In this document: positions 1 to 64,000 of the stretch, piece by piece
Position numbering within the stretch: position 1 is the first letter of the stretch
Layout: each line of letters begins with the position of its first letter
Assembly: GCF_044324875.1 (NCBI RefSeq)
Contig: NZ_CP172185.1
Length of the DNA: 64,000 nt
Reading direction: 5' to 3' (one strand)
DNA from: Escherichia coli
GTDB taxonomy: Bacteria; Pseudomonadota; Gammaproteobacteria; Enterobacterales; Enterobacteriaceae
Made by a program: the position numbers and the translations under genes
The notes under the pieces: model-generated
What the model was told of the DNA's origin: nothing
Database searches by the model: none
Seen by the model: only the letters and a program-made list of their open reading frames with translations

Positions 1-1467
1 TTACTGGTATCAGAAATAGCGCCGTCTTTAACGTTGGTGATGGTACTGGTAGTATCTGTACCATGTGCCGCACTATATGCCTTTTTAAGGGAGTCCCATT
101 GTAACGTATTATTGTCCAGGCCCGTTAAGGCGTCGCCAACAGTGCCGAAAATACCACTTTTCAGCCTGTAATTTGGGGAAGTAACGACGCCTTGCGCATT
201 GACGGTAGCCCCCCCACCAAGATTGTCCGCTACTGACTTACTGATAGCATAAAGCTGTGATCCATTGATGGCATCAGTACTGGTAGTGCTGATATCACCT
301 GCTGCCATATTGACAATTTGTCGCTGAGCTGTTGTGTTACCCACAGAAACAGTATCCGCGTCAGTCGCTACAGAACCAGCACCCAGAGCAACTGAATTTT
401 TCCCTTGAGCACTGGCTTGAGCACCAATTGCAGTGCCATTTTCTAAACCGGCATAACTGCCTTGTCCAAGAGCAATAGCATTTACACCACCTGTAATACT
501 ACCATTACCCAGCGCGATAGCATTTGCGCCGTCAGCTTTATTCCCTTGACCGATGGCAATTGCGCCAGCCGCTACTGCCTGACTTTGATTGCCCAGAGCA
601 ATCGTGTTGTCGACATCTGCAATACTGCCGGAGCCCAACGCGATACTATTAAGTCCATTTGCCTCCGCGTTAGTACCAACTGCCGTCGCATTTTCAGCAG
701 CTTTGCTCTCTGCACCCATAGCAATCGCGTTTGCGGCGCTGGCGGCGGATTGTCTGCCGAATGCGAGGCTGTCTACGCCAGCTGCAGCACTGTTGCGGCC
801 TACTGCAATCGCGTTAGCTGCAGATGCGGCGCTACTTGCACCCAGCGCCATTGCATATTCTTTCGACGCATTAGCCGTGGCTCCGAGGGCGATACTCATA
901 ATTCCTAAGGCCTTGCTTTCACGTCCAAATGCGATGGCGTCATCAGCACCAGTCTCTGCGTAATCCCCTTGTGCAATAGAAAATTCACCTGTTGAGTTTG
1001 CATAACGACCAAGTGCGATTGAAAATCCACCCGTTGACGTTGCCGATGCACCTATAGCGAGGCTTCGCTCACCTGCTGAGGTAGTGTTAATCCCTAACGC
1101 CACTGATGCTTCGCCAAGCGAATGGGTCTTAGCGCCGAGGGCTGTTGACCACCTTCCGTCAGCAGTTGCGTGATAACCTACTGCGGTGCTGGAGCCACCC
1201 CCGGTGTCTGTAAAACTATTTGCTTTTACATCTTCACCGATAGCAACCCAGCCTGTTCCTGTTCCCTGGCCATAATTGACGCCCTGACCGTTGTCCCTTC
1301 CTGCCTGAGCCTGTACCCCAAACGACGACAACATTCCCCCAGCAACCAGAGCAGAAATTAACAGCTTACTGCGCCCGGATTTCTTGCCACGGCTCTTCGC
1401 CGTTTCGCTGGCAACGGTGTAACTGCCCGTCGCCGGATTCCAGATAACTTTAAATATTTTGTTCATT
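1..1467 (-). CDS. Trimeric autotransporter adhesin (YadA-like; UpaG/EhaG/SadA-type), N-terminal part only; C-terminus lies beyond the window start
   Basis: Minus-strand ATG at 1465-1467; translation begins [21 protein letters not shown] (extended autotransporter signal peptide) followed by many Gly/Ala/Ser-rich head repeats (SxALG, NAIAxG); reading frame stays open to position 1. Confidence 0.8.
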
Positions 1468-1509
1468 ATTGATGCTCTCTATTCCTTGATATAAGCGCAG
1501 AAGCTGCAT

Positions 1510-2193
1510 TTATTTTTTGTTTTTTCGCTGCCGAGTTTCAGCAGGTTGAACAGTGTCGAACTGGAGATTGTCCATATTGATGGACAACTTCAGATACTTC
1601 AGGTTATTAGGCGAAACGCCTTTTAATGTCAGATTAATGTCTTGCCATTGGCCAGGCATTAATTGCAGAGTGGAATTCATGGTGGTGTTGAAAAGTAATT
1701 GTTGCCACTTTGCCAGAGCTTTGGCATCGGTGGGTCTTTCATTGCCCCATGTCGCATGAAAGCCAATATTTGATACGGGAACGCTTAAAAGGTTAACCAG
1801 CGAAATACGAATAACACTGCCATTTTCAACCGCATCAATAGCCAGCACCCGGCCTGCCAAACCGACCGATCCGTTATTTAAAATGAAATATTGTGTTTGT
1901 GCTGGGTTAAATTCTGTAAAGACAAATTCGTCCTGCTTGTCTTTAACCGCTTTCACCACGCCAGCGAGCGTCTTGGTACTATTTATGACAGTAGTTTGTT
2001 GTTTTTCAAAATGTTCTATCTTTCGCTTATCGAGTTCCTGCTGTTTCTCAAGCGCCTCAATTTTGCTTTTTTGCAACTCTTGCTGTGTAACGAGGTCGTC
2101 GACCTTACTCGCTTTTTCAATATAGTCACACCCTGCCAATAAGCAGAGAGGCACTATTATTAACACGCTTAACAGTGTTTTCTTTAGGTTCAT
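1510..2193 (-). CDS. Lipoprotein with N-terminal coiled coil, SadB-like putative partner of the downstream adhesin
   Basis: Track ORF 227 aa; signal peptide with lipobox LLAGC; heptad-like Q/E/K-rich segment; stop 1510 lies 42 bp upstream of the adhesin start on the same strand. Confidence 0.6.
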   Translation of the reverse strand: MNLKKTLLSVLIIVPLCLLAGCDYIEKASKVDDLVTQQELQKSKIEALEKQQELDKRKIEHFEKQQTTVINSTKTLAGVVKAVKDKQDEFVFTEFNPAQTQYFILNNGSVGLAGRVLAIDAVENGSVIRISLVNLLSVPVSNIGFHATWGNERPTDAKALAKWQQLLFNTTMNSTLQLMPGQWQDINLTLKGVSPNNLKYLKLSINMDNLQFDTVQPAETRQRKNKK

Positions 2194-2750
2194 AGGATGA
2201 ATTCCTTTTCATAATCCCGATACAGTTGATAATTACGGCACAATCATTTTTTTATGAATGATTAGAGTGGAGCATATCCGACAAATAAATTTGTTAGAGA
2301 ATTTTTGTATTAATTGGTTGTGCGAATATGTTATTAAGTGTCAAACAATTTCGGTTTGTGGCCAATAATATTAATCGCGCGGATTTTAATGATCGGTGTC
2401 AATCAATGTCAAATGTTTCACCGGATAAAGATATAGCGGAGGGAAAGGTAAATATTCAGTTGAGTGATGTTTTATTGCGAAGTTTGCGATGCTGATAGAA
2501 AAATTTAAATAATTAATTATGTTTCAAGCATTGATATGCGGTAATTCATTGTTGATATTGATACATCATTATTTAATTTGTACCTGCTTTTCAGAATTTA
2601 GCCTGCTCCGAGCGCTCAGAAGTGTAGGTGGAGTTGAATATATAATGTTAAGAACGTTACAAATATTCGATCTCTGAAACAGGCTCCTGCATGTGCCAGC
2701 AGGAGCGAGTAAATCGTGAGTGGCTGTAATTACAGCGACGAGAAAGGAAC

Positions 2751-3113
2751 TTAAAACGCAGTCTTAGAGAACCCTGTCATCTCTTGCAGGCCCATTTCGC
2801 GGCCCAGCGCGGTCATTGGGTGCACAACGACCAGTCCGCGAACGCTCTTCTTCAGTTTGCCCATATCAGCTTGCTCTTTTTTAGTAATCGCGCGCTGGAA
2901 CGGCATCTTCATCAGCTTCTGTGCTTCCTTACTGAGTTTCTGGCTGTGAACTTCGCGCAGGCGAGCAATTTCTGCTTCCAGAGTGGCTTTCTCTTTTTCC
3001 AGTTCAGCATATTTGTCTGCGGCTTCAACCAGCGACAGATCGGCCTGCTGGTGGCGGATGGCGTCCAGACGATCGCTGAGACGTTTGATTTCGTTTTTTT
3101 CGACTTCTTTCAT
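2751..3113 (-). CDS. yibL: YibL, conserved ribosome-associated protein
   Basis: 120-aa ORF beginning [23 protein letters not shown]; position next to mtlR/yibT. Confidence 0.8.
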
Positions 3114-3396
3114 GTGATGGCTTCTGATAAAGATAAATTTATAGCCCCTAGTATGCGCGACCAGGTGCTTTATTCACAACTGATGACATTGCAATAGTTC
3201 TATAACGTAAACATTAACATGCTTAAAAACTACGCAATTTATTGATTAATTAAGAAATTTAAAGAAAAAAGATAGTTAACAAAAGCGGATGATTATTGAG
3301 GATTGAGCACGTTTTCCTTAATGTCATTTATACCGGGATCTAAACTAAAATTGGCGGCCGCGCATTCCCGGCGCGGGGTTATACGGAGATATCATC

Positions 3397-3606
3397 ATGG
3401 GCAAATTAGGTGAAAACGTTCCGCTTCTTATCGATAAAGCCGTAGATTTCATGGCATCGAGCCAGGCGTTCCGGGAGTATCTGAAAAAACTACCTCCCCG
3501 TAACGCGATTCCGTCCGGAATACCTGATGAAAGCGTGCCGTTATATCTACAACGTCTGGAGTATTATCGTCGGCTTTATCGGCCGAAGCAGGTAGAGGGG
3601 CAGTAA
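3397..3606 (+). CDS. yibT: YibT small protein
   Basis: 69-aa [17 protein letters not shown]..., convergent with mtlR. Confidence 0.65.
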
Positions 3607-3617
3607 GCAGGCGTTGC

Positions 3618-4205
3618 TTACTTTTGGAAGGCTTTTTTTAAGCTGATTTTGGAAATCAGCTCTGTCAGTGAAAGGACCATTGTTGATCGCACAGCCTGTT
3701 GGTAACGCTGAATTTGCATTGCATACAAACTGGAGTCTGCAGGTTCAAACTGTGGCGGCGGTGGTAACGCCGCCACGCAATGCAGTTCACCAAAGGGTCC
3801 AAGGATTTCGTCGTCGGTAAACGCGTACTCGTTGCCGTCGTGATTTAGCTCTTCACGCAATGCCATCAGTAGCTCCGCATCTTCGTATTCCTGGCGGTTA
3901 ATGACGCCCAACCCGTAAATGAGTTTTAAACGCACAGAAAGATCGCCCAGCGGACCGTCGCCGTCGAGTAACGGTTCTACAGCATACTTCACCGCGTAAT
4001 CGTCTTTGCGGAATACCTGAAGCACCAGAAGATTTACCGCCTCGGTCAAAAGCTCGACGGCGGTGATCAGAAAGCTTCGCACGGTTTTGCCAGCATTCAG
4101 ACGCTCAAGCACACGGTTTTCAAAGGCCTGGGTTTGTTCCATTGTTGCCTGCATATCTGACAATCTGTTATTCGGGCGCAGGGTATCCTGCGCCTGGTCC
4201 ACCAT
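3618..4205 (-). CDS. mtlR: Mannitol operon repressor MtlR
   Basis: 195-aa ORF immediately downstream of mtlD on the same strand. Confidence 0.9.
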   Translation of the reverse strand: MVDQAQDTLRPNNRLSDMQATMEQTQAFENRVLERLNAGKTVRSFLITAVELLTEAVNLLVLQVFRKDDYAVKYAVEPLLDGDGPLGDLSVRLKLIYGLGVINRQEYEDAELLMALREELNHDGNEYAFTDDEILGPFGELHCVAALPPPPQFEPADSSLYAMQIQRYQQAVRSTMVLSLTELISKISLKKAFQK

Positions 4206-5353
4206 TATTGCATTGCTTTATAAGCGGTTACCGCCTCGGATACAACCTCGCTGTTGGCATCAAGACCGGAAATCTGTGCCAGCGCCGCCTGCGGACCTTT
4301 GTCAGCGATCAGTGCTGCCAGTTCCTGAGCCTGCGGATCATCTTCACTGCGGAAGTGCATTGCAGCGGCAATACCTTCAATCAGGTTTTTATGTGGCAGA
4401 CCATATTCCAGCGTTCCGAGCAGTGGCTTGATCAGACGGTCGCCAGCACTCAGTTTACGCAGCGGCTGACGGCCTACGCGCTCTACATCATCTTTCAGAT
4501 ACGGGTTCTCGAAACGACCGAGGATTTTCCGGATGTACGCCGCATGTTTGTCTGCGTCAAAGCCGTAGCGCTTGATCAATACTGCACCACTTTCTTCCAT
4601 CGCACCTTTTACCACCGCGCGGATTTTCTCGTCGAGAATAGCGTCACGAATGGTCTGATGACCGGCCAGTTTTCCGAGGTACGCGGTTATAGCATGACCC
4701 GTGTTCAGGGTGAAGAGTTTACGTTCGACAAATGCCATCAGGTTGTCGGTTAACTCCATGCCTGGAATGTTCGGCAACGCGCCTTTGAACTGGGTTTTAT
4801 CAACAATCCATTCGCTGAATGTTTCTACCGTCACTTCCAGCGGATCGTTGGTTGCAGAAGCCGAAGGCGGCACGATGCGGTCAACGGCGGAATCGACAAA
4901 GCCAACGTGTTCTTCTACCCACGCTTTGGCATCTTCCGGCAGGGCGTTCATTACATGGCCTTTCAGCTGCGTGGTGCCGCGTACCATGTTTTCACAGGCG
5001 ATGATGTTCAGCGGGGATTCATTACCTTGTTCTTTACGTTTCACCAGCCCTTTGGCGATTGCCGGGGCAATACGTTCCAGCACAACCGGACCAACGGCGG
5101 TAGTGACTAAATCAACCTGAGCAATCAGATCAACGACATCATCACCAATGCTGCTGACGGCATTGACGCCGGAAACGGTATCTACCTGCTCGGTTTCACC
5201 GACCACATGAACCTGATAGCTATGACGGGCATTCAGGGCATCAAGTACCACCTGATTGACATCGGCAAACGTCAGTTGGATACCCGCGTCTGCCAGCAGT
5301 TTACCGATAAAGCCACGACCGATATTACCTGCGCCAAAATGTAATGCTTTCAT
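4205..5353 (-). CDS. mtlD: Mannitol-1-phosphate 5-dehydrogenase
   Basis: Track ORF trimmed to the internal ATG at 5351-5353 giving [15 protein letters not shown] (Rossmann GxGxxG), 382 aa. Confidence 0.95.
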
Positions 5354-5383
5354 AGTATTAACCTTCATCAATGTTTTTACCCG

Positions 5384-5575
<192 letters not shown>

Positions 5576-5581
5576 ATTGGA

Positions 5582-7495
5582 TTACTTACGACCTGCCAGC
5601 AGTTCCAGCACTTCATCCACGCTGGTGGTGTGTGCCAGACGCTCGATGACAGACTCATCATCCAGTGCATTGGTCAGGCTGGTGATAACCTGAATGTGCT
5701 CGTTGTTACGGGCAGCAATACCAATCACCAGACGGGCAATGTCATCTTCTTCTTCACCGAAGCGCACGCCTTCCGGGTACTGGCAGAACACCACGCCCGT
5801 TTTCAGTACGCGATCTTTCGCTTCAACCGTACCGTGCGGTACCGCGATGGACTCACCCAGATAAGTCGGGGTCAGTTTTTCACGATCCAGCATCGCCTGA
5901 ACGTATTCCGGCTCAACGTAACCGCCTTTCACCAGCTGCTCGCCAGCAAAACGAATCGCTTCTTCTTTGGTGGCCGCTTTGCGACCGAGGAAGATGTTCT
6001 CCGCGCCCAGTTTGAACAGGTTAGCACTGGAATCGTCAAAGCTGTCTTTCAGACTGTCTTTCACTTTCACTTCGTTTTCAGTATGGCGCTGGGCAGCAAC
6101 CAGACGTTCGGTCAGGCTGGTGTACAGGCCGCTGTCGAGGAAGTTGGTCAGCGAAATATGCTGTGCCTGCGGAACCTGGCGCATAGCGCGTTCGGTCAGG
6201 TCACGGTGAGTGATGACCAGGTCCACATCTGGCGGCAGGTTGTTGATCGCGCTGTTAGTAACAGAAATCTGCGACAGACCTGCATCCTGAATTTTCTTAC
6301 GCAGCACACCTGCGCCCATCGCACTGGAACCCATACCGGCATCACAGGCAACGATGATTTTACGTACGTGGCTCAGGTCGTTAGTCACATCGCCCGCAGA
6401 CAGCGGGGACGCACCTTTAGACTCAGCTTTCATGTCCTGCATACGACGAGTTGCTGCTTCAATATCATCTTCTTCTTTCACTTTGCTGGTTTTCAGCAGA
6501 ATGGCAGAGACAACGAAGGAGACAGCCATCGCCGCACACACACCCGCGATGTTAGCGAAATAAGCACCTTTTGGTGTCATCGCCAGTACAGCAAGGATAG
6601 AACCCGGAGATGCCGGAGAAACCAGACCACCGCCCAGGATAGTCAGCGTGAACACGCCAGTCATACCACCGAGGATAACGGCCAGAATCAGACGCGGATT
6701 CATCAGCACATACGGGAAGTAGATTTCGTGGATACCGCCCAGGAAGTGGATGATTGCCGCACCGCCCGCAGACTGTTTAGCGCTACCACGACCAAAGAAC
6801 ATGTACGCCAGCAGCACGCCCATACCCGGACCTGGGTTAGCTTCAATCAGGAAGAAGATGGATTTACCCAGTTCATGGGACTGCTGAATGCCCAGCGGCG
6901 AGAAGATACCGTGGTTAATGGCGTTGTTGAGGAACAGGATTTTCGCCGGTTCAACAAAGATAGACGCCAGCGGCAGCATGTCATGGACAACCATGAAGTT
7001 AACGCCCGCAGCCAGCATTTTGGACAGGGCTTCAACAATCGGGCCAATGCCGAGGAATGCCAGAATAGCGAGGATCATCCCGATGATGCCTGCGGAGAAG
7101 TTATTCACCAGCATCTCAAAACCGGATTTGATCTTACCGTCTACCCAGCGGTCGAAGTGCTTAATGCACCAGCCACCCAGCGGACCTGCAATCATAGAAC
7201 CGAGGAACATCGGCATGTCTGCGCCGACGATAACGCCCATGGTGGTAATGGCACCGACTACGCCGCCACGTTCGCCGCCTACCAGCTTACCACCGGTATA
7301 ACCGATCAGCAGCGGCAGGAGATAAGTGATCATCGGCCCGACCAGCTTCGCCAGCGTTTCGTTCGGTAACCACCCTGTTGGAATAAATAACGCGGTGATG
7401 ATACCCCACGCGATAAACGCGCCGATATTTGGCATCACCATGTTGCTGAGGAAACGACCAAAGCTTTGCACTTTGATCTTAATATCGGATGACAT
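5582..7495 (-). CDS. mtlA: PTS mannitol-specific EIICBA component
   Basis: 637-aa ORF, MSSDIKIKVQSFGRFLSNMVMPNIGAF..., long membrane domain followed by EIIB and EIIA domains. Confidence 0.95.
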   Translation of the reverse strand: MSSDIKIKVQSFGRFLSNMVMPNIGAFIAWGIITALFIPTGWLPNETLAKLVGPMITYLLPLLIGYTGGKLVGGERGGVVGAITTMGVIVGADMPMFLGSMIAGPLGGWCIKHFDRWVDGKIKSGFEMLVNNFSAGIIGMILAILAFLGIGPIVEALSKMLAAGVNFMVVHDMLPLASIFVEPAKILFLNNAINHGIFSPLGIQQSHELGKSIFFLIEANPGPGMGVLLAYMFFGRGSAKQSAGGAAIIHFLGGIHEIYFPYVLMNPRLILAVILGGMTGVFTLTILGGGLVSPASPGSILAVLAMTPKGAYFANIAGVCAAMAVSFVVSAILLKTSKVKEEDDIEAATRRMQDMKAESKGASPLSAGDVTNDLSHVRKIIVACDAGMGSSAMGAGVLRKKIQDAGLSQISVTNSAINNLPPDVDLVITHRDLTERAMRQVPQAQHISLTNFLDSGLYTSLTERLVAAQRHTENEVKVKDSLKDSFDDSSANLFKLGAENIFLGRKAATKEEAIRFAGEQLVKGGYVEPEYVQAMLDREKLTPTYLGESIAVPHGTVEAKDRVLKTGVVFCQYPEGVRFGEEEDDIARLVIGIAARNNEHIQVITSLTNALDDESVIERLAHTTSVDEVLELLAGRK

Positions 7496-7638
7496 AAAAA
7501 CACCCCTTCTTATGTTTGCTGTCGCGCAGGCTGGAAGCCCGAGGTTTTTTGTTAATGTGGCGGCAGAGGTAGCCGGACCTTGTAGATACTGCGAAATCTG
7601 GCACTGAATCGGTTAACTGTCCAGTCGACGGCCTTTTG

Positions 7639-7815
7639 TGTGATATCGGTCACATAAATATAGGGGGTAGAGAGGTAATTGACGTGATGCTCATCACAAA
7701 ACTATTGTGTAAAAAAGCAACAAGGCGGCGATTTTCGCTAAAAATGGCATTTAAATGTGAGTAATGTCACATTTTTGTTTTGTTGGTTTGTTGAATCTTT
7801 GTGATCTGAATCACA
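7639..7815. promoter_or_regulatory. mtlA upstream control region with an array of CRP-type sites
   Basis: TGTGA-N6-TCACA matches at 7639-7654 (tgtgatatcggtcaca), 7683-7698 (cgtgatgctcatcaca), 7756-7771 (tgtgagtaatgtcaca), 7800-7815 (tgtgatctgaatcaca), plus a half-site at 7843-7847. Confidence 0.6.
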
Positions 7816-8031
7816 AGATATTTTCTTACGGCGTTCACCTGATGTGATCTACAGCATGTTATGCCCTCGTCATAAAATCGTTATGTAACTAAGCAACTCA
7901 TCACCTCTAAAAATTATTCTTTGGTGTTATGGCGAGAATCGCGAACCCGAATTATTGTCAAAATATCAGCCTGACTCCCTTCTGGCTGCCAGCCAAAAAA
8001 CAACACTGATAAACGTGAATCCGAGGCAGAT

Positions 8032-8394
8032 ATGTTTCTAAACTATTTCGCGTTGGGAGTGCTGATCTTCGTCTTTCTGGTGATTTTTTATGGAATCATC
8101 GCGATACATGACATCCCTTATCTGATTGCCAAAAAGCGCAACCACCCCCATGCCGACGCTATTCATACAGCGGGCTGGGTGAGCCTGTTTACTCTGCATG
8201 TTATCTGGCCGTTTCTGTGGATCTGGGCGACGCTCTATCAACCGGAGCGCGGCTGGGGCATGCAGTCACATGTTGCGTCGCAAGAGAAAGCGACTGACCC
8301 GGAAATCGCCGCACTTTCTGACCGAATTTCCCGGCTGGAGCACCAACTCGCCGCCGAGAAAAAGACTGACTATTCCACGTTCCCGGAGATCTAA
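8032..8394 (+). CDS. yibI: Small inner-membrane protein, DUF3302 family
   Basis: 120-aa [24 protein letters not shown] with N-terminal TM segment; GAGG-like SD upstream; paralog of yiaW at 17175. Confidence 0.85.
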
Positions 8395-8396
8395 AT

Positions 8397-9533
8397 ATGG
8401 ATCTATTGATTGTTTTAACTTACGTGGCGCTGGCGTGGGCGGTCTTTAAAATCTTCCGCATTCCGGTGAATCAGTGGACGCTGGCGACGGCGGCGCTGGG
8501 AGGCGTGTTTCTGGTGAGTGGTTTGATTTTGTTGATGAACTACAACCACCCTTACACTTTTACCGCGCAAAAGGCAGTGATAGCGATCCCCATCACGCCA
8601 CAGGTGACGGGAATTGTTACTGAAGTCACCGACAAAAATAATCAGCTTATTCAGAAGGGCGAGGTGCTTTTTAAGCTCGACCCGGTTCGTTACCAGGCGC
8701 GAGTTGACAGACTTCAGGCTGACCTGATGACGGCGACGCATAATATAAAGACGCTGCGCGCGCAGCTCACTGAAGCGCAGGCCAACACCACCCAGGTTTC
8801 AGCGGAGCGCGACCGTCTGTTTAAAAATTATCAACGTTACCTGAAAGGCAGCCAGGCGGCGGTGAATCCGTTCTCGGAACGTGACATCGACGATGCGCGG
8901 CAAAACTTCCTCGCGCAGGACGCGCTGGTGAAAGGCTCGGTGGCGGAGCAGGCGCAGATCCAGAGCCAGCTCGACAGTATGGTTAACGGCGAGCAATCGC
9001 AGATTGTGAGCTTAAGAGCGCAACTTACTGAAGCAAAATATAACCTTGAGCAGACTGTCATTCGCGCACCAAGCAATGGCTACGTTACTCAGGTACTGAT
9101 CCGCCCAGGTACATACGCAGCTGCCTTGCCGCTACGTCCGGTGATGGTTTTCATCCCCGAGCAAAAACGGCAAATTGTCGCCCAATTTCGGCAGAACTCG
9201 CTGTTACGTCTGAAACCCGGCGATGATGCGGAAGTGGTGTTTAACGCGCTACCTGGGCAGGTGTTCCACGGCAAACTGACCAGTATTTTACCTGTCGTGC
9301 CAGGCGGTTCGTATCAGGCGCAAGGGGTATTGCAATCATTAACGGTCGTGCCCGGCACGGACGGTGTGCTGGGAACCATTGAACTGGACCCCAACGATGA
9401 TATCGATGCCTTACCCGACGGCATCTACGCCCAGGTGGCGGTTTACTCCGACCATTTCAGCCATGTTTCGGTGATGCGAAAAGTGCTGCTAAGAATGACC
9501 AGCTGGATGCATTATCTTTATTTGGATCATTGA
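8397..9533 (+). CDS. yibH: HlyD-family membrane fusion protein (periplasmic adaptor)
   Basis: 378-aa ORF, N-terminal TM segment, long coiled-coil region (RLQADLMTA...), starts 3 bp after yibI; paralog of yiaV. Confidence 0.85.
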
Positions 9534-9603
9534 GACTTATATCACCTGTGTTTTGCGTGAGCCTGAGCCATACTGATATTTTTCCTCGCACAAAGGACTC
9601 GGC

Positions 9604-10212
9604 ATGAAACTCGTCGGTAGCTACACCAGCCCGTTTGTACGCAAACTTTCTATTCTGTTGTTAGAAAAGGGCATAACTTTCGAATTTATTAATGAACTGC
9701 CCTATAACGCGGACAACGGCGTGGCGCAATTTAACCCGTTAGGGAAAGTGCCGGTGCTGGTGACCGAAGAGGGCGAATGCTGGTTTGATTCGCCGATCAT
9801 CGCTGAATATATTGAATTAATGAATGTCGCTCCGGCGATGTTGCCGCGCGATCCGCTGGAGTCGTTGCGGGTGCGCAAAATTGAGGCACTGGCGGATGGC
9901 ATTATGGATGCCGGGCTGGTATCGGTGCGTGAACAGGCGCGTCCAGCGGCGCAGCAGTCTGAAGATGAATTGTTACGCCAGCGGGAGAAAATCAACCGCA
10001 GTCTGGATGTGCTGGAAGGATATCTGGTCGATGGCACACTCAAAACCGATACGGTCAATCTGGCGACTATCGCCATTGCCTGTGCCGTCGGATATCTCAA
10101 TTTCCGCCGCGTTGCGCCAGGTTGGTGTGTCGACCGCCCACACTTAGTCAAACTGGTCGAAAACCTGTTTAGCCGCGAAAGTTTTGCTCGCACCGAACCG
10201 CCAAAGGCTTGA
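9604..10212 (+). CDS. yibF: Glutathione S-transferase family protein
   Basis: 202-aa ORF with GST N-terminal thioredoxin-like fold motifs. Confidence 0.85.
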
Positions 10213-10309
10213 TGCGCGATATGTCCTCCTGACCCATCTCACGTTACAATCCGTGGTTATGTTAAACGCCCTTCTCCGTGTGAGAGGGCCTTGATCAGCC
10301 AGGTTTCCT

Positions 10310-11701
10310 ATGACAACCGAAACGCGTTTCCTCTATAGTCAACTTCCGGCTATTGATCGCTTATTGCGCGATAGCTCCTTCCTTTCTTTGCGTGATACTT
10401 ATGGTCACACCCGCGTGGTGGAATTGCTGCGTCAGATGCTTGACGAAGCGCGAGAAGTGATTCGTGACAGCCAGACGCTGCCCGCATGGTGTGAAAACTG
10501 GGCGCAAGAAGTCGATGCCCGACTGACGAAGGAGGCGCAGAGCGCGCTGCGTCCGGTGATCAACCTGACGGGAACCGTGCTGCATACCAACCTTGGTCGA
10601 GCTTTACAGGCGGAAGCCGCGGTGGAAGCCGTTGCGCAGGCTATGCGTTCGCCAGTGACCCTCGAGTACGATCTGGACGACGCCGGACGCGGACATCGCG
10701 ATCGGGCGCTGGCGCAGCTGCTGTGCCGTATTACGGGGGCGGAAGATGCCTGTATCGTTAATAACAATGCGGCGGCGGTGTTATTGATGTTGGCGGCCAC
10801 TGCTAGCGGGAAAGAGGTGGTGGTATCTCGCGGCGAACTGGTGGAGATTGGCGGCGCGTTTCGTATTCCTGATGTCATGCGTCAGGCAGGCTGCACCCTA
10901 CACGAAGTAGGGACCACCAACCGCACGCACGCGAATGATTATCGTCAGGCGGTGAATGAAAATACCGCACTGTTGATGAAAGTACATACCAGTAACTACA
11001 GCATTCAGGGGTTCACCAAAGCGATAGACGAAGCTGAACTGGTGGCGCTTGGCAAAGAACTGGATATTCCCGTGGTGACTGATTTAGGCAGTGGCTCGCT
11101 GGTCGATCTTAGCCAGTACGGTTTGCCGAAAGAGCCAATGCCGCAGGAGTTGATTGCGGCGGGCGTCAGTCTGGTGAGTTTCTCCGGCGACAAGTTGTTA
11201 GGCGGGCCGCAGGCAGGGATTATCGTTGGTAAAAAAGAGATGATCGCCCGCCTGCAAAGCCACCCGCTGAAGCGTGCATTACGCGCGGATAAAATGACCC
11301 TCGCGGCGCTGGAAGCCACGTTGCGTCTTTATTTACACCCTGAAGCTCTGAGTGAAAAATTACCGACCCTGCGCCTGCTTACCCGCAGCGCAGAGGTCAT
11401 TCAAATCCAGGCACAACGTTTACAGGCTCCCCTTGCCGCACATTACGGCGCGGAGTTTGCGGTACAGGTTATGCCATGTCTTTCGCAGATTGGCAGTGGT
11501 TCGCTGCCGGTTGATCGCCTGCCGAGCGCGGCATTAACGTTTACACCCCATGATGGACGCGGTAGCCACCTTGAGTCATTAGCCGCCCGCTGGCGTGAAT
11601 TGCCAGTGCCGGTGATTGGTCGTATTTATGACGGACGATTGTGGCTGGATTTACGCTGCCTTGAAGATGAGCAACGGTTTTTGGAGATGTTGTTGAAATG
11701 A
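10310..11701 (+). CDS. selA: L-seryl-tRNA(Sec) selenium transferase
   Basis: 463-aa [24 protein letters not shown]..., PLP-lysine region [13 protein letters not shown]. Confidence 0.95.
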
Positions 11702-13542
11702 TTATTGCGACTGCCGGACACGTTGACCACGGCAAAACAACCTTATTGCAGGCGATTACTGGCGTAAATGCCGATCGTCTGCCGGAAGAAAAAAAGCGCG
11801 GCATGACCATCGATCTCGGCTATGCCTACTGGCCGCAGCCGGATGGTCGCGTGCCTGGTTTTATCGACGTACCCGGTCATGAAAAGTTTCTTTCCAACAT
11901 GCTGGCGGGCGTTGGTGGTATCGATCACGCGCTGTTGGTGGTGGCGTGCGATGACGGCGTGATGGCTCAGACTCGTGAGCATCTGGCGATTTTGCAGCTG
12001 ACCGGTAACCCGATGCTGACAGTGGCGCTGACCAAAGCCGATCGCGTGGACGAAGCGCGTGTTGATGAGGTTGAACGCCAGGTAAAGGAGGTGCTGCGGG
12101 AATACGGTTTTGCTGAGGCAAAACTGTTTATCACCGCAGCAACCGAAGGTCGGGGAATTGATGCCCTGCGCGAGCATTTGCTTCAGTTACCAGAACGTGA
12201 ACACGCCAGCCAACATAGTTTCCGCCTCGCGATCGACCGTGCATTTACCGTAAAAGGTGCCGGGCTGGTCGTCACCGGTACGGCGTTAAGCGGGGAAGTG
12301 AAGGTAGGCGATTCACTCTGGCTGACTGGTGTAAATAAACCGATGCGTGTACGTGCGCTGCATGCACAAAACCAGCCAACAGAAACCGCCCATGCCGGGC
12401 AGCGTATCGCGCTTAACATCGCGGGTGATGCGGAAAAAGAGCAGATTAACCGTGGCGACTGGCTGCTTACCGATGCGCCGCCGGAGCCGTTCACACGGGT
12501 GATTGTCGAGCTTCAAACCCATACACCGCTGAACCAGTGGCAGCCGCTGCATATTCACCACGCCGCCAGCCACGTCACGGGACGCGTTTCGCTGCTTGAA
12601 GATAACCTTGCCGAGCTGGTGTTCGACACGCCGCTATGGCTGGCGGATAACGATCGCCTGGTGCTGCGCGATATCTCGGCCCGCAACACGCTGGCGGGGG
12701 CGCGTGTGGTGATGCTTAACCCGCCGCGTCGCGGTAAGCGTAAGCCGGAATATCTGCAATGGCTGGCGTCTCTTGCACGGGTGCAGAGTGATGCCGATGC
12801 GTTATCTGTTCATCTGGAACGCGGAGCGGTTAACCTTGCAGATTTCGCCTGGGCACGGCAGCTCAACGGCGAAGGGATGCGCGAACTGCTGCAACAGCCT
12901 GGTTATATTCAGGCTGGTTATAGCTTGTTGAATGCGCCGGTTGCCGCCCGCTGGCAGCGGAAAATTCTCGACACATTAGCGACTTATCATGAGCAACATC
13001 GCGATGAACCTGGTCCTGGGCGAGAACGTCTGCGACGTATGGCGTTGCCAATGGAAGATGAAGCGCTGGTACTGTTGCTGATTGAAAAGATGCGCGAAAG
13101 CGGCGACATCCTCAGTCATCACGGTTGGCTGCATCTGCCGGATCATAAAGCGGGCTTCAGCGAAGAGCAGCAGGCCATCTGGCAAAAAGCAGAGCCGCTG
13201 TTTGGTGACGAGCCGTGGTGGGTGCGTGATCTGGCAAAAGAGACGGGAACCGACGAGCAGGCAATGCGCCTGACGCTACGCCAGGCGGCGCAGCAAGGAA
13301 TTATTACCGCGATCGTTAAAGATCGTTATTACCGTAACGATCGGATTGTCGAGTTTGCCAATATGATCCGCGATCTCGATCAGGAGTGTGGTTCAACCTG
13401 CGCGGCGGATTTCCGCGATCGCTTAGGTGTTGGTCGAAAACTGGCAATTCAAATTCTGGAATATTTTGACCGCATTGGCTTTACGCGTCGTCGTGGAAAT
13501 GATCATTTATTGCGCGACGCATTATTATTTCCGGAAAAATAA
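11698..13542 (+). CDS. selB: Selenocysteine-specific translation elongation factor
   Basis: 614-aa ORF with GTPase P-loop [11 protein letters not shown], overlapping the selA stop by 4 bp. Confidence 0.95.
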
Positions 13543-13601
13543 GGAAATGATTAATTAAGTTTTAAAATAAATTAATACAAAATTCTTATGAATTTAAAAA
13601 A

Positions 13602-13637
13602 AGCACATTGTTTAATGAATACAATGTGCTTTTTATT
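13602..13637 (+). terminator. Rho-independent terminator downstream of selB
   Basis: 9-bp stem agcacattg / caatgtgct followed by tttttatt. Confidence 0.55.
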
Positions 13638-13731
13638 AGATTAATTTTGATAATCAATAATACTGATCATATTTTTGAATGAAAATCCTCAGTAAGCTGC
13701 CCGCCCTTTTTTACACTTTCAGGAGTGTGTT

Positions 13732-14883
13732 ATGGCAGCTTCAACCTTTTTTATTCCTGCCGTGAATGTTATTGGTGCTGATTCATTGAATGATGCAATG
13801 AATATGATGGCAGATTATGGATTTACCCGTACCTTAATTGTCACTGACAATATGTTAACGAAATTGGGTATGGCGGGTGATGTGCAAAAAGCACTGGAAG
13901 AACGCAATATTTTTAGCGTTATTTATGATGGCACCCAACCTAACCCCACCACGGAAAACGTCGCTGCAGGTTTGAAATTACTTAAAGAAAATAATTGCGA
14001 TAGCGTGATTTCCTTAGGCGGTGGTTCTCCACACGACTGCGCAAAAGGTATTGCGCTGGTGGCAGCCAATGGTGGCGATATTCGCGATTACGAAGGCGTT
14101 GACCGCTCTGCAAAACCGCAGCTGCCGATGATCGCCATCAATACCACGGCGGGTACGGCCTCTGAAATGACCCGTTTCTGCATCATCACTGACGAAGCGC
14201 GTCATATCAAAATGGCGATTGTTGATAAACATGTAACTCCGTTGCTTTCTGTCAATGACTCCTCGCTGATGATCGGTATGCCGAAGTCACTGACCGCCGC
14301 AACGGGTATGGATGCCTTAACACACGCTATCGAAGCGTATGTCTCTATCGCTGCAACGCCGATCACTGACGCTTGCGCACTGAAAGCGGTGACCATGATT
14401 GCCGAAAACCTGCCGTTAGCCGTTGAAGATGGCAGCAATGCTAAAGCGCGTGAAGCAATGGCTTATGCCCAGTTCCTCGCTGGTATGGCGTTCAACAACG
14501 CATCTCTTGGTTATGTTCATGCGATGGCGCACCAACTGGGCGGTTTCTACAACCTGCCACACGGTGTATGTAATGCTGTTCTGCTGCCACACGTTCAGGT
14601 GTTCAACAGCAAAGTCGCTGCTGCGCGTCTGCGTGACTGTGCTGCTGCCATGGGCGTTAACGTGACAGGCAAAAATGACGCGGAAGGCGCAGAAGCGTGC
14701 ATCAATGCCATCCGTGAACTGGCGAAGAAAGTGAATATCCCGGCAGGCCTGCGTGACCTGAACGTGAAAGAAGAGGATTTCGCGGTACTGGCCACCAATG
14801 CCCTGAAAGATGCGTGTGGGTTTACTAACCCGATTCAGGCAACTCACGAAGAGATTGTGGCAATTTATCGCGCTGCGATGTAA
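13732..14883 (+). CDS. yiaY: Iron-containing alcohol dehydrogenase
   Basis: 383-aa ORF with Fe-ADH family motifs ([11 protein letters not shown], histidine cluster). Confidence 0.9.
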
Positions 14884-15083
14884 TCATCATTCCCCCAATG
14901 GCTGGCTAATTGTCAGCCATTTTTTAAACTATCTCAAAATTTGCGATTTTTGAGAGAGTTTTAGTTATCTCTGTAACCCTTGCCCGTAAATTCGTGATAG
15001 CCGTCGTAAAGCTGTTACCGACTGGCGAAGATTTCGCCAGCCACGTCTACCCTTGTTATACCTCACACCGCAAGGAGACGATC

Positions 15084-16622
15084 ATGACCAATAATCCCCC
15101 TTCAGCACAGATTAAGCCCGGCGAGTATGGTTTCCCCCTCAAGTTAAAAACCCGCTATGACAACTTTATTGGCGGCGAATGGGTAGCCCCTGCCGATGGT
15201 GAGTATTACCAGAACCTGACGCCGGTGACCGGGCAGCTGCTGTGCGAAGTGGCGTCTTCGGGCAAACGAGACATCGATCTGGCGCTGGATGCTGCGCACA
15301 AAGTGAAAGATAAATGGGCGCACACCTCGGTGCAGGATCGTGCGGCGATTCTGTTTAAGATTGCCGATCGAATGGAACAAAACCTCGAGCTGTTAGCGAC
15401 AGCTGAAACCTGGGATAACGGCAAACCCATTCGCGAAACCAGTGCTGCTGATGTACCGCTGGCGATTGACCATTTCCGCTATTTCGCCTCGTGTATTCGG
15501 GCGCAGGAAGGTGGGATCAGTGAAGTTGATAGCGAAACCGTGGCCTATCATTTCCATGAACCGTTAGGCGTGGTGGGGCAGATTATCCCGTGGAACTTCC
15601 CGCTGCTGATGGCGAGCTGGAAAATGGCCCCTGCGCTGGCGGCGGGCAACTGCGTGGTGCTGAAACCCGCACGGCTTACCCCGCTTTCTGTACTGCTGCT
15701 AATGGAAATCGTCGGTGATTTACTGCCGCCGGGCGTGGTGAACGTGGTCAACGGTGCAGGTGGGGAAATTGGCGAATATCTGGCGACCTCGAAACGCATC
15801 GCCAAAGTGGCGTTTACCGGCTCAACGGAAGTGGGTCAACAAATTATGCAATACGCCACGCAAAACATTATTCCGGTGACGCTGGAGCTGGGCGGCAAAT
15901 CGCCAAATATCTTCTTTGCTGACGTGATGGATGAAGAAGATGCCTTTTTTGATAAAGCGCTGGAAGGCTTTGCACTGTTTGCCTTTAACCAGGGCGAAGT
16001 TTGCACCTGTCCAAGCCGTGCTTTAGTGCAGGAGTCTATCTACGAACGCTTCATGGAACGCGCCATCCGCCGTGTTGAAAGTATTCGTAGCGGTAACCCG
16101 CTCGACAGCGTGACGCAAATGGGCGCGCAGGTTTCTCACGGGCAACTGGAAACCATCCTCAACTACATTGATATTGGTAAAAAAGAGGGCGCAGACGTGC
16201 TCACCGGCGGGCGGCGCAAGCTGCTGGAAGGAGAACTGAAAGACGGCTACTACCTCGAACCGACGATTCTGTTTGGTCAGAATAATATGCGCGTGTTCCA
16301 GGAAGAAATTTTTGGTCCGGTGCTGGCGGTGACCACCTTCAAAACGATGGAAGAAGCGCTGGAGCTGGCGAACGACACACAATATGGCCTGGGCGCGGGT
16401 GTCTGGAGCCGCAACGGTAATCTGGCCTATAAGATGGGGCGCGGCATTCAGGCTGGGCGCGTGTGGACCAACTGTTATCACGCTTACCCGGCACATGCGG
16501 CGTTTGGCGGCTACAAACAGTCGGGCATCGGACGCGAAACCCATAAGATGATGCTTGAGCATTACCAGCAAACCAAGTGCCTGCTGGTGAGCTATTCGGA
16601 TAAACCGTTGGGGCTGTTCTGA
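15084..16622 (+). CDS. aldB: Aldehyde dehydrogenase B
   Basis: Track ORF trimmed to ATG at 15084 preceded by aaggaga SD; [15 protein letters not shown]..., ALDH catalytic Cys region. Confidence 0.95.
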
Positions 16623-16653
16623 TATAAGAAGCTGGTCGCATTGGGTATTCATT

Positions 16654-16738
16654 GCCTGATGCGACGCTTACGCGTTTTATCATGCCTACGGGGACCTGAC
16701 CGTAGGCCGGATAAGGCGTACACGCCGCATCCGGCATA
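16654..16738. repeat. REP-type palindromic elements downstream of aldB
   Basis: gcctgatgcgacgcttacgcg ... ccgtaggccggataaggcgtacacgccgcatccggc. Confidence 0.6.
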
Positions 16739-17174
16739 AACAAAGCGCACGTTGTTACAATTTACGTTTTAAACCTACGTGCGCAATAACCCAATAACCC
16801 AGACTACGCCAACAGAAGTGCGTTTCTGGGGCGTGTTTTGCCAGGAGTTTAATCTCGCGTTTCGATGGTGAGCGGGCGAACCAGACCATAAATCACCATT
16901 GGCGTTCCGAGGCCAATCAGCAATAAACGGTAGATAATTGAAGGTTTAATACGCTTAATCTGTACTGTGGATGTTTTACTGGAGTTATTCATTAGTTTGG
17001 CCAATAGTTCCATTATTTCAATATGATAAGCCTCGCACTGTTGAAAAGCCAGGCTGCACATTTCAGAAAGTATATAAAAAACAATATGTCGTTATATAAA
17101 TAAGGAAATTGCACCGCATTATGGTATTTCATAATATGCGTTAATTGTTCTTTTCTATATTCTCTGAGGGAAAT

Positions 17175-17498
17175 ATGTTCCTGGATTATTTTGCATTGGG
17201 AGTGCTTATTTTTGTATTTCTGGTGATATTCTATGGGATTATTATTTTACATGATGTTCCCTACCTGATTGCTAAAAAACGTAATCATCCACATGCCGAC
17301 GCCATTCATGTTGCTGGTTGGGTAAGTCTTTTTACGTTACATGTTATCTGGCCATTTTTGTGGATTTGGGCCACGCTTTACCGCCCGGAGCGGGGATGGG
17401 GAATGCAAAACCATGACTCCTCCGTTGTGCAACTACAACAGCGTATTGCCGGGCTGGAGAAACAGCTCGCCGACATCAAATCCTCTTCTGCCGAGTAA
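17175..17498 (+). CDS. yiaW: Small inner-membrane protein, DUF3302 family (yibI paralog)
   Basis: Track ORF starts at TTG 17145; likely true start ATG 17175 after gaggg SD; 107 aa [21 protein letters not shown]. Confidence 0.85.
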
Positions 17499-17503
17499 TA
17501 CTT

Positions 17504-18640
17504 ATGGATTTACTGATTATTTTAACCTATGTGGCTTTCGCATGGGCAATGTTTAAGATCTTCAAAATTCCTGTAAATAAATGGACCATTCCCACAGCGG
17601 CCCTGGGTGGCATATTTATTGTCAGCGGTTTAATTCTGTTAATGAACTATAACCATCCGTATACCTTTAAAGCGCAAAAAGCGGTTATTTCTATTCCTGT
17701 TGTCCCACAGGTGACAGGCGTGGTGATCGAAGTGACGGACAAGAAAAATACGCTGATTAAAAAAGGTGAGGTGCTATTTCGACTGGACCCGACGCGTTAT
17801 CAGGCGCGGGTGGATCGGCTGATGGCGGATATCGTTACCGCAGAACATAAACAGCGGGCGTTGGGCGCAGAGTTAGATGAGATGGCGGCGAATACTCAGC
17901 AGGCAAAGGCCACGCGGGATAAATTCGCTAAAGAGTATCAGCGTTACGCACGCGGCAGTCAGGCGAAAGTAAACCCGTTTTCAGAACGTGATATCGATGT
18001 GGCGCGGCAAAATTATCTGGCACAGGAAGCCTCCGTAAAATCAGCGGCGGCGGAACAAAAACAGATCCTGAGCCAGCTGGATAGCCTGGTGTTGGGTGAA
18101 CATTCTCAAATCGCCAGCCTGAAAGCACAGCTCGCGGAAGCAAAATATAACCTTGAGCAGACGATAGTGCGTGCGCCGAGCGATGGTTATGTGACCCAGG
18201 TACTGATTCGTCCGGGTACCTATGCCGCGTCGCTGCCGCTACGTCCGGTGATGGTGTTTATACCCGATCAGAAACGACAAATCGTGGCGCAGTTCCGTCA
18301 GAACTCCTTGCTGCGACTGGCTCCTGGCGACGATGCGGAAGTGGTGTTTAATGCTCTGCCAGGTAAGGTATTCAGCGGTAAGCTGGCAGCCATTAGTCCA
18401 GCCGTTCCCGGCGGAGCTTATCAGTCGACCGGCACCTTACAGACGTTAAACACAGCGCCGGGTTCAGATGGCGTTATCGCGACCATTGAACTGGATGAGC
18501 ATACTGATTTGAGCGCATTACCAGACGGTATTTACGCCCAGGTGGCGGTCTACTCTGATCATTTCAGCCATGTCTCGGTGATGCGCAAAGTACTGTTACG
18601 CATGACCAGCTGGGTGCATTACCTTTATCTCGATCATTAA
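17504..18640 (+). CDS. yiaV: HlyD-family membrane fusion protein (yibH paralog)
   Basis: 378-aa [23 protein letters not shown]..., same architecture as yibH. Confidence 0.85.
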
Positions 18641-19611
18641 TCTTCGCTTTCCGCCGTTTGTTCAGGCCGCAGTTGCTGCGACTGAGCAAGCTGGTGGCGA
18701 ATTTCACGCAGCATTTCATCCAGCACATACTGGACCCGCCAGGGCTGGTATTCCCGTTTACGGAAGATAGCCACCAGATCCAGCCACCATTCATACGGGT
18801 GCTGAAAGCAGGGCACCAGCGTGCCGTCTTGCAGGTCGCTCTGCACACTTTTGTCTGGCGCAAACACAATCCCCAGGTGATTTCGTGCCAGCTCCAGCGC
18901 AGATTGCGTGTTGTCGCAAACGTAATTTCCCTTCACGCGATAATCCCGCACCTCTTTACTCCCGGCGACGTTGAAGCGCCAGATATTCGCGTCGTCGATC
19001 ATCATCGAGTCGATCAAAATACAGGAGTGATGTTCGAGTTCGTCAGGACGGCTAATGGGATGTTTCTCAAGATAGCGCTGGCTGGCATAAGCGGTTACGG
19101 CATATTGGGTAATAAAACTGGCAACCAGCGATTCATCTTTTGGTTGGGCGTAGCTGATTAAAACATCACAATCATCGGGAAATTCGACGCCTTCATAAAA
19201 GGCATTACGCTCAAGATTGCAGGTTTTTAGCGATAAGGTGATATCACCGATATCTTTAATTTTATCGATTACATGTTTGGATAAATAGGTAATTATGCCG
19301 GTTGGTGCATAGATAGTGACCCGACCACGTTTCTCATGCTTATAATCTGCAATAAAATTATTAAGCTGCTCGTTTCTGTCCAGCATGTCGTTGATGTACG
19401 GTAACAGCACGGTGCCAAAAGGTGTGAGCATCAGCTGTCGGGTGGTTCGGTCAAAGACTTTTAAACCCACTTTTGATTCAAAATCAGCAAGATATTTGCT
19501 GACGTTGGCCTGTGCGATGCCAAGTACAGTCGCGGCATGGCTGATATTTTCACTGGCAGCGATTACCGAGATAATTTTTAACTCCCGGTACTTAAGTTGT
19601 AATTTTGTCAT
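18637..19611 (-). CDS. yiaU: LysR-family transcriptional regulator
   Basis: 324-aa ORF with N-terminal HTH ([27 protein letters not shown]); convergent with yiaV and overlapping it by 4 bp. Confidence 0.9.
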
Positions 19612-19734
19612 CGCAACAGCCCAATTATATATAATTTTATATATTACTATATAAATATGAATCTTGCACCGGATAAATTGTAAGCATTACTATGCCGACT
19701 CTTTTTTATCTTATTTTAAAATGGAATACCGGAC

Positions 19735-20475
19735 ATGTTAATTAACCGCAATATTGTGGCGTTATTTGCGTTGCCTTTTATGGCAAGCGCAACTGCTTCT
19801 GAATTATCCATTGGTGCTGGTGCGGCTTATAATGAATCGCCTTATCGCGGTTATAATGAAAATACAAAGGCAATTCCGCTGATTAGTTATGAAGGTGATA
19901 CTTTTTATGTTCGTCAGACCACGTTAGGTTTTATTCTGTCGCAAAGTGAAAAAAATGAACTTAGCCTGACCGCATCCTGGATGCCGCTGGAATTTGACCC
20001 TGCCGATAATGACGATTATGCCATGCAACAGCTTGATAAGCGTGATAGTACGGCTATGGCGGGGGTTGCCTGGTATCACCACGAGCGTTGGGGAACCGTG
20101 AAAGCCTCTGCGGCTGCGGACGTTCTGGATAACAGCAACGGCTGGGTGGGGGAGCTATCGGTATTCCACAAAATGCAGATAGGTCGCCTGTCGCTGACAC
20201 CTGCGCTGGGCGTTCTCTATTATGACGAGAATTTCAGTGACTATTACTATGGCATTTCAGAGAGTGAGTCCCGTCGTAGCGGTCTGGCAAGTTATTCCGC
20301 GCAGGATGCCTGGGTGCCCTATGTCAGCCTGACGGCAAAATACCCGATAGGAGAGCACGTCGTATTGATGGCGAGCGCAGGATACAGCGAGCTGCCGGAA
20401 GAGATTACCGACAGCCCGATGGTTGATCGTAATGAGAGTTTTACCTTTGTCACTGGCGTGAGCTGGCGTTTTTAA
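19735..20475 (+). CDS. yiaT: Outer-membrane protein, MipA/OmpV family
   Basis: 246-aa ORF with signal peptide and C-terminal ...SWRF beta-barrel terminus. Confidence 0.85.
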   Translation: MLINRNIVALFALPFMASATASELSIGAGAAYNESPYRGYNENTKAIPLISYEGDTFYVRQTTLGFILSQSEKNELSLTASWMPLEFDPADNDDYAMQQLDKRDSTAMAGVAWYHHERWGTVKASAAADVLDNSNGWVGELSVFHKMQIGRLSLTPALGVLYYDENFSDYYYGISESESRRSGLASYSAQDAWVPYVSLTAKYPIGEHVVLMASAGYSELPEEITDSPMVDRNESFTFVTGVSWRF

Positions 20476-20499
20476 TTCACCGGTGGATGTCGGTGCGGC

Positions 20500-20610
20500 T
20501 GGCCTACGCTCTCGCACCGACTTGTAGGCCTGATAAGACGTGTTAAGCGTCGCATCAGGCAATGTGCACCCTACGGTGGATGCGGCGCGAGTGCCTTATC
20601 CAACCTACGG
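20500..20610. repeat. REP-type palindromic elements at the yiaT side of the accessory locus
   Basis: gtaggcctgataagacgtgttaagcgtcgcatcaggc and ggatgcggcgcgagtgccttatcc units. Confidence 0.6.
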
Positions 20611-22575
20611 ATGGCAATGCTTTTCCTCATTCACCCAGATCCGCATTTCGCCTTCACCCCGGTTGGCCCAGCTAAACCACGGGATAAACGTCAGAATTTG
20701 CGGCTGGCGTTTGGCTGGCGCGCTGTCGTAATGCCACAGCGGTTGCTGCTCTGGATTGCTCTGTTCATACCGGTAACCCGGTGCCTGGATTAAGATCTTA
20801 TGGCTGAACAATCCCTTACCTTCAAATGTCGTAAATGGCGCATCGGCGGGCAGCCACAGGTTATGCAGTGACTCGCCGTTGTCGGCCTGTTCCAGGCAAT
20901 ACACCAGCGGGCCGCGCTGAATCGCCACTTTTCCGGCGACGTGACGCACCAGAGGGTTACCGTAAACGCGGCGTACCGGCATCGGCAAAGTCAGATTCAG
21001 CGTATCGCCCTCCTGCCATTCGCGGGTAATGTGCAAATACCCTTTACGAATATCCTGCTCGACCTCTTCCCCATTCAATATGATCTGCGGCTGTGTGCAC
21101 CAGTCCGGCAGACGTAAAGCCAGCGTATGACGCACCGGCTGGGGCGATTCAACCGCAATTGTCACCTGTTCCTGCCACGGATAGTTCCCGCTAACCCGCA
21201 GGCGCAACGTGCCATTTTCTACCGGCACTTCCATGCTGTTTCCTGCGTAGATGTTGATATACAACGCATCTTCACGCGGCGTGTAGAGATAATGACCAAT
21301 CGAGGTCAGTACGCGGGCGATATTTGGCGGACAACAAGCGCAGCCAAACCAACGCTGGCGGAGCGGTTTAACGTGATCGTAGATATGGTTGAATTTCAGC
21401 GATTTTGGATGTACTTCCAGCGGATTCACATAGAAGAAATGTTTGCCATCCAGTGCCATGCCGCCGAGCACAGTGTTGTACAGCGCGCGCTCCATCACAT
21501 CGGCATATTGACTGTCGCCTTCCATTTCCAGCATTCGCCGGGCAAACATCATCAGGCCGATGGAGGCGCAACTTTCAGCGTATACCGTGTCATTCGGCAG
21601 ATCGTAATCGCTGCTGAACGCTTCACCGCTGCTTTGTGAGCCAATGCCGCCGGTAATATATAACTGACGCTGGGCCATATTGTTCCACAGCCGCAGGCAA
21701 TCCTGACGCTTGCTTTCATCGTGACTTAAACGCGCCAGATGTGCGACGCCAGTCATCAGGTAGACAAAGCGTACTGCATGTCCGATGGCGGTTTGTTGCT
21801 GTGCGATGGGCAAATGCGCCTGGCTGTAGGCTTTATCTTTCACCATCCACGCCGGGCCGTAGGTGTGCCAGTGCGAGGTCTGCCCGCGCTTTTCATATTC
21901 CTGGTCGTAATAGTGCGGTTGCGCACCACGCTGTTCGACAAAATAGTTCGTCAGCGCCAGGTAGCGCGGCTCTTCGGTCACTTCATACAGGCGCATTAGT
22001 GCCAGTTCAATTTCCGGGTGACCAGGATAACCGTGTAACTTACTTTCACCTGGACCAAATACGCTGTCGATATGATCGGCCAGACGGCAAACCACTTCCA
22101 GCAAGCGCCGCTTGCCCGTGGCCTGGAAGAAGGCGACTCCGGCTTCAATCAGATGACCGGCGCAGTAAAGTTCATGACACTCCGCCAGATTGCTCCAGCG
22201 TTCTTCGGGCGCTTTTACCGTAAAGTAAGTATTGAGATAGCCATCTTCGCACTGGGCGGAGGCGATCAGTTCAATCACCTCGTCAGCAGTTTTTTCCAGT
22301 TCGGCATCCGGCTTCTGGCACAGCGACCAGGCTACCGCTTCCAGCCATTTGGCGACGTCGCTGTCCTGAAACACCATCCCGTAAAATTCACCGTCTTGCA
22401 GTCCTGCGGCAATGCGAAAGTTTTCAATCGCATGGCTGGGTTCCGCTTCTGGGATACGATCGTTCAAGGCGTCCCACTGATAAGGAATCACCACATCGCG
22501 GACCAGTTGTTGGTACTGACCGAGGAACGGATCGCTGACCGTCAGTTTATGCAGATCGACTTCCGAAATGTTCAT
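20605..22575 (-). CDS. Glycoside hydrolase, GH127-like (DUF1680; beta-L-arabinofuranosidase-type)
   Basis: Track ORF trimmed to ATG 22573-22575, preceded by TAAGGAG SD that overlaps the upstream transporter stop; 656 aa; Cys-rich motif WFGCACCPPN typical of the family. Confidence 0.75.
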   Translation of the reverse strand: MNISEVDLHKLTVSDPFLGQYQQLVRDVVIPYQWDALNDRIPEAEPSHAIENFRIAAGLQDGEFYGMVFQDSDVAKWLEAVAWSLCQKPDAELEKTADEVIELIASAQCEDGYLNTYFTVKAPEERWSNLAECHELYCAGHLIEAGVAFFQATGKRRLLEVVCRLADHIDSVFGPGESKLHGYPGHPEIELALMRLYEVTEEPRYLALTNYFVEQRGAQPHYYDQEYEKRGQTSHWHTYGPAWMVKDKAYSQAHLPIAQQQTAIGHAVRFVYLMTGVAHLARLSHDESKRQDCLRLWNNMAQRQLYITGGIGSQSSGEAFSSDYDLPNDTVYAESCASIGLMMFARRMLEMEGDSQYADVMERALYNTVLGGMALDGKHFFYVNPLEVHPKSLKFNHIYDHVKPLRQRWFGCACCPPNIARVLTSIGHYLYTPREDALYINIYAGNSMEVPVENGTLRLRVSGNYPWQEQVTIAVESPQPVRHTLALRLPDWCTQPQIILNGEEVEQDIRKGYLHITREWQEGDTLNLTLPMPVRRVYGNPLVRHVAGKVAIQRGPLVYCLEQADNGESLHNLWLPADAPFTTFEGKGLFSHKILIQAPGYRYEQSNPEQQPLWHYDSAPAKRQPQILTFIPWFSWANRGEGEMRIWVNEEKHCHP

Positions 22576-22585
22576 CTTGTGCTCC

Positions 22586-23986
22586 TTAAGGCTGTACATG
22601 ACGCTGACGCAGGTCGCTAGCAATGCGTGACATCATAGGGTTATTGAGTTTGCAAAAGCGGATCGCCATCGCCAGCAGCAGGTGGAATAGCGCAGGCAGC
22701 AATGTTTCCATTGCTGTGATCCCGCCAAGCGAACTGGCGGTCTGGTTTTCCACGCCTGGCTGGTAGGCGACAAAAATAAACAGCAGGCTGATGATCCCGG
22801 CGCTGGAGGCCCAGGCCAGCTTGATGAAAAACAGATTGAAGGCGAAGTTCATGCCGGAAGAACGTACGCGGGTTTTCCACTCGCCGTAGTCATCGGCAAA
22901 GGCCATCAATGAGAAGTGCAGTGGCAATGTGAAGCCAAGAATCACGCCATTACCGAGGATCACCGCCAGCCACAGCGTTTGATAAGCCGGGCCAGAGGGC
23001 AGGAACCACATCAACACCGCCAGCGCAGCGAGGAGCAGGTTGGTGTAGTAGTAAATTTTGACGGTATCGAAACGCCGCGTTAATGGGCTGACAATCACCG
23101 AGCCGATAATGGAGGCGAAGGTGACCATGGTGAAGAACAGCGACGTGTAGCCCGTACTGCCTTGTAAGACGTAGGTAATGAAGTACATATACCCACCGCC
23201 GCGAATATTAAAGACGTTAATCAGCAGGAAAGACATGACCAGCATCAGCAGCAGTTGGTCGTTGTTTCGCAGCCCGGCAAGATGTTCGCGCAGGGTAAAT
23301 TTCCCCATTGTGGAGAGTGGTACCCGTTCACGAACCCAGAAGAAACAGCACAGGAACATCACCACAGCGATGGCGCACAGCACGCCGACGCCCAGTTGAT
23401 AGCCGCGCGCGGCATTACCCTGACCGAAGAGATCCACCATCCACGGTAAGCCTACCGAAACCAGAAATCCCGCTACACCGCAGAGAACGAATCGCCAGGA
23501 CTGGCAGGAGATCACTTCATTGTGGCGGGTGGTCATGGTGTTGATCAGCGCGCAGTACGGCACGTTGATGGCGGTATAACCGACTGAAAGGAGCAGGTAA
23601 GTGCCGAACGCCCAGGCGATTTTTACTCCCATGCTGGCATCTGGCACGGTGAACGTCAGGATGCCGATAATGCCGATGGGAATGGCAATCCATAACTGCC
23701 ACGGACGAAAGCGCCCCCAGTGACTTTGCGTCCGGTCGGCAATGACGCCCATCACCGGGTCGGAGATGGCATCAAACACGCGCAGTGCAATAAACAGCGT
23801 GCCGACCAGCGCCGGAGTTAAGCCAAAAACGTCGGTGTAGAAAAAGGTGAGAAAGTTCATGATCAGGCAAGTTATTACGGTGCCGCCTGCGTCACCCAGG
23901 CCGTAGCCTATTTTTTCCCGTACAGATAACGCATCGTCAATTTTACCTTTAGCGATATCAGCGGTAGTAATCGGTGTAGAGGTCAT
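22586..23986 (-). CDS. Glycoside-pentoside-hexuronide (GPH) family cation symporter
   Basis: 466-aa ORF, about 12 TM segments, motifs GYGLGDAG and [14 protein letters not shown]. Confidence 0.85.
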
Positions 23987-24211
23987 AGATATTCCTCGTA
24001 AATAGGGAGCAATTTTTAGTTTTATTGCAATGACCTGATTAATTCTGCCGTGAACGGGAATATCAACAAGGCGAGAAAAGAGTAAAAAAAGGTGACGATT
24101 CCGACCTGAATTTAAAAGTGTGAATTGGATCAGGTGAAATTAATGTTTTTGATTAATAATCAAAAGGTAATGTGTTTGATCATTAATGAATAAGCGGGAA
24201 ATTACATATCA

Positions 24212-25027
24212 ATGCTCGAATTATCCATGACGTTACCGATTAAAGTGCAAAATGGTGGATTATTTATTTCCCGTGGCGTAGGGAGGCATCCGGCAAGGCG
24301 GCTGGAGTCATGGGAAATTATCTTTGTCGAAAAAGGTCGATTAGCGATTCAGGAAGAAGAGCGGATATTTCTGGTCGATGCGGGAGAGAGTTTATTACTC
24401 TGGCCGAACCGACAGCATGTTGGGGTAGAGGATTTTCCCGCCGATCTCAAATTTTACTGGCTGCATTTTGAGGTTAAAGCGCCGGACAACGACCCGCGCT
24501 GGCTCACTCATCTTAGCGTGCCGCAACAAACAAAGGTTGCCGATCGGCAGGCGCTGGTGGCCCTGTTTCGCCAGTTCTTAAGCGAACAGGAAAAGCATCA
24601 ACGCACTCCGGCGCTGGAGTTTATTGTGCTGCTGATTTTGCAGCAACTCACCCGTGACGCGCGTCTTGATGAACAGGCCGATGCCGCAGGTACCACGCTT
24701 GCCTGGAAAGCGCAGAAACTGATCCGCACGCAATATCATCGCCCGCTTTCCACGGCGCTTTTAGCCCGCGAGCTGTACTGCAATGCCGATTATCTTGGGC
24801 GCGTCTACCGGCGGGTGTTTCATCTGACGTTAACAGAAGCAATTCATCGCCAGCGAGTGCGCGAAGCCGAAAAGCTGTTAATTAGCGAAGCGCGATCGCT
24901 CACTGAAGTGGCTGCGTTGTGCGGGTTTAATGACGTTGGCTATTTCCGACAGATTTTTCGCAAACACACCGGTTTAACGCCAGCTGCGTGGAAGCGACGT
25001 TACAGCAAGGAACATATCAATTCGTAG
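24212..25027 (+). CDS. AraC/XylS-family transcriptional regulator (cupin sensor plus HTH)
   Basis: 271-aa ORF divergent from the symporter; C-terminal HTH region (TEVAALCGFNDVGYFRQIFRKHTG). Confidence 0.85.
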   Translation: MLELSMTLPIKVQNGGLFISRGVGRHPARRLESWEIIFVEKGRLAIQEEERIFLVDAGESLLLWPNRQHVGVEDFPADLKFYWLHFEVKAPDNDPRWLTHLSVPQQTKVADRQALVALFRQFLSEQEKHQRTPALEFIVLLILQQLTRDARLDEQADAAGTTLAWKAQKLIRTQYHRPLSTALLARELYCNADYLGRVYRRVFHLTLTEAIHRQRVREAEKLLISEARSLTEVAALCGFNDVGYFRQIFRKHTGLTPAAWKRRYSKEHINS

Positions 25028-25058
25028 TGCCGGGGCAATGAAGCCCCGGCGTGAGGGA

Positions 25059-25754
25059 TTACTGCCCGTAATAGGCATTGGCCCCATGCTTACGCAGGTA
25101 GTGCTTATCTAACAGTTCGTTTTGCATCGCAGGGAGCTGCGGCGCAAGCTGACGCGAGAACAGGCCCATATAGGCACACTCTTCCAGCACCACGGCGTTA
25201 TGCACTGCATCGGCGGCATTTTTTCCCCAGGCGAACGGGCCGTGAGAATGTACCAGAACCGCCGGGATTTGCGCTGGACTCCTGCCGCGTTCTTCGAGGG
25301 TTTCAATGATCACTTCGCCAGTCTGGTATTCATACTCGCCGTTGATCTCTTCTGCGGTCATCAGGCGCGTGCAGGGGATGGCTCCATAGAAGTAATCGGC
25401 GTGCGTGGTGCCCCAGGCGGGGAGATCCAGCCCGGCCTGTGACCAGATGGTCGCGTGGCGCGAGTGGGTATGCACAATGCCACCGATTTCGGCATAGCGA
25501 CGGTAGAGCGCCAGATGCGTTGGCGTGTCGGACGAGGGCTTTTTGCTGCCTTCCACCCCCTTACCGCTGGCTATCTCAACCACCACCATATCGTCGGCGG
25601 TCATCACGTCGTACTCGACGCCGGAAGGTTTGATTACCATCCATTGCCGCGTTTCGTCTACCGCGCTGACATTGCCCCAGGTGAACGTCACCAGATGGTG
25701 AGCGGGAAGCGCCAGATTCGCCGCCAGCACGTCGGCTTTCAGTTGCTCTAACAT
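25059..25754 (-). CDS. sgbE: L-ribulose-5-phosphate 4-epimerase
   Basis: 231-aa [33 protein letters not shown]..., class II aldolase/epimerase fold. Confidence 0.95.
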
Positions 25755-26608
25755 ATAAATCCAGCCTCCTGCATACGCGCTTCAATCCAGCGCCGCGCCT
25801 GAATAATCTCCAGCACCGGCTCTTTGGCTTTTTCGGTCCACATCTCAATCAGGAAAGAACCGCGATAGTTCAGTTCATGCAGCGTTTTGAAGATGCCAAC
25901 GAAATCGACGCAGCCTTCGCCAAACGGCACATCACGGAACTGTCCGGGACTTTGCTCGGTGACTGGCCGGGTGTCTTTCAGGTGGATTGCGGCAATACGG
26001 TCAATGCCCAGTTTCAGTTCGGCGGAAACATCATTGCCCCAGGCGCTGAGGTTGCCGACGTCCGGGTAGACGGTGAACCACGGCGAGGCGAGCATCTCGT
26101 CCCACTTTTTCCATTTGCTGATGGAGTTCATAAACGCGGTATCCATAATCTCCACCGCCAGCATTACTTGTGATGCCGCCGCCTGTTCGACCGCCCACGC
26201 CAGCCCTTCAGCAAAACGTTGCTGGGTGCCTTCGTCGTGGTCTTCGTAATAGACGTCATAACCCGCCAGTTGAATGGTGCGAATGCCGAGATCGCGCGCC
26301 AGGCGAATCGCTTTACTCATGATTTCCCGCGCCCGTTCGCGCACCGCCTTGTCCCGGCTGCCAAAGGGGAAACGACGATGGGCAGACAGGCACATTGACG
26401 GAATGGCAACACCCGTTTCGATCATCGCAGTGACCAGCGAAGCACGTTGTGCGGCGCTCCAGTCAAGGCGTGACAAACGTTCGTCAGTTTCATCCACCGA
26501 CATTTCGACAAAATCAAAACCGCAGCTTTTCGCCAGCACCAGCCGCTCGGGCCAGGAGAGATCTTTCGCCAGCGCTTTTTCATAAACTCCTAACGGATGA
26601 TTACGCAC
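25748..26608 (-). CDS. sgbU: L-xylulose-5-phosphate 3-epimerase
   Basis: Track ORF starts at a far-upstream TTG; likely start is GTG at 26606-26608 preceded by GGGGAGG SD, giving 286 aa [15 protein letters not shown]... Confidence 0.85.
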
Positions 26609-27263
26609 GCGCGCCTCCCCAGATGGCATCAATTTGCGCATGAAAATCAGCGGCCACTTGCGCCGGATTTGCTGCGCCTGCCAGCGCCCGCCCGGCAATA
26701 AACGCTTTCACGCGGATATCTTTAAACAGCGGCAGGTCAGCAGGGGTAATCCCGCCGGTAATGGAAAGCTCAAGGCCGATATCGGAAAGTGCCTTCATGC
26801 GTGCCAGATCGGCTTCGCCCCACTGTTGCCCGCTGGCTTGCGCGTCACGACCGCGATGATAAATGGCCTGCCGCACGCCAATACGATGCCAGTCGCGGGC
26901 GTCGTCCAGCGTCCAGTTACCGAACAGCTCTATCTGAATTTCACCACCGCAGCGTTGCGCCATCGCGTGGCCTTTTTCCACCGTCGCGAGCGGCGCGGCG
27001 CAGATGATGGTCATCCAGTTGGCACCCGCGCCAAACGCCTGTTGCGCGAGCGTTTCACCCGCGTCGGCGACCTTCCAGTCAGCAACGATGATTTTATCCG
27101 GGCATTGTTCGCGTAAGGCTTTCACCGCGCCAAGCCCTTCGTTTAAACAGAGAATGGTGCCTGCTTCGACGATATCGACGCTGTCTTTTAACAGCGTCAC
27201 GTCGCGCTGTGCGTCTTCAAGTGATGAGTGGTCGAGGGCCAGTTGCAGAAGTGGTCGGCTCAT
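26601..27263 (-). CDS. sgbH: 3-keto-L-gulonate-6-phosphate decarboxylase
   Basis: 220-aa [24 protein letters not shown]..., OMP-decarboxylase-like. Confidence 0.95.
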
Positions 27264-28756
27264 AATGTGTGCTCCTTGATGCGGGCGTGAAAGCCCTGAA
27301 GTGCGGCAATGAGATGCTGATAGCGTTGGTATTTTTGTTGGTAAAGCTGATGTGCGGTCATATCCGGCAGCAGGGTGCGTACCGGGTGCTGTAAATCACG
27401 TTGGGCTTCGCTGAAATCGCGATAAACTCCGGTGCCGACGCGGGCGGCAAGTGCCGCACCAAAGCAGCCGGTTTCTTCCACCTGCGGCAGTTCGATACGC
27501 AGCCCGCTGACGTCCGCCAGCATTTGCATCCAGACATCGGAATGCGCCGGGCCGCCAGTGACGCGCAGGGTGTGCACATCAGTAAAACGTTCGCGCATCC
27601 GGTTGAGATGGGTCATATGGCTGAACACCACGCCTTCATAAATGGCCTGCAACAGGTGTGCGCGGGTGTGAATGGCCTGCATCCCGTAGAAACCGCTGGT
27701 CATCTCGAGTCCGGCGTTGCTGCCGTACAGGAACGGCAGGAAAAAGAGATCGCCCCCGGCCTTTGGCAAGCTGGCAACGGCCTGGTTAATCTCATCAAAC
27801 GAGATTTCTCCCCACTGTGCGGTAAACCATTCGAGGTTGCCGGAAGAGGTGGGGCTGGCTTCGTGAACGATAAATTGACCATCGTTAACGTAGCGACCAT
27901 AGACATACGGATGCGCTTCACCGTCACGTAAACCACGGGTTATGCCGCTGGTCACCGCCCAGGTTCCCATCACCGCATTGAGGGTGAATTCGTCTTCGAT
28001 CCCGGCGCAGAGTGCGGTGGAAACCACATCAAACAGGCCGCCGACAACGGGCGTACCCGCTTTCAGACCGGTCAGTGCGGCTGTCTGAGCGGTGATCTCC
28101 CCGCAGATTTCGGCAGATCCGACAACAGGCGGCAGGGCGTGGTTGATTTCAGCGATCCCCAGCCAGTCGGTGAGGCACGGGTCATATTCCCCAAGACTCA
28201 TGTTGTAGAGATTGGACTCAGAAATATTGCTCTCTTCGCAACCTTTGACGCCGGTTAAACACCAGCGCAGGTAGTCGTGCGTCATCATCACGCAGCCAAT
28301 TTGCGCGTAGCGTTCCGGTTCGTGCTCTTTCAGCCAGCGTAATAGCGACACCGGATGCCCGGTCCACAAGGTTTGTCGCGTCAGCGGGTAGAGTTTTTCC
28401 GGGATGCCATCTTCCTGCCAGCGACGAACGATTTCCATCGCCCGGCGATCCGAGGACAAAATGGCGTTACCGAGCGGCTTGTCGTTTTTATCCAGCAAAA
28501 ACAAGCCCTTTCCCTGTGCGGAGATGCCGATACCGACTATTTGTTCCCCGCTAACACCAGAATGAGTAAGCAGGGGGCGAATGACAGCCATGCAGCATTG
28601 CCACAGTTCTGCCATATCGCGCTCTGCCCAGCCTGGCTGCGGGCTTAATGCGCACAGCGGCAGGCGTTGTACGCCTGCCTCCCGGCCTTCGCGGTCATAC
28701 AGCCCGGCTTTCAGCCAGCTACCGCCACAATCTAACCCCAGCCAGTATTGCGTCAT
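27260..28756 (-). CDS. lyxK: L-xylulose / 3-keto-L-gulonate kinase
   Basis: 498-aa ORF, FGGY sugar kinase signature (MTQYWLGLDCGGSWLKAGLYD). Confidence 0.95.
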   Translation of the reverse strand: MTQYWLGLDCGGSWLKAGLYDREGREAGVQRLPLCALSPQPGWAERDMAELWQCCMAVIRPLLTHSGVSGEQIVGIGISAQGKGLFLLDKNDKPLGNAILSSDRRAMEIVRRWQEDGIPEKLYPLTRQTLWTGHPVSLLRWLKEHEPERYAQIGCVMMTHDYLRWCLTGVKGCEESNISESNLYNMSLGEYDPCLTDWLGIAEINHALPPVVGSAEICGEITAQTAALTGLKAGTPVVGGLFDVVSTALCAGIEDEFTLNAVMGTWAVTSGITRGLRDGEAHPYVYGRYVNDGQFIVHEASPTSSGNLEWFTAQWGEISFDEINQAVASLPKAGGDLFFLPFLYGSNAGLEMTSGFYGMQAIHTRAHLLQAIYEGVVFSHMTHLNRMRERFTDVHTLRVTGGPAHSDVWMQMLADVSGLRIELPQVEETGCFGAALAARVGTGVYRDFSEAQRDLQHPVRTLLPDMTAHQLYQQKYQRYQHLIAALQGFHARIKEHTL

Positions 28757-28759
28757 GGT

Positions 28760-29746
28760 TTATTGCACCTCATCCACGGCTTTCAGCAGATCAGCTCCCT
28801 GCGGCACATCTTTAACAAACATGTCGCGAACCTGATTCCCCAGTGCGTCGCTAAAGGCTTTGCGGTCGAGATCGGTGATGACTTCCACGCCCGCTTCTTT
28901 CATGCCGTCGATGATTTTTTGCTGATCTTCGGCAACCAGTTTGCGCTGGTAGTTACCCGCTTCCTGCGCAGATGAGATCAGCGCCTGCTGGAACTCCGGG
29001 GTTAAGCCGTCAAACTTCGCTTTGTTGATCACCACCAGAAGTGGCGAATAGGCGTGGTGCGTCAGAGAAAGGTACTTCTGTACTTCGAAAAATTTTGCTG
29101 ACCAGACGACGTTGATCGGGTGTTCCTGAGCGTCGATAGTGCGCGTTTCCAGCCCGGTATAGACTTCGGCAAACGGCATCGGGATCGGGTTAGCGCCAAA
29201 GACTTTGAATGCGGCGATATTCATCGGGCTATTGTTGGTGCGAATTTTCAGCCCTTTCAGGTCGGCGGGGGTTTTAACCGGTGCGCGCGAGTTGGTGACA
29301 TCGCGCCAGCCGTTTTCCCAGTAGGCAAGTACTTTCAGTCCTTTACCTTCAAGGGAGACTTTCAGGTCATCACCGACTTTGCCGTCGAGCGTTTTATGCG
29401 CGTGAGCGGTATCGCGGAACAGGAAAGGGACATCAAGCAGGTTGATGACGGGCGAGAGTCCCGTAAAGTTATTGGAGCCGGACATCTCCATATCAATAGT
29501 GCCGCCACGCACGCCGCTGATCATCGCCTGCGCATTACCGAGGGTGCTATCCGGAAACAATTTTAATTTCAGTTCGCCTTTGGTTTTTTCCTGTAATAAT
29601 TCATTGAATTTTTTCGCTGCAATATGTTGCGAGTCGGTTTGCGATGTTTCATAACCGAAACGTAATGATTGTGCCGCCAGAGAAGATGTGCTGAACGCCG
29701 CCACTCCGGCAATTAATAAAGCGTAGGTTACAGAACGTAATTTCAT
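28760..29746 (-). CDS. yiaO: TRAP transporter solute-binding protein (2,3-diketo-L-gulonate)
   Basis: 328-aa ORF with signal peptide, DctP-family. Confidence 0.9.
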   Translation of the reverse strand: MKLRSVTYALLIAGVAAFSTSSLAAQSLRFGYETSQTDSQHIAAKKFNELLQEKTKGELKLKLFPDSTLGNAQAMISGVRGGTIDMEMSGSNNFTGLSPVINLLDVPFLFRDTAHAHKTLDGKVGDDLKVSLEGKGLKVLAYWENGWRDVTNSRAPVKTPADLKGLKIRTNNSPMNIAAFKVFGANPIPMPFAEVYTGLETRTIDAQEHPINVVWSAKFFEVQKYLSLTHHAYSPLLVVINKAKFDGLTPEFQQALISSAQEAGNYQRKLVAEDQQKIIDGMKEAGVEVITDLDRKAFSDALGNQVRDMFVKDVPQGADLLKAVDEVQ

Positions 29747-29758
29747 TATGATTTCCTT

Positions 29759-31036
29759 TTAACTCATCCATTTAAGAGGAGCGGTAATGAGCTCCGGTAT
29801 AAAAATAAATAATGCTAACAACATGAATAAAACCATGACGTAAGGCGCAACGCCTTTTACCGCATCGTCAAATTTAAGTTTCGCTACGCCGCATACCACG
29901 TTAAGAACATTACCGACCGGAGGCGTAATCAGTGATATTGAACAGTTGATAATAAACATGATGCCGAAATAGACCGGATCTATTCCCGCTTCTTTCACTA
30001 ATGGCATTAATACTGGTGTAAGAATTAATACGGTAGGCGTTAAGTCCATGACCGTACTGATCACCATAATAGCGAGCATAATAACGATGAATAATAAGCG
30101 AGGCGAATCAACCAACGGTTGTAATAGCTCCGATACCATCATGGGTAATTCGGCGATCGTAATAAGCCATGCAGATACCTCAGCAGAGGCCACCAGGAAC
30201 ATCACCACGGAAGTGGTTTTCGCCGCGTTAATCAGGACATGATAAAGCGTGGAGAAGGTCATTTCGCGATAGACCACCACCGAGACGAACAGAGCGTAGA
30301 AGGCGGCAACCGCGCCTGCTTCGGTCGGTGTAAATAACCCCGAACGGAAACCGCCAATAATAATTATCGGTAAAAAGAGCGCCCAAATACCGGAAACTAA
30401 GGATTGCCAGACTTCTCGCAGTGAGGCTTTCGGCTGACAAGGTAAATTCAGTCGTTTTGCCTGCCACCACCAGGTAACCATCAGCGTGACACCCATCATG
30501 ATGCCCGGTGCGATGCCCGCCATAAACAGTTTGCTGATGGAGAGTCCGCTGGAGACGCCGAAGATAATGAGCGGAATAGAGGGCGGGATAATGGCCGCAA
30601 TAATACCCCCGGAACCGATAAGCCCGGCGGCGCGGTTTACCGGATAGTTGGCCTGGCGCATCATCGGCACCAGCAGTGCCGCAACAGCTGCGGTATCAGC
30701 AACAGCAGAACCGGACAGGCTTGCCATGATCATCGCTGCCAGCACGCCCACGTAACCCAGACCGCCTGGTCTGTGGCCCACCAGTTTCATTGGCAAGTCG
30801 ACAATACGTTGCGACAGGCCGCCTGCGTTCATGATCTCACCCGCCAGCACAAAGAAGGGAATGGCTAACAGGGAGAAGCTGTCTGCGCCATTTACCAACG
30901 TTTGCGCCAGAATCTGGACATCGAAGATGTCCATCCAGAACATCAATGAGATGCCGCACAGTAATAATGCCCAGGCGATGGGAACGCCAAGAGCGATAGC
31001 CCCTAACAAACTGACAATAAATATAAGGATTGTCAT
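29759..31036 (-). CDS. yiaN: TRAP transporter large permease
   Basis: Track ORF trimmed to ATG 31034-31036 (MTILIFIVSLLGAIALGVPIAW), 425 aa, polytopic. Confidence 0.9.
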   Translation of the reverse strand: MTILIFIVSLLGAIALGVPIAWALLLCGISLMFWMDIFDVQILAQTLVNGADSFSLLAIPFFVLAGEIMNAGGLSQRIVDLPMKLVGHRPGGLGYVGVLAAMIMASLSGSAVADTAAVAALLVPMMRQANYPVNRAAGLIGSGGIIAAIIPPSIPLIIFGVSSGLSISKLFMAGIAPGIMMGVTLMVTWWWQAKRLNLPCQPKASLREVWQSLVSGIWALFLPIIIIGGFRSGLFTPTEAGAVAAFYALFVSVVVYREMTFSTLYHVLINAAKTTSVVMFLVASAEVSAWLITIAELPMMVSELLQPLVDSPRLLFIVIMLAIMVISTVMDLTPTVLILTPVLMPLVKEAGIDPVYFGIMFIINCSISLITPPVGNVLNVVCGVAKLKFDDAVKGVAPYVMVLFMLLALFIFIPELITAPLKWMS

Positions 31037-31038
31037 CG

Positions 31039-31506
31039 TCAGGCTCCTTGTTGTTTTCGGCTGGGGGTATTTGTGAACTGCCGGTATAAGTGACGCAATT
31101 CCAGCAATGCGATAATCAGACTGGTGGGGATAGCGGCGGCGTACATTAAGCCAACGGGGACGCCAAGAATGGGCGATAAGTTGCTCCAGTCTTGCGCTGT
31201 TTTTTCTATAGCGCCCCAGGCCAGCCCCAGACACAGCAATAAAATGAGCGTATGGGTTAGCAGCGAAACACGTTGTTGATTAGCAGGTGAGAGTTTTTCG
31301 ACTAAAAAAGTAACCTGCACATGGCTGTTGTCCATATAAGCAACGATTGCGCCAATAAAGGTTAACCAGACAAATAAAAGTCGGGATAATTCATCAATCG
31401 ATAATATACTTGTGTGGAATCCATATCGAAGAATGATATTAATAAAAATAATACAAGACAGTATTGCGATGATGATCGCAAGAATGCCTTCGAGTATCCG
31501 TTTCAT
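31039..31506 (-). CDS. yiaM: TRAP transporter small permease
   Basis: 155-aa ORF with four hydrophobic segments. Confidence 0.9.
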
Positions 31507-31620
31507 AACGAGTCCTTCTTGTTATGCTATATGTTTTCATTAATTGATATTATTGGTATTCGTAATATTTATTGGAAAGCGACTAATCAGAGATTCAATG
31601 TGCTATTTAAGTGAAACGGA

Positions 31621-32541
31621 TTAACGAGATTCATTCAGAGAGTGAATGCCGTTACGTAATATTTCGATGCGATGGTGCACATCAGCCGTCGCATTTATTT
31701 CCAGTAGCTTGATCCCAGCAAAATGCAATGTTGACGATTCTGCTACATTAAATAACTCGCGAACATGATCTGTGGTCATCAGGCTTTCTGCGCAGAATGG
31801 TGCAAACGGCGCGTGTAAATCCTGCCATTCTCCGTATGCTCCGTTTAGCGTCGTACCAGAGAACATCAACGCGCCGAGTTTTCCGGCTTGTTTCGCCATT
31901 TGGGTATGGGTCAGCGGCAACGCTGTATTGCGCCCTTCAATAGCGGAGCGCGCCCAGTTTATACAGATGCTGATGTCATAATCGGCAATAACTTCCAGCA
32001 CATTTTCTAAAGGCAAAAAGCCTTTGCGTGGAGAGGCAGATGTCATGGCGTCGCAGTGTTCCAGCACCAGTTTGCACGGCCAGTCCCAACTGGCGATTTC
32101 TTTTAACGAGCGGGCAAAAGCATCCGTCGCTTGTATAACATTAGGATTCGTTGCTAACGGTGCAGCCTGGATCTCCAGTGCGAGAACTTTATTGGCCTGC
32201 AATGAGTTGATTTTATTTAATAAGTGTCGATAGTACGCCACGCAGGCCTTGCGTTGTTCTTCATCGCTGGAGGCGAGACCAAAGCCGTTGTTTTCGCTGC
32301 GGCGACGCATGGTTTCCATCACTGCGGTGACGACAAATTTCCAGCTCTCTGGCGTATGACGGAGTAACCATTGATCGCCAAGAGGGTGGAAATTTTCCAG
32401 GCAGGGTTGTTCCAGACCGCGAATATCAGGGGTATCTGATAATTGTCGCCAGAATTCCTTCTCTTCCTCTTCACTTCTTTGATGAAAAGAAGGTGCACAG
32501 GGATACGCACCGATAATATAACCGGCATTATTCGCTTTCAT
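31621..32541 (-). CDS. Hypothetical protein (306 aa) embedded in the yiaK-sgbE operon; not a member of the recalled K-12 operon set
   Basis: Complete ORF co-oriented with the operon, 23 bp downstream of yiaL and 114 bp upstream of yiaM; no recognisable motif by eye. Confidence 0.65.
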
Positions 32542-32564
32542 TTTGTGCTCCAGTAATAACTTTT

Positions 32565-33032
<468 letters not shown>

Positions 33033-33040
33033 TTATCTCC

Positions 33041-34039
33041 TTATAACGCCTGGATTTTTGCCCACACGCTGTCATCAACCGTAATGCCGTTACGGCGGTT
33101 TTCGGCCAGCAGGGTAGTAAATTCGTGGCCGGGTAATCGAATGGCCTGATTTTCGTCAGCGCGTTCAGCGGTGGTAACGTAATCCATGATGCGTTGCAGC
33201 TTGGCATCGCGGGTGGCACCGTCGATAAGCTTGTCCACTTCAATGGCAATAAAAATTTGTGAAATGCCGTATTCGTCGCTGTTGTCCTGGGTGACTTCGG
33301 CAACCGATGCGCCGTCAGAAAGGAGAGTGGCGATCATATCCAGCACAATCGACATGCCCGAACCTTTCCAGTAACCCATCGGCAAAATTCGGCGATTTTT
33401 CTCGATAACGCCAGGTTCTTTGGTCAAATTACCCTCATCATCAAAGCCACCATCTACCGGGAGCTGACGACCTGCCAGACGGTTAACTTCTAACATGCCG
33501 TAGGAAAACATCGACATCGACATATCGACAATGGTGATTGGGGTAGAAGGAATGGCGACGATCAGCGGGTTAGTGCCGATGCGACACTCTTTTGCGCCCC
33601 ACGGCGGCATTACGGCAATGGAGTTGGTCCAGCAAATACCAATATAGCCTTTTTCCGCCGCTTGCCAGCCGTAGCTACCACCGCGCATCCAGTGGTTGGC
33701 ATTACGTAGTGCCACCAGACCAATACCGTGATCGGCAGCCAGTTCAATGGCGCGATCCATCATCTTTTTCGCCGTCAGATTGCCGATCGAACGCTGGGCG
33801 TCCCACTGTTCAATTGCGCCAAGGCTGGTTATACGTTTGGGTTGGGCATCAGGAATGATATCGCCGTTTTCCAGCTGTTGAATGAAACGAGGGAAACGAT
33901 TAACGCCGTGAGAATAAACGCCGGATTCGGTGGTGCGGGCGAACATCTCTGCACAGGCGTCAGCCGTTTCACTGTCAACGCCGCGTGAAATTAAGACTCG
34001 ATTAAAGGCTGCTTTTAACTGCTCAAATGTCACTTTCAT
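33041..34039 (-). CDS. yiaK: 2,3-diketo-L-gulonate reductase
   Basis: 332-aa ORF, Ldh_2 (malate/L-lactate dehydrogenase-like) family. Confidence 0.95.
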
Positions 34040-34240
34040 CCCTGGCTTCCTTGTTTTTTTTGATCGCTTTTTTGGCTTAAAATTTCAATATGCGAAATCT
34101 GATTTCAAATATATCGATCGCTTTTTAACAAAGCAATCTGATTGATGAATTTCAAAAAACTTAAAAATCAAGTGGTTATAAATTATCTGTCGAGATCGTG
34201 AACTACGACACACTTTGCGCTACCATCAGGACGCGACAAA

Positions 34241-35089
34241 ATGGGGAAAGAAGTGATGGGAAAAAAAGAGAACGAGATGGCGCAGGCAAAAGAGCGTCCA
34301 GCCGGAAGCCAGAGTCTGTTTCGCGGGTTGATGCTGATTGAGATTTTGAGCAACTATCCAAACGGTTGTCCGTTGGCGCATCTTTCGGAGCTGGCTGGTT
34401 TAAATAAGAGTACCGTCCATCGCTTATTGCAGGGATTACAGTCCTGCGGCTATGTGACCACCGCGCCCGCCGCAGGGAGTTACCGCCTGACTACCAAATT
34501 CATTGCCGTCGGGCAGAAGGCGCTGTCTTCGCTGAATATCATTCATATCGCCGCTCCGCATCTTGAGGCACTGAACATCGCCACTGGTGAAACCATTAAC
34601 TTCTCCAGCCGCGAAGACGATCACGCTATTTTGATTTATAAGCTGGAACCCACAACCGGGATGCTGCGAACTCGTGCCTATATAGGCCAGCATATGCCGC
34701 TCTACTGTTCCGCAATGGGCAAGATCTACATGGCGTTTGGTCACCCGGACTACGTGAAGTCATACTGGGAAAGCCATCAGCAAGAGATCCAGCCGTTAAC
34801 CCGCAATACCATTACCGAGCTGCCTGCGATGTTCGACGAACTGGCGCACATTCGTGAAAGCGGAGCGGCGATGGACAGAGAAGAAAACGAACTCGGCGTC
34901 TCCTGTATTGCTGTTCCGGTGTTTGATATTCATGGGCGGGTGCCGTACGCCGTGTCGATTTCTCTTTCGACATCACGTCTGAAACAGGTGGGGGAGAAAA
35001 ATCTCCTGAAACCACTGCGTGAAACCGCGCAGGCTATTTCTAATGAACTGGGATTTACTGTCAGGGACGACCAGGGCGCGATCACATAA
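34241..35089 (+). CDS. yiaJ: IclR-family transcriptional repressor
   Basis: 282-aa ORF, N-terminal HTH (LSELAGLNKSTVHRLLQGL), divergent from yiaK. Confidence 0.9.
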   Translation: MGKEVMGKKENEMAQAKERPAGSQSLFRGLMLIEILSNYPNGCPLAHLSELAGLNKSTVHRLLQGLQSCGYVTTAPAAGSYRLTTKFIAVGQKALSSLNIIHIAAPHLEALNIATGETINFSSREDDHAILIYKLEPTTGMLRTRAYIGQHMPLYCSAMGKIYMAFGHPDYVKSYWESHQQEIQPLTRNTITELPAMFDELAHIRESGAAMDREENELGVSCIAVPVFDIHGRVPYAVSISLSTSRLKQVGEKNLLKPLRETAQAISNELGFTVRDDQGAIT

Positions 35090-35184
35090 CGCTTTAGACA
35101 AGTGCCAAAACTTTAACATTTCCTTCGTTGGATCAAAGCAGTAGAGACGCGCTCTCTGGCACTCTGCTGTTTTAGTGCAAAGGA

Positions 35185-35675
35185 GTGATCATGAACCGGT
35201 TTATTATTGCGGATGCGACGAAATGTATCGGTTGCCGTACCTGTGAAGTGGCTTGCGCAGTGTCGCATCAGGAGAATCAGGATTGCGCTGCGTTGTCACC
35301 AGACGAGTTTATTTCCCGTATTCGTGTTATTAAAGACCACAGCTGGACCACGGCTGGACCACGGCTGTAGCCTGCCATCAATGTGAAGATGCACCGTGCG
35401 CGAATGTCTGCCCTGTTGACGCGATAAGCCGCGAACATGGGCATATTTTCGTTGAACAATCACGTTGCATTGGCTGTAAAAGCTGTATGCTGGCTTGCCC
35501 GTTTGGTGCGATGGAGGTCGTTTCTTCGCGCAAAAAGGCGAGGGCGATTAAGTGCGATCTGTGCTGGCATCGGGCGACGGGACCGGCCTGTGTTGAAGCC
35601 TGCCCGACAAAGGCGTTGCAGTGCATGGATGTCGAGAAAGTGCAGCGACATCGGCTACGGCAGCAGCCTGTTTGA
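35185..35675 (+). pseudogene. ysaA: 4Fe-4S ferredoxin-type protein YsaA, interrupted by a frameshift
   Basis: Track ORFs 35185-35370 and 35487-35675 both carry CxxCxxCxxxCP ferredoxin motifs; an 11-bp unit ctggaccacgg is tandemly duplicated at 35343-35364, and removing one copy restores a single ~159-aa frame. Confidence 0.6.
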
Positions 35676-35723
35676 AACGTTTTTCCGGCGTTTCTCAACG
35701 CAGGGATAGTGCGCTTTGTTTAT

Positions 35724-35822
35724 GCCGGATGCGGCTAAAACGCCTTATCCGGCCTACAAATTCTACCAAATTCAATATATTGCAGAAATCATGTAGGCCT
35801 GATAAGCGTAGCGCATCAGGCA
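35724..35822. repeat. REP-type palindromic elements between ysaA and avtA
   Basis: gccggatgcggctaaaacgccttatccggcctac ... gtaggcctgataagcgtagcgcatcaggc. Confidence 0.6.
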
Positions 35823-35826
35823 ATTT

Positions 35827-37080
35827 TTAGTGACTTTCAGCCCAGGCTCTTTCTATCTCTTCTGCCAGAATCTTCACACCCGCCTCAATTTTCTCCGGCT
35901 CCGGCACGTAGTTCATGCGCATACATTGATGTGTATGTGGCCACGGTTTATCCAGCCCTGGGAAGAAGTTGTGCCCCGGCACCATCAGCACGCCCCGTGC
36001 TTTCAGGCGCTGGTAGAGCTGCTCGGTCGTAATTGGCAAATCCTTAAACCATAGCCAGAGGAAAATGGCTCCTTCGGGTTTATGAATCAGGCAGCGATCT
36101 TCCGGTAAATAGCGGCGAATGATAGCGATAGTTTCCTGAACACGCTGGTAGTAAAACGGTTTGATGACTGTTTCAGACAGGCGCAGCAGATCGTTACGCT
36201 TAATCATTTCACACATCATCGCCGGACCAATACCGCCAGGTGCCAGGCTGATAATGCCGTTCATATTGGTGATGGCGGTGATGATTTTTTCATTGGCGAT
36301 GATAATGCCGCAGCGGGAGCCAGGTAGCCCCAGCTTGGAAAGACTCATGCACAGTACGATATTCGGATTCCACAGCGGGCGCGCTTCGCTGAAGATGATA
36401 CCCGGGAACGGGACGCCATAAGCGTTATCAATCACCAGCGGAATGCCGTGTTGATTCGCCAGCGCGTCAAGCTTCAGCAACTCTTCGTCAGTAATCACAT
36501 TGCCTGTTGGATTCGTCGGCCGGGAGACGCAAATCATCCCGGTTTCTTCGCCAATATGCAGATGCTCAAAATCGACGTGGTATTTAAACTGGCCTTCCGG
36601 CAGCAGTTCAATATTCGGACGTGCAGAGACAAACAGATCTTCTTCCAGTCCGGCGTCAGCGTATCCAATGTATTCCGGTGCCAGCGGAAACAGCACTTTT
36701 TTGACCCGACCGTCGGCACGGCGTCCGGCGAACAGATTAAATAAGTAGAAAAACGCGCTCTGGCTGCCGTTTGTTAGTGCAATATTCTGTGGTTCGATAT
36801 CCCAACCCAACTTCTCGCGCAGCATTCCGGCAAGCAGTGTGAGTAGCTCCGTTTTCCCCTGTGGACCGTCGTAATTGCACAGTGCATCAGTCGCTTTGCC
36901 ACTTTCCAGCATGTCGGTCAGTAGCGTCTGGAAGTAGTCCTGCATTTCCGGGATCTGCGCTGGATTACCGCCGCCGAGCATAATCGCGCCAGGCGTGCGT
37001 AAACCGTCGTTCAGATCTTCCATCAGCAGCGTAATGCCGGAGTGGCGGGTAAATTTGTCACCAAAAAGGGAGAATGTCAT
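35827..37080 (-). CDS. avtA: Valine-pyruvate aminotransferase
   Basis: Track ORF trimmed to ATG 37078-37080 (MTFSLFGDKFTRHSG), 417 aa, aminotransferase class I PLP lysine region. Confidence 0.95.
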   Translation of the reverse strand: MTFSLFGDKFTRHSGITLLMEDLNDGLRTPGAIMLGGGNPAQIPEMQDYFQTLLTDMLESGKATDALCNYDGPQGKTELLTLLAGMLREKLGWDIEPQNIALTNGSQSAFFYLFNLFAGRRADGRVKKVLFPLAPEYIGYADAGLEEDLFVSARPNIELLPEGQFKYHVDFEHLHIGEETGMICVSRPTNPTGNVITDEELLKLDALANQHGIPLVIDNAYGVPFPGIIFSEARPLWNPNIVLCMSLSKLGLPGSRCGIIIANEKIITAITNMNGIISLAPGGIGPAMMCEMIKRNDLLRLSETVIKPFYYQRVQETIAIIRRYLPEDRCLIHKPEGAIFLWLWFKDLPITTEQLYQRLKARGVLMVPGHNFFPGLDKPWPHTHQCMRMNYVPEPEKIEAGVKILAEEIERAWAESH

Positions 37081-37257
37081 AGCGGGATATCTGTCGAACT
37101 CTGTAGCAAGGAAGGTAACAATAACGCTACATTTGCTGGGGTGCAAATCGGTCTGTTGAAGAGTGAGCGGCGATTTATCCTGCAACGCTGATTAGGCCTG
37201 ACATTTTATCCTGGTTAGCGGCTTCCCGAGGTACTGACGAACGGGAAGCCGGAAAAG

Positions 37258-39288
37258 TCACTGTTGCCCAGCCCAGATGACCAGCACTTTATCGTCGCCA
37301 TGCTCACGAACAAAGCCGTAGCCCTGCTTCAGCGAAAGTGTCGTTTGTTTGCCCTCGCCAATTGCGGGATGGCGGGCGCGGAACTGGCTGATTTTCTGCC
37401 AGTGCGCGACGCTGGCGGCAGATTTACCGCTAACATCCTGCCAGTTCATATCCGAACGCGTACCTTGCAGCGGATCCGAACCGGTGGGGCCGAACGGACG
37501 CGAGGATTCATCACCATAAAAGATTTGTACCGCGCCTGGCGCTAATAATAATAACTCTGCTGCTTTGTCGCCTCCTTCACGGAACAGGCGGGTATCATGC
37601 GACGAGAGGTAGCTCAACACGTTGAAATCCTGCAATTTCTCCGCCATTTGCTGCCAGGTCGTATCCATCTGCGCCAGACAATCGACTGCTTTAGCCGCCT
37701 GCTCCTGATAATCGAAATTGATCATCGCATCGAAGCCGTGGCGATAGTAGTCACTTTGCATCACGACGTGGCCCCAGGCTTCACCGGTCATCCAGAACGG
37801 TTTGTCATCTAATGCTTTATCGGGGTTAGCTTTTTTCCATTCGCGAAGCGCGGCGCAGGCTTCGGTTTTCAGTTGCTGCCAGGCGGGCAACTCAACATGT
37901 TTGGCGGTGTCGACCCGAAAACCATCAATCCCATAGTCGCGGACCCACTGACTTAACCAGTGGGTTAAGTAATCGCGAGGGGTAAAGCCGTCGATGACTT
38001 TAGCGTGGGTATCCGTTTTGTTTTTATAGAACACCGGCAGACCAGAAGCGGTCGTTGATTCGGTTTTGATATCCGGCAAAAAGGCCAGCGACATAGTGAG
38101 ATCGTCGAATCCAGGATTGTCGTAATCGCCGATATCGGTTCTGATCCAGTTTTTTCCCCACCATTTATCCCAGCCTGTTTTGTCGCTGAAATTAATGTAA
38201 TCGTTAAAGCTATGCCAGGTTTGCCCGGCGGCAGGTTTCCAGTCGCTCCAGCGTTCACCCAACGTTTTTTTCACTTCGTCACCAGAAAGATATAACGCGC
38301 CAAACTGATACTCCTGCATATCCGCCAGCGTGGCATAGCCAGTGTGGTTCATCACGACATCAAAGAGAATACGAATACCGCGCTGATGCGCGCTATCAAC
38401 CAGCGTCCGTAGATCGGCTTCGCTGCCCATATTGGCATCAAGATTCGTCCAGTCCTGTGTGTAATAACCGTGGTAGGCATAATGCGGGAAATCACCTTTT
38501 GTACCGCCGCCGACCCAGCCGTGAATTTGCTCAAATGGGGCGCTTATCCATAAAGCATTAACGCCCAACTGCTGGAGGTAATCCAGTTTGTTGGTCAGGC
38601 CGCGTAAATCGCCGCCGTGAAAAGTGCCAATTTCTGCCATACCGTCTTTATGACGTCCGTAACTCTGGTCATTACTGGGATCGCCGTTTTCGAAACGATC
38701 TGTCAGCACAAAGTAAACTGTGGCGTTATGCCAGTCAAAAGGGGCAGGGGCGTCAGTTTCTGCCCGTTCCAGCAGGAGTAAACCGTTGCTGGTGGCAGCG
38801 GGTTGTAACGTTATTTGACCGTTCTTCACTATCGCAATTTGCTGGCTGTAATAATCCCGTACGGCGGCTCCTTCCGGGAAAGTGGCGCTGACATCCAGTG
38901 TGAGCGGTAATCCATCCCATTTCGGGCATTCACGGACCAGGCTTGCTACCGGTTCGACGGCGTTCTGGATGGAAATCATCAATGTTGGTGTACCGGAGCG
39001 GGTGTCTAGTTGCAGCGTATATTCGCCGTCCCTGAACAATCGCCATTGAGGCGGCGTGTTGCTACAAGGTTGCAGGGAAAGCATCTGATTGAGTTTTATC
39101 GCATCCGCAGGCTGCCAGCACTGTTGGTCAAAATTTAGCGTTAGTGGACGCGTACCTTTGGGCAACTGTGCGTGGCTGACAAATGTTCCCGTCCCCTGTT
39201 CGCTAAAGGCGGGAAACCCCGGAGAAGTCCAGCTGGCGGCAACGGCGAAGCCAGGAAGGAGCGTCAGAAAACAGGCGGCGAGTTTCAT
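37258..39288 (-). CDS. malS: Periplasmic alpha-amylase
   Basis: 676-aa ORF with signal peptide and GH13 motifs (GFRVDTAKH, FDVVMNH). Confidence 0.95.
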   Translation of the reverse strand: MKLAACFLTLLPGFAVAASWTSPGFPAFSEQGTGTFVSHAQLPKGTRPLTLNFDQQCWQPADAIKLNQMLSLQPCSNTPPQWRLFRDGEYTLQLDTRSGTPTLMISIQNAVEPVASLVRECPKWDGLPLTLDVSATFPEGAAVRDYYSQQIAIVKNGQITLQPAATSNGLLLLERAETDAPAPFDWHNATVYFVLTDRFENGDPSNDQSYGRHKDGMAEIGTFHGGDLRGLTNKLDYLQQLGVNALWISAPFEQIHGWVGGGTKGDFPHYAYHGYYTQDWTNLDANMGSEADLRTLVDSAHQRGIRILFDVVMNHTGYATLADMQEYQFGALYLSGDEVKKTLGERWSDWKPAAGQTWHSFNDYINFSDKTGWDKWWGKNWIRTDIGDYDNPGFDDLTMSLAFLPDIKTESTTASGLPVFYKNKTDTHAKVIDGFTPRDYLTHWLSQWVRDYGIDGFRVDTAKHVELPAWQQLKTEACAALREWKKANPDKALDDKPFWMTGEAWGHVVMQSDYYRHGFDAMINFDYQEQAAKAVDCLAQMDTTWQQMAEKLQDFNVLSYLSSHDTRLFREGGDKAAELLLLAPGAVQIFYGDESSRPFGPTGSDPLQGTRSDMNWQDVSGKSAASVAHWQKISQFRARHPAIGEGKQTTLSLKQGYGFVREHGDDKVLVIWAGQQ

Positions 39289-39607
39289 GGTGAATGAGTC
39301 CTTATTGCTGCGATTTCAGACAGTTTGCCAGCGATAAGCCAGACAAAACTCATCCCTGAGCGGTAAGTCCACAGGATGAGAAGCAAGGGTGAGCGATCGC
39401 GCGCAAAAAACGGCTGAATTTTGCGATAAACCCCACATTTTCTGCGATTTAGCGCCAATCTGAATCGTTAACTCGTGACATAGTTTCAGATTTGGACTAT
39501 TCCTTGGGGTGCTCTTGACAGCTATTTTTGATATGATTTGAGATTCAACTCTCAAATTTGTGAAAAATATAAGGTGTTGGAATGATTAAATCCGACCAGG
39601 AGACCTG

Positions 39608-40432
39608 ATGATTTTGACTCCCATACGACGATATGGGGCGATGATTCTTATGTTACTCACTCTGGTGTTTTCGAGTGAGGTGTTAGCGAAGACGCACACA
39701 ACAACAGCGAGTCAAAAGTCCCACTTAACTAAAGCTAGTAATAAACAGGTAAGCAGTAAACAAGAGTATTCTCGCAATAGTGCAAAGAGTAGTTCACTTC
39801 CTGATTTGCGAAAATACCCTTCCGGAACACCAAGGAAAAAGGCGTTTCTCCGGACCGTAATGCCTTACATTACCAGCCAAAATGCAGCCATTACTGCGGA
39901 ACGTAACTGGCTGATTTCAAAACAGTATCAGGGCCAATGGTCACCTGCTGAGCGTGCGCGTCTGAAAGACATCGCCAAACGCTACAAGGTGAAGTGGTCT
40001 GGTAATACGCGAAAAATCCCGTGGAATACCTTGCTCGAACGCGTAGACATTATCCCCACCAGTATGGTGGCGACGATGGCTGCAGCAGAAAGCGGTTGGG
40101 GAACGTCGAAGCTGGCGCGCAACAACAACAATCTGTTCGGCATGAAATGCATGAAAGGACGTTGTACTAATGCGCCGGGTAAAGTGAAGGGGTACTCACA
40201 GTTTAGTTCTGTCAAAGAATCGGTGAGCGCCTATGTTACTAACCTGAATACGCATCCGGCTTACTCTTCGTTCCGTAAATCGCGTGCACAGCTGCGTAAA
40301 GCGGATCAGGAAGTGACTGCCACAGCGATGATTCACAAGCTGAAGGGCTACTCGACCAAAGGGAAGAGTTATAACAACTACCTGTTCGCAATGTACCAGG
40401 ATAACCAACGGTTAATCGCGGCACATATGTAA
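39608..40432 (+). CDS. bax: Bax protein (glucosaminidase-domain)
   Basis: 274-aa ORF with N-terminal hydrophobic segment. Confidence 0.85.
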   Translation: MILTPIRRYGAMILMLLTLVFSSEVLAKTHTTTASQKSHLTKASNKQVSSKQEYSRNSAKSSSLPDLRKYPSGTPRKKAFLRTVMPYITSQNAAITAERNWLISKQYQGQWSPAERARLKDIAKRYKVKWSGNTRKIPWNTLLERVDIIPTSMVATMAAAESGWGTSKLARNNNNLFGMKCMKGRCTNAPGKVKGYSQFSSVKESVSAYVTNLNTHPAYSSFRKSRAQLRKADQEVTATAMIHKLKGYSTKGKSYNNYLFAMYQDNQRLIAAHM

Positions 40433-40539
40433 TTGCATTTCCTCGAGCCTTATCCGACTTGTCGGTCGGATAAGGTTTTTGCTCGCATCAGGTGATTGTG
40501 CTGGGTTACCTGATGTGACGCCGACAATTCTCATCATCG

Positions 40540-41718
40540 CTACAACATGACCTCGCTATTTACATCGCGATACTCTTTTGGCGTCGTGTCATATGCTTTT
40601 TTAAAAACAGAGTAGAAATATTGCAGCGATGGATAACCGCACATTTGCGATATCTCATTGATCGACAAGGTGGTTGAAATCAGCAGACTGCGCGCTTTCT
40701 CCAGCTTCTCGGCATGAATCATGGCATGGATGGTTTCACCCACCTCTTCTTTAAAACGCTTCTCAAGATTGGAGCGCGAGATCCCGACCGCATCGAGTAC
40801 CTGATCCACTTTAATCCCTTTACAGGCGTTATTACGAATGTAATGCATGGCCTGAATAACGGCGGGATCGGTCAGCGAGCGGTAATCTGTTGAGCGCCGT
40901 TCAATGACGCGAACTGGTGGGACCAAAATCCGCTGTAGCGGCATTTCTTCTTTATCTAATAATCGATGCAACAGTTTTGCCGCCTGATAGCCCATTTGCC
41001 GCGCGCCCTGAGCGACCGAAGAAAGGGCGACACGCGACAGATAGCGGGTCAGTTCTTCGTTATCGATGCCAATCACGCATAATTTTTCCGGTACGGGAAT
41101 GTGTAGATGTTCACATACTTGCAGAATATGCCGCGCCCGGGCGTCAGTAACGGCAATAATCCCGGTTTGCGGTGGCAGCGTTTGTAGCCAGTCTGCCAGC
41201 CGATTTTGCGCGTGTTGCCAGTTCTCTGGCGCGGTTTCTAACCCCTGATAAACCACTCCGCGATACTTTTCTTCGGCGACAAGCTGACGAAATGCATATT
41301 CGCGTTCAGTGGCCCAACGTTTACCGCTTGATTCCGGAAGACCATAAAAAGCAAAGCGGTTAACGCCTTTCTCTTTTAAATGCAAAAATGCGCTTTCAAC
41401 CAGCGCATAGTTATCGGTGGCAATGTAATGAACGGGTGGGTAACTTTCGGCAAGGTGATACGAGCCACCAACCCCAACAATGGGGACGTCGACATCAGCC
41501 AGCGCTTGCTCGATTTGTTTGTCGTCGAAGTCGGCAATGACGCCATCTCCTAACCAGTCCTTGATTTTATCAATGCGGGCGCGGAAATCTTCTTCAATGA
41601 AAATATCCCATTCCGATTGTGACGCCTGTAAATATTCCCCTACGCCTTCTACTACCTGCCGGTCATAGGCTTTATTGGCATTGAACAGTAATGTGATGCG
41701 GTGACGTTTAGTAAACAT
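40540..41718 (-). CDS. xylR: Xylose operon activator (AraC family with periplasmic-binding-protein-like domain)
   Basis: 392-aa ORF, C-terminal AraC HTH. Confidence 0.95.
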   Translation of the reverse strand: MFTKRHRITLLFNANKAYDRQVVEGVGEYLQASQSEWDIFIEEDFRARIDKIKDWLGDGVIADFDDKQIEQALADVDVPIVGVGGSYHLAESYPPVHYIATDNYALVESAFLHLKEKGVNRFAFYGLPESSGKRWATEREYAFRQLVAEEKYRGVVYQGLETAPENWQHAQNRLADWLQTLPPQTGIIAVTDARARHILQVCEHLHIPVPEKLCVIGIDNEELTRYLSRVALSSVAQGARQMGYQAAKLLHRLLDKEEMPLQRILVPPVRVIERRSTDYRSLTDPAVIQAMHYIRNNACKGIKVDQVLDAVGISRSNLEKRFKEEVGETIHAMIHAEKLEKARSLLISTTLSINEISQMCGYPSLQYFYSVFKKAYDTTPKEYRDVNSEVML

Positions 41719-41795
41719 GGTTCTTTTCCTGCTGAATCATGCAAAAACTCAAAACCGGTAATACGTTACCGGCTTTGAGAAAATTTTTATCAAAA

Positions 41796-42977
41796 TCAAG
41801 AACGGCGTTTGGTTGCGGAGTCCATCCATACTGCCAGCAACAGAATCGCACCTTTAACGATATACTGCCAGAAAGTCGGTACATCCATCATACTCATGCC
41901 GTTATCCAGTGAAGCCATGATGAATGCCCCCATTACCGCTCCGGCCACGCTCCCGACGCCGCCTGCCAGACTGGTGCCGCCAATCACGCATGCTGCAATT
42001 GCGTCCAGCTCGGCGATATTTCCCGCAGAAGGTGAACCAGCGCCAAGTCGAGAACTGAGGATTAATCCGGCGATAGCGACCATTAATCCGTTAATAGCGA
42101 ATACGGCAAGTTTGGTGCGTTCAACGTTAATCCCGGAGAGACGTGCTGCTTCCAGATTGCCGCCGATGGCATAAATGCGTCGTCCAAATGCCGTCCGCGT
42201 TGCCATAAACATTCCGCCGAGTAACAGCAACGTCAGCAGCAGAACAGGAGTGGGAACGCCACGGTAATCGTTCAACAGCCAGATTGCGCCTAAGACGATA
42301 ATCGCCGTTAATGCCTGGCGACCGACAACTGCGGTAGAGGCCGGAGACTGCAAACCCAAAGCCTGACGGCGCATTCTTCCGCGCCATTGCCAGCCAACAA
42401 AAGCCATTAAGCCAAGCGCGCCAATGATGAAGCCGGTGCTGGCGGGTAGATAGCTTTGCCCGATTTGTGACATCGCGGCGCTGGTGGGGGAAACAGTCGT
42501 GCCGTTGGTGATGCCAATGAGTATGCCGCGAAATGCCAACATGCCCGCGAGGGTGACAATAAATGAAGGGACTTTGCGGTAAGCGACCCACCATCCGTTC
42601 CAGGCACCGAGAAGCAGTCCCAGAACCAAAGTCACAATGATGGTAAGTGGCAAAGGCCAGCCTAACCAAACGTCACAAATCGCCGCGACGCCACCTAACA
42701 GCCCCATCATTGAGCCGACGGAAAGGTCGATTTCAGCAGAAATTATGACGAACACCATTCCTACCGCGAGGATGCCGGTAATCGCTGTCTGGCGTAACAG
42801 GTTGGAGACGTTACGGGCGCTTAAGTAGGCACCATCGGTGGTCCAGGTAAAGAACAGCATGATTGCGATGATAGCTGCAATCATCACGAAGACCTGCAAA
42901 TTCAGTGACTTCAGCCCGGAAAAGCCACCGGATGTCGGTACGGCCAATTTCACTTCAGACGGATTGCTTTTCGACAT
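41796..42977 (-). CDS. xylH: Xylose ABC transporter permease
   Basis: 393-aa polytopic ORF; overlaps the xylG stop by 23 bp. Confidence 0.95.
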
Positions 42978-44496
42978 GATGTTCGCTCCTCAATGCGGCT
43001 TCCATCACCTGCTCCTGAGTCAGGTTATGATTTATCAGGTTGGCTTTTAGTTTCCCTTCATGCATCACCAGTACACGATCGCTAAGGCCGAGCACTTCAG
43101 GTAATTCGGAAGAGATGACAATAACGGCAATACCCTGCTGGACGAGTTGGTTAATTAATTTGTAGATCTCGTATTTCGCGCCAATATCGATACCCCTGGT
43201 AGGCTCATCAAGAATGAGAATGCGCGGGTTGAGTAACAGGCAGCGAGCGAGGATCGCTTTTTGCTGATTACCGCCGCTCAAACGTCCAATAGCAAGGTCG
43301 GGGGACGACGTTTTAACTTTGAGTTGCTGGATTGATTCCAGAATACATTTTTGCTCTGCCGCGTCATCAAGCTGGCTAATACCGCCGGTAAATTTATTGA
43401 GTGCGGCGAGGGTAATATTTTTACCAACCGCCATTACCGGAACGATGCCGTCGCGCTTTCTGTCTTCGGGGACCATCGCAATCCCCTGGGCGATGGCTTG
43501 CTGACAGTTACGAATATCTACCTGTTTGCCATCAATATAAATTTTTCCTTCCCATTGTCCGGGCCACACGCCAAACAGGCACTGAATGGTCTCGGTACGT
43601 CCGGCACCAACGAGTCCGGCAATACCCAGTATTTCGCCACGTTTCAGGGAAAACGAGACATCATTAACTCGTTTAATATGACGATTAACCGGATGCCATG
43701 CCGTCAGATGTTCAATACGTAATATTTCATCTCCGGTGGTATGTGGTTCATTAGGGTAAAGCGCGGTTAACTCTCGCCCGACCATCATGGTGATAATATC
43801 GTCTTCACTCATTCCGGCAGCATCACGCGTACCAATGTGCTGACCGTCGCGAATAACGCAAATCGTATCGGAAATCGCTTTGACTTCGTTGAGTTTGTGC
43901 GAAATATAAATACAGGCGATACCGTGCTGTTGTAGATCGCGAATAATATCCAGTAAAACCGACGTTTCCTGCTCAGTTAATGAGGCTGTCGGTTCATCGA
44001 GAATTAACAAACGCACCTGTTTATTAAGTGCCTTGGCAATTTCAACCAGTTGTTGTTGCCCAAGCCCTAAATCGCCAACGCGGGTATCGGGTGAAATGGA
44101 TAAACTGACCTGTGCGAGCAGCTTCTGACAGCGTAGTGTCATCAGGTCATAATCCATAATGCCATTGTGGGTTATTTCGTTACCCAGGAAGATATTTTCC
44201 AGCACAGTCAATTCTTTCACCAGGGCCAATTCCTGGTGAATAATGGCGATACCTTTGCGTTCGGTATCGCGGATGTGACTCGCCTGAATCTCTTCTCCCG
44301 CAAAAATAATTTCGCCTTCGTAGGAACCATGGGGATAAATACCACACAGCACTTTCATCAGCGTTGATTTACCAGACCCATTTTCCCCACAGAGTGAGAC
44401 GATTTCGCCAGCATTCAACCGCAAGCTGACGTTATCAATCGCCTTCACACTGCCGAAGGTTTTGGTAATGTTCTTCATTTCAAGTAGATAAGGCAT
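42955..44496 (-). CDS. xylG: Xylose ABC transporter ATP-binding protein (tandem ABC domains)
   Basis: 513-aa ORF with two Walker A motifs ([18 protein letters not shown]). Confidence 0.95.
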
Positions 44497-44573
44497 AACG
44501 ACTCCACCTAAGCCAATTCATTCACGCGGCATGGAGAGAAATCACGCCCCCGCTCCTCGCCGGGGCGTAACGC

Positions 44574-45566
44574 TTACAGCTCGCTCTCTTTGTGGAATCC
44601 GTCTTTAACTACCGTTTCTTTGATGTTGTTTTTATTCACATCGATCGGTGTCAGCAGGCGGGAGGGAACATCTTTCAGACCATTATTCAGAGTGGTATCT
44701 GCTTTTGGTTCCTGACCATTGCCCAACTCAACGGCAATTTCTGCGGCAGTATTTGCCAACAATGTAATAGGTTTATACACCGTCATAGTTTGCGTACCGG
44801 CAGCAATACGTTTAATACCTGCGAGATCCGCATCCTGGCCGGAAATTGCTACTTTCCCTGATAAACCTTGCGCACTTAATGCCTGAATTGCCCCACCTGC
44901 GGTGGCATCGTTTGAGGCAACTACAGCATCAATTTTGTTATTATTGGCGGTTAGCGCGTTTTCCATAATTTTCAATGCGTTTTCCGGTAACCAGCCATCA
45001 ACCCATTGGTCACCAACGACTTTAATTTTTCCGGAATCAACGTAAGGTTTTAACACTTTCATTTGCCCGGCGCGGAACAGCTTGGCGTTGTTATCTACCG
45101 GCGAGCCGCCCATCAGGAAGTAATTACCTTGCGGAACAATATCGACCAGGGCTTTTGCCTGCAGTTCACCGACTTTTTCGTTATCGAAAGAAATATAAAA
45201 ATCGATATCCGCATCGTTAATCATACGGTCGTAAGCTAATACTTTAATACCTTCTTGTTTGGCTTCTTTTACAACGTTACTTAATACCTGACCGTTATAC
45301 GGAATAATGACAAGAACATCGACGCCCCGGTTAATCATGTTTTCAATCTGCGACATTTGTGTTTCTTCATTGCCATTTGCAGACTGTACAAATACTTTCG
45401 CGCCGAGAGATTCTGCCTTTTTCACAAAAATATCTCGATCTTTTTGCCAGCGTTCAAGACGGAGATCATCAATCGCCATACCTATTTTGACTTCTTTGGC
45501 GTGTGCCGCAACGTTGGTAAGCAGAAGTGAGGTGCAAAGGGTGAGTAGAATGTTCTTTATTTTCAT
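44574..45566 (-). CDS. xylF: D-xylose ABC transporter periplasmic binding protein
   Basis: Track ORF trimmed to ATG 45564-45566 (MKIKNILLTLCTSLLLTNVAAHA signal peptide), 330 aa. Confidence 0.95.
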   Translation of the reverse strand: MKIKNILLTLCTSLLLTNVAAHAKEVKIGMAIDDLRLERWQKDRDIFVKKAESLGAKVFVQSANGNEETQMSQIENMINRGVDVLVIIPYNGQVLSNVVKEAKQEGIKVLAYDRMINDADIDFYISFDNEKVGELQAKALVDIVPQGNYFLMGGSPVDNNAKLFRAGQMKVLKPYVDSGKIKVVGDQWVDGWLPENALKIMENALTANNNKIDAVVASNDATAGGAIQALSAQGLSGKVAISGQDADLAGIKRIAAGTQTMTVYKPITLLANTAAEIAVELGNGQEPKADTTLNNGLKDVPSRLLTPIDVNKNNIKETVVKDGFHKESEL

Positions 45567-45931
45567 GGTGTAGGGCCTTCTGTAGGTAGAGGACAGCTTT
45601 AATAAGTAACAATCACCGCGATAAACGTAACCAATTTTTAGCAACTAAACAGGGGAAAACAATTACAGATTTTTATCTTTCGATTACGATTTTTGGTTTA
45701 TTTCTTGATTTATGACAGAGATCTTACTTTTGTTGCGCAATTGTACTTATTGCATTTTTCTCTTCGAGGAATTACCCAGTTTCATCATTCCATTTTATTT
45801 TGCGAGCGAGCGCACACTTGTGAATTATCTCAATAGCAGTGTGAAATAACATAATTGAGCAACTGAAAGGGAGTGCCCAATATTACGACATCATCCATCA
45901 CCCGCGGCATTACCTGATTATGGAGTTCAAT
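45567..45931. promoter_or_regulatory. Divergent xylFGH / xylAB control region
   Basis: 365-bp AT-rich intergenic region; CRP-like site ttgtgaattatctcaata near 45819-45834; known XylR/CRP-controlled divergent promoters in this family of loci. Confidence 0.5.
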
Positions 45932-47254
45932 ATGCAAGCCTATTTTGACCAGCTCGATCGCGTTCGTTATGAAGGCTCAAAATCCTCTAACCCGTTAGCA
46001 TTCCATCACTATAATCCCGACGAACTGGTGTTGGGCAAGCGTATGGAAGAGCACTTGCGTTTTGCCGCCTGCTACTGGCACACCTTCTGCTGGAACGGGG
46101 CGGACATGTTTGGTGTGGGGGCGTTTAATCGTCCGTGGCAGCAGCCTGGTGAGGCACTGGCGTTGGCGAAGCGTAAAGCAGATGTCGCATTTGAGTTTTT
46201 CCACAAGTTACATGTGCCATTTTATTGCTTCCACGATGTGGATGTTTCCCCTGAGGGCGCGTCGTTAAAAGAGTACATCAATAATTTTGCGCAAATGGTT
46301 GATGTCCTGGCAGGCAAGCAAGAAGAGAGCGGCGTGAAGCTGCTGTGGGGAACCGCTAACTGCTTTACAAACCCTCGCTACGGCGCGGGTGCGGCGACGA
46401 ACCCAGATCCAGAAGTCTTCAGCTGGGCGGCAACGCAAGTTGTTACAGCGATGGAAGCAACCCATAAATTGGGCGGTGAAAACTATGTCCTGTGGGGCGG
46501 TCGTGAAGGTTACGAAACGTTGTTAAATACCGACTTGCGTCAGGAGCGTGAACAGCTGGGCCGCTTTATGCAAATGGTGGTTGAGCATAAACATAAAATC
46601 GGCTTCCAGGGTACGTTGCTTATCGAACCGAAACCGCAAGAACCGACTAAACATCAATATGATTACGATGCTGCGACGGTGTATGGCTTCCTGAAACAGT
46701 TTGGTCTGGAAAAAGAGATTAAACTGAACATTGAAGCTAACCACGCGACGCTGGCAGGTCACTCTTTCCATCATGAAATAGCCACCGCCATTGCGCTTGG
46801 CCTGTTCGGTTCTGTCGACGCTAACCGTGGCGATGCACAACTGGGCTGGGACACCGACCAGTTCCCGAACAGTGTGGAAGAGAATGCGTTGGTGATGTAT
46901 GAAATTCTCAAAGCAGGCGGTTTCACCACCGGCGGTCTGAACTTCGATGCCAAAGTACGTCGTCAAAGTACTGATAAATATGATCTGTTTTACGGTCATA
47001 TCGGCGCGATGGATACGATGGCGTTGGCGCTGAAAATTGCAGCACGCATGATTGAAGATGGCGAGCTGGATAAACGCATCGCGCAGCGTTATTCCGGCTG
47101 GAATAGCGAATTAGGCCAGCAAATCCTGAAAGGCCAAATGTCACTGGCAGATTTAGCCAAATATGCTCAGGAACACAATTTGTCTCCGGTGCATCAGAGT
47201 GGTCGCCAGGAGCAACTGGAAAATCTGGTAAATCATTATCTGTTCGACAAATAA
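45932..47254 (+). CDS. xylA: Xylose isomerase
   Basis: Track ORF trimmed to ATG 45932 ([18 protein letters not shown]), 440 aa, GGAG SD upstream. Confidence 0.95.
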
Positions 47255-47325
47255 CGGCTAACTGTGCAGTCCGTTGGCCCGGTTATCGGTAGCGATACCG
47301 GGCATTTTTTTAAGGAACGATCGAT

Positions 47326-48780
47326 ATGTATATCGGGATAGATCTTGGCACCTCGGGCGTAAAAGTTATTTTGCTCAACGAGCAGGGTGAGGTGGTTGCT
47401 TCGCAAACGGAAAAGCTGACCGTTTCGCGCCCGCATCCACTCTGGTCGGAACAAGACCCGGAACAGTGGTGGCAGGCAACTGATCGCGCAATGAAAGCCC
47501 TGGGCGATCAGCATTCTCTGCAGGACGTTAAAGCATTGGGTATTGCCGGCCAGATGCACGGTGCAACCTTACTGGATGCCCAGCAACGGTTATTACGCCC
47601 TGCCATTTTGTGGAACGACGGGCGCTGTGCGCAAGAGTGCGCTTTGCTGGAAGCGCGAGTTCCGCAATCGCGGGTGATTACCGGTAACCTGATGATGCCC
47701 GGATTTACTGCGCCTAAATTGCTATGGGTTCAGCGGCATGAGCCGGAGATATTCCGTCAAATCGACAAAGTATTGTTACCGAAAGATTACTTGCGTCTGC
47801 GTATGACGGGGGAGTTTGCCAGCGATATGTCTGACGCAGCTGGCACCATGTGGCTGGATGTCGCAAAGCGTGACTGGAGTGACGACATGCTGCAGGCTTG
47901 CCACTTATCTCGTGACCAGATGCCCGCATTATACGAAGGCAGCGAAATTACTGGTGCTTTGCTACCTGAAGTTGCGAAAGCGTGGGGTATGGCGGCGGTG
48001 CCAGTTGTCGCAGGCGGTGGTGATAATGCAGCTGGTGCGGTTGGTGTAGGAATGGTTGATGCTAATCAGGCAATGTTATCGCTGGGGACGTCGGGAGTCT
48101 ATTTTGCTGTCAGCGAAGGGTTCTTAAGCAAGCCAGAAAGCGCCGTACACAGCTTTTGCCATGCGCTACCGCAGCGTTGGCATTTAATGTCTGTGATGCT
48201 GAGTGCAGCGTCGTGTCTGGATTGGGCTGCGAAATTAACGGGCCTGAACAATGTCCCAGCTTTAATCGCGGCTGCTCAACAGGCTGATGAAAGTGCCGAT
48301 CCAGTTTGGTTTCTGCCTTATCTTTCCGGCGAGCGTACACCACACAATAATCCCCAGGCGAAGGGGGTTTTCTTTGGTTTGACTCATCAACATGGCCCCA
48401 ATGAACTGGCGCGAGCAGTGCTGGAAGGCGTGGGTTATGCGCTGGCAGATGGCATGGATGTCGTGCATGCCTGCGGCATTAAACCGCAAAGTGTTACGTT
48501 GATTGGTGGCGGGGCGCGTAGTGAGTACTGGCGTCAGATGCTGGCGGATATCAGCGGTCAGCAACTCGATTACCGCACGGGGGGGGATGTGGGGCCAGCA
48601 CTGGGCGCAGCAAGGCTGGCGCAGATTGCGGCGAATCCAGAGAAATCGCTCATTGAGTTGTTGCCACAACTGCCGTTAGAACAGTCGCATTTACCAGATG
48701 CGCAGCGTTATGCCGCTTATCAGCCACGACGTGAAACGTTCCGTCGCCTCTATCAGCAACTTCTGCCATTAATGGCGTAA
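47326..48780 (+). CDS. xylB: Xylulokinase
   Basis: 484-aa ORF MYIGIDLGTSGVKVILL, FGGY kinase family. Confidence 0.95.
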   Translation: MYIGIDLGTSGVKVILLNEQGEVVASQTEKLTVSRPHPLWSEQDPEQWWQATDRAMKALGDQHSLQDVKALGIAGQMHGATLLDAQQRLLRPAILWNDGRCAQECALLEARVPQSRVITGNLMMPGFTAPKLLWVQRHEPEIFRQIDKVLLPKDYLRLRMTGEFASDMSDAAGTMWLDVAKRDWSDDMLQACHLSRDQMPALYEGSEITGALLPEVAKAWGMAAVPVVAGGGDNAAGAVGVGMVDANQAMLSLGTSGVYFAVSEGFLSKPESAVHSFCHALPQRWHLMSVMLSAASCLDWAAKLTGLNNVPALIAAAQQADESADPVWFLPYLSGERTPHNNPQAKGVFFGLTHQHGPNELARAVLEGVGYALADGMDVVHACGIKPQSVTLIGGGARSEYWRQMLADISGQQLDYRTGGDVGPALGAARLAQIAANPEKSLIELLPQLPLEQSHLPDAQRYAAYQPRRETFRRLYQQLLPLMA

Positions 48781-48947
48781 ACGTTATCCCCTGCCTGACC
48801 GGGTGGGGATAATTCACATCTATATATCTCAGTAATTAATTAATATTTAGTATGAATTTATTCTGAAAATCATTTGTTAATGGCATTTTTCAGTTTTGTC
48901 TTTCGTTGGTTACTCGTAATGTATCGCTGGTAGATATGGAGATCGTT

Positions 48948-49289
48948 ATGAAAACCTCAAAAACTGTGGCAAAACTATTATTTGTTGTCGGGGCGCTGGT
49001 TTATCTGCTTGGGCTATGGATCTCATGCCCATTGTTAAGTGGAAAAGGCTATTTTCTTGGCGTGTTAATGACAGCAACTTTTGGTAACTATGCATATCTT
49101 CGCGCAGAAAAACTCGGGCAACTGGATAATTTTTTTATCCATATCTGCCAGTTAGTCGCGTTAATCACTATCGGTCTCTTGTTTATCGGTGTTTTAAACG
49201 CACCTATCAATGCTTATGAAATGGTGATCTACCCTATCGCCTTTTTTGTCTGCTTGTTTGGTCAAATGCGTTTGTTTCGCCCGGCATGA
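48948..49289 (+). CDS. yiaB: Inner-membrane protein YiaB
   Basis: 113 aa from ATG 48948 (MKTSKTVAKLLFVVGALVYLLGLW). Confidence 0.8.
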   Translation: MKTSKTVAKLLFVVGALVYLLGLWISCPLLSGKGYFLGVLMTATFGNYAYLRAEKLGQLDNFFIHICQLVALITIGLLFIGVLNAPINAYEMVIYPIAFFVCLFGQMRLFRPA

Positions 49290-49334
49290 GCAACATAAAG
49301 CTCTTACACATTCAGGAATGAAAGGAATGCTGTG

Positions 49335-49772
49335 ATGGACAACAAAATATCAACCTATTCTCCGGCATTCAGTATTGTGTCATGGATAGCTCTCGTTGGT
49401 GGTATCGTTACCTATCTGTTAGGGCTATGGAATGCAGAGATGCAGTTAAATGAAAAAGGATATTATTTTGCTGTACTGGTATTAGGACTGTTTTCTGCGG
49501 CGTCTTATCAAAAGACCGTTCGGGACAAGTATGAAGGCATACCGACCACCTCCATTTATTATATGACCTGCCTGACTGTCTTTATTATCTCTGTTGCGTT
49601 ACTGATGGTAGGTCTGTGGAATGCGACGTTATTACTCAGCGAGAAAGGTTTTTATGGACTGGCTTTCTTCTTAAGCTTGTTTGGTGCAGTAGCGGTGCAG
49701 AAGAATATTCGTGATGCCGGAATAAACCCACCAAAAGAAACACAGGTTACCCAGGAAGAATACAGCGAATAA
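49335..49772 (+). CDS. yiaA: Inner-membrane protein YiaA (YiaB paralog)
   Basis: 145 aa from ATG 49335; shares the repeated LLGLWN...EKGYY motif with YiaB. Confidence 0.8.
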
Positions 49773-49813
49773 TTCACATAAGCCCGGTCAGTCCAATGTG
49801 ACCGGGCTTTTAT

Positions 49814-50809
49814 TTAACTCACTAGTCTGTTTCTGTCGATTCGTTGTACCAGCATAGAAAGTAATAAACTCGCTGCCAACGTCGCGCAAAAGATCCAAAT
49901 AATATCGAGTATTGGCCAGTTTTTAAGCTCAATCCCCCGGGTGCGCAGTGCATGGATAATCAAGGCGTGGAACCCGTATATGCCCAACGAATGGCGGGAG
50001 ATTAAGCCAAGTCCGCGAACGGTACGCGTATCAAGCGTGTTTTTAACCAGAGTCAATAGCGTGATTGCGCAGATAAAAACCATCGGCCCACAGTAAAGAT
50101 ACCAGGTATCGGCAAAATTTCCGCGCCACTGCAATTCATATAATGTCCCGCGAGAGATAATAAAAACCCCCGTCGCAAACAGTGCGGCGCTCCCCCACGA
50201 CAGTGCTTTATGCTGTGTGTCCATCATCCCTATAGCGCGGCCCAACATGCCATAAAGGATGTAGTAAAAAGTATCGCCATTGATATATAAGTTAATTGGC
50301 AGCCATTCAAAACCGTCAATTTTCTGCGGCACTGTGTTTGGGTTAGCGATAATACCAATCACCACCATTAGCACCAGCAACATTTTTCCGCCGACGTTCT
50401 TCACCTGAATCAGCGGTGAAACCAGATAAATCACCGCAATCGCGAAGAAAAACCATAAGTGGTAAAACACTGGCTTTTGCAGCAGGTTTTTCAGCGCTAA
50501 CTCCACATTGATGGAGGTAAACAGCGCAATGTAGAGCAGTGCGATTGCGCTATAAAAAAGCAGACATAAGCCGATACGCAAGAAATGGCGCGGCTGGGCG
50601 CTGCGTTCGCCAAAAAAGGGATAGCCGGAAATCATGAAAAATAGCGGCACGCTGACACGAGAGGCAGAATTCAGAACATTGGCGATATCCCATGTGACGG
50701 GGCTAACACTATGAGCATTGGTCACATACCAGGTAGTGGTGTGAATCATCACCACCATTAAACACGCTATCCCTCGCAGGTTATCAATCCAGTAAATTTT
50801 GGGCTGCAT
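49814..50809 (-). CDS. wecH: Acyltransferase-3 family O-acetyltransferase
   Basis: 331-aa polytopic [27 protein letters not shown]. Confidence 0.85.
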
Positions 50810-50983
50810 CTGTGTCTCTGTATCTGGTTAAAAAAAGTCTGACCGATAAATCATTCGGTTGGCGCACTGGAATAATCTGAGTTTTATCACTACAGCTTAT
50901 AGAGGCTTAAGGAAATTCGTAAGATATCAGCCACTATACCGATATAAATAATAAGACTCACCTGCAAACCAGACGGTAATTTA

Positions 50984-51292
50984 ATGATGATGAACTCTTT
51001 CTTTCCGGCAATGGCGCTTATGGTGCTTATGGCGCTAGTGGGTTGTTCTACACCGCCACCCGTGCAGAAAGCACAACGGGTAAAGGTTGATCCTCTGCGT
51101 TCGTTGAATATGGAAGCGTTATGCAAGGATCAGGCGGCGAAACGTTATAACACCGGCGAGCAAAAAATCGACGTCACCGCATTTGAACAGTTCCAGGGAA
51201 GCTACGAAATGCGCGGTTATACCTTCCGTAAAGAGCAGTTTGTCTGTTCTTTTGACGCAGATGGCCATTTTTTGCATCTTTCCATGCGTTAA
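50984..51292 (+). CDS. ysaB: Small lipoprotein YsaB
   Basis: About 100 aa with signal peptide and lipobox LVGCS. Confidence 0.7.
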   Translation: MMMNSFFPAMALMVLMALVGCSTPPPVQKAQRVKVDPLRSLNMEALCKDQAAKRYNTGEQKIDVTAFEQFQGSYEMRGYTFRKEQFVCSFDADGHFLHLSMR

Positions 51293-51386
51293 GCCCTGCT
51301 TTTTCCCGTTTCGTACTGTATATCTTCCATCCAGCGGGTATACTGATCCCTTCCTTTAAATCCACACGTATCCAGCACGAAATAAT

Positions 51387-52298
51387 ATGCAAAAGTTTGA
51401 TACCAGGACCTTCCAGGGCTTGATCCTGACCTTACAGGATTACTGGGCTCGCCAGGGCTGCACCATTGTTCAACCATTGGACATGGAAGTCGGCGCGGGA
51501 ACCTCTCACCCAATGACCTGTCTGCGCGCGCTGGGGCCAGAACCGATGGCGGCTGCTTATGTTCAGCCTTCTCGTCGCCCGACCGATGGTCGCTACGGCG
51601 AAAACCCCAACCGTTTACAGCACTACTATCAGTTCCAGGTGGTCATTAAGCCATCGCCGGACAATATTCAGGAGCTGTACCTTGGTTCTCTGAAAGAGCT
51701 GGGCATGGACCCGACCATCCACGACATCCGTTTCGTGGAAGATAACTGGGAAAACCCGACGCTGGGTGCCTGGGGGCTGGGCTGGGAAGTGTGGCTGAAC
51801 GGCATGGAAGTGACGCAGTTCACTTACTTCCAGCAGGTTGGTGGTCTGGAGTGTAAACCGGTTACCGGCGAGATCACCTACGGTCTGGAACGTCTGGCAA
51901 TGTACATTCAGGGCGTAGACAGCGTTTACGACCTGGTCTGGAGCGACGGCCCGCTGGGTAAAACCACCTACGGCGACGTGTTCCATCAGAACGAAGTGGA
52001 GCAGTCCACTTACAACTTCGAATACGCGGATGTGGACTTCCTGTTCACCTGCTTTGAGCAGTACGAGAAAGAAGCGCAGCAGCTGCTGGCGCTGGAAAAT
52101 CCGCTGCCGTTGCCAGCCTACGAACGTATTCTGAAAGCCGCCCACAGCTTCAACCTGCTGGATGCGCGTAAAGCCATCTCCGTCACCGAGCGTCAGCGCT
52201 ATATTCTGCGCATTCGCACCCTGACCAAAGCAGTGGCAGAAGCATACTACGCTTCCCGTGAAGCCCTCGGCTTCCCGATGTGCAACAAAGATAAGTAA
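51387..52298 (+). CDS. glyQ: Glycine--tRNA ligase alpha subunit
   Basis: 303-aa [28 protein letters not shown]. Confidence 0.95.
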
Positions 52299-52307
52299 GA
52301 GGCGGCT

Positions 52308-54377
52308 ATGTCTGAGAAAACTTTTCTGGTGGAAATCGGCACTGAAGAGCTGCCACCAAAAGCACTGCGCAGCCTGGCTGAGTCCTTTGCTGCGAACTTT
52401 ACTGCGGAGCTGGATAACGCTGGCCTCGCACACGGCACCGTTCAATGGTTTGCTGCTCCGCGTCGTCTGGCGCTGAAAGTAGCTAACCTGGCGGAAGCGC
52501 AACCGGATCGTGAAATCGAAAAACGCGGCCCGGCGATTGCCCAGGCGTTCGACGCTGAAGGCAAACCGAGCAAAGCGGCAGAAGGCTGGGCGCGTGGTTG
52601 CGGTATTACCGTTGACCAGGCTGAGCGTCTGACTACCGATAAAGGTGAATGGCTGCTGTATCGCGCCCACGTGAAGGGCGAAAGCACCGAAGCACTGCTG
52701 CCGAATATGGTTGCGACTTCGCTGGCGAAACTGCCGATCCCGAAACTGATGCGCTGGGGTGCAAGCGACGTGCACTTCGTGCGTCCGGTGCACACCGTGA
52801 CCCTGCTGCTGGGCGACAAAGTTATTCCGGCTACCATTCTGGGCATTCAGTCCGATCGCGTGATTCGCGGCCACCGCTTTATGGGCGAGCCGGAATTCAC
52901 TATCGACAATGCCGATCAATACCCGGAAATTCTGCGTGAGCGCGGGAAAGTCATCGCCGATTACGAAGAACGTAAGGCGAAGATTAAAGCCGATGCCGAA
53001 GAAGCGGCGCGTAAGATTGGCGGTAACGCTGACTTAAGCGAAAGCCTGTTGGAAGAAGTCGCTTCGCTGGTGGAATGGCCGGTTGTGCTGACCGCAAAAT
53101 TCGAAGAGAAATTCCTCGCGGTGCCGTCTGAAGCGCTGGTTTACACCATGAAAGGTGACCAGAAGTACTTCCCGGTGTATGCGAACGACGGCAAACTGCT
53201 GCCGAACTTTATCTTCGTTGCCAACATCGAATCGAAAGATCCGCAGCAAATTATCTCTGGTAACGAGAAAGTCGTTCGTCCACGTCTGGCGGATGCCGAG
53301 TTCTTCTTCAACACCGACCGTAAAAAACGTCTGGAAGATAACCTGCCGCGCCTGCAAACCGTGCTGTTCCAGCAACAGCTGGGTACGCTGCGTGACAAGA
53401 CTGACCGCATCCAGGCGCTGGCTGGCTGGATTGCTGAACAGATTGGTGCAGACGTTAACCACGCAACCCGTGCGGGCCTGCTGTCTAAGTGTGACCTGAT
53501 GACCAACATGGTCTTCGAGTTCACCGACACCCAGGGCGTTATGGGGATGCACTACGCGCGTCACGATGGCGAAGCGGAAGATGTGGCAGTGGCGCTGAAC
53601 GAGCAGTATCAGCCGCGCTTTGCCGGTGATGACCTGCCGTCTAACCCGATAGCCTGTGCGCTGGCGATTGCTGACAAGATGGACACCCTGGCGGGTATCT
53701 TCGGTATCGGTCAGCATCCAAAAGGCGACAAAGACCCGTTTGCGCTGCGTCGTGCCGCACTTGGCGTGCTGCGTATTATCGTTGAGAAGAACCTCAACCT
53801 TGATCTGCAAACGCTGACCGAAGAAGCAGTGCGTCTGTATGGCGATAAGCTGACTAATGCCAACGTGGTTGATGATGTTATCGACTTTATGCTTGGTCGC
53901 TTCCGCGCCTGGTATCAGGACGAAGGTTACACCGTTGACACCATCCAGGCGGTACTGGCACGTCGTCCGACTCGTCCGGCTGATTTCGATGCCCGAATGA
54001 AAGCGGTATCGCACTTCCGTACCCTGGAAGCAGCTGCAGCACTGGCGGCGGCGAACAAGCGTGTATCTAACATTCTGGCGAAGTCTGATGAAGTGCTGAG
54101 CGATCGCGTGAATGCTTCTACTCTGAAAGAGCCGGAAGAAATTAAACTGGCGATGCAGGTGGTTGTGCTGCGCGATAAACTGGAGCCGTACTTCGCCGAA
54201 GGTCGTTACCAGGACGCGCTGGTCGAACTGGCTGAATTGCGTGAACCGGTTGATGCCTTCTTCGATAAAGTGATGGTCATGGTTGATGACAAAGAATTGC
54301 GAATCAACCGTCTTACCATGCTGGAGAAACTGCGCGAATTATTCCTGCGCGTTGCGGATATTTCGCTGTTACAGTAA
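52308..54377 (+). CDS. glyS: Glycine--tRNA ligase beta subunit
   Basis: 689-aa [23 protein letters not shown]. Confidence 0.95.
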
Positions 54378-54394
54378 TAACGCCGTTATTAAAA

Positions 54395-54421
54395 AGCCTG
54401 CCATCTGGCAGGCTTTTTTAT
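54395..54421 (+). terminator. Rho-independent terminator of glyQS
   Basis: Stem agcctgcc / ggcaggct, loop atct, followed by tttttt. Confidence 0.6.
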
Positions 54422-54673
54422 CGCTAAATAATAGAGCAACCTTTAATAATCTTCTGCTGAATAAAGATTGTCTCATATATTAATTTTATGAGATTTTTTT
54501 AGGATTATATCAAGGAGAAGAAACGAACTTATTAAGCTAGAATAGCCACGGGTGCTTGAGACTGTTTGTCTCAGGTATTCACCGAAAGGCAGACAGAGAA
54601 AAGCCCCACCTGACTATAAATCAAAGTGTACTGCACCCATTTTGTTGGACGATGAAATGGAATAGCCCCTGAT

Positions 54674-55195
54674 ATGTCAAAGCCAAAATACCCTTTTGAA
54701 AAGCGCCTTGAAGTCGTGAATCACTACTTCACTACTGATGATGGTTACAGGATCATCTCGGCACGTTTTGGTGTCCCCCGAACCCAGGTCAGGACATGGG
54801 TTGCCCTCTATGAAAAACATGGAGAAAAAGGTTTAATTCCCAAACCTAAAGGTGTTAGTGCTGATCCTGAGTTGCGTATTAAGGTCGTGAAAGCTGTGAT
54901 CGAGCAGCACATGTCCCTTAATCAGGCTGCTGCTCACTTTATGCTTGCTGGTAGTGGTTCTGTAGCCAGGTGGCTGAAGGTTTATGAAGAGCGCGGAGAA
55001 GCTGGTTTACGCGCGCTCAAGATTGGCACCAAAAGAAACATTGCAATATCAGTTGATCCAGAAAAAGCGGCATCAGCATTGGAGCTGTCAAAAGACCGAC
55101 GCATTGAGGATCTTGAAAGGCAAGTTCGATTTCTTGAAACGCGGCTTGTGTATCTAAAAAAGCTGAAAGCCTTAGCTCATCCCACGAAAAAGTGA
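54674..55195 (+). CDS. insJ: IS150 transposase OrfA (HTH)
   Basis: 173-aa ORF MSKPKYPFEKRLEVVNHYF...; slippery heptamer A-AAA-AAG at 55156-55162 in frame near its 3-prime end. Confidence 0.9.
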   Translation: MSKPKYPFEKRLEVVNHYFTTDDGYRIISARFGVPRTQVRTWVALYEKHGEKGLIPKPKGVSADPELRIKVVKAVIEQHMSLNQAAAHFMLAGSGSVARWLKVYEERGEAGLRALKIGTKRNIAISVDPEKAASALELSKDRRIEDLERQVRFLETRLVYLKKLKALAHPTKK

Positions 55196-56043
55196 AAGTA
55201 CTCAACGAGCTAAGGCAGTTTTATCCTCTTGATGAGCTTCTCAGGGCTGCGGAGATACCGCGCAGTACGTTTTATTACCATCTAAAGGCTCTCAGCAAGC
55301 CTGACAAGTATGCGGACGTTAAAAAGCGTATTGGTGAGATTTATCATGAGAATAGAGGCCGATACGGATACCGTAGGGTAACGCTGTCTCTTCATCGAGA
55401 AGGGAAACAGATTAACCATAAAGCTGTTCAGCGCCTGATGGGAACCCTCTCACTTAAGGCAGCGATTAAGGTCAAGCGATACCGCTCTTACAGAGGAGAG
55501 GTAGGGCAAACCGCCCCCAATGTTCTCCAAAGAGATTTCAAGGCTACGCGGCCAAACGAGAAGTGGGTTACCGATGTTACTGAATTTGCAGTCAATGGGC
55601 GCAAGCTGTATTTGTCTCCAGTAATAGATCTCTTCAACAACGAAGTTATTTCTTACAGCCTTTCGGAAAGACCAGTGATGAACATGGTCGAGAATATGCT
55701 CGATCAGGCATTCAAAAAGCTTAATCCTCACGAGCATCCTGTTCTGCACTCTGACCAGGGATGGCAGTATCGTATGAGAAGATATCAAAATATCCTTAAA
55801 GAATATGGTATTAAACAAAGCATGTCCAGAAAAGGCAATTGTCTGGATAATGCTGTGGTGGAGTGTTTCTTTGGAACCTTAAAATCGGAGTGTTTTTATC
55901 TTGATGAGTTCAGTAATATAAGCGAACTGAAGGATGCTGTTACGGAATATATTGAATACTACAACAGCAGAAGAATTAGCCTGAAATTAAAAGGTCTGAC
56001 TCCAATTGAATATCGGAATCAGACCTATATGCCTCGTGTTTAA
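55192..56043 (+). CDS. insK: IS150 transposase OrfB (DDE integrase core), expressed by -1 frameshift fusion with OrfA
   Basis: 283-aa ORF in the -1 frame relative to insJ; DDE/rve motifs ([19 protein letters not shown]). Confidence 0.9.
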
Positions 56044-56144
56044 CTGTCCAACTTTTTGGGGTCAGTACAAAGTGAGGCCCCTCTATGCATAGACACCATA
56101 AGGTTAGCCTCTTACTCGTTGGAAATCAACACAGGAGGCTGGGA

Positions 56145-56297
56145 ATGCCGCAGAAATATAGATTACTTTCTTTAATAGTGATTTGTTTCACGCTTTTATT
56201 TTTCACCTGGATGGTAAGAGATTCACTGTGTGAATTGCATATTAAACAGGGAAGTTATGAGCTGGCGGCATTTTTAGCCTGCAATTTGAAAGAGTAA
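56145..56297 (+). CDS. hokA: Hok-family small toxic membrane peptide
   Basis: 50 aa MPQKYRLLSLIVICFTLLFFTWMVRDSLCELHIKQGSYELAAFLACNLKE after AGGAGG SD; an in-frame upstream ATG at 56085 gives a 70-codon mok-like ORF. Confidence 0.8.
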   Translation: MPQKYRLLSLIVICFTLLFFTWMVRDSLCELHIKQGSYELAAFLACNLKE

Positions 56298-56455
56298 GAG
56301 TCTTCGGCGGGAAGTTATTCCCGCCTTTCTTACGGTGTTGGGTATTCTCAATGCACCCTAATTTATTTCTTTAATGAATGTTTTTTTTAAAAATACGAAT
56401 GGATTTGGCTATTAGATAAGTTTTTAATCGGGAACAGGAATGGTTCGGAGCCTTC

Positions 56456-56827
56456 ATGAATAAACTGCTTTTACTGTTGATAATGCTCTATCAACGACAT
56501 CTTTCTCCTCGCAAAGGATACCGCTGTGCTTACAGTGTGTTGTACCAAACGCAGGGATGTTCGGGAGCAGTCAAAGAGATTATTCAACAGAAAGGTGTTA
56601 TTGCAGGCTGGGGCGAGATACGTCAGCGTTTTGCAGATTGCCGACTTGCGGCACAGACAATCAGGCAGAAGCAACACCTGAACGAGGTAATACGTAAAAA
56701 GAAGAATAATAATTGTGATTGTTCCGGGTGCGATGGTGCGGTCTGTCGTGATTGCGACATTCCGGTGCCGGATCTGGATTGTTCCTGGGACTGTTCTTCT
56801 CTACATATAAAGCGTTTTTTCCAATAA
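56456..56827 (+). CDS. YidD-like (DUF37/hemolytic domain) protein with Cys-rich C-terminal tail
   Basis: 123-aa ORF; N-terminal LYQRHLSP...C...KGVIAGWGEIRQRFADC resembles the YidD family pattern; C-terminal CDCSGCDGAVCRDCD cluster. Confidence 0.5.
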   Translation: MNKLLLLLIMLYQRHLSPRKGYRCAYSVLYQTQGCSGAVKEIIQQKGVIAGWGEIRQRFADCRLAAQTIRQKQHLNEVIRKKKNNNCDCSGCDGAVCRDCDIPVPDLDCSWDCSSLHIKRFFQ

Positions 56828-56852
56828 AAAAATCCCCGCCAAATGGCAGGGA
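56826..56852 (-). terminator. Rho-independent terminator of cspA
   Basis: On the minus strand: stem tccctgcc / ggcgggga followed by ttttttt, about 30 nt after the cspA stop. Confidence 0.55.
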
Positions 56853-56880
56853 TCTTAGATTCTGTGCTTTTAAGCAGAGA

Positions 56881-57093
56881 TTACAGGCTGGTTACGTTAC
56901 CAGCTGCCGGGCCTTTAGCGCCGCTTTCGATGGTGAAGGACACTTTCTGACCTTCGTCCAGAGATTTGTAACCATCGTTCTGGATAGCAGAGAAGTGTAC
57001 GAACACGTCTTTAGAGCCATCGTCAGGAGTGATGAAGCCGAAGCCTTTGTCAGCGTTGAACCATTTTACGATACCAGTCATTTTACCGGACAT
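56881..57093 (-). CDS. cspA: Major cold-shock protein CspA
   Basis: 70 aa [38 protein letters not shown] with RNP1/RNP2 motifs. Confidence 0.95.
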
Positions 57094-57373
57094 AGTGTAT
57101 TACCTTTAATAATTAAGTGTGCCTTTCGGCGATATGGCGTGCTTTACAGATTTTGAAGCGTTAAAGGAATGTGCACTACGAGGGGTATCAACGATAACTC
57201 TTGAAGGGACTTGCCTTACTACACTGCTTTAATGGTCTGTACGTCAAACCGTTGATGTGCATTAAGCCACGCATTGGCGGGTGATGCAACAATTATTTTT
57301 CATATTTATGATTAATCGGTTGGAAAACGGTCCTGTCATCAGGACCGTAAACAGCAATAAAGTGGATAAAAGT

Positions 57374-57664
57374 CTATTCCATCAACTGCTTACTTAATGC
57401 CGGGTTGGCTTGAATCAAACGCATCAATTTTAGTTCGGCACTTGAAGGCTTCACGCGTCTGGATTCCCATTCCTTTACCATGGCGACTGATACGCCCAAA
57501 ACCCGGGCGAAATCATCGATTTTTAACCCTGTCCCTTTTCGTAACTGCTCAATTTCGGTACAGGACGTTGTTCTGTGCGTCAGGGTAATTTTCTGCGTTT
57601 CATCTTTAAAAACAATCTGTTCCAGGCTGCTCAACAGCTCATGCATTGGATCTTTATATTCCAT
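57374..57664 (-). CDS. yiaG: HTH-type (XRE-like) transcriptional regulator YiaG
   Basis: 96-aa ORF with HTH (LKIDDFARVLGVSVAMVKEWE). Confidence 0.85.
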   Translation of the reverse strand: MEYKDPMHELLSSLEQIVFKDETQKITLTHRTTSCTEIEQLRKGTGLKIDDFARVLGVSVAMVKEWESRRVKPSSAELKLMRLIQANPALSKQLME

Positions 57665-58097
57665 TGAAAACTCCTCAAATCACACTGCGGGATCGTGAAT
57701 TGCATCGAAGCTCATTAAGAATAGTCGGGAAAAACAGACACAGCGGGGTGAAGTCAGGGCATGCTCTGGCTATGATTCGATTCAGCCACTCATTTAGCGT
57801 GACTTATAGCCACCTAACGATCTGATAAATGCCGATATATCTCTTACCACTCCCGGTTTGTAAAGATTTCGAAAATCTAACGTTCTGAGAAGGCGTAAAT
57901 CTCTGGCTACAAAAAAAGCAACGTCACTATCATTTTTTAACAATGAAACAACAAATTAACCTTGTTTCATTTTCTCCATGATTTTACCAGGAAGATTACG
58001 TAGAAAGGGTATCCTGCAAGCCTGTCCTGGACTATCCTTGTCACGTCAGACACGCGTGTGTCGTTGTGCGCTTTTTTTGGGTGAAAGGAGTAAGAAA

Positions 58098-58808
58098 ATG
58101 GCGACAGGAAAGTCCTGCTCTCGCTGGTTTGCGTCTCTTGCGGCGTTATTAATGGTAGTTAGCCTGAGTGGGTGTTTTGATAAAGAAGGCGATCAGCGTA
58201 AAGCGTTTATCGACTTCCTGCAGAATACAGTGATGCGTAGCGGTGAACGTCTACCTACCCTGACTGCCGATCAGAAAAAACAGTTTGGTCCTTTTGTCTC
58301 TGATTACGCGATTCTGTATGGTTATTCTCAGCAGGTGAATCAGGCGATGGATTCCGGTCTGCGCCCGGTTGTAGACAGCGTTAACGCAATTCGCGTACCG
58401 CAGGATTACGTTACGCAAAGCGGCCCACTGCGTGAAATGAACGGTTCTCTGGGCGTACTGGCGCAACAGCTGCAAAATGCGAAGTTGCAGGCCGATGCTG
58501 CGCACTCTGCGCTAAAACAGAGCGATGACCTGAAACCGGTCTTCGATCAGGCATTCACCAAAGTGGTAACGACGCCAGCTGATGCGTTGCAACCATTGAT
58601 TCCGGCGGCACAAACTTTCACGCAACAACTGGTGATGGTTGGAGACTACATTGCTCAGCAAGGTACTCAGGTGAGCTTTGTCGCAAATGGCATCCAGTTC
58701 CCGACTTCGCAGCAGGCAAGTGAATATAACAAACTGATTGCGCCATTACCGGCACAGCATCAGGCGTTTAATCAGGCCTGGACTACAGCAGTTACTGCAA
58801 CCCAATAA
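58098..58808 (+). CDS. yiaF: Lipoprotein YiaF (DUF3053)
   Basis: Track ORF trimmed to ATG 58098 after aaggag SD; signal peptide with lipobox LSGC; 236 aa. Confidence 0.85.
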   Translation: MATGKSCSRWFASLAALLMVVSLSGCFDKEGDQRKAFIDFLQNTVMRSGERLPTLTADQKKQFGPFVSDYAILYGYSQQVNQAMDSGLRPVVDSVNAIRVPQDYVTQSGPLREMNGSLGVLAQQLQNAKLQADAAHSALKQSDDLKPVFDQAFTKVVTTPADALQPLIPAAQTFTQQLVMVGDYIAQQGTQVSFVANGIQFPTSQQASEYNKLIAPLPAQHQAFNQAWTTAVTATQ

Positions 58809-58857
58809 AGAGTAAAAGCCCGAGCGATTATCGGGCTTTACTCCACGCAGTCGCGGC

Positions 58858-59832
58858 TTAGTCCGCGACGTGCGGATTCACACAGTTCTTCTCAACCTTT
58901 CCTTGTAACGCATCAATCAAGTTATCCACGGCACAGGCGGCCATGCCATAACGCGTCTCATGAGTGGCAGATCCAATATGCGGTACTGCGACGACGTTGG
59001 CCATTGAGAGCAACGGCGAATCTACGGATAGTGGCTCTTGTTCGAAGACATCCAGCCCGGCAGCGTGAATTTCCCCTTTCTGCAATGCAGCAATCAGTGC
59101 ATTTTCATCAACCACCGGGCCACGTCCGGCATTAATGAATATGGCGGAGGATTTCATTTTGGCGAATTGTTCTGCGCCAAACAGATGATGCGTTTCATCA
59201 GTTAACGGCAGGATCAGGCAAACGAAATCTGACTCTTGTAACAGTGTATCCAAATCGCAGTAGCGGGCGTTGAAGCGTTCTTCTGCTTCTTTATGGTGGC
59301 GGCGCGCGTTATAGAGGATGGGCATATTGAAGCCAAAGTGCGCACGTTGTGCCAGCGCCATGCCGATCCGTCCCATCCCGACAATGCCCAGTGTTTTATG
59401 GTGAACGTCAGTGCCGTACCAGTCCGGGCCTATGCTCGCGGTCCATTCGCCTGCTTTTACTCGTTCTGCTACCTCCACAACCCGACGAGCGGTAGACAAC
59501 ACCAGCGCCATCAGCGTATCGGCGACGGTTTCTGTTAATACGGTTGGCGTGTGCATCAGCAGAATTTTTCGGGCGGTAAGCGCATCGACATCAAAATTGT
59601 CATAGCCTACGGAGATCGTTGATGTGGCACGCAGTTTCGGCATTTTTTCCAGCAATGCGGCATCAACATTCTCGTTTGAACCCAGTAAACCTTCAGCTTC
59701 GGCAAAAATTGCTGCATTTTGTTCGACGGTTTGTGGGCTGAGGTTTGCCACCTGGTGAACGGTGAAATGCTCTTGCAGGCGTTGCAGTAAATCATCAGGT
59801 AAGGCTTTGTAGAGGATAACGGACGGCTTCAT
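58858..59832 (-). CDS. ghrB: Glyoxylate/hydroxypyruvate reductase B (2-ketogluconate reductase)
   Basis: 324 aa from ATG 59830-59832 ([14 protein letters not shown]), D-2-hydroxyacid dehydrogenase NAD-binding GxGxxG. Confidence 0.9.
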
Positions 59833-59935
59833 TCTTCTCTCCATTCACTGATAAGGCGATCACCTTAGCCTGAAATATGATGAAGGAAAACTGAAGAATG
59901 CCAGGTGATTTTTGCATCACCTGGCATGAAAGGGA

Positions 59936-60595
59936 TTACAGCGGGCTTAAGGTAATTTCTACACGGCGGTTTTGCGCCTTACCTTCTGCGGTGCTGTTGC
60001 TGGCGATTGGGTTAGCCGGGCCAAGGCCCTGAGTACGGATGCGGCTGGCGTCCACGCCCTGGGTGATCAACGCGCTGGCAACGGAATCCGCACGCTGCTG
60101 GGAGAGACGCATGTTCAGGTCGTGACCACCCGTGCTGTCGGTATAACCAATCACGTTAACCGCCGTTTTCGGATACTCTTTCAGTACCATTGCCACGCCG
60201 GTCAGGGTGTTAGCGCCCGCCGGTTTCAGGGTTGCGCTGCTGCTGTCGAAGGTCACATTGTTCGGCATATTGAGGATAATGTTATCCCCGCTGCGGGTTA
60301 CGCTAACACCAGTGCCGCGCATTTTGTCACGTAGCTTCGCTTCCTGCACATCCATGTAATAACCAACGCCGCCGCCCAGAGCTGCACCCGCTGCTGCGCC
60401 AATCAGCGCGCCTTTACCGCGATCTTTCTTCGAAGAAGAGAGCGCACCAATACCCGCGCCAACGAGAGAGCCCAGACCTGCGCCGATAGCAGATTTACCT
60501 GCTTCGCGTTCGCCGGTGTAAGGGTTAGTTGTACAGCCAGATACCGCCAGAGCGCCACTCACTACGGCGGCAATAAGATAAACACGTTTCTTCAT
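59936..60595 (-). CDS. yiaD: OmpA-domain lipoprotein
   Basis: 219-aa ORF, lipobox VSGC, Gly-rich linker, C-terminal OmpA-like peptidoglycan-binding domain. Confidence 0.9.
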   Translation of the reverse strand: MKKRVYLIAAVVSGALAVSGCTTNPYTGEREAGKSAIGAGLGSLVGAGIGALSSSKKDRGKGALIGAAAGAALGGGVGYYMDVQEAKLRDKMRGTGVSVTRSGDNIILNMPNNVTFDSSSATLKPAGANTLTGVAMVLKEYPKTAVNVIGYTDSTGGHDLNMRLSQQRADSVASALITQGVDASRIRTQGLGPANPIASNSTAEGKAQNRRVEITLSPL

Positions 60596-60747
60596 TGTTA
60601 ATCCTTAATAACCTTTTTATTCTTTGCCACGGGTTCCGTGGCGGGAGATTATGCCGCGTGAACATGAAGATTATTCCTGGGAATACTCGGAAATTTGTAA
60701 GTAATATTTAACTGCTCAATACATTTAACCTTTCAGGAGCCTTCGGT

Positions 60748-63081
60748 TTGGCCAACTCATCCTCACGATATTCCGTTCTGACTGCCGCCCACTGGGGGCC
60801 CATGCTGGTTGAAACCGACGGCGAAACCGTGTTTAGCTCGCGTGGCGCGTTAGCCACAGGAATGGAAAACTCCTTGCAGAGCGCGGTTCGCGACCAGGTT
60901 CACAGTAATACGCGGGTGCGATTTCCAATGGTGCGCAAAGGCTTTCTTGCGTCACCGGAAAATCCGCAAGGCATTCGTGGGCAGGATGAATTTGTTCGCG
61001 TGAGTTGGGATGAGGCGCTGGATCTCATCCATCATCAACATAAACGTATTCGTGAGGCTTATGGTCCGGCGTCGATTTTTGCGGGTTCCTACGGCTGGCG
61101 TTCAAACGGCGTGCTGCATAAGGCCTCGACATTATTACAACGCTATATGGCGCTGGCAGGCGGTTATACCGGGCATCTGGGGGATTATTCGACCGGTGCA
61201 GCACAGGCGATCATGCCGTATGTCGTGGGGGGCAGCGAAGTTTATCAACAGCAAACCAGTTGGCCGCTGGTGCTGGAACATAGCGATGTTGTGGTGCTGT
61301 GGAGTGCTAATCCACTCAATACGCTGAAAATTGCGTGGAATGCATCCGATGAGCAGGGGCTTTCTTACTTTTCCGCACTGCGTGACAGCGGGAAAAAGCT
61401 GATCTGCATTGATCCAATGCGATCGGAAACCGTCGATTTCTTTGGCGATAAAATGGAGTGGGTGGCACCGCACATGGGCACCGATGTTGCGCTGATGCTG
61501 GGGATCGCCCATACGCTGGTGGAAAATGGCTGGCACGACGAAGCGTTTCTGACGCGTTGCACCACAGGTTATGACGTCTTCGCCTCTTATTTGCTGGGCG
61601 AGAGCGACGGAATAGCGAAAACCGCCGAATGGGCGGCAGAGATTTGTGGTGTTGGCGCAGCGAAAATCCGCGAACTGGCGGCTCTTTTCTACCAAAATAC
61701 AACCATGCTGATGGCTGGCTGGGGAATGCAGCGCCAACAGTTTGGTGAGCAAAAACACTGGATGATCGTCACGCTGGCGGCAATGTTGGGGCAAATCGGC
61801 ACACCCGGCGGCGGTTTTGGACTTTCTTACCATTTTGCCAATGGTGGTAACCCCACGCGCCGCGCTGCGGTGCTCTCTTCCATGCAGGGCAGCTTGCCTG
61901 GCTGCACCGATGCGGTAGATAAAATCCCTGTTGCCCGCATTGTTGAAGCACTGGAAAACCCTGGTGGCGCATATCAACACAACGGTATGAACCGACATTT
62001 CCCGGATATTCGTTTTATCTGGTGGGCGGGCGGTGCCAACTTTACTCATCATCAGGATACCAATCGCCTGATCCGTGCCTGGCAAAAACCGGAGCTGGTG
62101 GTGATCTCTGAATGCTTCTGGACGGCGGCGGCGAAACACGCGGATATCGTTCTGCCTGCGACCACTTCGTTTGAGCGTAATGATCTCACCATGACCGGCG
62201 ATTACAGCAATCAGCATCTGGTGCCGATGAAACAAGTGGTGCCGCCACGTTATGAAGCGCGTAATGATTTTGATGTCTTTGCCGAGTTGAGTGAACGTTG
62301 GGAGAAGGGCGGCTATGCGCGGTTTACGGAAGGAAAAAGTGAGCTGCAATGGCTGGAAACGTTTTATAACGTTGCCCGGCAACGCGGGGCAAGCCAGCAG
62401 GTTGAATTGCCGCCATTTGCTGAGTTCTGGCAAGCCAACCAGTTAATTGAGATGCCGGAAAACCCGGACAGCGAGCGGTTTATTCGCTTCGCCGATTTTC
62501 GCCGCGATCCGCAGGCGCATCCATTAAAAACCGCCAGCGGTAAGATTGAAATATTCTCGCAGCGTATTGCCGATTATGGTTACCAGGATTGCCCTGGGCA
62601 TCCGATGTGGCTGGAGCCGGATGAGTGGCAGGGCAATGCCGAACCAGAACAGTTGCAGGTACTTTCTGCTCATCCGGCACATCGTCTGCACAGCCAGCTG
62701 AATTACAGTTCTCTGCGCGAATTGTACGCGGTGGCAAATCGTGAGCCTGTCACCATTCATCCTGACGATGCCCAGGCGCGCGGCATACAAGATGGCGATA
62801 TTGTTCGGTTGTGGAACGCACGCGGGCAAATTCTTGCCGGAGCGGTCATTAGCGAGGGAATTAAACCTGGCGTGATTTGTATTCATGAAGGGGCATGGCC
62901 GGATCTGGATTTAACCGCTGACGGTATTTGTAAAAACGGCGCGGTGAACGTTCTGACCAAAGATCTCCCCAGCTCGCGGCTGGGGAATGGCTGTGCGGGT
63001 AATACGGCACTGGCATGGCTGGAAAAATACAACGGTCCGGAACTGACACTTACAGCGTTTGAACCACCGGCCAGCTCATAA
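60748..63081 (+). CDS. bisC: Biotin sulfoxide reductase (molybdopterin oxidoreductase)
   Basis: 777-aa ORF beginning at TTG 60748, [19 protein letters not shown]..., DMSO-reductase family. Confidence 0.9.
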
Positions 63082-63490
63082 TCCAGGTGGGTAGTTGGGT
63101 TTCATCCTGCCATGCGCAGTCGACAATGTGAAAACCCTGCGCATGGTAAAAATCTATCGCCGGTTGATTTTTTTGATAAACCTCCAGCATCAGATGGGGA
63201 TGGCGCTGCTGCACATACTGCATTAGCGCCTTACCAATACCGCGTCTGACGGCCTTCGGTGCGACAAACATTGCAGCCAGAAATCGGCCTTCCATAATGC
63301 TGACAAAACCGAGAAGCTTACCGTCTTCTTCCCAGACCCAGTTTTGCGCGTTGGCAAGATAGGCATCCCGCACCAGCGGAATGCAATCACGCCAGTAATT
63401 CGCTTTTATAAAGGGATGCCCCCAGGTTGTACTTTCCAGCCACAGTTCGAGGATCGCGGGGAGTTCTGAACGTTGCGCTTCCCGAATCAT
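63050..63490 (-). CDS. yiaC: GNAT-family N-acetyltransferase
   Basis: 146-aa ORF with acetyl-CoA binding motif (RRGIGKALM); 3-prime end overlaps bisC by 32 bp on the opposite strand. Confidence 0.85.
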
Positions 63491-64000
63491 GGTTTATTTC
63501 CCGGATAGCAACAGCAGCCAACCACATGATCATTCACCAGCCCACATGCCTGCATAAAGGAGTAACAGATTGTGGTACCAACAAACTTAAAACCACGCTT
63601 TTTCAGGGCTTTAGATAGAGCGTCGGAGGCGGGCGTAGATGTAGGGATTTCGCTCAACGTTGTGGCTTGTGTCACCTGTGGTTGATGATTGACAAACGAC
63701 CAGACAAAGTCGGCAAACGGTTCGCCGTTCTGTTCCATTTGCAGGTACGCCCGCGCATTACCAATAATTGCCTGAATTTTCCCGCGATGGCGGATAATCC
63801 CGGCGTCCTGTACCAGTCTTTCGACATCCTCTTCCTGCATTGCAGCCACCTTCACCGGATCGAACTGATGAAAGCTGGCGCGATAGTTTTCGCGTTTTTT
63901 GAGGACGGTGATCCACGATAATCCAGCCTGCTGCCCTTCAAGGCAGATCATTTCGAACAGTTTTTTACTGTCAGTTTCAGGCACGCCCCATTCATTATCA
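63487..64000 (-). CDS. tag: 3-methyladenine DNA glycosylase I, C-terminal part; N-terminus beyond the window end
   Basis: Minus-strand frame open to the window edge; ...PETDSKKLFEMICLEGQQAGLSWITVLKKRENYR... Confidence 0.85.
   Translation of the reverse strand, partial: DNEWGVPETDSKKLFEMICLEGQQAGLSWITVLKKRENYRASFHQFDPVKVAAMQEEDVERLVQDAGIIRHRGKIQAIIGNARAYLQMEQNGEPFADFVWSFVNHQPQVTQATTLSEIPTSTPASDALSKALKKRGFKFVGTTICYSFMQACGLVNDHVVGCCCYPGNKP

Follow-up and report, generated by a model that had tools for sequence, protein, structure and literature searches.

The 70-codon minus-strand open-reading frame (ORF) between aldB and yiaW in Escherichia coli is most likely an inert gene remnant, produced by a 171-bp in-frame deletion within a 104-codon gene; we give this reading a probability of roughly 80%. 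The remnant would no longer do the job of its parent, and at most it may occasionally be transcribed and translated as a 47-residue, single-helix peptide. The frame had been noticed in a 64,000-nt stretch of E. coli DNA (hereafter the window), where the original prediction left it as either a small membrane protein or a chance ORF.

A 70-codon frame in the aldB-yiaW spacer

The ORF lies in the 552-nt spacer between aldB, which ends at 16622, and yiaW (17175..17498). The gene order in the window is yiaY, aldB, yiaW, yiaV, with yiaU on the opposite strand, and is the reverse complement of the K-12 orientation. The ORF was confirmed in its predicted position and strand, and is initiated by an ATG codon:

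16849..17061, minus strand: 70-codon ORF, from ATG 17061..17059 to the stop TAA 16851..16849

Its predicted product is MCSLAFQQCEAYHIEIMELLAKLMNNSSKTSTVQIKRIKPSIIYRLLLIGLGTPMVIYGLVRPLTIETRD. Two further in-frame ATGs lie inside the ORF, one at 17013 giving 54 codons, exactly as had been proposed for an internal start, and one at 16992 giving 47 codons. The K-12 ortholog, located by tblastn, is at NC_000913.3 3754542..3754754 on the plus strand, and in E. coli CFSAN061763 the region is 100% identical to the window. The hydrophobic stretch IIYRLLLIGLGTPMVIYGLV occupies residues 42-61 of the 70-residue product, and the maximum 19-residue Kyte-Doolittle mean of 1.71 is likewise reached from residue 42; the proposal that this segment is compatible with a single transmembrane helix stands, the segment being most of helix 1 of the parent protein described below. 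The original reading had also seen no convincing Shine-Dalgarno sequence, and our own sequence reading agrees, finding none upstream of the ATGs at 16992, 17013 and 17061. A minus-strand promoter and terminator scan gave nothing above shuffle expectation on the strand of the ORF. Among 5,000 first-order Markov randomisations of the spacer, 30% contained an ORF of 70 codons or more (18% if only ATG starts were counted), and the 70-codon length alone therefore means little.

An in-frame deletion between direct repeats

Alignment of yiaW regions from one genome per species revealed that E. whittamii and Escherichia sp. E1V33 carry an extra 171 nt inside the ORF, where the frame extends to 127 codons:

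L010 2504..2887: 127-codon ORF of E. whittamii
L009 777..1160: 127-codon ORF of Escherichia sp. E1V33

When E. whittamii, E1V33 and MOD1-EC7003 are aligned with the window, K-12 and O157, the latter three all exhibit a clean 171-nt gap, equal to 57 codons and in frame, which joins V61 to R62 at window 16879/16878. In intact alleles an imperfect direct repeat stands on each side of the 171 bp, TACGGTCTGGTTTGC (encoding YGLVC) and TACAGCCTGGTCCGC (encoding YSLVR). The missing residues are 39-95 of the 104, and with them go the GYDxVxWN hairpin, helix 2 in its entirety and the GLWxYS motif, such that helix 1 is joined directly to the nine-residue tail RPLTIETRD. The parts of the window ORF on either side of the junction, and the junction itself, are as follows:

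16876..16890, minus strand: deletion junction, codon 61 GTT (5' repeat) and codon 62 CGC (3' repeat)
16879..16941, minus strand: codons 41-61 (SIIYRLLLIGLGTPMVIYGLV), most of helix 1, as delimited by AlphaFold2, family alignment and hydropathy
16852..16878, minus strand: codons 62-70 (RPLTIETRD), C-terminal tail of the parent, with RPL conserved across the family

The junction (window 16876-16881) occurs in two forms, GLV-R-PL in the window and K-12 and GLV-C-PL in O157 and others (alleles in L003, L097, L098 and L100), a pattern expected either if one deletion was followed by a T>C change or if deletions arose twice, independently, in the same repeat.

We propose that a stand-alone gene ancestrally sat between yiaU/yiaW and aldB, convergent with aldB, and specified an inner-membrane protein of 104 residues. 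In the lineage of most E. coli, 171 bp were then cut out, presumably by recombination or replication slippage at the imperfect 15-nt direct repeats, which removed the loop, the second, hydrophobic helix and the most conserved motifs, and left 47 codons made up of the N-terminus, helix 1 and the last nine residues. The 23 codons upstream just happen to be open in this strain, which yields the 70-codon ORF.

A different deletion is present in Escherichia sp. MOD1-EC7003 (L008 2741-2869), where the N-terminal ~60% of the gene has gone and a 42-codon C-terminal ORF is left. It arose independently, and suggests that Escherichia has lost this gene more than once.

Homologs of the full-length protein

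The intact Escherichia protein (WP_001064341.1 / WP_001064340.1, and D9742_13975 in E1V33) is 104 aa long and is found at the same locus, on the same strand and with the same start codon as the window ORF, with which it shares the N-terminal motif (KRIKPSIIYRLLLIGLG.P) and the last nine residues; codons shared between the intact E. coli allele and the window ORF are 92-94% identical. When 1.84 billion cluster representatives were scanned by HMMER with the long form as query, 162 clusters were detected at E <= 1e-3, nearly all of them ~100 aa in length, in which member residues ~3-5 to ~95-99 aligned with query residues ~33-124. The motifs SxxYKLxxxGL..P, FGxxTVxWNG and GLWxYSxxRPL emerged from an alignment of 61 members, and the invariant or near-invariant columns G59, G88, L89 and W90 all fall inside the segment lost by E. 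coli. As the homologs are ~100 aa long and the most conserved columns are those in the lost segment, the length difference reflects a deletion and not an insertion. On these alignments the long form is ancestral, and the short form was derived from it by deletion.

The 47-residue peptide itself finds family members outside Escherichia by BLASTP (E = 3e-10 for P0054 and 2e-11 for P0055), in alignments which cover residues 1-43 only, namely the N-terminus and helix 1. The window version fails to match the full-length architecture of the family, as the WN(G/D) hairpin and helix 2 are absent, and keeps helix 1 and the RPL tail. These homologies bear directly on the suggestion of a chance ORF, arisen in AT-rich intergenic DNA with no coding ancestry, which would be in keeping with the ease with which ORFs of equal length form in randomised spacers, with the missing Shine-Dalgarno sequence and with the lack of any Pfam or NCBIfam match. 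An ORF that aligns collinearly with an intact gene of this locus, and is homologous to full-length proteins of other species and genera across the 162 clusters, leaves a purely chance origin with almost no probability; for codons 24-70 such an origin is refuted, and only the 23-codon extension at the start of the ORF fits it.

The AlphaFold2 model built on the family alignment (mean pLDDT 84.6) consists of a helix at residues 17-44 (40-67 in the 127-residue numbering), a beta-hairpin at 50-57 and a long helix at 59-95. From the basic N-terminus (KRIK) and the RP-rich tail, the parent is predicted to span the membrane twice with both termini inside (N-in, C-in), and in the single-span remnant the tail would consequently face the side of the membrane opposite to its original one. 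The suggestion of a small membrane protein is therefore right as to ancestry, as both frame and helix descend from a membrane-protein gene, yet what is present in the window is internally deleted and under relaxed constraint (see below). Scans of the 127-residue product and of the 61 family members against Pfam and NCBIfam gave nothing meaningful, a sequence-profile search of the PDB with the family returned 0 matches, Foldseek of the AlphaFold2 model against the PDB returned none at E <= 0.001, and an additional protein search with the family profile contributed no names or domains.

The gene appears to be an old resident of the aldB locus. Enterobacterial homologs with 54-56% identity are convergent with aldB, including a 103-residue homolog (54% identical, L105) in another enterobacterium with the order avtA, orf, aldB. 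A 104-residue homolog in L088 sits between aldB and an ortholog of yiaU (86% identical), at a locus where yiaVW and hicAB are absent. Across the taxa compared no conserved partner gene was found, and the neighbouring genes differ. A LysR gene precedes the family gene in L088 and in L109/L110, and a functional link to this regulator was considered and rejected, as the LysR protein in L109 shares only 22% identity with YiaU and is thus a generic LysR protein instead of an ortholog. In L109 (4001-5297) and L110, the environmental homolog (46% identical) follows the LysR gene and overlaps the start of a 327-residue protein with a weak YrhK-like match, possibly an operon context which is absent from the enterobacteria.

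The ancestral start and the yiaWV promoter

Three observations place the start of the gene at the innermost ATG. Family members have their first residue at the position of M24 and align only from about residue 30, the homolog in L088 has an in-frame TAA directly before the ATG equivalent to 16992, and in the intact E. coli gene PGAP places the start at this same ATG, giving 104 aa. The codons upstream behave differently: the extension is interrupted by stops at codon 7 in O157 and L100 and at codon 18 in L099, and codon 1 is GTG instead of ATG in several alleles. In L088 the non-coding DNA ahead of the homolog conserves part of the extension, TTATCATATTGAAATA, and the stretch before its ATG, TTATCATRTTGAAATA, is conserved in the same way. 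Judged by this comparison, the ancestral start is the ATG at 16992, and the 23 codons before it are 5'-UTR, unconserved as coding sequence. Both the 70-codon and the 54-codon readings thus include 5'-UTR, and the true remnant is 16849..16992:

16849..16992, minus strand: 47-codon core and true remnant, from the ancestral start M24 (as placed by homology) to the stop; PGAP WP_001066082.1
16993..17061, minus strand: 23-codon upstream extension, by the same comparison ancestral 5'-UTR

Frame-disrupting changes in close relatives had been named as what would speak against a coding ORF, and these do occur in the 23-codon extension, by way of the stops in O157 and others, whilst the 47-codon core is disrupted only sporadically.

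The DNA opposite the first codons of the ORF includes part of a published promoter. The yiaW/aldB spacer is listed by genomic SELEX as 'CAGACA-17-TATAAA yiaWV ... HNS' (Shimada et al. 2014, PMC3946193), which corresponds in the window to:

17050..17078, plus strand: yiaWV sigma-70 promoter, with -35 at 17050..17055, a 17-nt spacer and -10 TATAAA at 17073..17078

Alignment with K-12 shows that the -35 is CAGGCT in the window and CAGACA in K-12. The promoter and the initial codons of the 70-codon ORF share DNA, on opposite strands. Citrobacter, Pseudocitrobacter and relatives keep a single part of the aldB-yiaW spacer upstream of yiaW, 17070-17113 on the plus strand (80-88% identity over ~44 nt), which spans the -10 of the yiaWV promoter and the start of its 5'-UTR, and which may be a regulatory element.

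The DNA could in principle have been kept for a non-coding role, as the yiaWV promoter, as a site of H-NS nucleation or as a terminator of aldB read-through, with the frame itself incidental. Such a role would draw on the constitutive sigma-70 promoter, with its H-NS flag (PMC3946193), at the start of the ORF and on the conservation of 17070..17113 in Citrobacter and relatives, but this cross-genus element lies outside the 47-codon core, and nothing corresponding to that core (16849..16992) precedes yiaW in Citrobacter; the core also varies more than the promoter. Within the core, the sole terminator-like match is at the level expected from shuffling, and no Rfam family matches. We regard a non-coding reason for the retention of the core as very improbable, and prefer its reading as the residue of a deleted gene.

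Constraint on intact and truncated alleles

Intact and truncated alleles differ significantly in their pattern of substitution. The intact alleles of E. coli, E. whittamii and E1V33 exhibit dN/dS values of 0.09-0.13, rising to ~0.2 between an intact allele and the 54%-identical homolog, where dS is saturated, and they are by these ratios under purifying selection. Truncated alleles contain 7 synonymous and 13 non-synonymous changes, compared to 21 and 8 in the intact alleles (Fisher p = 0.018), and the pairwise pN/pS among them reaches 1.4. In this small sample the truncated alleles are accordingly seen to be under relaxed constraint, although their 7:13 ratio equates to a pN/pS of about 0.6 and 20 changes are too few to tell neutrality from weak constraint. 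Nucleotide diversity (pi) within the spacer peaks at 0.110, in the 5' region of the 47-codon remnant; the remnant itself has a value of 0.054, as opposed to 0.030 in the yiaW coding sequence and 0.029 in the yiaW promoter, and exceeds the flanking non-coding DNA in diversity, a comparison biased by the nine diverse truncated alleles having been picked by their spread of identity on the ORF itself.

These data weigh on whether the truncated ORF might still be a working gene, encoding a 47-residue (or 54-residue) single-pass membrane protein that was retained or re-purposed. For such a gene speak a frame open from the ancestral ATG in most alleles, a helix-1 core (codons 34-49) in which the nine truncated alleles vary only synonymously and which is therefore invariant as protein among those sampled, the presence of the allele in about 70% of complete E. 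coli genomes, and the calling of a protein by PGAP. The 47-codon frame is indeed open in nearly all of the ~3,800 carriers, but the low diversity of E. coli makes this openness indecisive. Non-synonymous changes outnumber synonymous ones, significantly unlike the intact gene, and the remnant is the most diverse part of the spacer after its own 5' region. Moreover, all strongly conserved family motifs except the N-terminal one are lost, no conservation of the short form is seen beyond E. coli, the region carries an H-NS-binding flag (PMC3946193), and there is neither a Shine-Dalgarno sequence nor a promoter-like site on the strand of the ORF, the former being weak evidence because the intact Escherichia gene lacks one too. 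Taken with the relaxed constraint, this makes a working gene unlikely. We consider it improbable, too, that the deletion created a new, expressed 47-residue membrane peptide kept by most E. coli; if true, the peptide would represent a small protein that arose when a larger one was truncated. The parent itself represents an unrecognised and widespread family of ~100-residue membrane proteins. A type I toxin was rejected, as no antisense RNA family (Rfam) and no Pfam or NCBIfam toxin match was found, and the ORF clearly descends from a larger gene.

Successive losses at the aldB locus

Across 5,426 complete E. coli genomes, the alleles of the locus were distributed as follows:

3,814 of 5,426 genomes: ORF region present
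28 of 5,426 genomes: deleted 171-bp segment present (intact gene)
about 1,600 of 5,426 genomes: no match to the ORF query

The short form is found only in E. coli; other Escherichia species have either the long form or a deletion of another kind, and the sequence of the 47-codon core is missing upstream of yiaW in Citrobacter and relatives. In E. whittamii, E1V33 and the 28 E. coli genomes, the intact gene sits between hicB/aldB and yiaW.

The other side of the ORF records the loss of a second, unrelated set of genes. Between the end of aldB and the stop codon of the ORF lie:

16630..16740, no strand assigned: REP/BIME-type palindromic repeats after aldB, with three sub-threshold Rfam naRNA4 (RF02564) matches
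16773..16852, plus strand: decayed 3' fragment of hicB, with an 8-nt duplication and a 12-nt deletion, identified by blastn and translation

The stretch 16630..16740 has many dispersed megablast places per genome (median 3). naRNA4 is a REP-derived family, and its sub-threshold matches, which lie outside the ORF, were the only ones in the Rfam scan. Window 16773..16880 shares 79% identity by blastn with the last ~84 nt of hicB and the DNA downstream of it in L005 and L006, and translation of the remnant gives TYVRNNP..DYANRSAFL..RVLPGV*. The fragment carries no annotation in the RefSeq records inspected. Intact hicA-hicB occupies the aldB site in some E. coli and in Escherichia sp. E1V33. Relative to this HicAB type II module (HicA_toxin PF07927, HicB_lk_antitox PF15919), the window keeps the last ~27 codons of hicB and the tail-to-tail overlap of stop codons, in which the stop of the fragment (16850..16852) overlaps that of the ORF on the opposite strand, as is likewise seen where hicAB and the gene are both intact (L089, L116). 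It differs from the module in having only a frame-broken 80-nt piece, with hicA and most of hicB gone and the ORF itself lying outside the module, and no intact HicB-domain (PF15919) frame is present at 16773..16852.

Genomes with the intact gene occur both with hicAB and without it (L092), which shows that hicAB was lost and the gene internally deleted in independent events. The loss of hicAB left the hicB 3' fragment against the stop codon of the ORF. The aldB-yiaW spacer displays successive losses, hicAB first and then the internal deletion, with the larger picture unchanged.

Further rearrangements were observed around the locus. In E. coli UID2309220031 and KOr019 (L005 and L006), in which the ORF region is absent, the order is aldB-hicA-hicB followed by genes for a GH127 glycoside hydrolase and an MFS transporter, which replace yiaW-yiaV-yiaU, and KOr019 has in addition a gene for a type I restriction endonuclease that separates aldB from hicA. 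IS1 is located next to or inside the ORF region in some strains, with associated deletions; in KMi012 (L007) and PSS-16 (L101) it joins the ORF region to yiaL/yiaK, with yiaW-yiaM removed. A second DUF3302 paralog of YiaW, ~73% identical, is found in E. coli and other Escherichia (L064, L067, L045, L066, L071), and is probably the yibI-yibH pair.

Annotation and significance

Existing annotation treats the frame in several ways. In the curated MG1655 record the interval between yiaW and aldB is empty, whilst PGAP labels the frame a hypothetical protein in most RefSeq E. coli genomes, inconsistently as 47, 51 or 67 aa from three start codons, and makes no call on it in O157. The 47-residue calls (WP_001066080.1 and WP_001066082.1) have the same extent as window 16849..16992. 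A search of 5.8 billion proteins with the 70-residue product returned 46 matches, restricted to E. coli and 38-115 aa in length, in which the N-termini are variable or frame-shifted and the C-terminal half is conserved, with sporadic frameshifted or extended variants of the ORF among them. One database protein, P0052 from Escherichia sp. R-CC3, fuses the C-terminal 42 residues of the ORF to an internal part of AldB, and most likely reflects faulty assembly or gene calling on a very short contig (374 nt). Pfam and NCBIfam scans of the 70-residue product gave no match, a literature search for the peptide or its WP accessions retrieved no paper containing either, and the smORFer supplement has no entry for the ORF.

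At 47 residues, with a single predicted helix and an intergenic site, the remnant resembles the validated small membrane proteins of E. coli (<=50 aa, Storz-lab), and like them it is missing from the curated K-12 annotation. For the small proteins from Storz-lab tagging and ribosome profiling, acceptance reportedly rested on ribosome-binding sites, on cross-genus conservation of the short ORF and on detection of the tagged protein. The window ORF, unlike these, is confined to E. coli, lacks a Shine-Dalgarno sequence, is under relaxed constraint and is the product of a deletion.

A label such as "deletion remnant of WP_001064341-type gene" would settle the inconsistent annotation of this frame in thousands of E. 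coli genomes, and would alert screens for small proteins to the trivial origin of this hydrophobic ORF. The parent gene, in turn, defines an uncharacterised family of ~100-residue membrane proteins without a Pfam model, for the study of which E. coli offers natural intact, deleted and absent alleles.

Follow-up and report, generated by a model that had tools for sequence, protein, structure and literature searches.

The yiaW-yiaV gene pair, a two-gene operon of Escherichia coli, was found in the present study to lie in a block of four genes, yiaT-yiaU-yiaV-yiaW, which E. coli genomes either carry or lack as a whole and in which the yiaW and yiaT promoters carry twin elements that probably represent a shared operator design. 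So far as such comparisons go, this twin promoter/operator is a more specific link between the cassette and its regulator than the 4-bp overlap of yiaV with the convergent gene yiaU, to which attention had been drawn in the initial annotation, and we have fair confidence that the overlap itself is a passive by-product of a compact junction and not a conserved device. The operon, the four-gene block, the twin promoters, and the passive overlap together make up what we regard as the best explanation of this locus, and we favor it as a whole with moderate confidence.

Regarding the gene content of the window, by which we mean the whole 64,000-nucleotide stretch of E. coli chromosomal DNA that was analyzed, the part from 16600 to 19800 was 100% identical to several RefSeq genomes, and in a strain that matches the window at 100% identity the RefSeq annotation gave exactly the yiaW, yiaV, yiaU, and yiaT coordinates listed in Table 1. 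The RefSeq annotations of K-12 MG1655 and O157:H7 were equivalent, with the same 4-bp overlap and a YiaW of 107 aa. The description of yiaWV as a second DUF3302-HlyD cassette was confirmed by Pfam and by the presence of its paralogues, yibI and yibH, in the same window. The spacing between the yiaW stop and the yiaV start is 5 nt. YiaU has the Pfam domains HTH_1 and LysR_substrate and YiaT the domain MipA, and the proposed divergence of yiaU from yiaT on its other side was borne out by their opposite strands and a 123-bp intergenic spacer. YiaW, YiaV, YiaU, and YiaT had zero matches to the PADLOC models for anti-phage defence, and an Rfam search returned nothing but REP/naRNA4-like matches, all of which were outside genes. 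The gene identities, the start codon of yiaW, and the overlap, when taken jointly, are virtually certain; each of them was in the reference annotation before and the pair had also been catalogued as an excludon, and this part of the description is, therefore, already known.

Table 1. Coordinates of genes and sequence elements in and around the yiaT-yiaU-yiaV-yiaW block and of the paralogous pair yibI-yibH in the window.
Feature	Position	Strand	Description	Source
yibI	8032-8394	+	Paralogue of yiaW, 73% amino-acid identity	
yibH	8397-9533	+	Paralogue of yiaV, 77% amino-acid identity	
aldB	15084-16622	+	Aldehyde dehydrogenase	RefSeq
REP-type palindromic elements	16612-16785	unspecified	Sub-threshold naRNA4 matches, aldB side of the block	Rfam
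Hypothetical gene	16849-16992	-	47-aa protein	RefSeq
yiaW promoter/operator	17071-17137	+	Three TATATA-type boxes, TATATAAATA-N6-TTGCAC (17093-17114), -10-like TAATAT (17132-17137)	Sequence comparison
Shine-Dalgarno sequence of yiaW	17166-17170	+	GAGGG, 4 nt before the ATG (17175-17177)	
yiaW	17175-17498	+	CDS, 107 aa, DUF3302 inner-membrane protein	ORF listing, Pfam, RefSeq
yiaV	17504-18640	+	CDS, 378 aa, HlyD-family/EmrA-type periplasmic adaptor	ORF listing, Pfam, RefSeq
TTAA common to the yiaV and yiaU stops	18637-18640	both		Sequence
yiaU	18637-19611	-	CDS, 324 aa, LysR-type regulator	ORF listing, Pfam, RefSeq
Twin element in the yiaU-yiaT spacer	19626-19692	+	Boxes as in the yiaW promoter/operator and in register with them, TATATAAATA-N6-TTGCAC (19648-19669)	Sequence comparison
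yiaT	19735-20475	+	CDS, MipA/OmpV-family outer-membrane protein, divergent from yiaU	ORF listing, Pfam, RefSeq
REP-type element	20527-20605	unspecified	naRNA4, 57.3 bits against a gathering score of 59.5, other side of the block	Rfam

Regarding the start codon of yiaW, the ORF program began the gene at TTG 17145, which would give a protein of 117 aa, whereas the ATG at 17175 with its GAGGG sequence had been considered the more plausible start in the initial annotation, and the Pfam profile, the paralogue, a comparison of 27 loci, and RefSeq all agree with the latter. Position 1 of the DUF3302 profile aligned to residue 3 of the ATG-started protein. The paralogue YibI starts with MFLNYF at an ATG that is preceded by an in-frame TAA 7 codons upstream, and the RefSeq start of yiaW is the ATG in the window-identical strain, in K-12, and in O157:H7. 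Among the 27 loci, which came from Enterobacterales, Ferrimonas, and Aeromonas, the protein began with MFL(D/N)Y at the ATG without exception, GAGG or GGAG was located 4-6 nt before this ATG in 26 (AAGAC was found in Rahnella, locus L023), and the would-be N-terminal extension was broken by in-frame stops in most relatives. A start at TTG 17145 has in its favor that it is the first possible one past the upstream stop; however, no Shine-Dalgarno sequence stands in front of it and the extension that it would add is not conserved as protein, and this start, which we consider to have next to no chance of being correct, was dismissed on the evidence above.

The four-gene block was found in the majority of complete E. 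coli genomes, with yiaWV in 3800 and yiaUT in 3783 of the 5426 (approximately 70%), and it was entirely missing from UTI89, in which araD abuts aldB. The GC3 of the block (0.45-0.54) was lower than that of most of the flanking genes (0.50-0.68), and REP-type elements were located on both of its sides (Table 1). The joint presence or absence of these genes may reflect a single ancestral deletion, and not their function.

A probable link between yiaWV and yiaT was seen in their promoter regions. The 10-mer TATATAAATA occurred twice in the 64-kb window against an expectation of 0.04, both times on the + strand, at 17093 (82 nt before the yiaW ATG) and at 19648 (87 nt before the yiaT ATG). The regions on the yiaW and yiaT sides aligned without a gap over 83 nt, and the arrangement shared by both sides in E. 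coli, C. gillenii, and C. amalonaticus was TATATA-N7-ATATnT-N3-TATATAAATAnG-N4-TTGCA, with a -10-like box 16-17 nt further on. This extended pattern was detected at both positions in 11 of the 15 yiaWVUT loci (Citrobacter and Pseudocitrobacter), while the remaining four had a yiaW-side copy with one or two mismatches or, in the case of locus L019, a contig that ended before the yiaT side; it was detected at none of the 77 other loci that were fetched, every yibIH locus included. In Enterobacter, which has no yiaWV, a close variant of the element is kept in the yiaU-yiaT spacer, and the element was conserved only where yiaU was present.

YiaU is our tentative candidate for the protein that binds the twin element, a prediction to which we assign slightly less than an even chance. 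It is consistent with the increase of 2.8 log2 reported for yiaT in a yiaU knock-out (PMC9068703), with the product name of YiaU in the MG1655 RefSeq annotation, transcriptional activator, and with the renaming of this protein as CsuR. YiaU also fits the LysR type in having an N-terminal HTH_1 domain, a LysR_substrate domain, and a divergent target, yiaT. In the literature, YiaU has been renamed CsuR or LpsR, with the 2022 name CsuR denoting a regulator of cell-surface properties; a later paper cites this 2022 work for yiaV. CsuR is reported to have a handful of SELEX targets with membrane and LPS functions, and the regulatory link from YiaU to yiaWV may, therefore, already have been published. 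Counting against YiaU as the binding protein, a ChIP-exo analysis of YiaU in glucose M9 listed 10 sites, none of which was at yiaT, yiaU, or yiaW; neither yiaV nor yiaW is mentioned in the supplements of the LysR paper. Both yiaWV and yiaT/yiaU have been reported to be bound by H-NS and to have sigma-70 promoters, with the yiaWV promoter being constitutive (PMC3946193), and yiaU has been described as silent except under bicyclomycin (PMC9308461). The AT-rich boxes of the twin element could instead be sites for H-NS or another factor. In the mechanism that we propose, yiaWV belongs to a block with twin yiaW and yiaT promoters, the common boxes of which would most plausibly serve as the operator for YiaU (CsuR) within a region reportedly bound by H-NS.

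The overlap of the yiaV stop with convergent yiaU was recovered as described originally, and the TTAA was found in the ORF listing, the sequence, and RefSeq; TAA at 18638-18640 is the stop of yiaV on the + strand, and TTA at 18637-18639 reads on the - strand as TAA, the stop of yiaU. This was the only overlapping pair among the 6 convergent gene pairs in the annotated part of the window covered by the RefSeq comparison. The overlap is statistically unremarkable because a 4-bp convergent stop-stop overlap needs just YTAR. It was fixed in the E. coli strains compared (K-12, O157:H7, and the window strain), and the junction as a whole varied across Citrobacter and Pseudocitrobacter, the extremes being an overlap of 7 bp and a gap of 48 bp: the 4-bp overlap was TTAA in E. 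coli and C. amalonaticus and CTAA in Pseudocitrobacter, two Citrobacter species in which yiaV ends in TGA had the 7-bp overlap, and species of the C. freundii complex had gaps of 16-48 bp. The C-terminus of YiaV was invariant in all relatives and was the same in YibH, which has no overlapping neighbor. The LysR_substrate domain of YiaU ends at residue 302, the last 20-22 residues or so are outside the Pfam domains, and this C-terminal tail differed in both length and sequence from species to species. Furthermore, yiaU-yiaT was found without yiaWV in Enterobacter and Lelliottia, in which yiaU faces aldB. The overlap looks passive because the end of YiaV is invariant, the tail of YiaU is variable, the junction varies, and yiaU-yiaT exists without yiaWV. 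Since a yiaV that ends in CAY-TAR always places a TAR stop in one of the frames of the complementary strand, YiaU in E. coli may have lost an earlier stop and may now read on to the obligatory stop opposite the CAY-TAA of yiaV.

The initial annotation had also proposed that convergent transcription might couple the expression of the cassette and the regulator. Overlapping yiaV and yiaU transcripts are indeed on record, with ExcludonFinder (NAR 2025, PMC12288877) listing yiaU-yiaV among 165 convergent excludons of MG1655, each of which was detected in half or more of the 58 MG1655 RNA-seq data sets. An overlap of this kind is unavoidable because an mRNA is full-length only if it includes the stop codon of its gene, and it is for the same reason impossible that two full-length transcripts both end before the overlap. 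The pair resembles the other catalogued convergent excludons in its overlapping 3' transcript ends and differs in that this is a trivial consequence of coding sequences that themselves overlap. If the 4-bp overlap were a selected excludon that acts through the collision of RNA polymerases or the RNase III cleavage of a 3' duplex, the expression of the cassette and that of the regulator would be mutually exclusive or linked by feedback. We consider this unlikely. The catalogue entry and the fixation of the overlap within E. coli are compatible with a selected device, as is the result of a consensus scan and a hairpin/U-tract scan, in which no convincing intrinsic terminator was found near the junction on either strand; the sole candidate, at 18812-18855 on the + strand, was a weak hairpin with CTTTTGTC after it, and C-over-G-rich stretches of potential use to Rho begin just 240-320 nt beyond each stop. 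Moreover, activation of the yiaW promoter by YiaU, if it occurs, would be expected to bring about negative feedback by way of read-through into yiaU. However, any convergent pair with overlapping coding sequences qualifies as an excludon by definition, yiaU and yiaV are both silenced or expressed at a low level, Citrobacter does not conserve the junction, the overlapped yiaU codons specify the variable tail outside the LysR domains, and yiaU in Enterobacter simply faces aldB. According to the passive reading that we prefer, the lack of a terminator between the genes leaves the mRNAs of yiaWV and yiaU with overlapping 3' ends, and this may add some mutual interference, yet would not be the main coupling between the regulator and the cassette.

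Regarding the proteins encoded by the cassette, YiaW matched DUF3302 (Pfam PF11742) at 146.4 bits against a cut-off of 32 (E 2.7e-43), with positions 1-77 of the profile covering residues 3-79. Two of its segments are hydrophobic, its His/Asp-rich loop is conserved, and its C-terminus forms a short amphipathic helix; its topology was ambiguous by the positive-inside rule. The DUF3302 family comprises 868 clusters at 50% identity and combines a very conserved core with a variable tail that ends in a short amphipathic helix. Insertions in yiaW (IS1 or aph) had no phenotype in macrophage assays, and the deletion of yiaW has been reported to increase Ca2+-mediated transformation efficiency.

YiaV was identified as a membrane-fusion (periplasmic adaptor) protein of the EmrA/MdtN-like kind, without a membrane-proximal domain. 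Its matches to the Pfam families CusB_dom_1, HlyD_D23, and HlyD_3 were all above cut-offs, and its best NCBIfam matches were MdtN (3e-32) and EmrA/EmrK (7e-32); its scores fell far short of the curated cut-offs for the EmrA/EmrK and MdtN equivalogs, with 110.6 versus 390.8 bits for TIGR00998 and 111.8 versus 376 bits for NF007785. The best sequence match in the PDB was E. coli EmrA (1.8e-11), and the best Foldseek match was EmrA in EmrAB-TolC (E 5e-20, TM 0.61/0.66). The AF2 model (pLDDT 75.6) comprised helices at 2-19 and 28-50, a hairpin of two helices of approximately 57 residues each (97-152 and 161-218) that was EmrA-like in length in the model and by Foldseek, lipoyl-like strands, a barrel (250-350), and a helix at 355-374. 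The N-terminal anchor consists of the two hydrophobic helices with a Lys-rich loop between them, which is one helix more than in AaeA, and this second N-terminal TM helix is unusual. Among 27 partner adaptors, the most conserved parts were the TM hairpin ending in MNYNHP and the C-terminal helix RK.LLRM.SW..Y, while the length of the alpha-hairpin varied by 30-60 residues. In TCDB, YiaV is entered as 8.A.1.1.4, 'uncharacterized'.

The best match of YiaV in both PDB sequence and fold comparisons was EmrA of the MFS-type tripartite pump EmrAB-TolC (PDB 8zal/8zar and 4tko), with which it shares an inner-membrane anchor, a lipoyl domain, a long alpha-hairpin, a beta-barrel, and the lack of a membrane-proximal domain. 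The two proteins are only approximately 20% identical, the score of YiaV was far below the curated EmrA/EmrK cut-off, and YiaV, unlike EmrA, has the second N-terminal TM helix, the conserved C-terminal helix, and no emrB-like gene adjoining it. The aaeR/aaeXAB system is similar to yiaWV in that the gene for a small membrane protein is directly upstream of the gene for an EmrA-like adaptor, with a LysR gene nearby, and AaeA aligned with YiaV (1e-14), though only from the second TM helix of YiaV onward. In contrast to yiaWV, aaeXAB includes a transporter gene, which encodes the PET-family pump AaeB, and aaeR is divergent from aaeXAB, whereas yiaU is convergent with yiaWV. AaeX (DUF1656) is not homologous to the DUF3302 of YiaW (hhalign probability 0.14%), and YiaW as an AaeX-like small subunit by homology was ruled out on this result.

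In the family as a whole, the DUF3302 gene was followed within a few nt by a gene for a HlyD-type adaptor at all scanned loci with enough sequence and in metagenomic relatives, and a few ORF calls with upstream starts overlapped the DUF3302 gene; for distant members of DUF3302, most of the metagenomic contigs ended too soon for the neighboring genes to be seen. No transporter gene adjoined the pair in the window or at approximately 80 loci from Enterobacterales, Aeromonas, Ferrimonas, and metagenomic relatives, and no conserved third gene was found beside it, the neighbors being otherwise unrelated housekeeping genes. One distant locus (L084) had the order OEP (TolC-like)-DUF3302-adaptor with gaps of 11 and 3 nt, and this OEP linkage was found at that locus only; a Serratia locus (L079) had a divergent LysR gene and the order DUF3313-DUF3302-adaptor.

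Several readings of what the pair does have to be weighed against these observations. YiaW and the membrane-embedded ends of YiaV would, in the mechanism that we propose, together make up the inner-membrane portion of an adaptor complex, which may dock to TolC or another outer-membrane factor, with the transporter being either encoded elsewhere or absent. A putative TolC-linked inner-membrane unit of YiaW and YiaV is, accordingly, a possibility that we put forward tentatively and at rather less than an even chance. Since the membrane-embedded parts are the most conserved, the pair itself is suggested to be the functional inner-membrane unit. This strong conservation in both proteins speaks against the view that YiaV is an orphan adaptor for a transporter elsewhere, of the MFS or PET/FUSC type (EmrB, MdtO, or AaeB), with YiaW as an accessory comparable to AaeX for AaeAB. 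Such a role is suggested by the nearest families, MdtN, EmrA/EmrK, and AaeA, all of which serve MFS or PET pumps, and by the order of a small membrane protein followed by an adaptor with a LysR gene nearby, which mirrors aaeR/aaeXAB; however, the lack of an adjoining transporter across the approximately 80 loci is unusual for efflux adaptors and the two small proteins are not homologous, and we regard the orphan adaptor as doubtful. We consider it less probable still, and offer it as speculation, that DUF3302 and the adaptor form a self-contained, transporter-less unit on TolC-type channels, in which the invariant His/Asp-rich loop of DUF3302 (HDIPY..HPH.DAIH) would be the active or gating part and the adaptor would contribute its two TM helices, MNYNHP, and the C-terminal helix, and that a duplication of the promoter/operator brought this unit, along with the outer-membrane protein YiaT, under YiaU (CsuR) control in E. 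coli and Citrobacter, with read-through from the activated cassette into yiaU acting as negative feedback.

A further reading is that yiaWV is a decaying duplicate of yibIH without a function of its own. The two cassettes have the same two-gene architecture, the same lengths, including a 378-aa adaptor, and the same N- and C-terminal motifs. They differ in GC3, which is 0.62-0.64 in yibIH versus 0.45-0.54 in the yiaWV block, and yibIH is present in UTI89, from which yiaWV is absent; moreover, yibIH has no convergent LysR gene and is without the TATATAAATA-N6-TTGCA element. In UPEC, urine induces yibI, and strains from which this gene was deleted competed poorly there, with a competitive index of 0.33 (PMC5404293); yibH serves as a neutral integration site. 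The absence of yiaWV from approximately 30% of complete E. coli genomes, its silenced or low expression, and the lack of a mutant phenotype for yiaW insertions would fit decay. However, both ORFs were intact and 96.7-100% identical across 3767 genomes, YiaV and YiaW of E. coli matched those of C. amalonaticus at 91-93% identity and have retained every residue that is invariant in the family, and the cassette has its own conserved promoter, which make decay highly improbable.

Taken together, the overlap noted in the initial annotation matters little for this locus, and the twin promoters are its more informative feature; coupling through the overlap is possible, but is not favored as the main connection between the regulator and the cassette. 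Both yiaWV and yibIH belong to the E. coli y-ome, and the pairing of DUF3302 with an adaptor without a transporter, the OEP-linked relative, and the twin promoters in common with yiaT provide handles for experiments on them.

The yiaT-yiaU-yiaV-yiaW genes (window 17175-20475) were found in approximately 3800 of the 5426 complete E. coli genomes, among which they were present or absent as one block. The block is absent from UTI89 (comparison locus L093), in which araD adjoins aldB and a Fic-family gene is located between aldB and yiaY, and an IS1-mediated deletion in FDAARGOS_943 (L092) extends from yiaY into yiaT. REP-type palindromes flank the yiaW-yiaT block on both sides, the best of which scored 57.3 bits against the naRNA4 gathering score of 59.5 in Rfam. 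In the strain of the window, the interval from yiaT to araD (20605-25027) holds genes for a glycoside hydrolase of family GH127, an MFS transporter, and an AraC regulator, which were also missing from UTI89. An IS3-family (IS1397) insertion of approximately 1.4 kb was noted within 16600-19800 in several otherwise identical RefSeq genomes (H1-H4 and H8).

Coordinates of features around the block in the window
Feature	Position	Strand	Remark
REP-type palindromes	16612-16785 and 20527-20605		Rfam naRNA4 matches, sub-threshold
47-aa hypothetical gene (RefSeq)	16849-16992	-	Inside putative remnant region 16755-17061

In the region between aldB and yiaW, Citrobacter amalonaticus (L002 4498-4812) possesses an intact small membrane-protein gene of approximately 104 aa, and the 3' half of the E. 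coli copy, on the minus strand, carries several deletions relative to that gene. The 47-aa gene annotated by RefSeq appears to be its truncated remnant.

Among relatives of the DUF3302-adaptor pair, a metagenomic locus (L084 263-2367) has an OEP (TolC-like) gene followed, after 11 nt, by the pair, and Serratia grimesii (L079 6234-9494) possesses a second pair with a DUF3313 gene and a divergent LysR gene directly upstream. At the paralogous cassette, yibF lies directly 3' of yibH in the window (9533-9604); in TUM1886 (L097 3417-9604), which is otherwise identical from yibF onward, genes for an RHS core protein, a hypothetical protein, and an Imm57 immunity protein are inserted between the two.

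The alignment of DUF3302-associated adaptors (A4, columns ~113-200; L074, L078, L081, and L085) shows that Ferrimonas, Aeromonas, and the OEP-linked relative have an alpha-hairpin shorter by 30-60 residues, with both membrane-proximal ends conserved. The DUF3302 alignment (A2) revealed a near-invariant His/Asp-rich motif, HDIPY.IAK.R.HPH.DAIH, at YiaW residues 25-45 (window 17247-17309), in the loop joining the two hydrophobic segments, and this motif resembles a metal- or proton-binding site.

Follow-up and report, generated by a model that had tools for sequence, protein, structure and literature searches.

Bacterial use of beta-L-arabinofuranosides has been described in the HypBA1 paradigm of Bifidobacterium longum, in which beta-Ara2 is taken up by an importer and handed to a GH127 enzyme in the cytoplasm (PMC7263609). 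Import comes first and is followed by cleavage to L-arabinose; the gene of the intracellular exo-enzyme adjoins that of a dedicated ABC importer, and extracellular partners (GH121 HypBA2 and GH43 HypAA) complete the system. In the Gram-positive thermophile Geobacillus stearothermophilus T6, the gene of the intracellular GH127 enzyme Ara127N (4QJY/4QK0) lies in a large arabinan-utilisation cluster. At the regulation level, araBAD and rhaBAD combine an AraC-family activator with class I CRP control, and their promoters line up a CRP site, an activator box and the -35 and -10 hexamers, a layout that the predicted elements of the footprint described below would share. The pairing of a GPH symporter with a cytoplasmic glycosidase is in turn known from melAB and the yicJI-type operons, the mel pair being controlled by an AraC-family activator together with CRP. 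The name Ara127N is used here as it appears in the PDB entry and in a citation in PMC7889515.

The locus compared here with these systems lies in a window of 64,000 nucleotides of Escherichia coli DNA (contig NZ_CP172185.1) and comprises genes for a GH127 hydrolase, a GPH symporter and an AraC-type regulator. It shares with the HypBA1 system an intracellular GH127 exo-enzyme, an adjoining gene for a dedicated importer and the predicted sequence of import first and cleavage to L-arabinose afterwards. Unlike in that system, the importer is a single GPH cation symporter, the regulator is AraC-type and the extracellular partners are missing from the locus, so that substrate release would be left to organisms other than E. 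coli. Ara127N is the closest solved relative of the hydrolase and has the same three-domain architecture, but the E. coli gene belongs to a minimal three-gene module. As for melAB (MelR-MelB), the likeness extends to MelB and MelR similarity, whereas in the present locus the transporter precedes the hydrolase, which is a cysteine glycosidase of family GH127 with another predicted substrate. The presumed sugar-scavenging trio is real, yet the kind of system is familiar: its enzyme family, import-then-cleave logic and regulatory layout are all known, and its function would follow from close homology.

Organisation of the locus

The trio is flanked by yiaT (19735-20475) and sgbE (25059-25754). 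The hydrolase (20605-22575) and symporter (22586-23986) genes are both on the minus strand, divergent from the plus-strand regulator gene (24212-25027); an ORF check of the window recovered all three exactly where the first-pass annotation had placed them. That annotation had also described a Shine-Dalgarno sequence overlapping the symporter stop, which is indeed present: in the minus-strand junction sequence ...CAGCCTTAAGGAGCACAAGATG, TAAGGAG (22582-22588) opens with the symporter stop TAA (22588-22586). Six bases separate this Shine-Dalgarno sequence from the hydrolase ATG (22575-22573), and the gap between symporter stop and hydrolase start is 10 nt. The layout of TAAGGAG or TGAGGAG, 6 nt and ATG is found at almost every enterobacterial orthologous locus, and it is kept even though the stop codon alternates between TAA and TGA. 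Sequence and conservation thus point to translational coupling of the two genes.

On the yiaT side, the REP cluster claimed for this junction takes the form of a BIME-like pair of REP elements (20527-20605) that follows yiaT and reaches the end of the hydrolase gene, whose stop codon falls inside the second REP. An exact REP consensus match is located at 20532-20556 and a hairpin at 20528-20560, and against naRNA4, an Rfam family derived from REP, the interval 20527-20605 reaches 57.3 bits, slightly short of the gathering score (59.5). The trio is intact at every Enterobacterales locus with enough contig, in about 70 species, and a gene-neighbourhood comparison found its further neighbours to be unrelated. 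Thousands of RefSeq genomes already give the genes machine-made labels: 'glycoside hydrolase family 127 protein', 'MFS transporter' and 'AraC family transcriptional regulator'.

The GH127 hydrolase

The hydrolase has 656 aa from its ATG and matches all three GH127 domains, namely the catalytic (PF07944, 1.4e-111), middle (PF20736, 1.3e-23) and C-terminal (PF20737, 4.2e-25) ones. Its similarity takes in the (alpha/alpha)6 catalytic domain as well as both beta-sandwich domains, as expected of a GH127 member. Full-length matches were obtained to the Geobacillus beta-L-arabinofuranosidase 4QJY (E 1.3e-235, 787 bits, about 60% identity by eye) and, more distantly, to HypBA1 (3WKW, E 4e-152, 511 bits), while 6EX6 (391 bits) and 5MQO are weaker, partial matches. 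In the alignment to HypBA1, the acid/base E322 and the nucleophile C417 correspond to E318 and C414 of the hydrolase. The HypBA1 Zn(Cys3Glu) site is formed by E338, C340, C417 and C418, of which E338, C340 and C418 align with E334, C336 and C415, so that all catalytic and zinc residues are identical in the two enzymes. In the hydrolase they sit in the motifs GEAF, AESCAS and FGCACCPP. Inspection of the sequence for a signal peptide, a hydrophobic N-terminus or a transmembrane segment found none, and the protein is cytoplasmic. Both the profile search and the alignment to HypBA1 thus bear out the earlier GH127 assignment, and the match to 4QJY together with the retained catalytic residues lends support to what had been a guess, namely a beta-L-arabinofuranoside as substrate. 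The strong full-length match to 4QJY leads us to predict a beta-L-arabinofuranosidase activity (EC 3.2.1.185), exo-acting and with a retaining mechanism. The only NCBIfam match of the hydrolase is to the aceric acid hydrolase equivalog NF049879, with 455.7 bits in two partial stretches, below half the cutoff of 950.

The symporter

The first gene of the operon encodes a 466-aa, MelB-like protein that matches the GPH family model TIGR00792 over positions 1-437 of 437 (330.8 bits, cutoff 231.35), which places it among the glycoside:cation symporters of TC 2.A.2. It also matches MFS_2 in Pfam (3.4e-73), aligns end to end with MelB (4M64, E 1.4e-37) and has about 12 hydrophobic segments and a DAISDP motif in helix II. 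All characterised GPH equivalogs stay below their cutoffs: YagG (355/610 bits), YicJ-type (323/836), MelB (207/456) and the glucuronide transporter (192/528). In one strain of Salmonella enterica the symporter is missing although the GH127 and AraC genes are present, which suggests that uptake may not strictly need it.

The regulator and the divergent control region

The regulator (271 aa) joins an N-terminal AraC-like cupin of the sugar-responsive subgroup (AraC_binding, 1.6e-08, residues 26-132) to a C-terminal AraC/XylS double HTH (HTH_18, 4e-19, residues 184-263). Judged by similarity, the family assignments of the whole trio are far beyond chance. AraC itself is the best NCBIfam match of the regulator, at 61.8 bits against a cutoff of 208, so that the protein is distinct from AraC.

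The 225-bp divergent region (23987-24211) was examined for conserved columns over 70 non-redundant enterobacterial sequences. This footprint delimits a 32-bp box on the minus strand, AgGTCGGAATcgTCa.CTTTTTaTACTTtT (24076-24107, about -72 to -41), with columns at least 90% conserved, bordered by unconserved DNA; it is a candidate site for an AraC-type activator. The box abuts the -35 hexamer of a predicted symporter promoter (24042-24069, minus strand), composed of TTGTTG (24069-24064), a 16-nt spacer and the -10 hexamer CAGAAT (24047-24042), with a predicted transcription start near 24035. Both hexamers are conserved across genera. A generic promoter scan did not flag this promoter, a miss that is expected if, as we infer, the promoter is activator-dependent. 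Further upstream lies a CRP-like site, CCTGATCCAATTCACA (24119-24134, minus strand), centred about -91.5 from the predicted start, which would be a class I position, with the cross-genus consensus GATC-N4-TCACA-N-TTT. It has two mismatches to TGTGA-N6-TCACA, and such matches, taken alone, are at chance level in the window (33 found, 25 expected). The arrangement resembles araBAD and rhaBAD in the divergent regulator gene, the cupin-domain activator, the box abutting the -35 and the CRP-like site, which precedes the predicted start by about 92 bp; unlike there, the elements are predicted from conservation, half-sites are not obviously repeated and the left half of the CRP-like site is weak. Promoter function and binding of CRP and of the AraC-type activator at these conserved elements are accordingly put forward as predictions.

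At the expression level, the orthologue goes up alongside aldB or lacZ under non-glucose conditions, with a logFC of 3.05 in Salmonella and a 4-5 fold increase in E. coli (PMC6561948). This rise fits catabolite control.

Distribution and ancestry

The cassette is carried by 2313 of 5426 complete E. coli genomes (about 43%), and about 45% carry only a scar. The first-pass annotation had taken yiaT and sgbE to be adjacent in K-12, which is not quite the case, as the annotated pseudogenes ysaC and ysaD stand between them. A blastn comparison of the K-12 yiaT-sgbE interval with the window, read with the K-12 annotation, located a major deletion of 4021 bp (20903-24923) and a second one that removes 20503-20712. 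What K-12 retains is 20713-20902, an internal piece of the GH127 gene (ysaD, b4649), and 24924-25027, the 3' end of the AraC gene (ysaC, b4648). Comparison of presence and absence confirmed that the trio is not conserved in all E. coli, K-12 having lost the genes. Of the suggestion of a strain-variable accessory cassette, the variability stands, and the notion of an acquired insertion falls because of the K-12 remnants and the synteny across genera: the order sgbE-[AraC-GPH-GH127]-yiaT-yiaU is also found in Citrobacter, Enterobacter, Lelliottia, Pseudocitrobacter and Huaxiibacter. The locus is ancestral in Enterobacteriaceae and has been repeatedly deleted in E. coli, being lost from about half of the genomes. 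At least four independent deletion states are recognised (K-12 scar, Nissle, O157 and hicAB/aldB junction types), and such repeated loss shows that, in many niches, E. coli can do without the function. Between E. coli lineages with dS of 0.08-0.14, dN/dS is 0.04-0.08 for all three genes (0.04-0.05 for the hydrolase), and the trio is thus under strong purifying selection.

Proposed function and alternative readings

We consider it probable that the trio is an AraC-activated, catabolite-controlled operon for importing small beta-L-arabinofuranosides and cleaving them to L-arabinose. The AraC-type protein would sense a sugar ligand and, with cAMP-CRP, activate the promoter upstream of the symporter gene, driving a two-gene operon of symporter and hydrolase whose translation would be linked through the stop-in-Shine-Dalgarno junction. 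The symporter would move the substrate from periplasm to cytoplasm in a cation-coupled manner. Among short beta-L-arabino-oligosaccharides that stem from hydroxyproline-rich glycoproteins, arabinogalactan proteins or pectin of plants, the most likely substrate would be the disaccharide Araf-beta1,2-Araf or a similar compound. In the cytoplasm, the GH127 enzyme, presumably working by the retaining mechanism of a cysteine glycosidase and bearing a Zn(Cys3Glu) site, would free L-arabinose for the araBAD pathway. E. coli is not known to secrete an enzyme able to free such oligosaccharides, and the module would therefore scavenge fragments released by other gut or plant-associated microbes with enzymes such as Bifidobacterium HypBA2.

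The same import and cytoplasmic hydrolysis could instead serve a different or undescribed specificity, such as a furanoside of another kind, an aryl glycoside or a glycoside of plant secondary metabolism. GH127 is poly-specific, as the aceric acid hydrolase model (455 bits) and the partial matches to 6EX6 and 5MQO recall, the symporter fits no characterised GPH equivalog, and neighbourhoods outside the trio hold no link to an arabinose pathway. Our literature search found no biochemical or genetic test of the hydrolase or of any enterobacterial orthologue, nor a functional study of the locus in E. coli, as the first-pass annotation had presumed. We nevertheless regard another substrate as rather unlikely, given that 4QJY, a beta-L-arabinofuranosidase of solved structure, far outscores 6EX6 as the best match (787 against 391 bits), that every catalytic and zinc residue is kept and that the score for aceric acid hydrolase does not reach half of the curated cutoff. 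A decaying, functionally irrelevant relic in a deletion-prone region is a poorer candidate still. The deletion states and scar-only genomes would suit it, as would the absence of representative genomes of several other Escherichia species among the best matches listed and a hydrolase flagged as 'frameshifted' by PGAP in one clone. This flag, however, concerns only the last five residues, past the Pfam domains of a 657-aa protein; the retained ORFs are all intact and under purifying selection, the promoter elements are conserved across genera, and a transcript is detected and regulated. Hardly any credence is left for a horizontally acquired island that some strains would have gained between yiaT and sgbE. 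The absence of the cassette from K-12 and the REP elements on one flank might hint at one, but K-12 still has internal pieces of two trio genes in place of an empty site, cassette divergence parallels that of sgbE, GC (about 54%) is unremarkable, and the window ORFs include no mobility genes at the locus. The K-12 remnants and the five-genus synteny refute it.

Beyond the favoured operon model, there is a smaller chance that the module is a dedicated cross-feeding device living on beta-L-arabino-oligosaccharides released by Bifidobacterium or Bacteroides, or that the clade has a GH127 specificity hitherto undescribed. In the cross-feeding case, the oligosaccharides would come from extensins and arabinogalactan proteins of the diet and would feed E. 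coli and related bacteria, which are not known to secrete plant-glycan hydrolases. Presence or absence would then be a real niche or pathotype determinant: O157:H7 and lineages with an aldB-GH127 junction retain the cassette, it co-segregates with AIEC invasiveness (PMC11879602), and K-12 and Nissle have lost it. Under either variant, the symporter would be the first GPH transporter assigned to beta-L-arabinofuranosides.

Should the proposed operon function hold, E. coli strains would differ in the use of beta-L-arabinofuranosides from dietary plant glycoproteins, about 43% being able and K-12 unable, and the K-12 pseudogenes ysaC and ysaD would be explained. A substrate class would be assigned to a GPH transporter subfamily, and E. 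coli would be tied to Bifidobacterium or Bacteroides by a further cross-feeding link. It would also offer a mechanistic handle on a gene that, in one pangenome study, was found to co-segregate with the epithelial invasiveness of IBD isolates (PMC11879602). The scope of the advance is incremental.

Identity and arrangement of the three genes

The region between yiaT (19735-20475) and the sgbE-sgbU-sgbH-lyxK-yiaO operon (starting at 25059) holds three open reading frames (ORFs), located exactly where the first-pass annotation, made from the sequence alone, had placed them: a hydrolase of 656 aa (20605-22575, minus strand), a symporter of 466 aa (22586-23986, minus strand) and a divergent regulator of 271 aa (24212-25027, plus strand). 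Profile matches uphold the identities proposed for them (GH127-like, GPH and AraC-type, respectively), and by this measure every component falls in a known family. The hydrolase matches all three GH127 Pfam domains, namely the catalytic (1.4e-111), middle (1.3e-23) and C-terminal (4.2e-25) ones. Among solved structures the hydrolase is closest to the Geobacillus GH127 beta-L-arabinofuranosidase (PDB 4QJY; E 1.3e-235), with an alignment that covers residues 11-650 at roughly 60% identity by eye, and next closest to Bifidobacterium HypBA1 (E 4e-152). All the HypBA1 catalytic residues compared are kept, since E322, E338, C340, C417 and C418 align with E318, E334, C336, C414 and C415 of the hydrolase, as confirmed in the translation. 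The sole NCBIfam match, aceric acid hydrolase, scores 455 bits where the cutoff is 950, which rules out that identity. No hydrophobic segment is present at the N-terminus of the translated sequence, and the hydrolase is therefore a cytoplasmic enzyme. The symporter scores 330.8 bits on the curated GPH model, above its cutoff of 231, and MelB structures align with it end to end; compared with the characterized GPH equivalogs YagG, YicJ, MelB and GusB, it fits none. The regulator combines an AraC-type cupin ligand-binding domain with a double HTH, and model comparison excludes AraC, RhaS/R and MelR as its identity.

The symporter-hydrolase junction reads CAGCCTTAAGGAGCACAAGATG on the minus strand. 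It bears out the predicted overlap between the symporter stop codon and the Shine-Dalgarno sequence of the hydrolase, TAAGGAG, whose first three bases are the stop TAA and which is followed 6 bases later by the hydrolase ATG. A longer reading of the hydrolase from a TTG start (to 22623) would overlap the symporter gene; the ATG at 22575 is favored because of the Shine-Dalgarno sequence, RefSeq annotations and orthologue alignments. Across the orthologous loci of about 60 species the junction recurs as TAAGGAG or TGAGGAG, 6 nt and ATG; the stop codon varies and the overlap is retained. Such a pattern would be expected of a two-gene operon with tight coupling, and coupling is a candidate feature of the pair. 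On the yiaT side, the anticipated REP cluster consists of two REP elements. An exact REP consensus match lies at 20532-20556, a hairpin occupies 20528-20560, and the second element encloses the hydrolase stop codon. Positions 20527-20605 give a naRNA4-like match, with 57.3 bits against this REP-derived Rfam family. Whatever else the Rfam search of the locus returned was noise below threshold, and the control region yielded neither a riboswitch nor an sRNA.

An ancestral module repeatedly lost

At least 80% of the cassette is found in 2313 of 5426 complete E. coli genomes, always on the chromosome, while another 2456 contain a match of only ~325 bp at ~92% identity. This short match corresponds to the K-12 state. 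MG1655 carries pseudogene remnants at the site, already named ysaC (b4648) and ysaD (b4649), between sgbE and yiaT. Alignment of K-12 to the window demonstrates that it retains the end of yiaT (20404-20502), an internal hydrolase fragment that is ysaD (20713-20902, 90.5% identical) and the 3'-terminal ~100 nt of the regulator gene (ysaC) together with sgbE (24924-25140), having lost 20503-20712 and 20903-24923. The first-pass annotation had described a strain-variable cassette between genes said to be adjacent in K-12; the cassette is indeed absent from K-12, but the two genes are separated there by the ysaC and ysaD remnants. The ysaC-ysaD interval has been put to use as a neutral site for chromosomal integration (PMC12361893).

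A cassette present in some strains and missing from others could have arrived by insertion, as an island. This origin is ruled out by the K-12 fragments of two of its genes and by the gene order in five other genera, Citrobacter, Enterobacter, Lelliottia, Pseudocitrobacter and Huaxiibacter, which have sgbU-sgbE-[AraC, GPH, GH127]-yiaT-yiaU in common. Scanning a single genome per species turned up orthologues at 72-97% identity in ~75 Enterobacterales species among the best 80 matches listed; wherever the sequence of such a locus is long enough, the symporter and AraC genes lie side by side in an unchanged orientation. The cross-genus gene order, together with an unremarkable GC content (~54%), indicates that the cassette is ancestral at this position and that K-12 is the derived state. 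The term accessory, as used at first, thus holds in the pangenome sense and fails as a statement of origin.

A query spanning yiaT to sgbE disclosed further locus states. In O157:H7 the cassette is present and yiaJ through sgbE is gone; in the group of strains R13, AR_0055 and GN03590 the hydrolase gene directly adjoins aldB and yiaW through yiaT is gone; in another E. coli group a hicAB toxin-antitoxin pair replaces yiaT; and in Nissle 1917 and ~480 others sgbE directly adjoins aldB, the cassette being wholly absent. The existence of several distinct deletion states identifies the region as a deletion hotspot. In O157:H7 OK1 (locus L085, 9295-9435) the AraC-type gene borders on a C-terminal remnant of the IclR gene yiaJ, after which come ysaA and avtA. 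In WP8-S17-ESBL-12 and MSB1_8B (L088, 806-1418; L089, 859-1471) hicA/hicB occupy the yiaT-yiaW place next to the hydrolase gene, with a type I restriction gene beyond them in MSB1_8B. Nissle 1917 and R13 (L083, L084) carry a gene for a Fic-family protein between yiaY and aldB.

Outside E. coli, the best 80 matches include no representative genome of E. albertii, E. fergusonii or E. marmotae, a hint of additional losses in Escherichia. In E. whittamii (L004, 4657-5552; also L003) sgbU appears to adjoin the AraC-type gene directly, with no sgbE match and no yiaT nearby. Salmonella enterica NZ_CP026327.1 has the order aldB, GH127, AraC, araD (213058-216948; PMC13304739 supplement) with 264 bp between GH127 and AraC, so the GPH symporter is missing from this strain; it is present in S. 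diarizonae (L028). Several Bradyrhizobium species (L073-L077, L080) encode a GH127 protein that shares 72% identity with the E. coli hydrolase; its gene has no GPH or AraC neighbors and lies among unrelated ones, a PAS sensor kinase and a peptidase. Such identity is unusually high between an alpha- and a gamma-proteobacterium and suggests lateral transfer. The non-syntenic loci of Pantoea, Enterobacter and Bradyrhizobium gave no substrate clue in their neighbors (sensor kinase, peptidase, diguanylate cyclase, AI-2E transporter, unknowns).

Retention and expression

Where the module persists it evolves under constraint similar to that of neighboring sgbE, pairwise dN/dS (window versus O157, R13 and MSB1_8B alleles) being 0.04-0.08 in each of the three genes over a dS range of 0.04-0.14. 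Pseudogenization of the hydrolase in the R13/AR_0055/GN03590 clone, called frameshifted by PGAP, is ruled out: the loss of 1 nt near codon 651 changes only the five C-terminal residues (EKHCHP to ETSAIRR), outside the Pfam domains, and leaves an ORF of 657 aa.

Regarding expression, the GH127 gene is reported to rise 4-5 fold together with lacZ in an E. coli transcriptome (PMC6561948), and its Salmonella orthologue reached a logFC of 3.05 in lactulose, where aldB reached 5.39 (PMC13304739 supplement). The hydrolase of strain NZ_CP026327.1 is hence expressed despite the missing symporter. As a hint to the substrate the lactulose response is non-specific: the increase is larger for the adjacent aldB and for a ROK-family gene, consistent with general catabolite derepression.

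Control region

The divergent intergenic region was aligned from 70 non-redundant enterobacterial loci, revealing, in the symporter direction, islands of at least 90% conservation amid freely varying DNA. These comprise, on the minus strand, a conserved 32-bp box, AgGTCGGAATcgTCa.CTTTTTaTACTTtT (24107-24076), CCTTGTTG holding a -35-like TTGTTG (24069-24064), GCAgAAT after 16 nt, giving a -10-like CAGAAT (24047-24042), and a GAGGA Shine-Dalgarno ahead of the symporter ATG. A further such island, the candidate CRP site GATC-N4-TCACA-N-TTT (24134-24119, minus strand), has consensus spacing and a perfect right half, with two mismatches, and such matches occur in the window at chance frequency (33 found versus 25 expected). 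With a predicted start near 24035, the CRP-like site would be centered at about -91.5 and the box would extend from about -72 to -41, an arrangement that we take to be that of araBAD and rhaBAD. A generic sigma-70 scan flagged nothing in the intergenic region, missing the inferred symporter promoter; activator-dependent promoters are usually missed by such scans. Close to the start of the regulator gene, an AT-rich 23-nt direct repeat and palindrome (24141-24193) is unsupported as the activator site, not being conserved across genera save for TGATTATT (24160-24153). In Klebsiella, Citrobacter youngae, Pantoea and Phytobacter (L005, L022, L033, L038, L019) a CCCGC...GCGGG hairpin is inserted in the symporter leader, in alignment columns after window position 24010; E. 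coli lacks this hairpin, which may be an attenuator or an inserted REP-like element.

Proposed function

In Bifidobacterium longum, extracellular HypBA2 frees Araf-beta1,2-Araf, which a dedicated importer takes up and intracellular HypBA1 converts into two L-arabinose molecules (PMC7263609). By analogy, the GPH symporter would take in small beta-L-arabinofuranosides, the hydrolase would split them in the cytoplasm to yield L-arabinose for the araBAD pathway, and the AraC-type activator and CRP would control expression. Import followed by cleavage is the logic of HypBA1, melAB and similar operons. We moderately favor beta-L-arabinofuranoside import and cleavage as the role of the E. coli module, and hold Araf-beta1,2-Araf as its specific substrate with less confidence. 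No extracellular partner enzymes are encoded in or near the E. coli locus, and the substrate would therefore be supplied by other microbes or plant turnover.

The initial interpretation was essentially correct. No functional study of GH127, ysaC or ysaD in E. coli or Enterobacteriaceae was found in the searchable literature. There, the enterobacterial GH127 gene figures only in expression lists and as an annotated protein that co-segregates with invasiveness in IBD isolates (PMC11879602).

Other features of the window

Immediately upstream of mtlA (5582-7495, minus strand), a stretch of 180 bp at 7639-7815 contains four CRP consensus sites, three being perfect TGTGA-N6-TCACA and one having a single mismatch. 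This cluster is presumably the known multi-CRP promoter of the mannitol operon, and ordinary. The window also carries a pair of paralogous HlyD-family membrane-fusion genes, each encoding 378 aa and very similar in sequence: a yibH-like gene close to mtlA (8397-9533) and yiaV close to the cassette (17504-18640).

Follow-up and report, generated by a model that had tools for sequence, protein, structure and literature searches.

A GTG codon overlapping the sgbH stop is the probable start of sgbU in the Escherichia coli yia-sgb operon

Large-scale surveys of short gene overlaps rank the −8 class third, behind −4 and −1, and overlaps of phase 2 are reported to occur several times less often than those of phase 1, to which −8 belongs (PMC10666635). 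A stop-to-start distance of −8 to +6 nt is taken as indicative of termination-reinitiation, which in experiments on native E. coli gene pairs worked efficiently only when stop and start lay very close together (PMC10666635). The closest described relative of the gene considered here is sgbU of E. coli K-12 MG1655 (b3582, yiaR, NP_418039.2, 3749232..3750092), a member of the yiaK-S operon that encodes a putative L-xylulose/L-ribulose 5-phosphate 3-epimerase. In the literature on sgbU, yiaR/yiaQ/yiaS and sgbH/sgbE/lyxK we found no report on the N-terminus of SgbU, and sgbU is absent from the TRAINSPOTTER N-terminomics supplements. Here we analysed a 64,000-nt stretch of E. coli DNA (contig NZ_CP172185.1; hereafter the window), in which sgbU is the same gene as in K-12, at the same chromosomal position; it likewise measures 861 nt, begins with GTG and shares 8 nt with sgbH. 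Nine RefSeq records, including that of K-12 MG1655, carry sgbU as a gene of 861 nt whose start lies inside sgbH, 8 nt from its end (PGAP). The features of the locus, all on the minus strand, are as follows.

27260..28756, minus strand: lyxK coding sequence, with a 4-nt ATGA overlap with sgbH
26601..27263, minus strand: sgbH coding sequence, 220 aa (PGAP label ulaD/sgbH); its last 8 nt overlap sgbU
26698..26696, minus strand: far-upstream TTG that opens the mechanical 316-aa ORF; not the start
26641..26639, minus strand: upstream ATG, 297 aa if used; SD absent (−3.9 kcal/mol), judged not the start
26629..26627, minus strand: upstream ATG, 293 aa if used; SD absent (−2.4 kcal/mol), not the start
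26620..26614, minus strand: Shine-Dalgarno (SD) sequence GGGGAGG, within the sgbH codons Trp-Gly-Gly
26613..26609, minus strand: spacer CGCGC, 5 nt from SD to GTG, read directly
26608..26606, minus strand: GTG initiation codon of sgbU, read directly; the annotated start in nine RefSeq E. coli records
26603..26601, minus strand: TAA stop of sgbH, falling in sgbU codons 2-3 (CGT AAT)
25748..26608, minus strand: sgbU coding sequence, 286 aa plus stop as translated from the GTG; L-ribulose-5-phosphate 3-epimerase family
25059..25754, minus strand: sgbE coding sequence, with a 7-nt ATGTTAG overlap with sgbU; its SD, GGAGG, lies in the 3′ end of sgbU (−11.3 kcal/mol)

The sgbH frame ends in ATC TGG GGA GGC GCG CGT GCG TAA (I-W-G-G-A-R-A-stop), and the sgbU frame opens, one base out of phase with it, as GTG CGT AAT CAT CCG TTA GGA GTT TAT GAA. 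The two genes share the 8 nt GTGCGTAA, exactly 26601-26608; the GTG stands 5 nt ahead of the sgbH stop codon and the overlap is of phase 1. The initial annotation had placed the probable start at a GTG at 26606-26608, preceded by GGGGAGG at 5-nt spacing and giving a product of 286 aa, and had noted that the listed ORF begins at a far-upstream TTG inside sgbH. On direct reading these coordinates proved exact: translation from 26608 to 25748 yields 286 aa, and the listed ORF opens at TTG 26698 and is 316 aa long. The overlaps of 4-8 bp that it described along lyxK-sgbH-sgbU-sgbE measure 4, 8 and 7 nt, and are the same in RefSeq and in K-12.

To score SD pairing, the 18 nt upstream of every ATG, GTG and TTG on both strands of the window were matched to the 3′ end of 16S rRNA. 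The duplex energy at GTG 26608 is −11.3 kcal/mol, a value reached by 39 of the 6056 start-like triplets (top 0.64% in the window), and a GGAGG 4-14 nt upstream is found for 11/6056. At these rates the pairing at the sgbU GTG is beyond chance. Among the in-frame ATG, GTG and TTG candidates of sgbU it is also the only strong SD, the others being TTG 26698 (−4.0 kcal/mol), ATG 26641 (−3.9), TTG 26632 (−2.6) and ATG 26629 (−2.4).

The gene order yiaK-L-M-N-O-lyxK-sgbH-sgbU-sgbE beside the divergent yiaJ is found in the near-identical NZ_CP076709.1 and in K-12, and the ORFs of the window match it; by gene order the locus belongs to the yiaK-S (yia-sgb) operon. A gap of 3 nt separates yiaO from lyxK, and the surrounding order is xyl-yiaJ-yiaK..sgbE-yiaT-aldB-selAB-mtl. 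A 3.8-kb block of the locus matches 5203 of 5426 complete genomes, the best at 98.6%. The sgbU/sgbE overlap of 7 nt (25748..25754) is of phase 2, and the −7 register recurs in K-12, Kluyvera, Mangrovibacter, Budvicia and Hafnia.

Several further features of the window were recorded. Between sgbE and yiaT (20503..24923) lie, intact, genes for an AraC-family regulator (24212..25027, plus strand), an MFS/GPH transporter (22586..23986, minus strand) and a GH127 glycoside hydrolase. These genes are intact in NZ_CP076709.1 too; K-12 is without window positions 20903..24923 and 20503..20712, and what is left there at the edges of the AraC and GH127 genes are the pseudogenes ysaC and ysaD. Three Rfam matches at gathering level, the cspA thermoregulator (56826..57253, minus strand, 501 bits), the sok antitoxin RNA (54550..54703, plus strand, 86 bits) and, barely over threshold, the ES036 sRNA (35758..35800, plus strand, 38.9 bits), are all expected for this E. 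coli region. The plus-strand antisense ORFs at 26274..26585 and 26634..27116 were dismissed as mechanical shadows of the coding strand.

The family profiles mark the same N-terminus. We scanned the 316-aa mechanical ORF with NCBIfam profiles; TIGR00542 scored 518.9 bits (cut-off 272.15) over profile positions 1-279 of 279, and NF009689 scored 508.6 bits (cut-off 200) over positions 2-285 of 286. By curated score and full-length coverage SgbU is thus a member of the L-ribulose-5-phosphate 3-epimerase family (SgbU/UlaE). Position 1 of TIGR00542 and position 2 of NF009689 both fall on ORF residue 32, directly after the GTG codon, which puts position 1 of NF009689 on residue 31, the GTG codon itself. 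A protein search matched SgbU at 98% identity to 286-aa clusters of E. coli SgbU, and the orthologues that it returned are almost all called at 285-286 aa. The nearest solved structure is UlaE (PDB 3CQH, E = 4.7e-107), with the alignment running from ORF residue 33. From sequence, SgbU is a putative epimerase acting on L-xylulose 5-phosphate, and the K-12 record itself labels the product 'putative'.

Within E. coli we compared eight distinct junction sequences, that of the window included; a ninth, that of strain O158:H23, does not differ from the window. All eight have the same GTG and GGGGAGG, while the spacer between them varies (CGCGC, TGCGC, CAAGC). Upstream of the GTG, amino acid changes affect 16/30 codons when read in the sgbU frame versus 6/29 in the sgbH frame; downstream, in the sgbU frame, the figures are 3/30 codons, and 12/110 over a longer stretch. 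Since upstream changes follow the sgbH frame and downstream changes follow the sgbU frame, selection on the sgbU frame appears to act only from the GTG onward.

The junction region itself (26560..26660) is markedly polymorphic: one of 5426 genomes matches it at ≥99% and most do so at 90-95%, and a 28-nt word in common with the window around the junction occurs in only 1046 genomes, most of them at 90-95% identity. Almost all of the changes lie at synonymous sites of sgbH. SgbH-SgbU fusion proteins of 457-504 aa (region 25748..27263) occur rarely, in a few isolates or contigs, apparently through separate indels or deletions or through errors of assembly. A programmed SgbH-SgbU frameshift was considered as their source and rejected: these fusions switch frame or carry deletions at four different places.

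Alignment to orthologous sgbU, the check that had been proposed with the initial annotation, places an ATG at the homologous codon in 11/11 junctions from outside E. coli, followed by R-x-H-P-L-G. The sequence MR[x]HP[L/M]GIYEKAL forms the N-terminus of SgbU in 13 named genera, with four extra residues in Hafnia only. An in-frame stop lies 8 codons upstream of the sgbU start in Kluyvera, Budvicia and Erwinia (3 of the 11 junctions), and Kluyvera, Mangrovibacter and Enterobacter ludwigii offer no alternative upstream start whatever. The stop/start register of sgbH/sgbU takes several values: −8 (E. coli and the Salmonella/Enterobacter type), −4 (Budvicia, Hafnia), −1 (Kluyvera, Mangrovibacter) and +1 or +2 (Yersinia, Erwinia tracheiphila, Enterobacter ludwigii). 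In two loci taken from protein clusters with Salmonella, Enterobacter and Klebsiella members the 8-nt overlap is kept as ATGCGTAA. Whatever the register, SgbU keeps its N-terminus, and the conserved I-W-G end of SgbH always carries a purine-rich SD.

Because all 11 of these lineages have ATG at the homologous codon, the GTG of E. coli is a derived ATG -> GTG change at a conserved start; in Escherichia the same base change also replaces His by Arg in the SgbH tail. The SD of E. coli, GGGGAGG[C/T] at −11 to −15 kcal/mol, is stronger than those of the Salmonella/Enterobacter type (GGGGAGA, −8.5; GGGGAAG, −5.7). It is conceivable, though we consider it improbable, that the Escherichia ATG -> GTG change and the stronger SD act as a compensatory pair, retuning how much SgbU is made relative to SgbH, and that a GTG found at −6 in K-12 adds a minor 288-aa isoform.

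The proposal that sgbU initiates at the GTG overlapping the sgbH stop is thus backed by the SD, the family profiles, the orthologues, the frame-specific constraint and the reference annotation. We put the probability at roughly 0.9 that SgbU, of 286 aa, starts at GTG 26608..26606 with the ribosome placed by GGGGAGG, local reinitiation after sgbH being possible. The analysis shows the anatomy of the junction, a start at a position homologous among orthologues and a constraint specific to each frame, and from these we infer that the GTG is used in the cell. The start is an ordinary one and already known, since it stands in the reference annotation.

For the way in which ribosomes reach this start, the arrangement suggests a simple route. 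The strong SD, inside the last sgbH codons, would position a ribosome at the sgbU GTG, and a ribosome ending sgbH would already be on the sgbU ribosome-binding site, where it could reinitiate locally (termination-reinitiation coupling). The junctions lyxK/sgbH (−4) and sgbU/sgbE (−7) are arranged in the same way. The sgbH-sgbU pair is co-directional, its −8 distance lies within −8 to +6, and its ribosome-binding site is inside the upstream coding sequence, as in coupled pairs. Translational coupling of sgbH and sgbU is therefore plausible, −8 being the third commonest overlap class, and translation of sgbU may depend on that of sgbH. The folded RNA of the 121-nt junction region is no more stable than shuffled sequences (z = 0.31), so that nothing suggests a site masked until sgbH is translated; coupling gated by structure, in which sgbH translation unmasks the site, finds no support in this fold and was rejected.

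A less probable but realistic alternative is that the GTG is indeed the start, with initiation that is independent and SD-driven and has no functional coupling to sgbH. The very strong SD at the GTG speaks for it, as does the local fold, which implies no need for unmasking, and in some genera sgbH and sgbU do not overlap at all, being separated by gaps of +1 or +2 nt. It also draws on INRI-seq, which profiles start sites in vitro on synthetic K-12 transcripts with a 30-nt leader (PMC9825163); its Table S3 places arrested ribosomes within ~14 nt of the sgbU site of the K-12 sequence when sgbH is not translated. The entries for sgbU in that table of non-annotated sites are CTG at −14 (37.0 CPM, 3/5 replicates) and GTG at −6 (35.7 CPM, 2/5 replicates), and the Ribo-RET in vivo signal given there is 0 at both (PMC9825163). 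As these peaks are assigned to codons other than the annotated GTG, they do not confirm it and count to that extent against the main reading. Table S3 is full of −14/−15 and −6/−7 calls beside annotated starts, and the codon at −6 of sgbU is GCG in the window and GTG only in K-12. We read the INRI-seq peaks as ribosome loading on the sgbU SD without sgbH translation, and not as codon-level evidence. Against fully independent initiation, the stop/start distance is kept at −8 to +2 nt in 12/12 lineages, though the exact register shifts; this falls in the range of efficient termination-reinitiation for native E. coli gene pairs (PMC10666635), and the entire lyxK-sgbE block is overlapped.

Far less probable is a start at ATG 26641..26639, 11 codons upstream of the GTG, which would give a protein of 297 aa, or some degree of use of that ATG in E. 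coli. In its favour, start codons are preferentially ATG, this one is present in 8/8 distinct E. coli junctions, and a minority of E. coli and Shigella entries in nr/RefSeq start SgbU there, at 297 aa, inconsistently with the 286-aa model used elsewhere. At −33 it also lies outside the INRI-seq constructs, with their leader of only 30 nt. Yet it has no SD, and the sgbH codons for His-Ala (CAT GCG) account for its conservation. Both Salmonella/Enterobacter-type loci have CAC in place of the CAT that forms this ATG, and in Kluyvera, Budvicia and Erwinia in-frame stops cut its position off from the gene. Of the 11 codons of the extension, 5 change amino acid within E. coli and 8 do so when the Salmonella-type loci are added, and the family profiles of SgbU do not reach it.

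A start at TTG 26698 (316 aa) or ATG 26629 (293 aa), both in frame and with no stop between them and sgbU in the window, has a negligible probability, since neither has an SD, an in-frame stop lies between TTG 26698 and the GTG in strain MFDS1019527, ATG 26629 is gone in 6 of the 7 other E. coli junctions through GAT -> GAC (synonymous in sgbH), the extension in the sgbU frame has no homology in other genera, and its codons are those that change so often upstream of the GTG (the 16/30 given above). The strain comparison effectively refutes both starts, and the 316-aa ORF is a by-product of mechanical calling, which opens each ORF at the first possible start codon that follows a stop.

With the GTG retained as the start of SgbU, the significance of the result is one of annotation hygiene only: it confirms the 286-aa model of RefSeq, of EcoCyc-style K-12 annotation and of the NCBIfam profiles, and neither the 316-aa ORF nor the 297-aa variants in nr should be propagated. 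The locus is also a small, clean example of how comparison at the level of strains and genera resolves a start codon hidden in an overlapping upstream gene.

Relative to its K-12 counterpart, the window differs at the first spacer base (26613), which is C in the window and T in K-12. The K-12 base gives an SD of GGGGAGGTG at −15.0 kcal/mol and the extra in-frame GTG two codons upstream, and the C -> T change is found in K-12 alone among the eight distinct E. coli junctions. In the K-12 protein residue 5 is Gln instead of Pro and residue 8 is Ile instead of Val; the differences between the two genes are purely allelic. The junction resembles the coupled pairs with short overlaps (−4 ATGA, −1 TAATG, −8 ATGNNTGA; Huber et al. 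2019, 2023; PMC6728339, PMC10666635) in being co-directional and within one operon, and in having its start just inside the 3′ end of the upstream gene, an 8-nt phase-1 overlap and an SD in the upstream gene (PMC6728339, PMC10666635). It differs from the −8 class string ATGNNTGA in reading GTGNNTAA, with GTG in place of ATG, and coupling at sgbH/sgbU is putative.

In the L-ascorbate (ula) operon of E. coli, ulaD-ulaE form a paralogous decarboxylase/3-epimerase gene pair. The alignment with SgbU takes in almost all of UlaE, with a conserved core from P-L-G-I-Y-E-K-A-L, and in both pairs the SD adjoins the conserved Trp-Gly at which the upstream gene ends. Unlike sgbU, however, ulaE starts with ATG and encodes two more N-terminal residues (MLSKQIPLG), and ulaD and ulaE do not overlap but are separated by a 9-nt gap, with an SD, TAAGGAG, that spans the ulaD stop codon.

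Follow-up and report, generated by a model that had tools for sequence, protein, structure and literature searches.

The window analyzed here, a stretch of 64,000 nucleotides from Escherichia coli (assembly GCF_044324875.1, contig NZ_CP172185.1), contains all nine known genes of the yia/sgb operon, co-oriented on the minus strand, together with the divergent gene yiaJ (Table 1). An additional ORF of 306 amino acids, reading from ATG to TAA on the same strand, lies inside the operon. In the ORF listing of the window it is separated from yiaL by 23 bp (32542–32564) and from yiaM by 114 bp (31507–31620). These coordinates reproduce exactly the size, gaps, and orientation given in the original prediction, which also placed yiaM directly after yiaL in E. 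coli K-12, as the annotation of the K-12 locus does. A terminator scan found no terminator-like site in either gap; across the region, promoter-like and terminator-like matches occurred at chance frequency only, and an Rfam search of positions 30500–34500 (E ≤ 1) returned no match. The 23-bp gap, the Shine-Dalgarno-like site upstream of the start codon, and the terminator-free gaps lend indirect support to the predicted co-transcription of the ORF with yiaK through sgbE under the control of YiaJ. For yiaN, the annotated start was retained (ATG at 31036, MTILIF..., 425 residues); a 491-residue version beginning at GTG 31234 was rejected as an over-extension that overlaps yiaM.

Table 1. Features of the yia/sgb locus in the window and of variant operons used for comparison
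Feature	Position	Strand	Basis
yiaJ, IclR-family repressor, divergent from the operon	34241..35089	+	
yiaK, 3-dehydro-L-gulonate 2-dehydrogenase / 2,3-diketo-L-gulonate reductase, first operon gene	33041..34039	-	ORF and annotated orthologous loci
yiaL, DUF386 / YhcH-YjgK-YiaL family, putative anomerase	32565..33029	-	ORF and RefSeq annotation of orthologous loci
GGAG, Shine-Dalgarno-like, 6 nt 5' of the ATG at 32541	32548..32551	-	Direct sequence reading
yiaX1 orthologue, 306 aa, Pfam DUF4862 (PF16154), predicted xylose-isomerase-like (β/α)8 barrel	31621..32541	-	
yiaM, TRAP transporter small permease, Escherichia-genus allele	31039..31506	-	
yiaN, TRAP large permease, 425 aa	29759..31036	-	
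yiaO, substrate-binding protein	28760..29746	-	
lyxK, lower pathway	27260..28756	-	
sgbH, lower pathway	26601..27263	-	
sgbU, lower pathway	25748..26608	-	
sgbE, lower pathway	25059..25754	-	
Segment setting the window haplotype apart from K-12	29780..32650		Sliding-window identities and protein identity matrices with outgroups
Variant yia operon, Histophilus somni (contig L093)	6426..15076		
Variant yia operon, Edwardsiella anguillarum (contig L094)	1628..13999		

The ORF is a genuine gene under strong purifying selection. A homology search of its translation, as proposed in the original prediction, gave a full-length match to the Pfam family DUF4862 (PF16154; E = 1.8e-95, score 320, residues 9–294 against positions 1–291 of the 291 in the model) and identified an identical public protein. 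All 78 relatives in our alignment also match DUF4862, and the family comprises 557 clusters at 50% identity (E ≤ 0.001). An NCBIfam scan of the 306-residue protein returned no family. Pairwise dN/dS values against eight orthologues (from E. coli B2, E. whittamii, E. albertii, Citrobacter, and Klebsiella) were 0.065–0.14, with dS reaching ∼1.9 for Klebsiella. The GC content of the ORF (48.5%) is inside the range of its operon neighbors. Members of the 78-sequence alignment are 28–81% identical to the query and share 15 invariant residues (Y13, E44, G88, P128, E161, H162, D164, K173, N195, W196, R198, S228, D241, H243, and K278). The family match, the low dN/dS, and the GGAG motif put the ORF far beyond chance, and on these grounds a chance ORF was ruled out; a pseudogene was rejected on the conservation data. 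The coding signature, whose absence had been named beforehand as a reason to discard the prediction, is thus present.

The gene is already known. Public records list the identical 306-residue sequence on 106 contigs under the name "DUF4862 family protein [Escherichia coli]", and RefSeq uses the label "DUF4862 family protein" at this locus in ∼1055 of 5426 complete E. coli genomes. The Klebsiella orthologue has 75% amino acid identity over 99% of the length. By Pfam, its operon has eight genes (Ldh_2-DUF386-DUF4862-MFS_1-FGGY-OMPdecase-AP_endonuc_2-Aldolase_II). This is the layout of the K. pneumoniae operon yiaKLX1X2PQRS, whose third gene is yiaX1 (Campos et al., 2008, J Bacteriol 190:6615, as cited in PMC4324149). 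Operon position and sequence identity, together with this correspondence, identify the ORF as the E. coli orthologue of yiaX1. In PMC4324149, yiaX1 is called "a chemotaxis-like protein" and yiaX2 a secondary transporter; some UniRef and NCBI records of the Klebsiella orthologue carry the name "chemotaxis protein", and the fit between this legacy label and that description supports the orthology. Annotation pipelines also apply the name "Putative protein YiaX1" to the E. coli gene, as in a clinical isolate covered by a 2026 paper (PMC13322237). Our literature search found no paper that mentions DUF4862 or PF16154 and no biochemical or genetic data on this protein; a transcriptome study of Salmonella on sprouts lists yiaK and yiaL alone. 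The original prediction had offered the ORF as an unrecognised additional pathway component. A pathway component it probably is, on the evidence of synteny and an isomerase-like fold, but the word "unrecognised" does not stand given the RefSeq label and the yiaX1 name. Nor does the claim of novelty survive, as this is a long-annotated gene of the operon (in ∼1055 genomes in RefSeq, under its own name in Klebsiella, and in PMC13322237). The gene is an annotated family member and a named orthologue, not a discovery of this window, in which it represents a known accessory gene that varies between strains.

In the ∼1055 complete E. coli genomes that carry it, the gene occupies the same operon position. 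Carriers include the EPEC strain E2348/69 and an APEC O1:K1:H7 strain. Matches to the flanks only were obtained for ∼3900 complete E. coli genomes, among them K-12 derivatives and strain W. All 1627 E. coli matches were chromosomal and none was on a plasmid. PADLOC found no match between the ORF and its anti-phage defence models. A mobile insertion and a defence gene were both rejected on the basis of the chromosomal location, the fixed operon position, and the nil PADLOC result.

Synteny was examined with the operon proteins of the window (tblastn) in one genome per species, using the best 80 of 410 relatives. Among these 80 loci, yiaL lies immediately 5' of the DUF4862 gene in 71, the order yiaK-yiaL-DUF4862 is kept in 69, and lyxK is found no more than 5 kb downstream in 68. 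The taxa represented in this set include Escherichia, Citrobacter, Klebsiella, Enterobacter, Kosakonia, Hafnia, Rahnella, Budvicia, Brenneria, and Serratia, and further Gilliamella, Succinivibrio, Tolumonas, and Silvimonas. The next gene downstream is more variable. The TRAP gene yiaM directly follows the DUF4862 gene at only five of the 80 (E. whittamii, E. albertii, Pseudocitrobacter vendiensis, Affinibrenneria, and a metagenome-assembled genome labelled Citrobacter); a Salmonella-like contig (L091) has the same arrangement. At the other loci a gene of ∼1.4 kb, which in Klebsiella encodes an MFS transporter, separates the DUF4862 gene from lyxK. The synteny with yiaK, yiaL, and lyxK therefore holds with either a TRAP or an MFS transporter. 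Since the transporter varies while these neighbors are constant, the DUF4862 gene is linked to yiaK, yiaL, and lyxK and not to a given transporter. The order yiaK-yiaL-DUF4862 in 69 of the best 80 of 410 relatives indicates that presence of the gene is ancestral to the operon. Gene order shows an ancestral Enterobacterales operon yiaK-yiaL-yiaX1-(transporter)-lyxK-sgbH-sgbU-sgbE.

The original prediction had raised the possibility of a gene lost from the reference strain, and this is borne out: the gene is absent from K-12 and from about four-fifths of complete E. coli genomes, and the outgroups make its presence the ancestral state. Neither the ORF nor a remnant lies between yiaL and yiaM in K-12, where searches with blastn (word size 7) and with the protein (tblastn) against the locus found no scar. 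On alignment, the 117-bp yiaL-yiaM spacer of K-12 resembled neither the ORF nor the window spacers, including that of 114 bp. K-12 and the window differ over a much longer stretch. Identity is 65–85% in 200-bp and 40-bp windows between ∼29780, at the yiaN 3' end, and ∼32650, a point 85 bp into yiaL from its 3' end; the boundaries are sharp, and the flanks are mostly 88–100% identical. In the ORF carriers E2348/69 and GF43, identity to the window is 95–100% through yiaN and yiaM. The divergent K-12 segment is thus ∼2.9 kb long, spans the 3' tail of yiaL, yiaM, and yiaN, and is without the ORF. K-12 and most E. coli lack the gene because this stretch is a deeply divergent, gene-free allele.

Protein identities indicate which allele is derived. 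YiaM of the window is 94% identical to that of E. whittamii, 92% to that of E. albertii, and 74% to that of K-12; for YiaN the corresponding values are 100%, 96%, and 85%. The distance of the K-12 YiaM and YiaN from the window is that of other genera. YiaK, YiaO, and LyxK are 97–99% identical between K-12 and the window, and 95–98% identical between E. whittamii or E. albertii and the window. Because the E. whittamii and E. albertii versions of YiaM and YiaN are 92–100% identical to the window type, with those of K-12 far off, the K-12 state is derived. Most parsimoniously, the K-12-type haplotype would have arisen through replacement of the segment by a divergent allele lacking the gene, and not through simple deletion. 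No donor of the K-12-type yiaMN emerged from our search; the nearest non-E. coli cluster is that of contig L091, probably Salmonella-like, which has 91% amino acid identity in YiaN but only 78% identity in DNA, and which itself carries the DUF4862 gene.

Several further features of the locus were noted among E. coli strains. For the TRAP membrane subunits, the species has two circulating haplotypes. The window allele is also that of E. whittamii and E. albertii. YiaO, the substrate-binding protein (97–99% identical), would appear to work with both haplotypes. Between 31900 and 32700, the ORF and yiaL are unusually diverse even among E. coli carriers. Compared with JMF1, GF43, and E2348/69, dS is ∼0.18–0.21 and nucleotide identity 90–95%, against 95–100% in yiaM and yiaN, which suggests repeated recombination or old alleles. 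JMF1, a wildebeest isolate, is the second closest to the window at this locus among the E. coli relatives compared, after GF43. Two IS1 copies break its yiaN and the downstream operon genes are missing (contig L001, 5034–7538); yiaK-yiaL-DUF4862-yiaM is intact.

The structure of the protein was predicted with AlphaFold2 from the 78-sequence alignment. The model (mean pLDDT 96, pTM 0.93) is an eight-fold β/α barrel, for which Foldseek returned L-rhamnose and xylose isomerases (E ∼1e-8, TM 0.6–0.66), and the predicted barrel can be superposed on members of that superfamily, the xylose-isomerase-like TIM barrels of the AP_endonuc_2 clan. The fold assigned on this prediction is a xylose-isomerase-like (β/α)8 barrel. 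In sequence searches, the query matched DUF4862 alone and not Pfam AP_endonuc_2 (PF01261), which was matched by three of the 78 relatives at E ≤ 0.001 (best 3.3e-6) and by seven at E ≤ 0.1. Searches of PDB sequences with the protein and with the 78-sequence profile gave nothing meaningful (one bacterioferritin match, E 0.37), and hhalign comparisons of the family profile with an SgbU alignment (probability ∼1%) and with E. coli XylA were not significant.

Invariant polar residues lie on the usual catalytic face, at the C-terminal strand ends: Y13 (β1), E44 (β2), E161/H162/D164 (β5), N195/W196/R198 (β6), S228 (β7), and K278 (β8), with D241/H243 in the loop between β7 and α7. This loop is long, conserved, and specific to DUF4862 (Y236, G237, W239, D241, H243, P245). 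Of the canonical E-D-H-E metal ligands on β5–β8, only the Glu (E161) is kept, the other positions being taken by N195, S228, and K278, as judged by topological position only. With E161 the sole ligand match on this criterion, the catalytic machinery looks non-canonical, and the reaction type is not readable from the residues.

Comparison with characterized systems brings out the same mixture of likeness and difference. Closest is K. pneumoniae yiaX1, which also follows yiaK-yiaL directly, precedes a transporter and lyxK-sgbHUE, and stands in an operon under the divergent IclR regulator YiaJ; the difference is that its next gene is the MFS transporter yiaX2, whereas the window has the TRAP genes yiaMNO. 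Xylose and L-rhamnose isomerases of the PF01261 superfamily are only 10–13% identical and longer (380–440 residues against 306). Unlike xylose isomerase, whose canonical ligands are E/E/D/D plus H/D/D (E-D-H-E in the epimerase branch), YiaX1 has no PF01261 match, and the ligand set is not evidently conserved in it. From the L-ribulose-5-phosphate 3-epimerases SgbU/UlaE and the D-tagatose/D-allulose 3-epimerases it differs in apparently keeping only the Glu and in having the long β7-α7 loop. IolE and IolI (inosose dehydratase and isomerase) are 5–10% identical and occur in another operon context. OtnI/Hyi (2-oxo-tetronate/hydroxypyruvate isomerase; YgbM structure 1k77) offers an analogy that we treat as a lead only; in the yia pathway, unlike that of OtnI, the 3-keto acid is already supplied by YiaK.

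Enzymes with the xylose-isomerase-like fold isomerise, epimerise, or dehydrate carbonyl-bearing sugars. Four lines of evidence (the synteny, the pairing with YiaL, the fold class, and the contexts of distant homologues) point to an enzyme of the upper pathway, for which we propose an isomerase- or epimerase-type step. The pairing is suggested by variant yia operons of Histophilus somni and Edwardsiella anguillarum, from which yiaL (DUF386) and the DUF4862 gene are jointly absent. There yiaK is directly followed by yiaMNO, and an ABC sugar transporter and an SMP-30/gluconolactonase-like (SGL) gene are found beside yiaK instead; this SGL/ABC module may offer another feeder route, possibly for a lactone. 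Also in favor of the pairing, the YiaL homologue YhcH is an anomerase, which provides its aldolase with a 2-keto sugar acid in open form (PMC8141875). The distant homologues (33–41% identity, in marine and environmental metagenome-assembled genomes and metagenome contigs) adjoin dehydrogenases of the Gfo/Idh/MocA and SDR types in carbohydrate or cyclitol clusters, a pairing of dehydrogenase and TIM barrel that fits a role on keto intermediates. Counting against the proposal, homologues at middle distance (36–41% identity) have heterogeneous and uninformative gene contexts.

Order-conserved linkage and the sugar-isomerase-like fold make the protein a probable pathway component, and the ORF probably encodes a sugar-acid isomerase-type enzyme of the yia operon. 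YiaX1 would be a cytoplasmic enzyme that acts in concert with YiaL, a putative anomerase, and YiaK, a dehydrogenase. Its reaction would be a proton or hydride transfer next to a carbonyl, most plausibly an isomerisation or epimerisation and less likely a dehydration. The substrate would be an imported keto-sugar acid derived from ascorbate, namely 2,3-diketo-L-gulonate, 3-keto-L-gulonate, or a relative such as 2-keto-L-gulonate, and the product would be open-chain 3-keto-L-gulonate, which LyxK would then phosphorylate. The single explanation that combines an ancestral yiaX1 gene lost by K-12, a xylose-isomerase-like barrel, and an upper-pathway enzyme of the isomerase/epimerase type is one we consider reasonably probable. 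It has to accommodate the K-12 enzymes, which Yew and Gerlt are said to have shown in 2002 to link 2,3-diketo-L-gulonate to D-xylulose-5-P in vitro. That these suffice without YiaX1, leaving no obviously missing step, counts against the proposal; the YiaX1 step must be accessory and would act as a feeder to a core pathway that runs without it in K-12. In tetronate pathways, OtnI catalyzes 2-keto/3-keto isomerisation, and by analogy a reaction of this kind is one specific possibility for YiaX1.

A more elaborate version of the proposal, to which we give limited credence, has YiaL and YiaX1, the latter as a TIM-barrel isomerase depleted of metal ligands, form an "upper module" that makes the open-chain keto acid for YiaK and LyxK. 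The arriving form could be cyclic or hydrated 2,3-diketo-L-gulonate, or a keto-aldonate such as 2-keto-L-gulonate, and the active site would comprise E161/H162/D164, N195, S228, D241/H243, and K278. If so, loss of the module would help to explain the cryptic-looking yia operon of K-12 and its poor aerobic use of ascorbate, in contrast to Klebsiella, which has yiaX1 and uses ascorbate aerobically through the yia operon.

Four other explanations rank below an isomerase or epimerase. YiaX1 could be a dehydratase like IolE, AsbF, or UxuA, acting on a keto-sugar acid of the pathway or on a side product of ascorbate breakdown; the fold class includes such enzymes. We regard this as rather unlikely. 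Still less likely is a feeder hydrolase, that is, a lactonase that converts dehydroascorbate or a sugar lactone to 2,3-diketo-L-gulonate for YiaK. The variant operons prompt the idea, as the SGL lactonase-family gene beside yiaK in Edwardsiella and Histophilus would be the counterpart of YiaX1 in an alternative feeder module, but that gene travels with its own ABC transporter and may therefore serve a different substrate. No lactonase is among the structural neighbors of the model, and the linked transporters, TRAP or MFS, import the acid and not a lactone; YiaO of the TRAP system binds 2,3-diketo-L-gulonate (Thomas et al., 2006, cited in PMC4324149).

A non-enzymatic role, either as a chemotaxis protein or as a regulator or sensor of the operon, derives from the UniRef/NCBI names and from the wording "chemotaxis-like protein" in PMC4324149, and seems very improbable. 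Pfam finds DUF4862 alone, with no MCP, CheW, HAMP, or DNA-binding domain, and NCBIfam finds nothing; the entire chain is predicted to be one TIM barrel with invariant polar residues on the usual catalytic face; and an IclR repressor, YiaJ, already serves the operon. The chemotaxis assignment as such was rejected, as there is no MCP signalling, HAMP, or CheW/CheY domain in this single barrel. That the ORF is a decaying or functionless passenger, a reading encouraged by the many E. coli that live without it and by the IS1-broken yiaN next to it in JMF1, is hardly credible and is already refuted by the conservation data (dN/dS of 0.065–0.14 out to Klebsiella at dS ∼1.9, position kept in 69 of the best 80 of 410 relatives, and 15 residues invariant in members 28–81% identical to the query).

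To our knowledge, all biochemistry of the 2,3-diketo-L-gulonate (yia/sgb) pathway has been done in K-12. The textbook K-12 operon is a derived, gene-poor form, and the ancestral form is far commoner among the sampled species. That form has a strongly conserved, enzyme-like gene; assigning its reaction would complete or correct the textbook account of aerobic ascorbate catabolism in the enterobacteria concerned (pathogenic B2 E. coli, Klebsiella, Citrobacter, and many Salmonella) and would provide the first function for Pfam DUF4862.

Three clusters from marine metagenome-assembled genomes (Neomarinimicrobiota, SAR324, and an unclassified bacterium; L078 6141–13552, L082 2896–14214, and L083 3015–13568) encode homologues with 33–38% identity. 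Their neighbors include PseF-like cytidylyltransferases, PtmA-like SDRs, an "AroB-related sugar phosphate phospholyase (cyclizing)", IolG-like oxidoreductases, and a GmhA-like isomerase, and the clusters look like uncharacterized biosynthesis of CMP-sugars, nonulosonates, or cyclitols.

Two further observations concern other parts of the window. Between yiaT and sgbE (20600–25030), three ORFs of 672 (minus strand), 466 (minus strand), and 271 residues (plus strand) match what is annotated in strain GF43 as a GH127 glycoside hydrolase, an MFS transporter, and an AraC-family regulator. At the equivalent position K-12 retains nothing but pseudogene fragments ("AraC family transcriptional regulator, incomplete"), a second K-12 loss beside the operon. 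Positions 8023–9531 are ∼69% identical to the yiaW-yiaV region of K-12 (DUF3302 and HlyD-family genes); they lie ∼9 kb upstream of the yiaV-like ORF of the window (17504–18640) and look like a diverged paralogous copy.

Follow-up and report, generated by a model that had tools for sequence, protein, structure and literature searches.

The operator of YiaJ, a regulator that is annotated YiaJ/PlaR in E. coli and carries the name PlaR in K-12, has been described before both by experiment and by comparative genomics. It acts on yiaK-S, a known YiaJ/PlaR-repressed system for the use of L-ascorbate and 2,3-diketo-L-gulonate that is also controlled by CRP and IHF. Shimada 2019 (Sci Rep 9:20415; PMC6958661) derived a PlaR box of 21 bp, the palindrome ATnTGAAACnnnGTTCAnTT, at a position overlapping the yiaK promoter. 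In that study, a top gSELEX peak fell in the spacer between plaR and yiaK, no other target gave as strong a gel shift, and PlaR was reported to be released by ascorbate and galacturonate. Gao 2018 found two ChIP-exo peaks in the spacer, one of them occupying the position of RNA polymerase, and a strong derepression of yiaK-S in a yiaJ deletion. In RegulonDB and EcoCyc, the YiaJ sites have been re-sized to shorter motifs. Suvorova and Gelfand 2021 (Front Microbiol 12:675815; PMC8222616) distinguished two arrangements of half-sites in the IclR family, with three-box alternating sites in 32 orthologous groups and tandem sites lying 18-22 bp apart. The entries of their supplementary file 2 available for b3575 place this regulator under both IclR groups and give four sites: -73 (ataTTTGAAATCAagTTTCgCAtaT, score 5.90), -60 (AgTTTCgcATATTGAAATT, score 5.86, a group-1 site), -53 (cATaTTGAAATttTAagcCAaAAaa, score 4.40), and a weak site at -127 (TtTTatgTcTtTTGAAATT, score 4.02) that is given for E. 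coli and Shigella only. The YiaJ/PlaR operator at the yiaK promoter is thus already known, and what we describe below is real but ordinary.

We analyzed a window of 64 kb of E. coli DNA, and all positions refer to this whole stretch. The yiaK-yiaJ stretch is present in about 4,990 complete E. coli genomes at 95-99% identity and is annotated there with yiaK and yiaJ, yiaK being annotated in E. coli genomes as 3-dehydro-L-gulonate 2-dehydrogenase. The first-pass annotation had described yiaJ as an IclR-type repressor gene, and a Pfam search found both domains of that family in its product (PF09339, E = 1.2e-14; PF01614, E = 2.2e-66); the AT-rich divergent region of about 200 bp that it had described next to this gene was also borne out (Table 1). 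The same annotation had claimed at least three copies of ATTTCAA between yiaJ and yiaK. Exactly three are found on the + strand, all inside the spacer and with the claimed positions off by 1, and there is none on the other strand of the 201-bp spacer. Of the three, the first and second extend to the longer form atttcaa(a)tat, and the third reads atttcaaaaaa. Across the 64-kb window, ATTTCAA occurs at chance level (15 observed versus 14.2 expected). The clustering of three copies in the spacer is mildly non-random: when the spacer was shuffled 20,000 times with its dinucleotides preserved, at least three ATTTCAA copies arose in 0.2% of the shuffles, and any non-trivial 7-mer was present three times in 2.9% of them. 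For window positions 28000-40000, a comparison with 5,426 complete E. coli genomes gave 97.6% identity over 12 kb as the best match, and most genomes were at 90-97%; since the best match reaches only 97.6%, the lineage of the window stands somewhat apart from the sampled E. coli.

The copies had been modeled as three half-sites in direct repeat. What we found is an inverted repeat, formed by two boxes that we call H1 and H2, followed by a third box, H3; in the yiaK direction, their order is -> <- ->. These three TGRAAT boxes of alternating orientation share a conserved block, laid out as TATATT-TGAAAT-CAG-ATTTCG-CATAT-TGAAAT, with the -10 hexamer and the transcription start (~34100). H1 has two bases in common with the -10 hexamer and lies 20 bp from H3 in the same orientation. 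H2, which reads GAAAT on the + strand at 34094-34098 and had been overlooked, forms an everted pair with H3 (ATTTCG-N5-TGAAAT). The core palindrome of H1 and H2 is the sole match to the pattern TGRAAYNNNRTWYCR in the 64-kb window, and no further boxes of the H1/H2 palindrome type were found elsewhere in it. No recognizable inverted partner downstream of H3 is present or conserved in the window and the aligned spacers.

Table 1. Coordinates of the features of the yiaK-yiaJ/plaR divergent region in the 64-kb window and their state in the 59 aligned spacers
Feature	Position	Strand	Description	Aligned spacers
yiaK	33041-34039	-	ORF, 332 aa; Pfam Ldh_2; first gene of the repressed operon	
Divergent spacer	34040-34240		201 bp, 34% GC	
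yiaJ/plaR	34241-35089	+	ORF, 282 aa; IclR-family repressor; Pfam HTH_IclR + IclR_C	
Conserved block	34113-34080	-	TATATTTGAAATCAGATTTCGCATAgTGAAATTT in the yiaK direction	
H3 (copy 1)	ATTTCAA 34082-34088; TGAAAT 34087-34082	-	~+14 to +19 of yiaK	TGAAAT 55; TGGAAT 4
H2, ATTTCG	34098-34093	-	~+3 to +8; inverted partner of H1	ATTTCG 49; ATTCCA 6; ATTTCA 2; GTTTCG 1; ATATCA 1
H1 (copy 2)	TTGAAAT 34102-34108; TGAAAT 34107-34102	-	~-8 to -2 of the yiaK promoter	TTGAAAT 56; TTGGAAT 2; GTGGAAT 1
Core palindrome, TGAAAT-CAG-ATTTCG	34107-34093	-	centre 34100, ~+1 of yiaK	
Perfect 13-bp palindrome, GAAATC-t-GATTTC	34094-34106	+	H2 + copy 34102	
Distal copy (copy 3), TTGAAAT	34149-34155	-	~-49 to -55 of yiaK; lone box in an A-tract, 5' of the IHF-like core	TTGAAAA 19; TAAAAAA or TTAAAAA 24; TTGAAAT only 2
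yiaK -10, TATATT	34108-34113	-	read from sequence	TATATT 51
yiaK -35, TTGCTT	34131-34136	-	read from sequence; 17-nt spacer to -10	TTG invariant
A6 tract	34154-34159		six nucleotides upstream of the IHF-like core, on its 5' side	
IHF-like core, AATCAAGTGGTTA	34166-34178	+	exact match to WATCAANNNNTTR; candidate site	TTGATTT part kept across genera
CRP-like site, CGTGAACTACGACACA	34197-34212	+	centre ~-104.5 relative to the yiaK start; a short way downstream of where yiaJ presumably starts	block nearly invariant across genera
GATC (Dam) site	34116-34119		yiaK promoter spacer, directly upstream of -10	kept across genera
GATC (Dam) site	34194-34197		directly next to the CRP-like site, close to where yiaJ presumably starts	kept across genera
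11-nt direct repeat, GATCGCTTTTT	34062-34072		yiaK leader	
11-nt direct repeat, GATCGCTTTTT	34116-34126		promoter spacer; 54 bp from the leader copy	

This arrangement agrees with both families of published sites. With TGRAACA-N1-2-TGTTYCA as the consensus of IclR group 2 (the KdgR or PlaR-box type) and GKTYCRYW3-4RYGRAMC as that of group 1, H1/H2 fit group 2 and H2/H3 fit group 1. The half-sites of H1 and H2 are inverted TGRAAY words about 9 bp apart from centre to centre, one arm ending in G and not A, and they lie in the regulator's own divergent spacer and are kept among orthologues. H2/H3 read aTTTCGC-ATA-tTGAAAt, with GTGAAAt in most genera. The PlaR box of Shimada 2019 concerns the same locus and the same protein, and our core palindrome fits ATnTGAAACnnnGTTCAnTT; the published box spans only H1 and H2, whereas H3, which is at least as conserved, lies outside it. 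K-12, where 3742666-3742691 is the counterpart of window 34107-34082, reads ATTTGAAATCAAGTTTCGCAT, which fits the PlaR box, and the window reads ATTTGAAATCAGATTTCGCAT. The difference lies in the operator centre, which is CAGA in the window, the common enterobacterial form, versus CAAG in K-12. At 34098-34099, the window has TGAAATCAGATTTCG, as have nearly all other genera, and the dinucleotide is swapped to TGAAATCAAGTTTCG in K-12 (positions 1875-1876 of locus L001), UTI89, most E. coli, and E. albertii. H2 reads GTTTCG in K-12 and most E. coli, and the 60-bp core is at least 99% identical to the window in only 431 of 4,991 E. coli genomes. A full-text literature search with the operator sequence string gave no match.

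Among the entries available for b3575 in PMC8222616, the site at -73 corresponds to H1/H2, with H1 as its left arm, the site at -60 to H2/H3, the site at -53, a weaker tandem site 20 bp from that at -73, to H3 plus a weak arm, and the site at -127 includes the distal copy. Together, these entries cover all three ATTTCAA words, which therefore have all been published already as candidate YiaJ boxes. Our alignment goes beyond that list in two points: conservation of the -127 candidate does not extend outside E. coli, and the -53 site has a downstream arm that is not conserved.

Conservation separates the boxes from each other. A YiaJ protein scan with one genome per species gave 80 Enterobacterales loci at 73-99% protein identity, of which 60 have the yiaK orthologue as the divergent neighbor, and 59 distinct spacers were aligned. 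Mean information was 1.76 bits per position over 34113-34080 versus 0.97-1.0 in the flanking spacer. Between Escherichia and Brenneria, Rahnella, or Hafnia, H1 and H3 hardly change, while the sequence next to them drifts; the base preceding H3 varies and is G in 49 of the 59 spacers. The H2 variants ATTCCA, ATTTCA, and ATATCA still preserve this box. The first-pass annotation had named motif conservation among enterobacteria as a check, and the outcome is divided: the copies at 34102 and 34082 are kept, and the copy at 34149 is not. Of 81 loci, 77 carry a pattern with fixed spacing, TG[AG]AA[TC]-N3-[AG]T[TA][TC]C[GA]-N5-TG[AG]AAT (TGRAAY-N3-RTWYCR-N5-TGRAAT), and in each case it lies on the divergent side of a YiaJ-like gene. 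The spacers within the block, CAG and GCATA, are conserved to the same degree as the boxes, so the promoter or the start of the transcript, and not the repressor, may account for some of the constraint.

In 20 of the 80 species, the YiaJ orthologue is not found beside yiaK (e.g., loci L025, L026, L033, L039, L045, L049, and L051), and the three-box pattern was retained at 18 of these 20 loci. At the two of them that we inspected (L025 and L068), the divergent gene codes for an ABC-type sugar transporter ATPase. An ABC-transporter operon lies beside a YiaJ-like regulator in Pectobacterium, Serratia, and Brenneria (L068-L071, L074, L075, and L078-L080; ~2342-2392), and most such loci carry the three-box site together with a second, G/C-centred palindrome, TGAAACGGCGTTCC[AG], nearer to the regulator gene, which could be a separate autoregulatory operator. 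Three other loci (L038, L048, and L050; ~2170-2229), with yiaK-yiaJ spacers of 308-355 bp, have an extra near-perfect palindrome between the three-box site and yiaK, examples being TGAAATTGAATTTCA and TGGAATCGCATTCCA.

Taken with the published work, the anatomy, conservation, and fixed spacing found here make it very probable that the copies at 34102 and 34082 are part of the operator of YiaJ (PlaR), placed on top of the yiaK promoter. The earlier proposal of candidate YiaJ half-sites is thus supported for these two, which are conserved boxes that coincide with published or predicted sites, and not for the copy at 34149, where TTGAAAT is present in 2 of 59 spacers. The accessible parts of the literature give no YiaJ binding mapped elsewhere in the region.

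The yiaK promoter was read by eye and then checked against conservation. A promoter scan of the region returned no sigma-70 site because the E. coli -35 hexamer has just 3 of the 6 consensus bases; other genera have TTGATC, TTGACT, or TTGACA in its place. The yiaK transcript is said to start 60 bp before the ATG, which we take to fall at about 34100, 7-8 nt downstream of the -10 hexamer, and yiaK-S is reportedly under the control of IHF. A candidate site for IHF is found in the spacer, where a core of the WATCAANNNNTTR type is preceded by an A6 tract (Table 1). The CRP-like site matches TGTGAN6TCACA at 8 of 10 positions, a two-mismatch level that the window reaches about as often as chance predicts (33 matches found versus 25 expected), and it sits in a block that is nearly invariant in the 59-spacer alignment; RegulonDB lists both yiaJ and yiaK among CRP targets. 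Elsewhere in the window, at 7639-7815, CRP consensus sites without mismatches are found at 7639, 7756, and 7800 and one with a single mismatch at 7683, and four such near-perfect sites within 180 bp probably mark a strongly CRP-dependent promoter.

Some further features of the spacer were noted. Two GATC sites are conserved (Table 1), and in a Salmonella study, yiaJ was 2.1- to 2.5-fold higher in the wild type than in a dam mutant (PMC4213855). Of the exact 11-nt direct repeat, the promoter copy is Escherichia specific, and the leader sequence AAAAAAGCGATC also occurs in Citrobacter and Klebsiella. A terminator-like hairpin on the minus strand at 34138-34116 was rejected as a chance structure that lies inside the promoter and needs Escherichia-specific bases.

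The distal copy lies outside the conserved operator and most likely belongs to the A/T tract that flanks the IHF core. The exact 7-mer does not vary among the 7 E. coli genomes sampled, and E. whittamii has TTGAAAA and E. albertii TTTAAAA. The box is lost in both of these species and in Citrobacter and Klebsiella, and only a TTTTnAAAA tract persists. Some genera carry ATTTCAAAA at this position, that is, the opposite orientation, so only the T4-n-A4 tract is conserved. No inverted partner of the distal copy is present or conserved in the window and the aligned spacers, and with TTGAAAT in 2 of 59 spacers, the three same-orientation copies are not conserved as a set.

Two explanations of the distal copy have to be weighed. 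In the first, which we consider about evenly balanced between right and wrong, it is unrelated to YiaJ and is part of the architecture of an IHF site, with an A-tract 5' of the WATCAANNNNTTR core, or of an A/T-rich region upstream of both promoters. The lambda H' site has the same layout, with its A-tract upstream of the IHF core. Here, AAAAAA stands six nucleotides upstream of an exact core, and it is the A/T content and not the box that is conserved; the invariance of the exact 7-mer within E. coli speaks against this explanation in that a lineage-specific protein site would also show it. In the second, which appears unlikely to us, all three same-strand ATTTCAA copies are YiaJ half-sites, and the distal one is an auxiliary site, e.g., for yiaJ autoregulation. 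Its position relative to the presumed yiaJ start, about -36 to -42, would suit such a role, as would the exact, invariant 7-mer in the E. coli sampled, and Gao 2018 ascribed one of the two ChIP-exo peaks to autoregulation. The entry for b3575 in the supplementary file of Suvorova and Gelfand also makes it a candidate site, although a weak one. Against this stand the retention of TTGAAAT in so few spacers, with the key G in about 40%, the lack of an inverted partner, and a distance of 47 bp from H1 that amounts to about 4.5 helical turns and so places it on the opposite face. The ATTTCAAAA orientation in some genera likewise fits a symmetric T4-n-A4 tract and not an oriented box. We thus regard the third word as probably incidental. 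A bolder proposal, which we hold to be doubtful, is that the distal TTGAAAT is a recent fourth YiaJ box serving an E. coli/Shigella-specific autoregulation of yiaJ, in line with the second ChIP-exo peak and with the box placed on the IHF-bent segment, and that, separately, H3 is an obligatory third contact, YiaJ being an asymmetric three-box binder like PcaU and not the simple palindrome binder of the published PlaR box.

For the conserved boxes themselves, it could be argued that their main binding partner is not YiaJ but a different regulator using the same site, e.g., UlaR or the paralogue KdgR (box TGAAAC...GTTTCA). Shimada 2019 found the PlaR box to resemble the KdgR box and proposed shared regulation of some targets (PMC6958661), and the box sequence is near the general group-2 consensus of the IclR family. 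However, the three-box site travels with the YiaJ-like gene even where this gene lies beside a different operon, PlaR has no stronger target in vitro than the plaR-yiaK spacer (PMC6958661), and yiaK-S is derepressed when yiaJ is deleted (Gao 2018), all of which makes this explanation very unlikely. Chance recurrence of an A/T-rich word without function in an A/T-rich spacer would account for the chance-level frequency of ATTTCAA over the window and for some 7-mer being present three times in ~3% of the spacer shuffles. It does not account for two of the three copies staying almost unchanged between Escherichia and Brenneria, Rahnella, or Hafnia; this conservation refutes chance for the copies at 34082 and 34102, which leaves it possible for the one at 34149 and highly improbable as an explanation of the repeats as a whole. 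That the repeats act in RNA, as an AUUUC/GAAAU hairpin of H2 and H3 in the yiaK 5' leader, is hardly credible, since the centroid fold does pair the H2 and H3 segments but the 64-nt leader has a minimum free energy of -3 kcal/mol, weaker than that of shuffled sequences (z = +1.36; 191 of 200 shuffles were equally stable or more so), H2 changes (ATTCCA in 6 spacers and ATATCA in 1) without compensation in H3, and H1 lies upstream of the transcript.

With H1/H2 and H3 as the operator of YiaJ, the following mechanism can be proposed, for which repression, binding to the spacer, and the effectors are taken from the literature. A YiaJ dimer would most likely sit on the H1/H2 palindrome, centred on +1, and H3, two helical turns downstream, may be contacted by the second dimer of a tetramer or by an alternative arrangement of dimers; this stoichiometry and the contact with H3 are what we infer from the positions of the boxes. 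Bound in this way, YiaJ would cover -8 to +19 (H1/H2 and probably H3), so RNA polymerase would be kept off the yiaK promoter. Binding of an effector, for which L-ascorbate and galacturonate are the published candidates, would release YiaJ, and full activity would then need CRP, bound at about -104.5 and moved near by a bend that IHF makes at about -72. In E. coli, this promoter has a weak -35 hexamer (3 of 6 positions) and would be activated by CRP and IHF. The distal copy would take part either as the flank of the IHF site or as a lineage-specific auxiliary box. About 90 bp separate the main operator from the presumed start of yiaJ, and an operator at this distance leaves the reported autoregulation of yiaJ and the second ChIP-exo peak unexplained.

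Our findings have little import beyond annotation. They add a map of the operator in window coordinates, in which the real boxes among the repeated words are marked, an overlooked inverted box is included, and the third copy is seen to be lineage specific. The conserved H3 outside the 21-bp PlaR box bears on the number of YiaJ subunits that contact the operator.

By analogy, PcaU, PobR, HmgR, and BaaR are the closest mechanistic relatives of this system. The operators of PcaU, PobR, and HmgR consist of a palindrome and one external box in alternating or direct orientation, like the YiaJ locus, and for PcaU, the third box is required for binding (Suvorova and Gelfand 2021, PMC8222616). The half-sites of PcaU and PobR are of the GTTCG type, unlike the YiaJ boxes. 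BaaR of Brucella has two overlapping palindromes in three regions, including GAAAT/ATTTC. KdgR, a paralogous repressor of the IclR family whose operator in gamma-proteobacteria is RWWGAAACGNCGTTTCAKKA, has an A/T-rich palindrome with the half-site TGAAAC/GTTTCA and, like YiaJ, represses by overlapping the promoter. In contrast to the KdgR operator, the YiaJ boxes end in T (TGAAAT) and are joined by an extra third box, and the regulons of the two repressors differ, that of YiaJ serving ascorbate and 2,3-diketo-L-gulonate and that of KdgR pectin.
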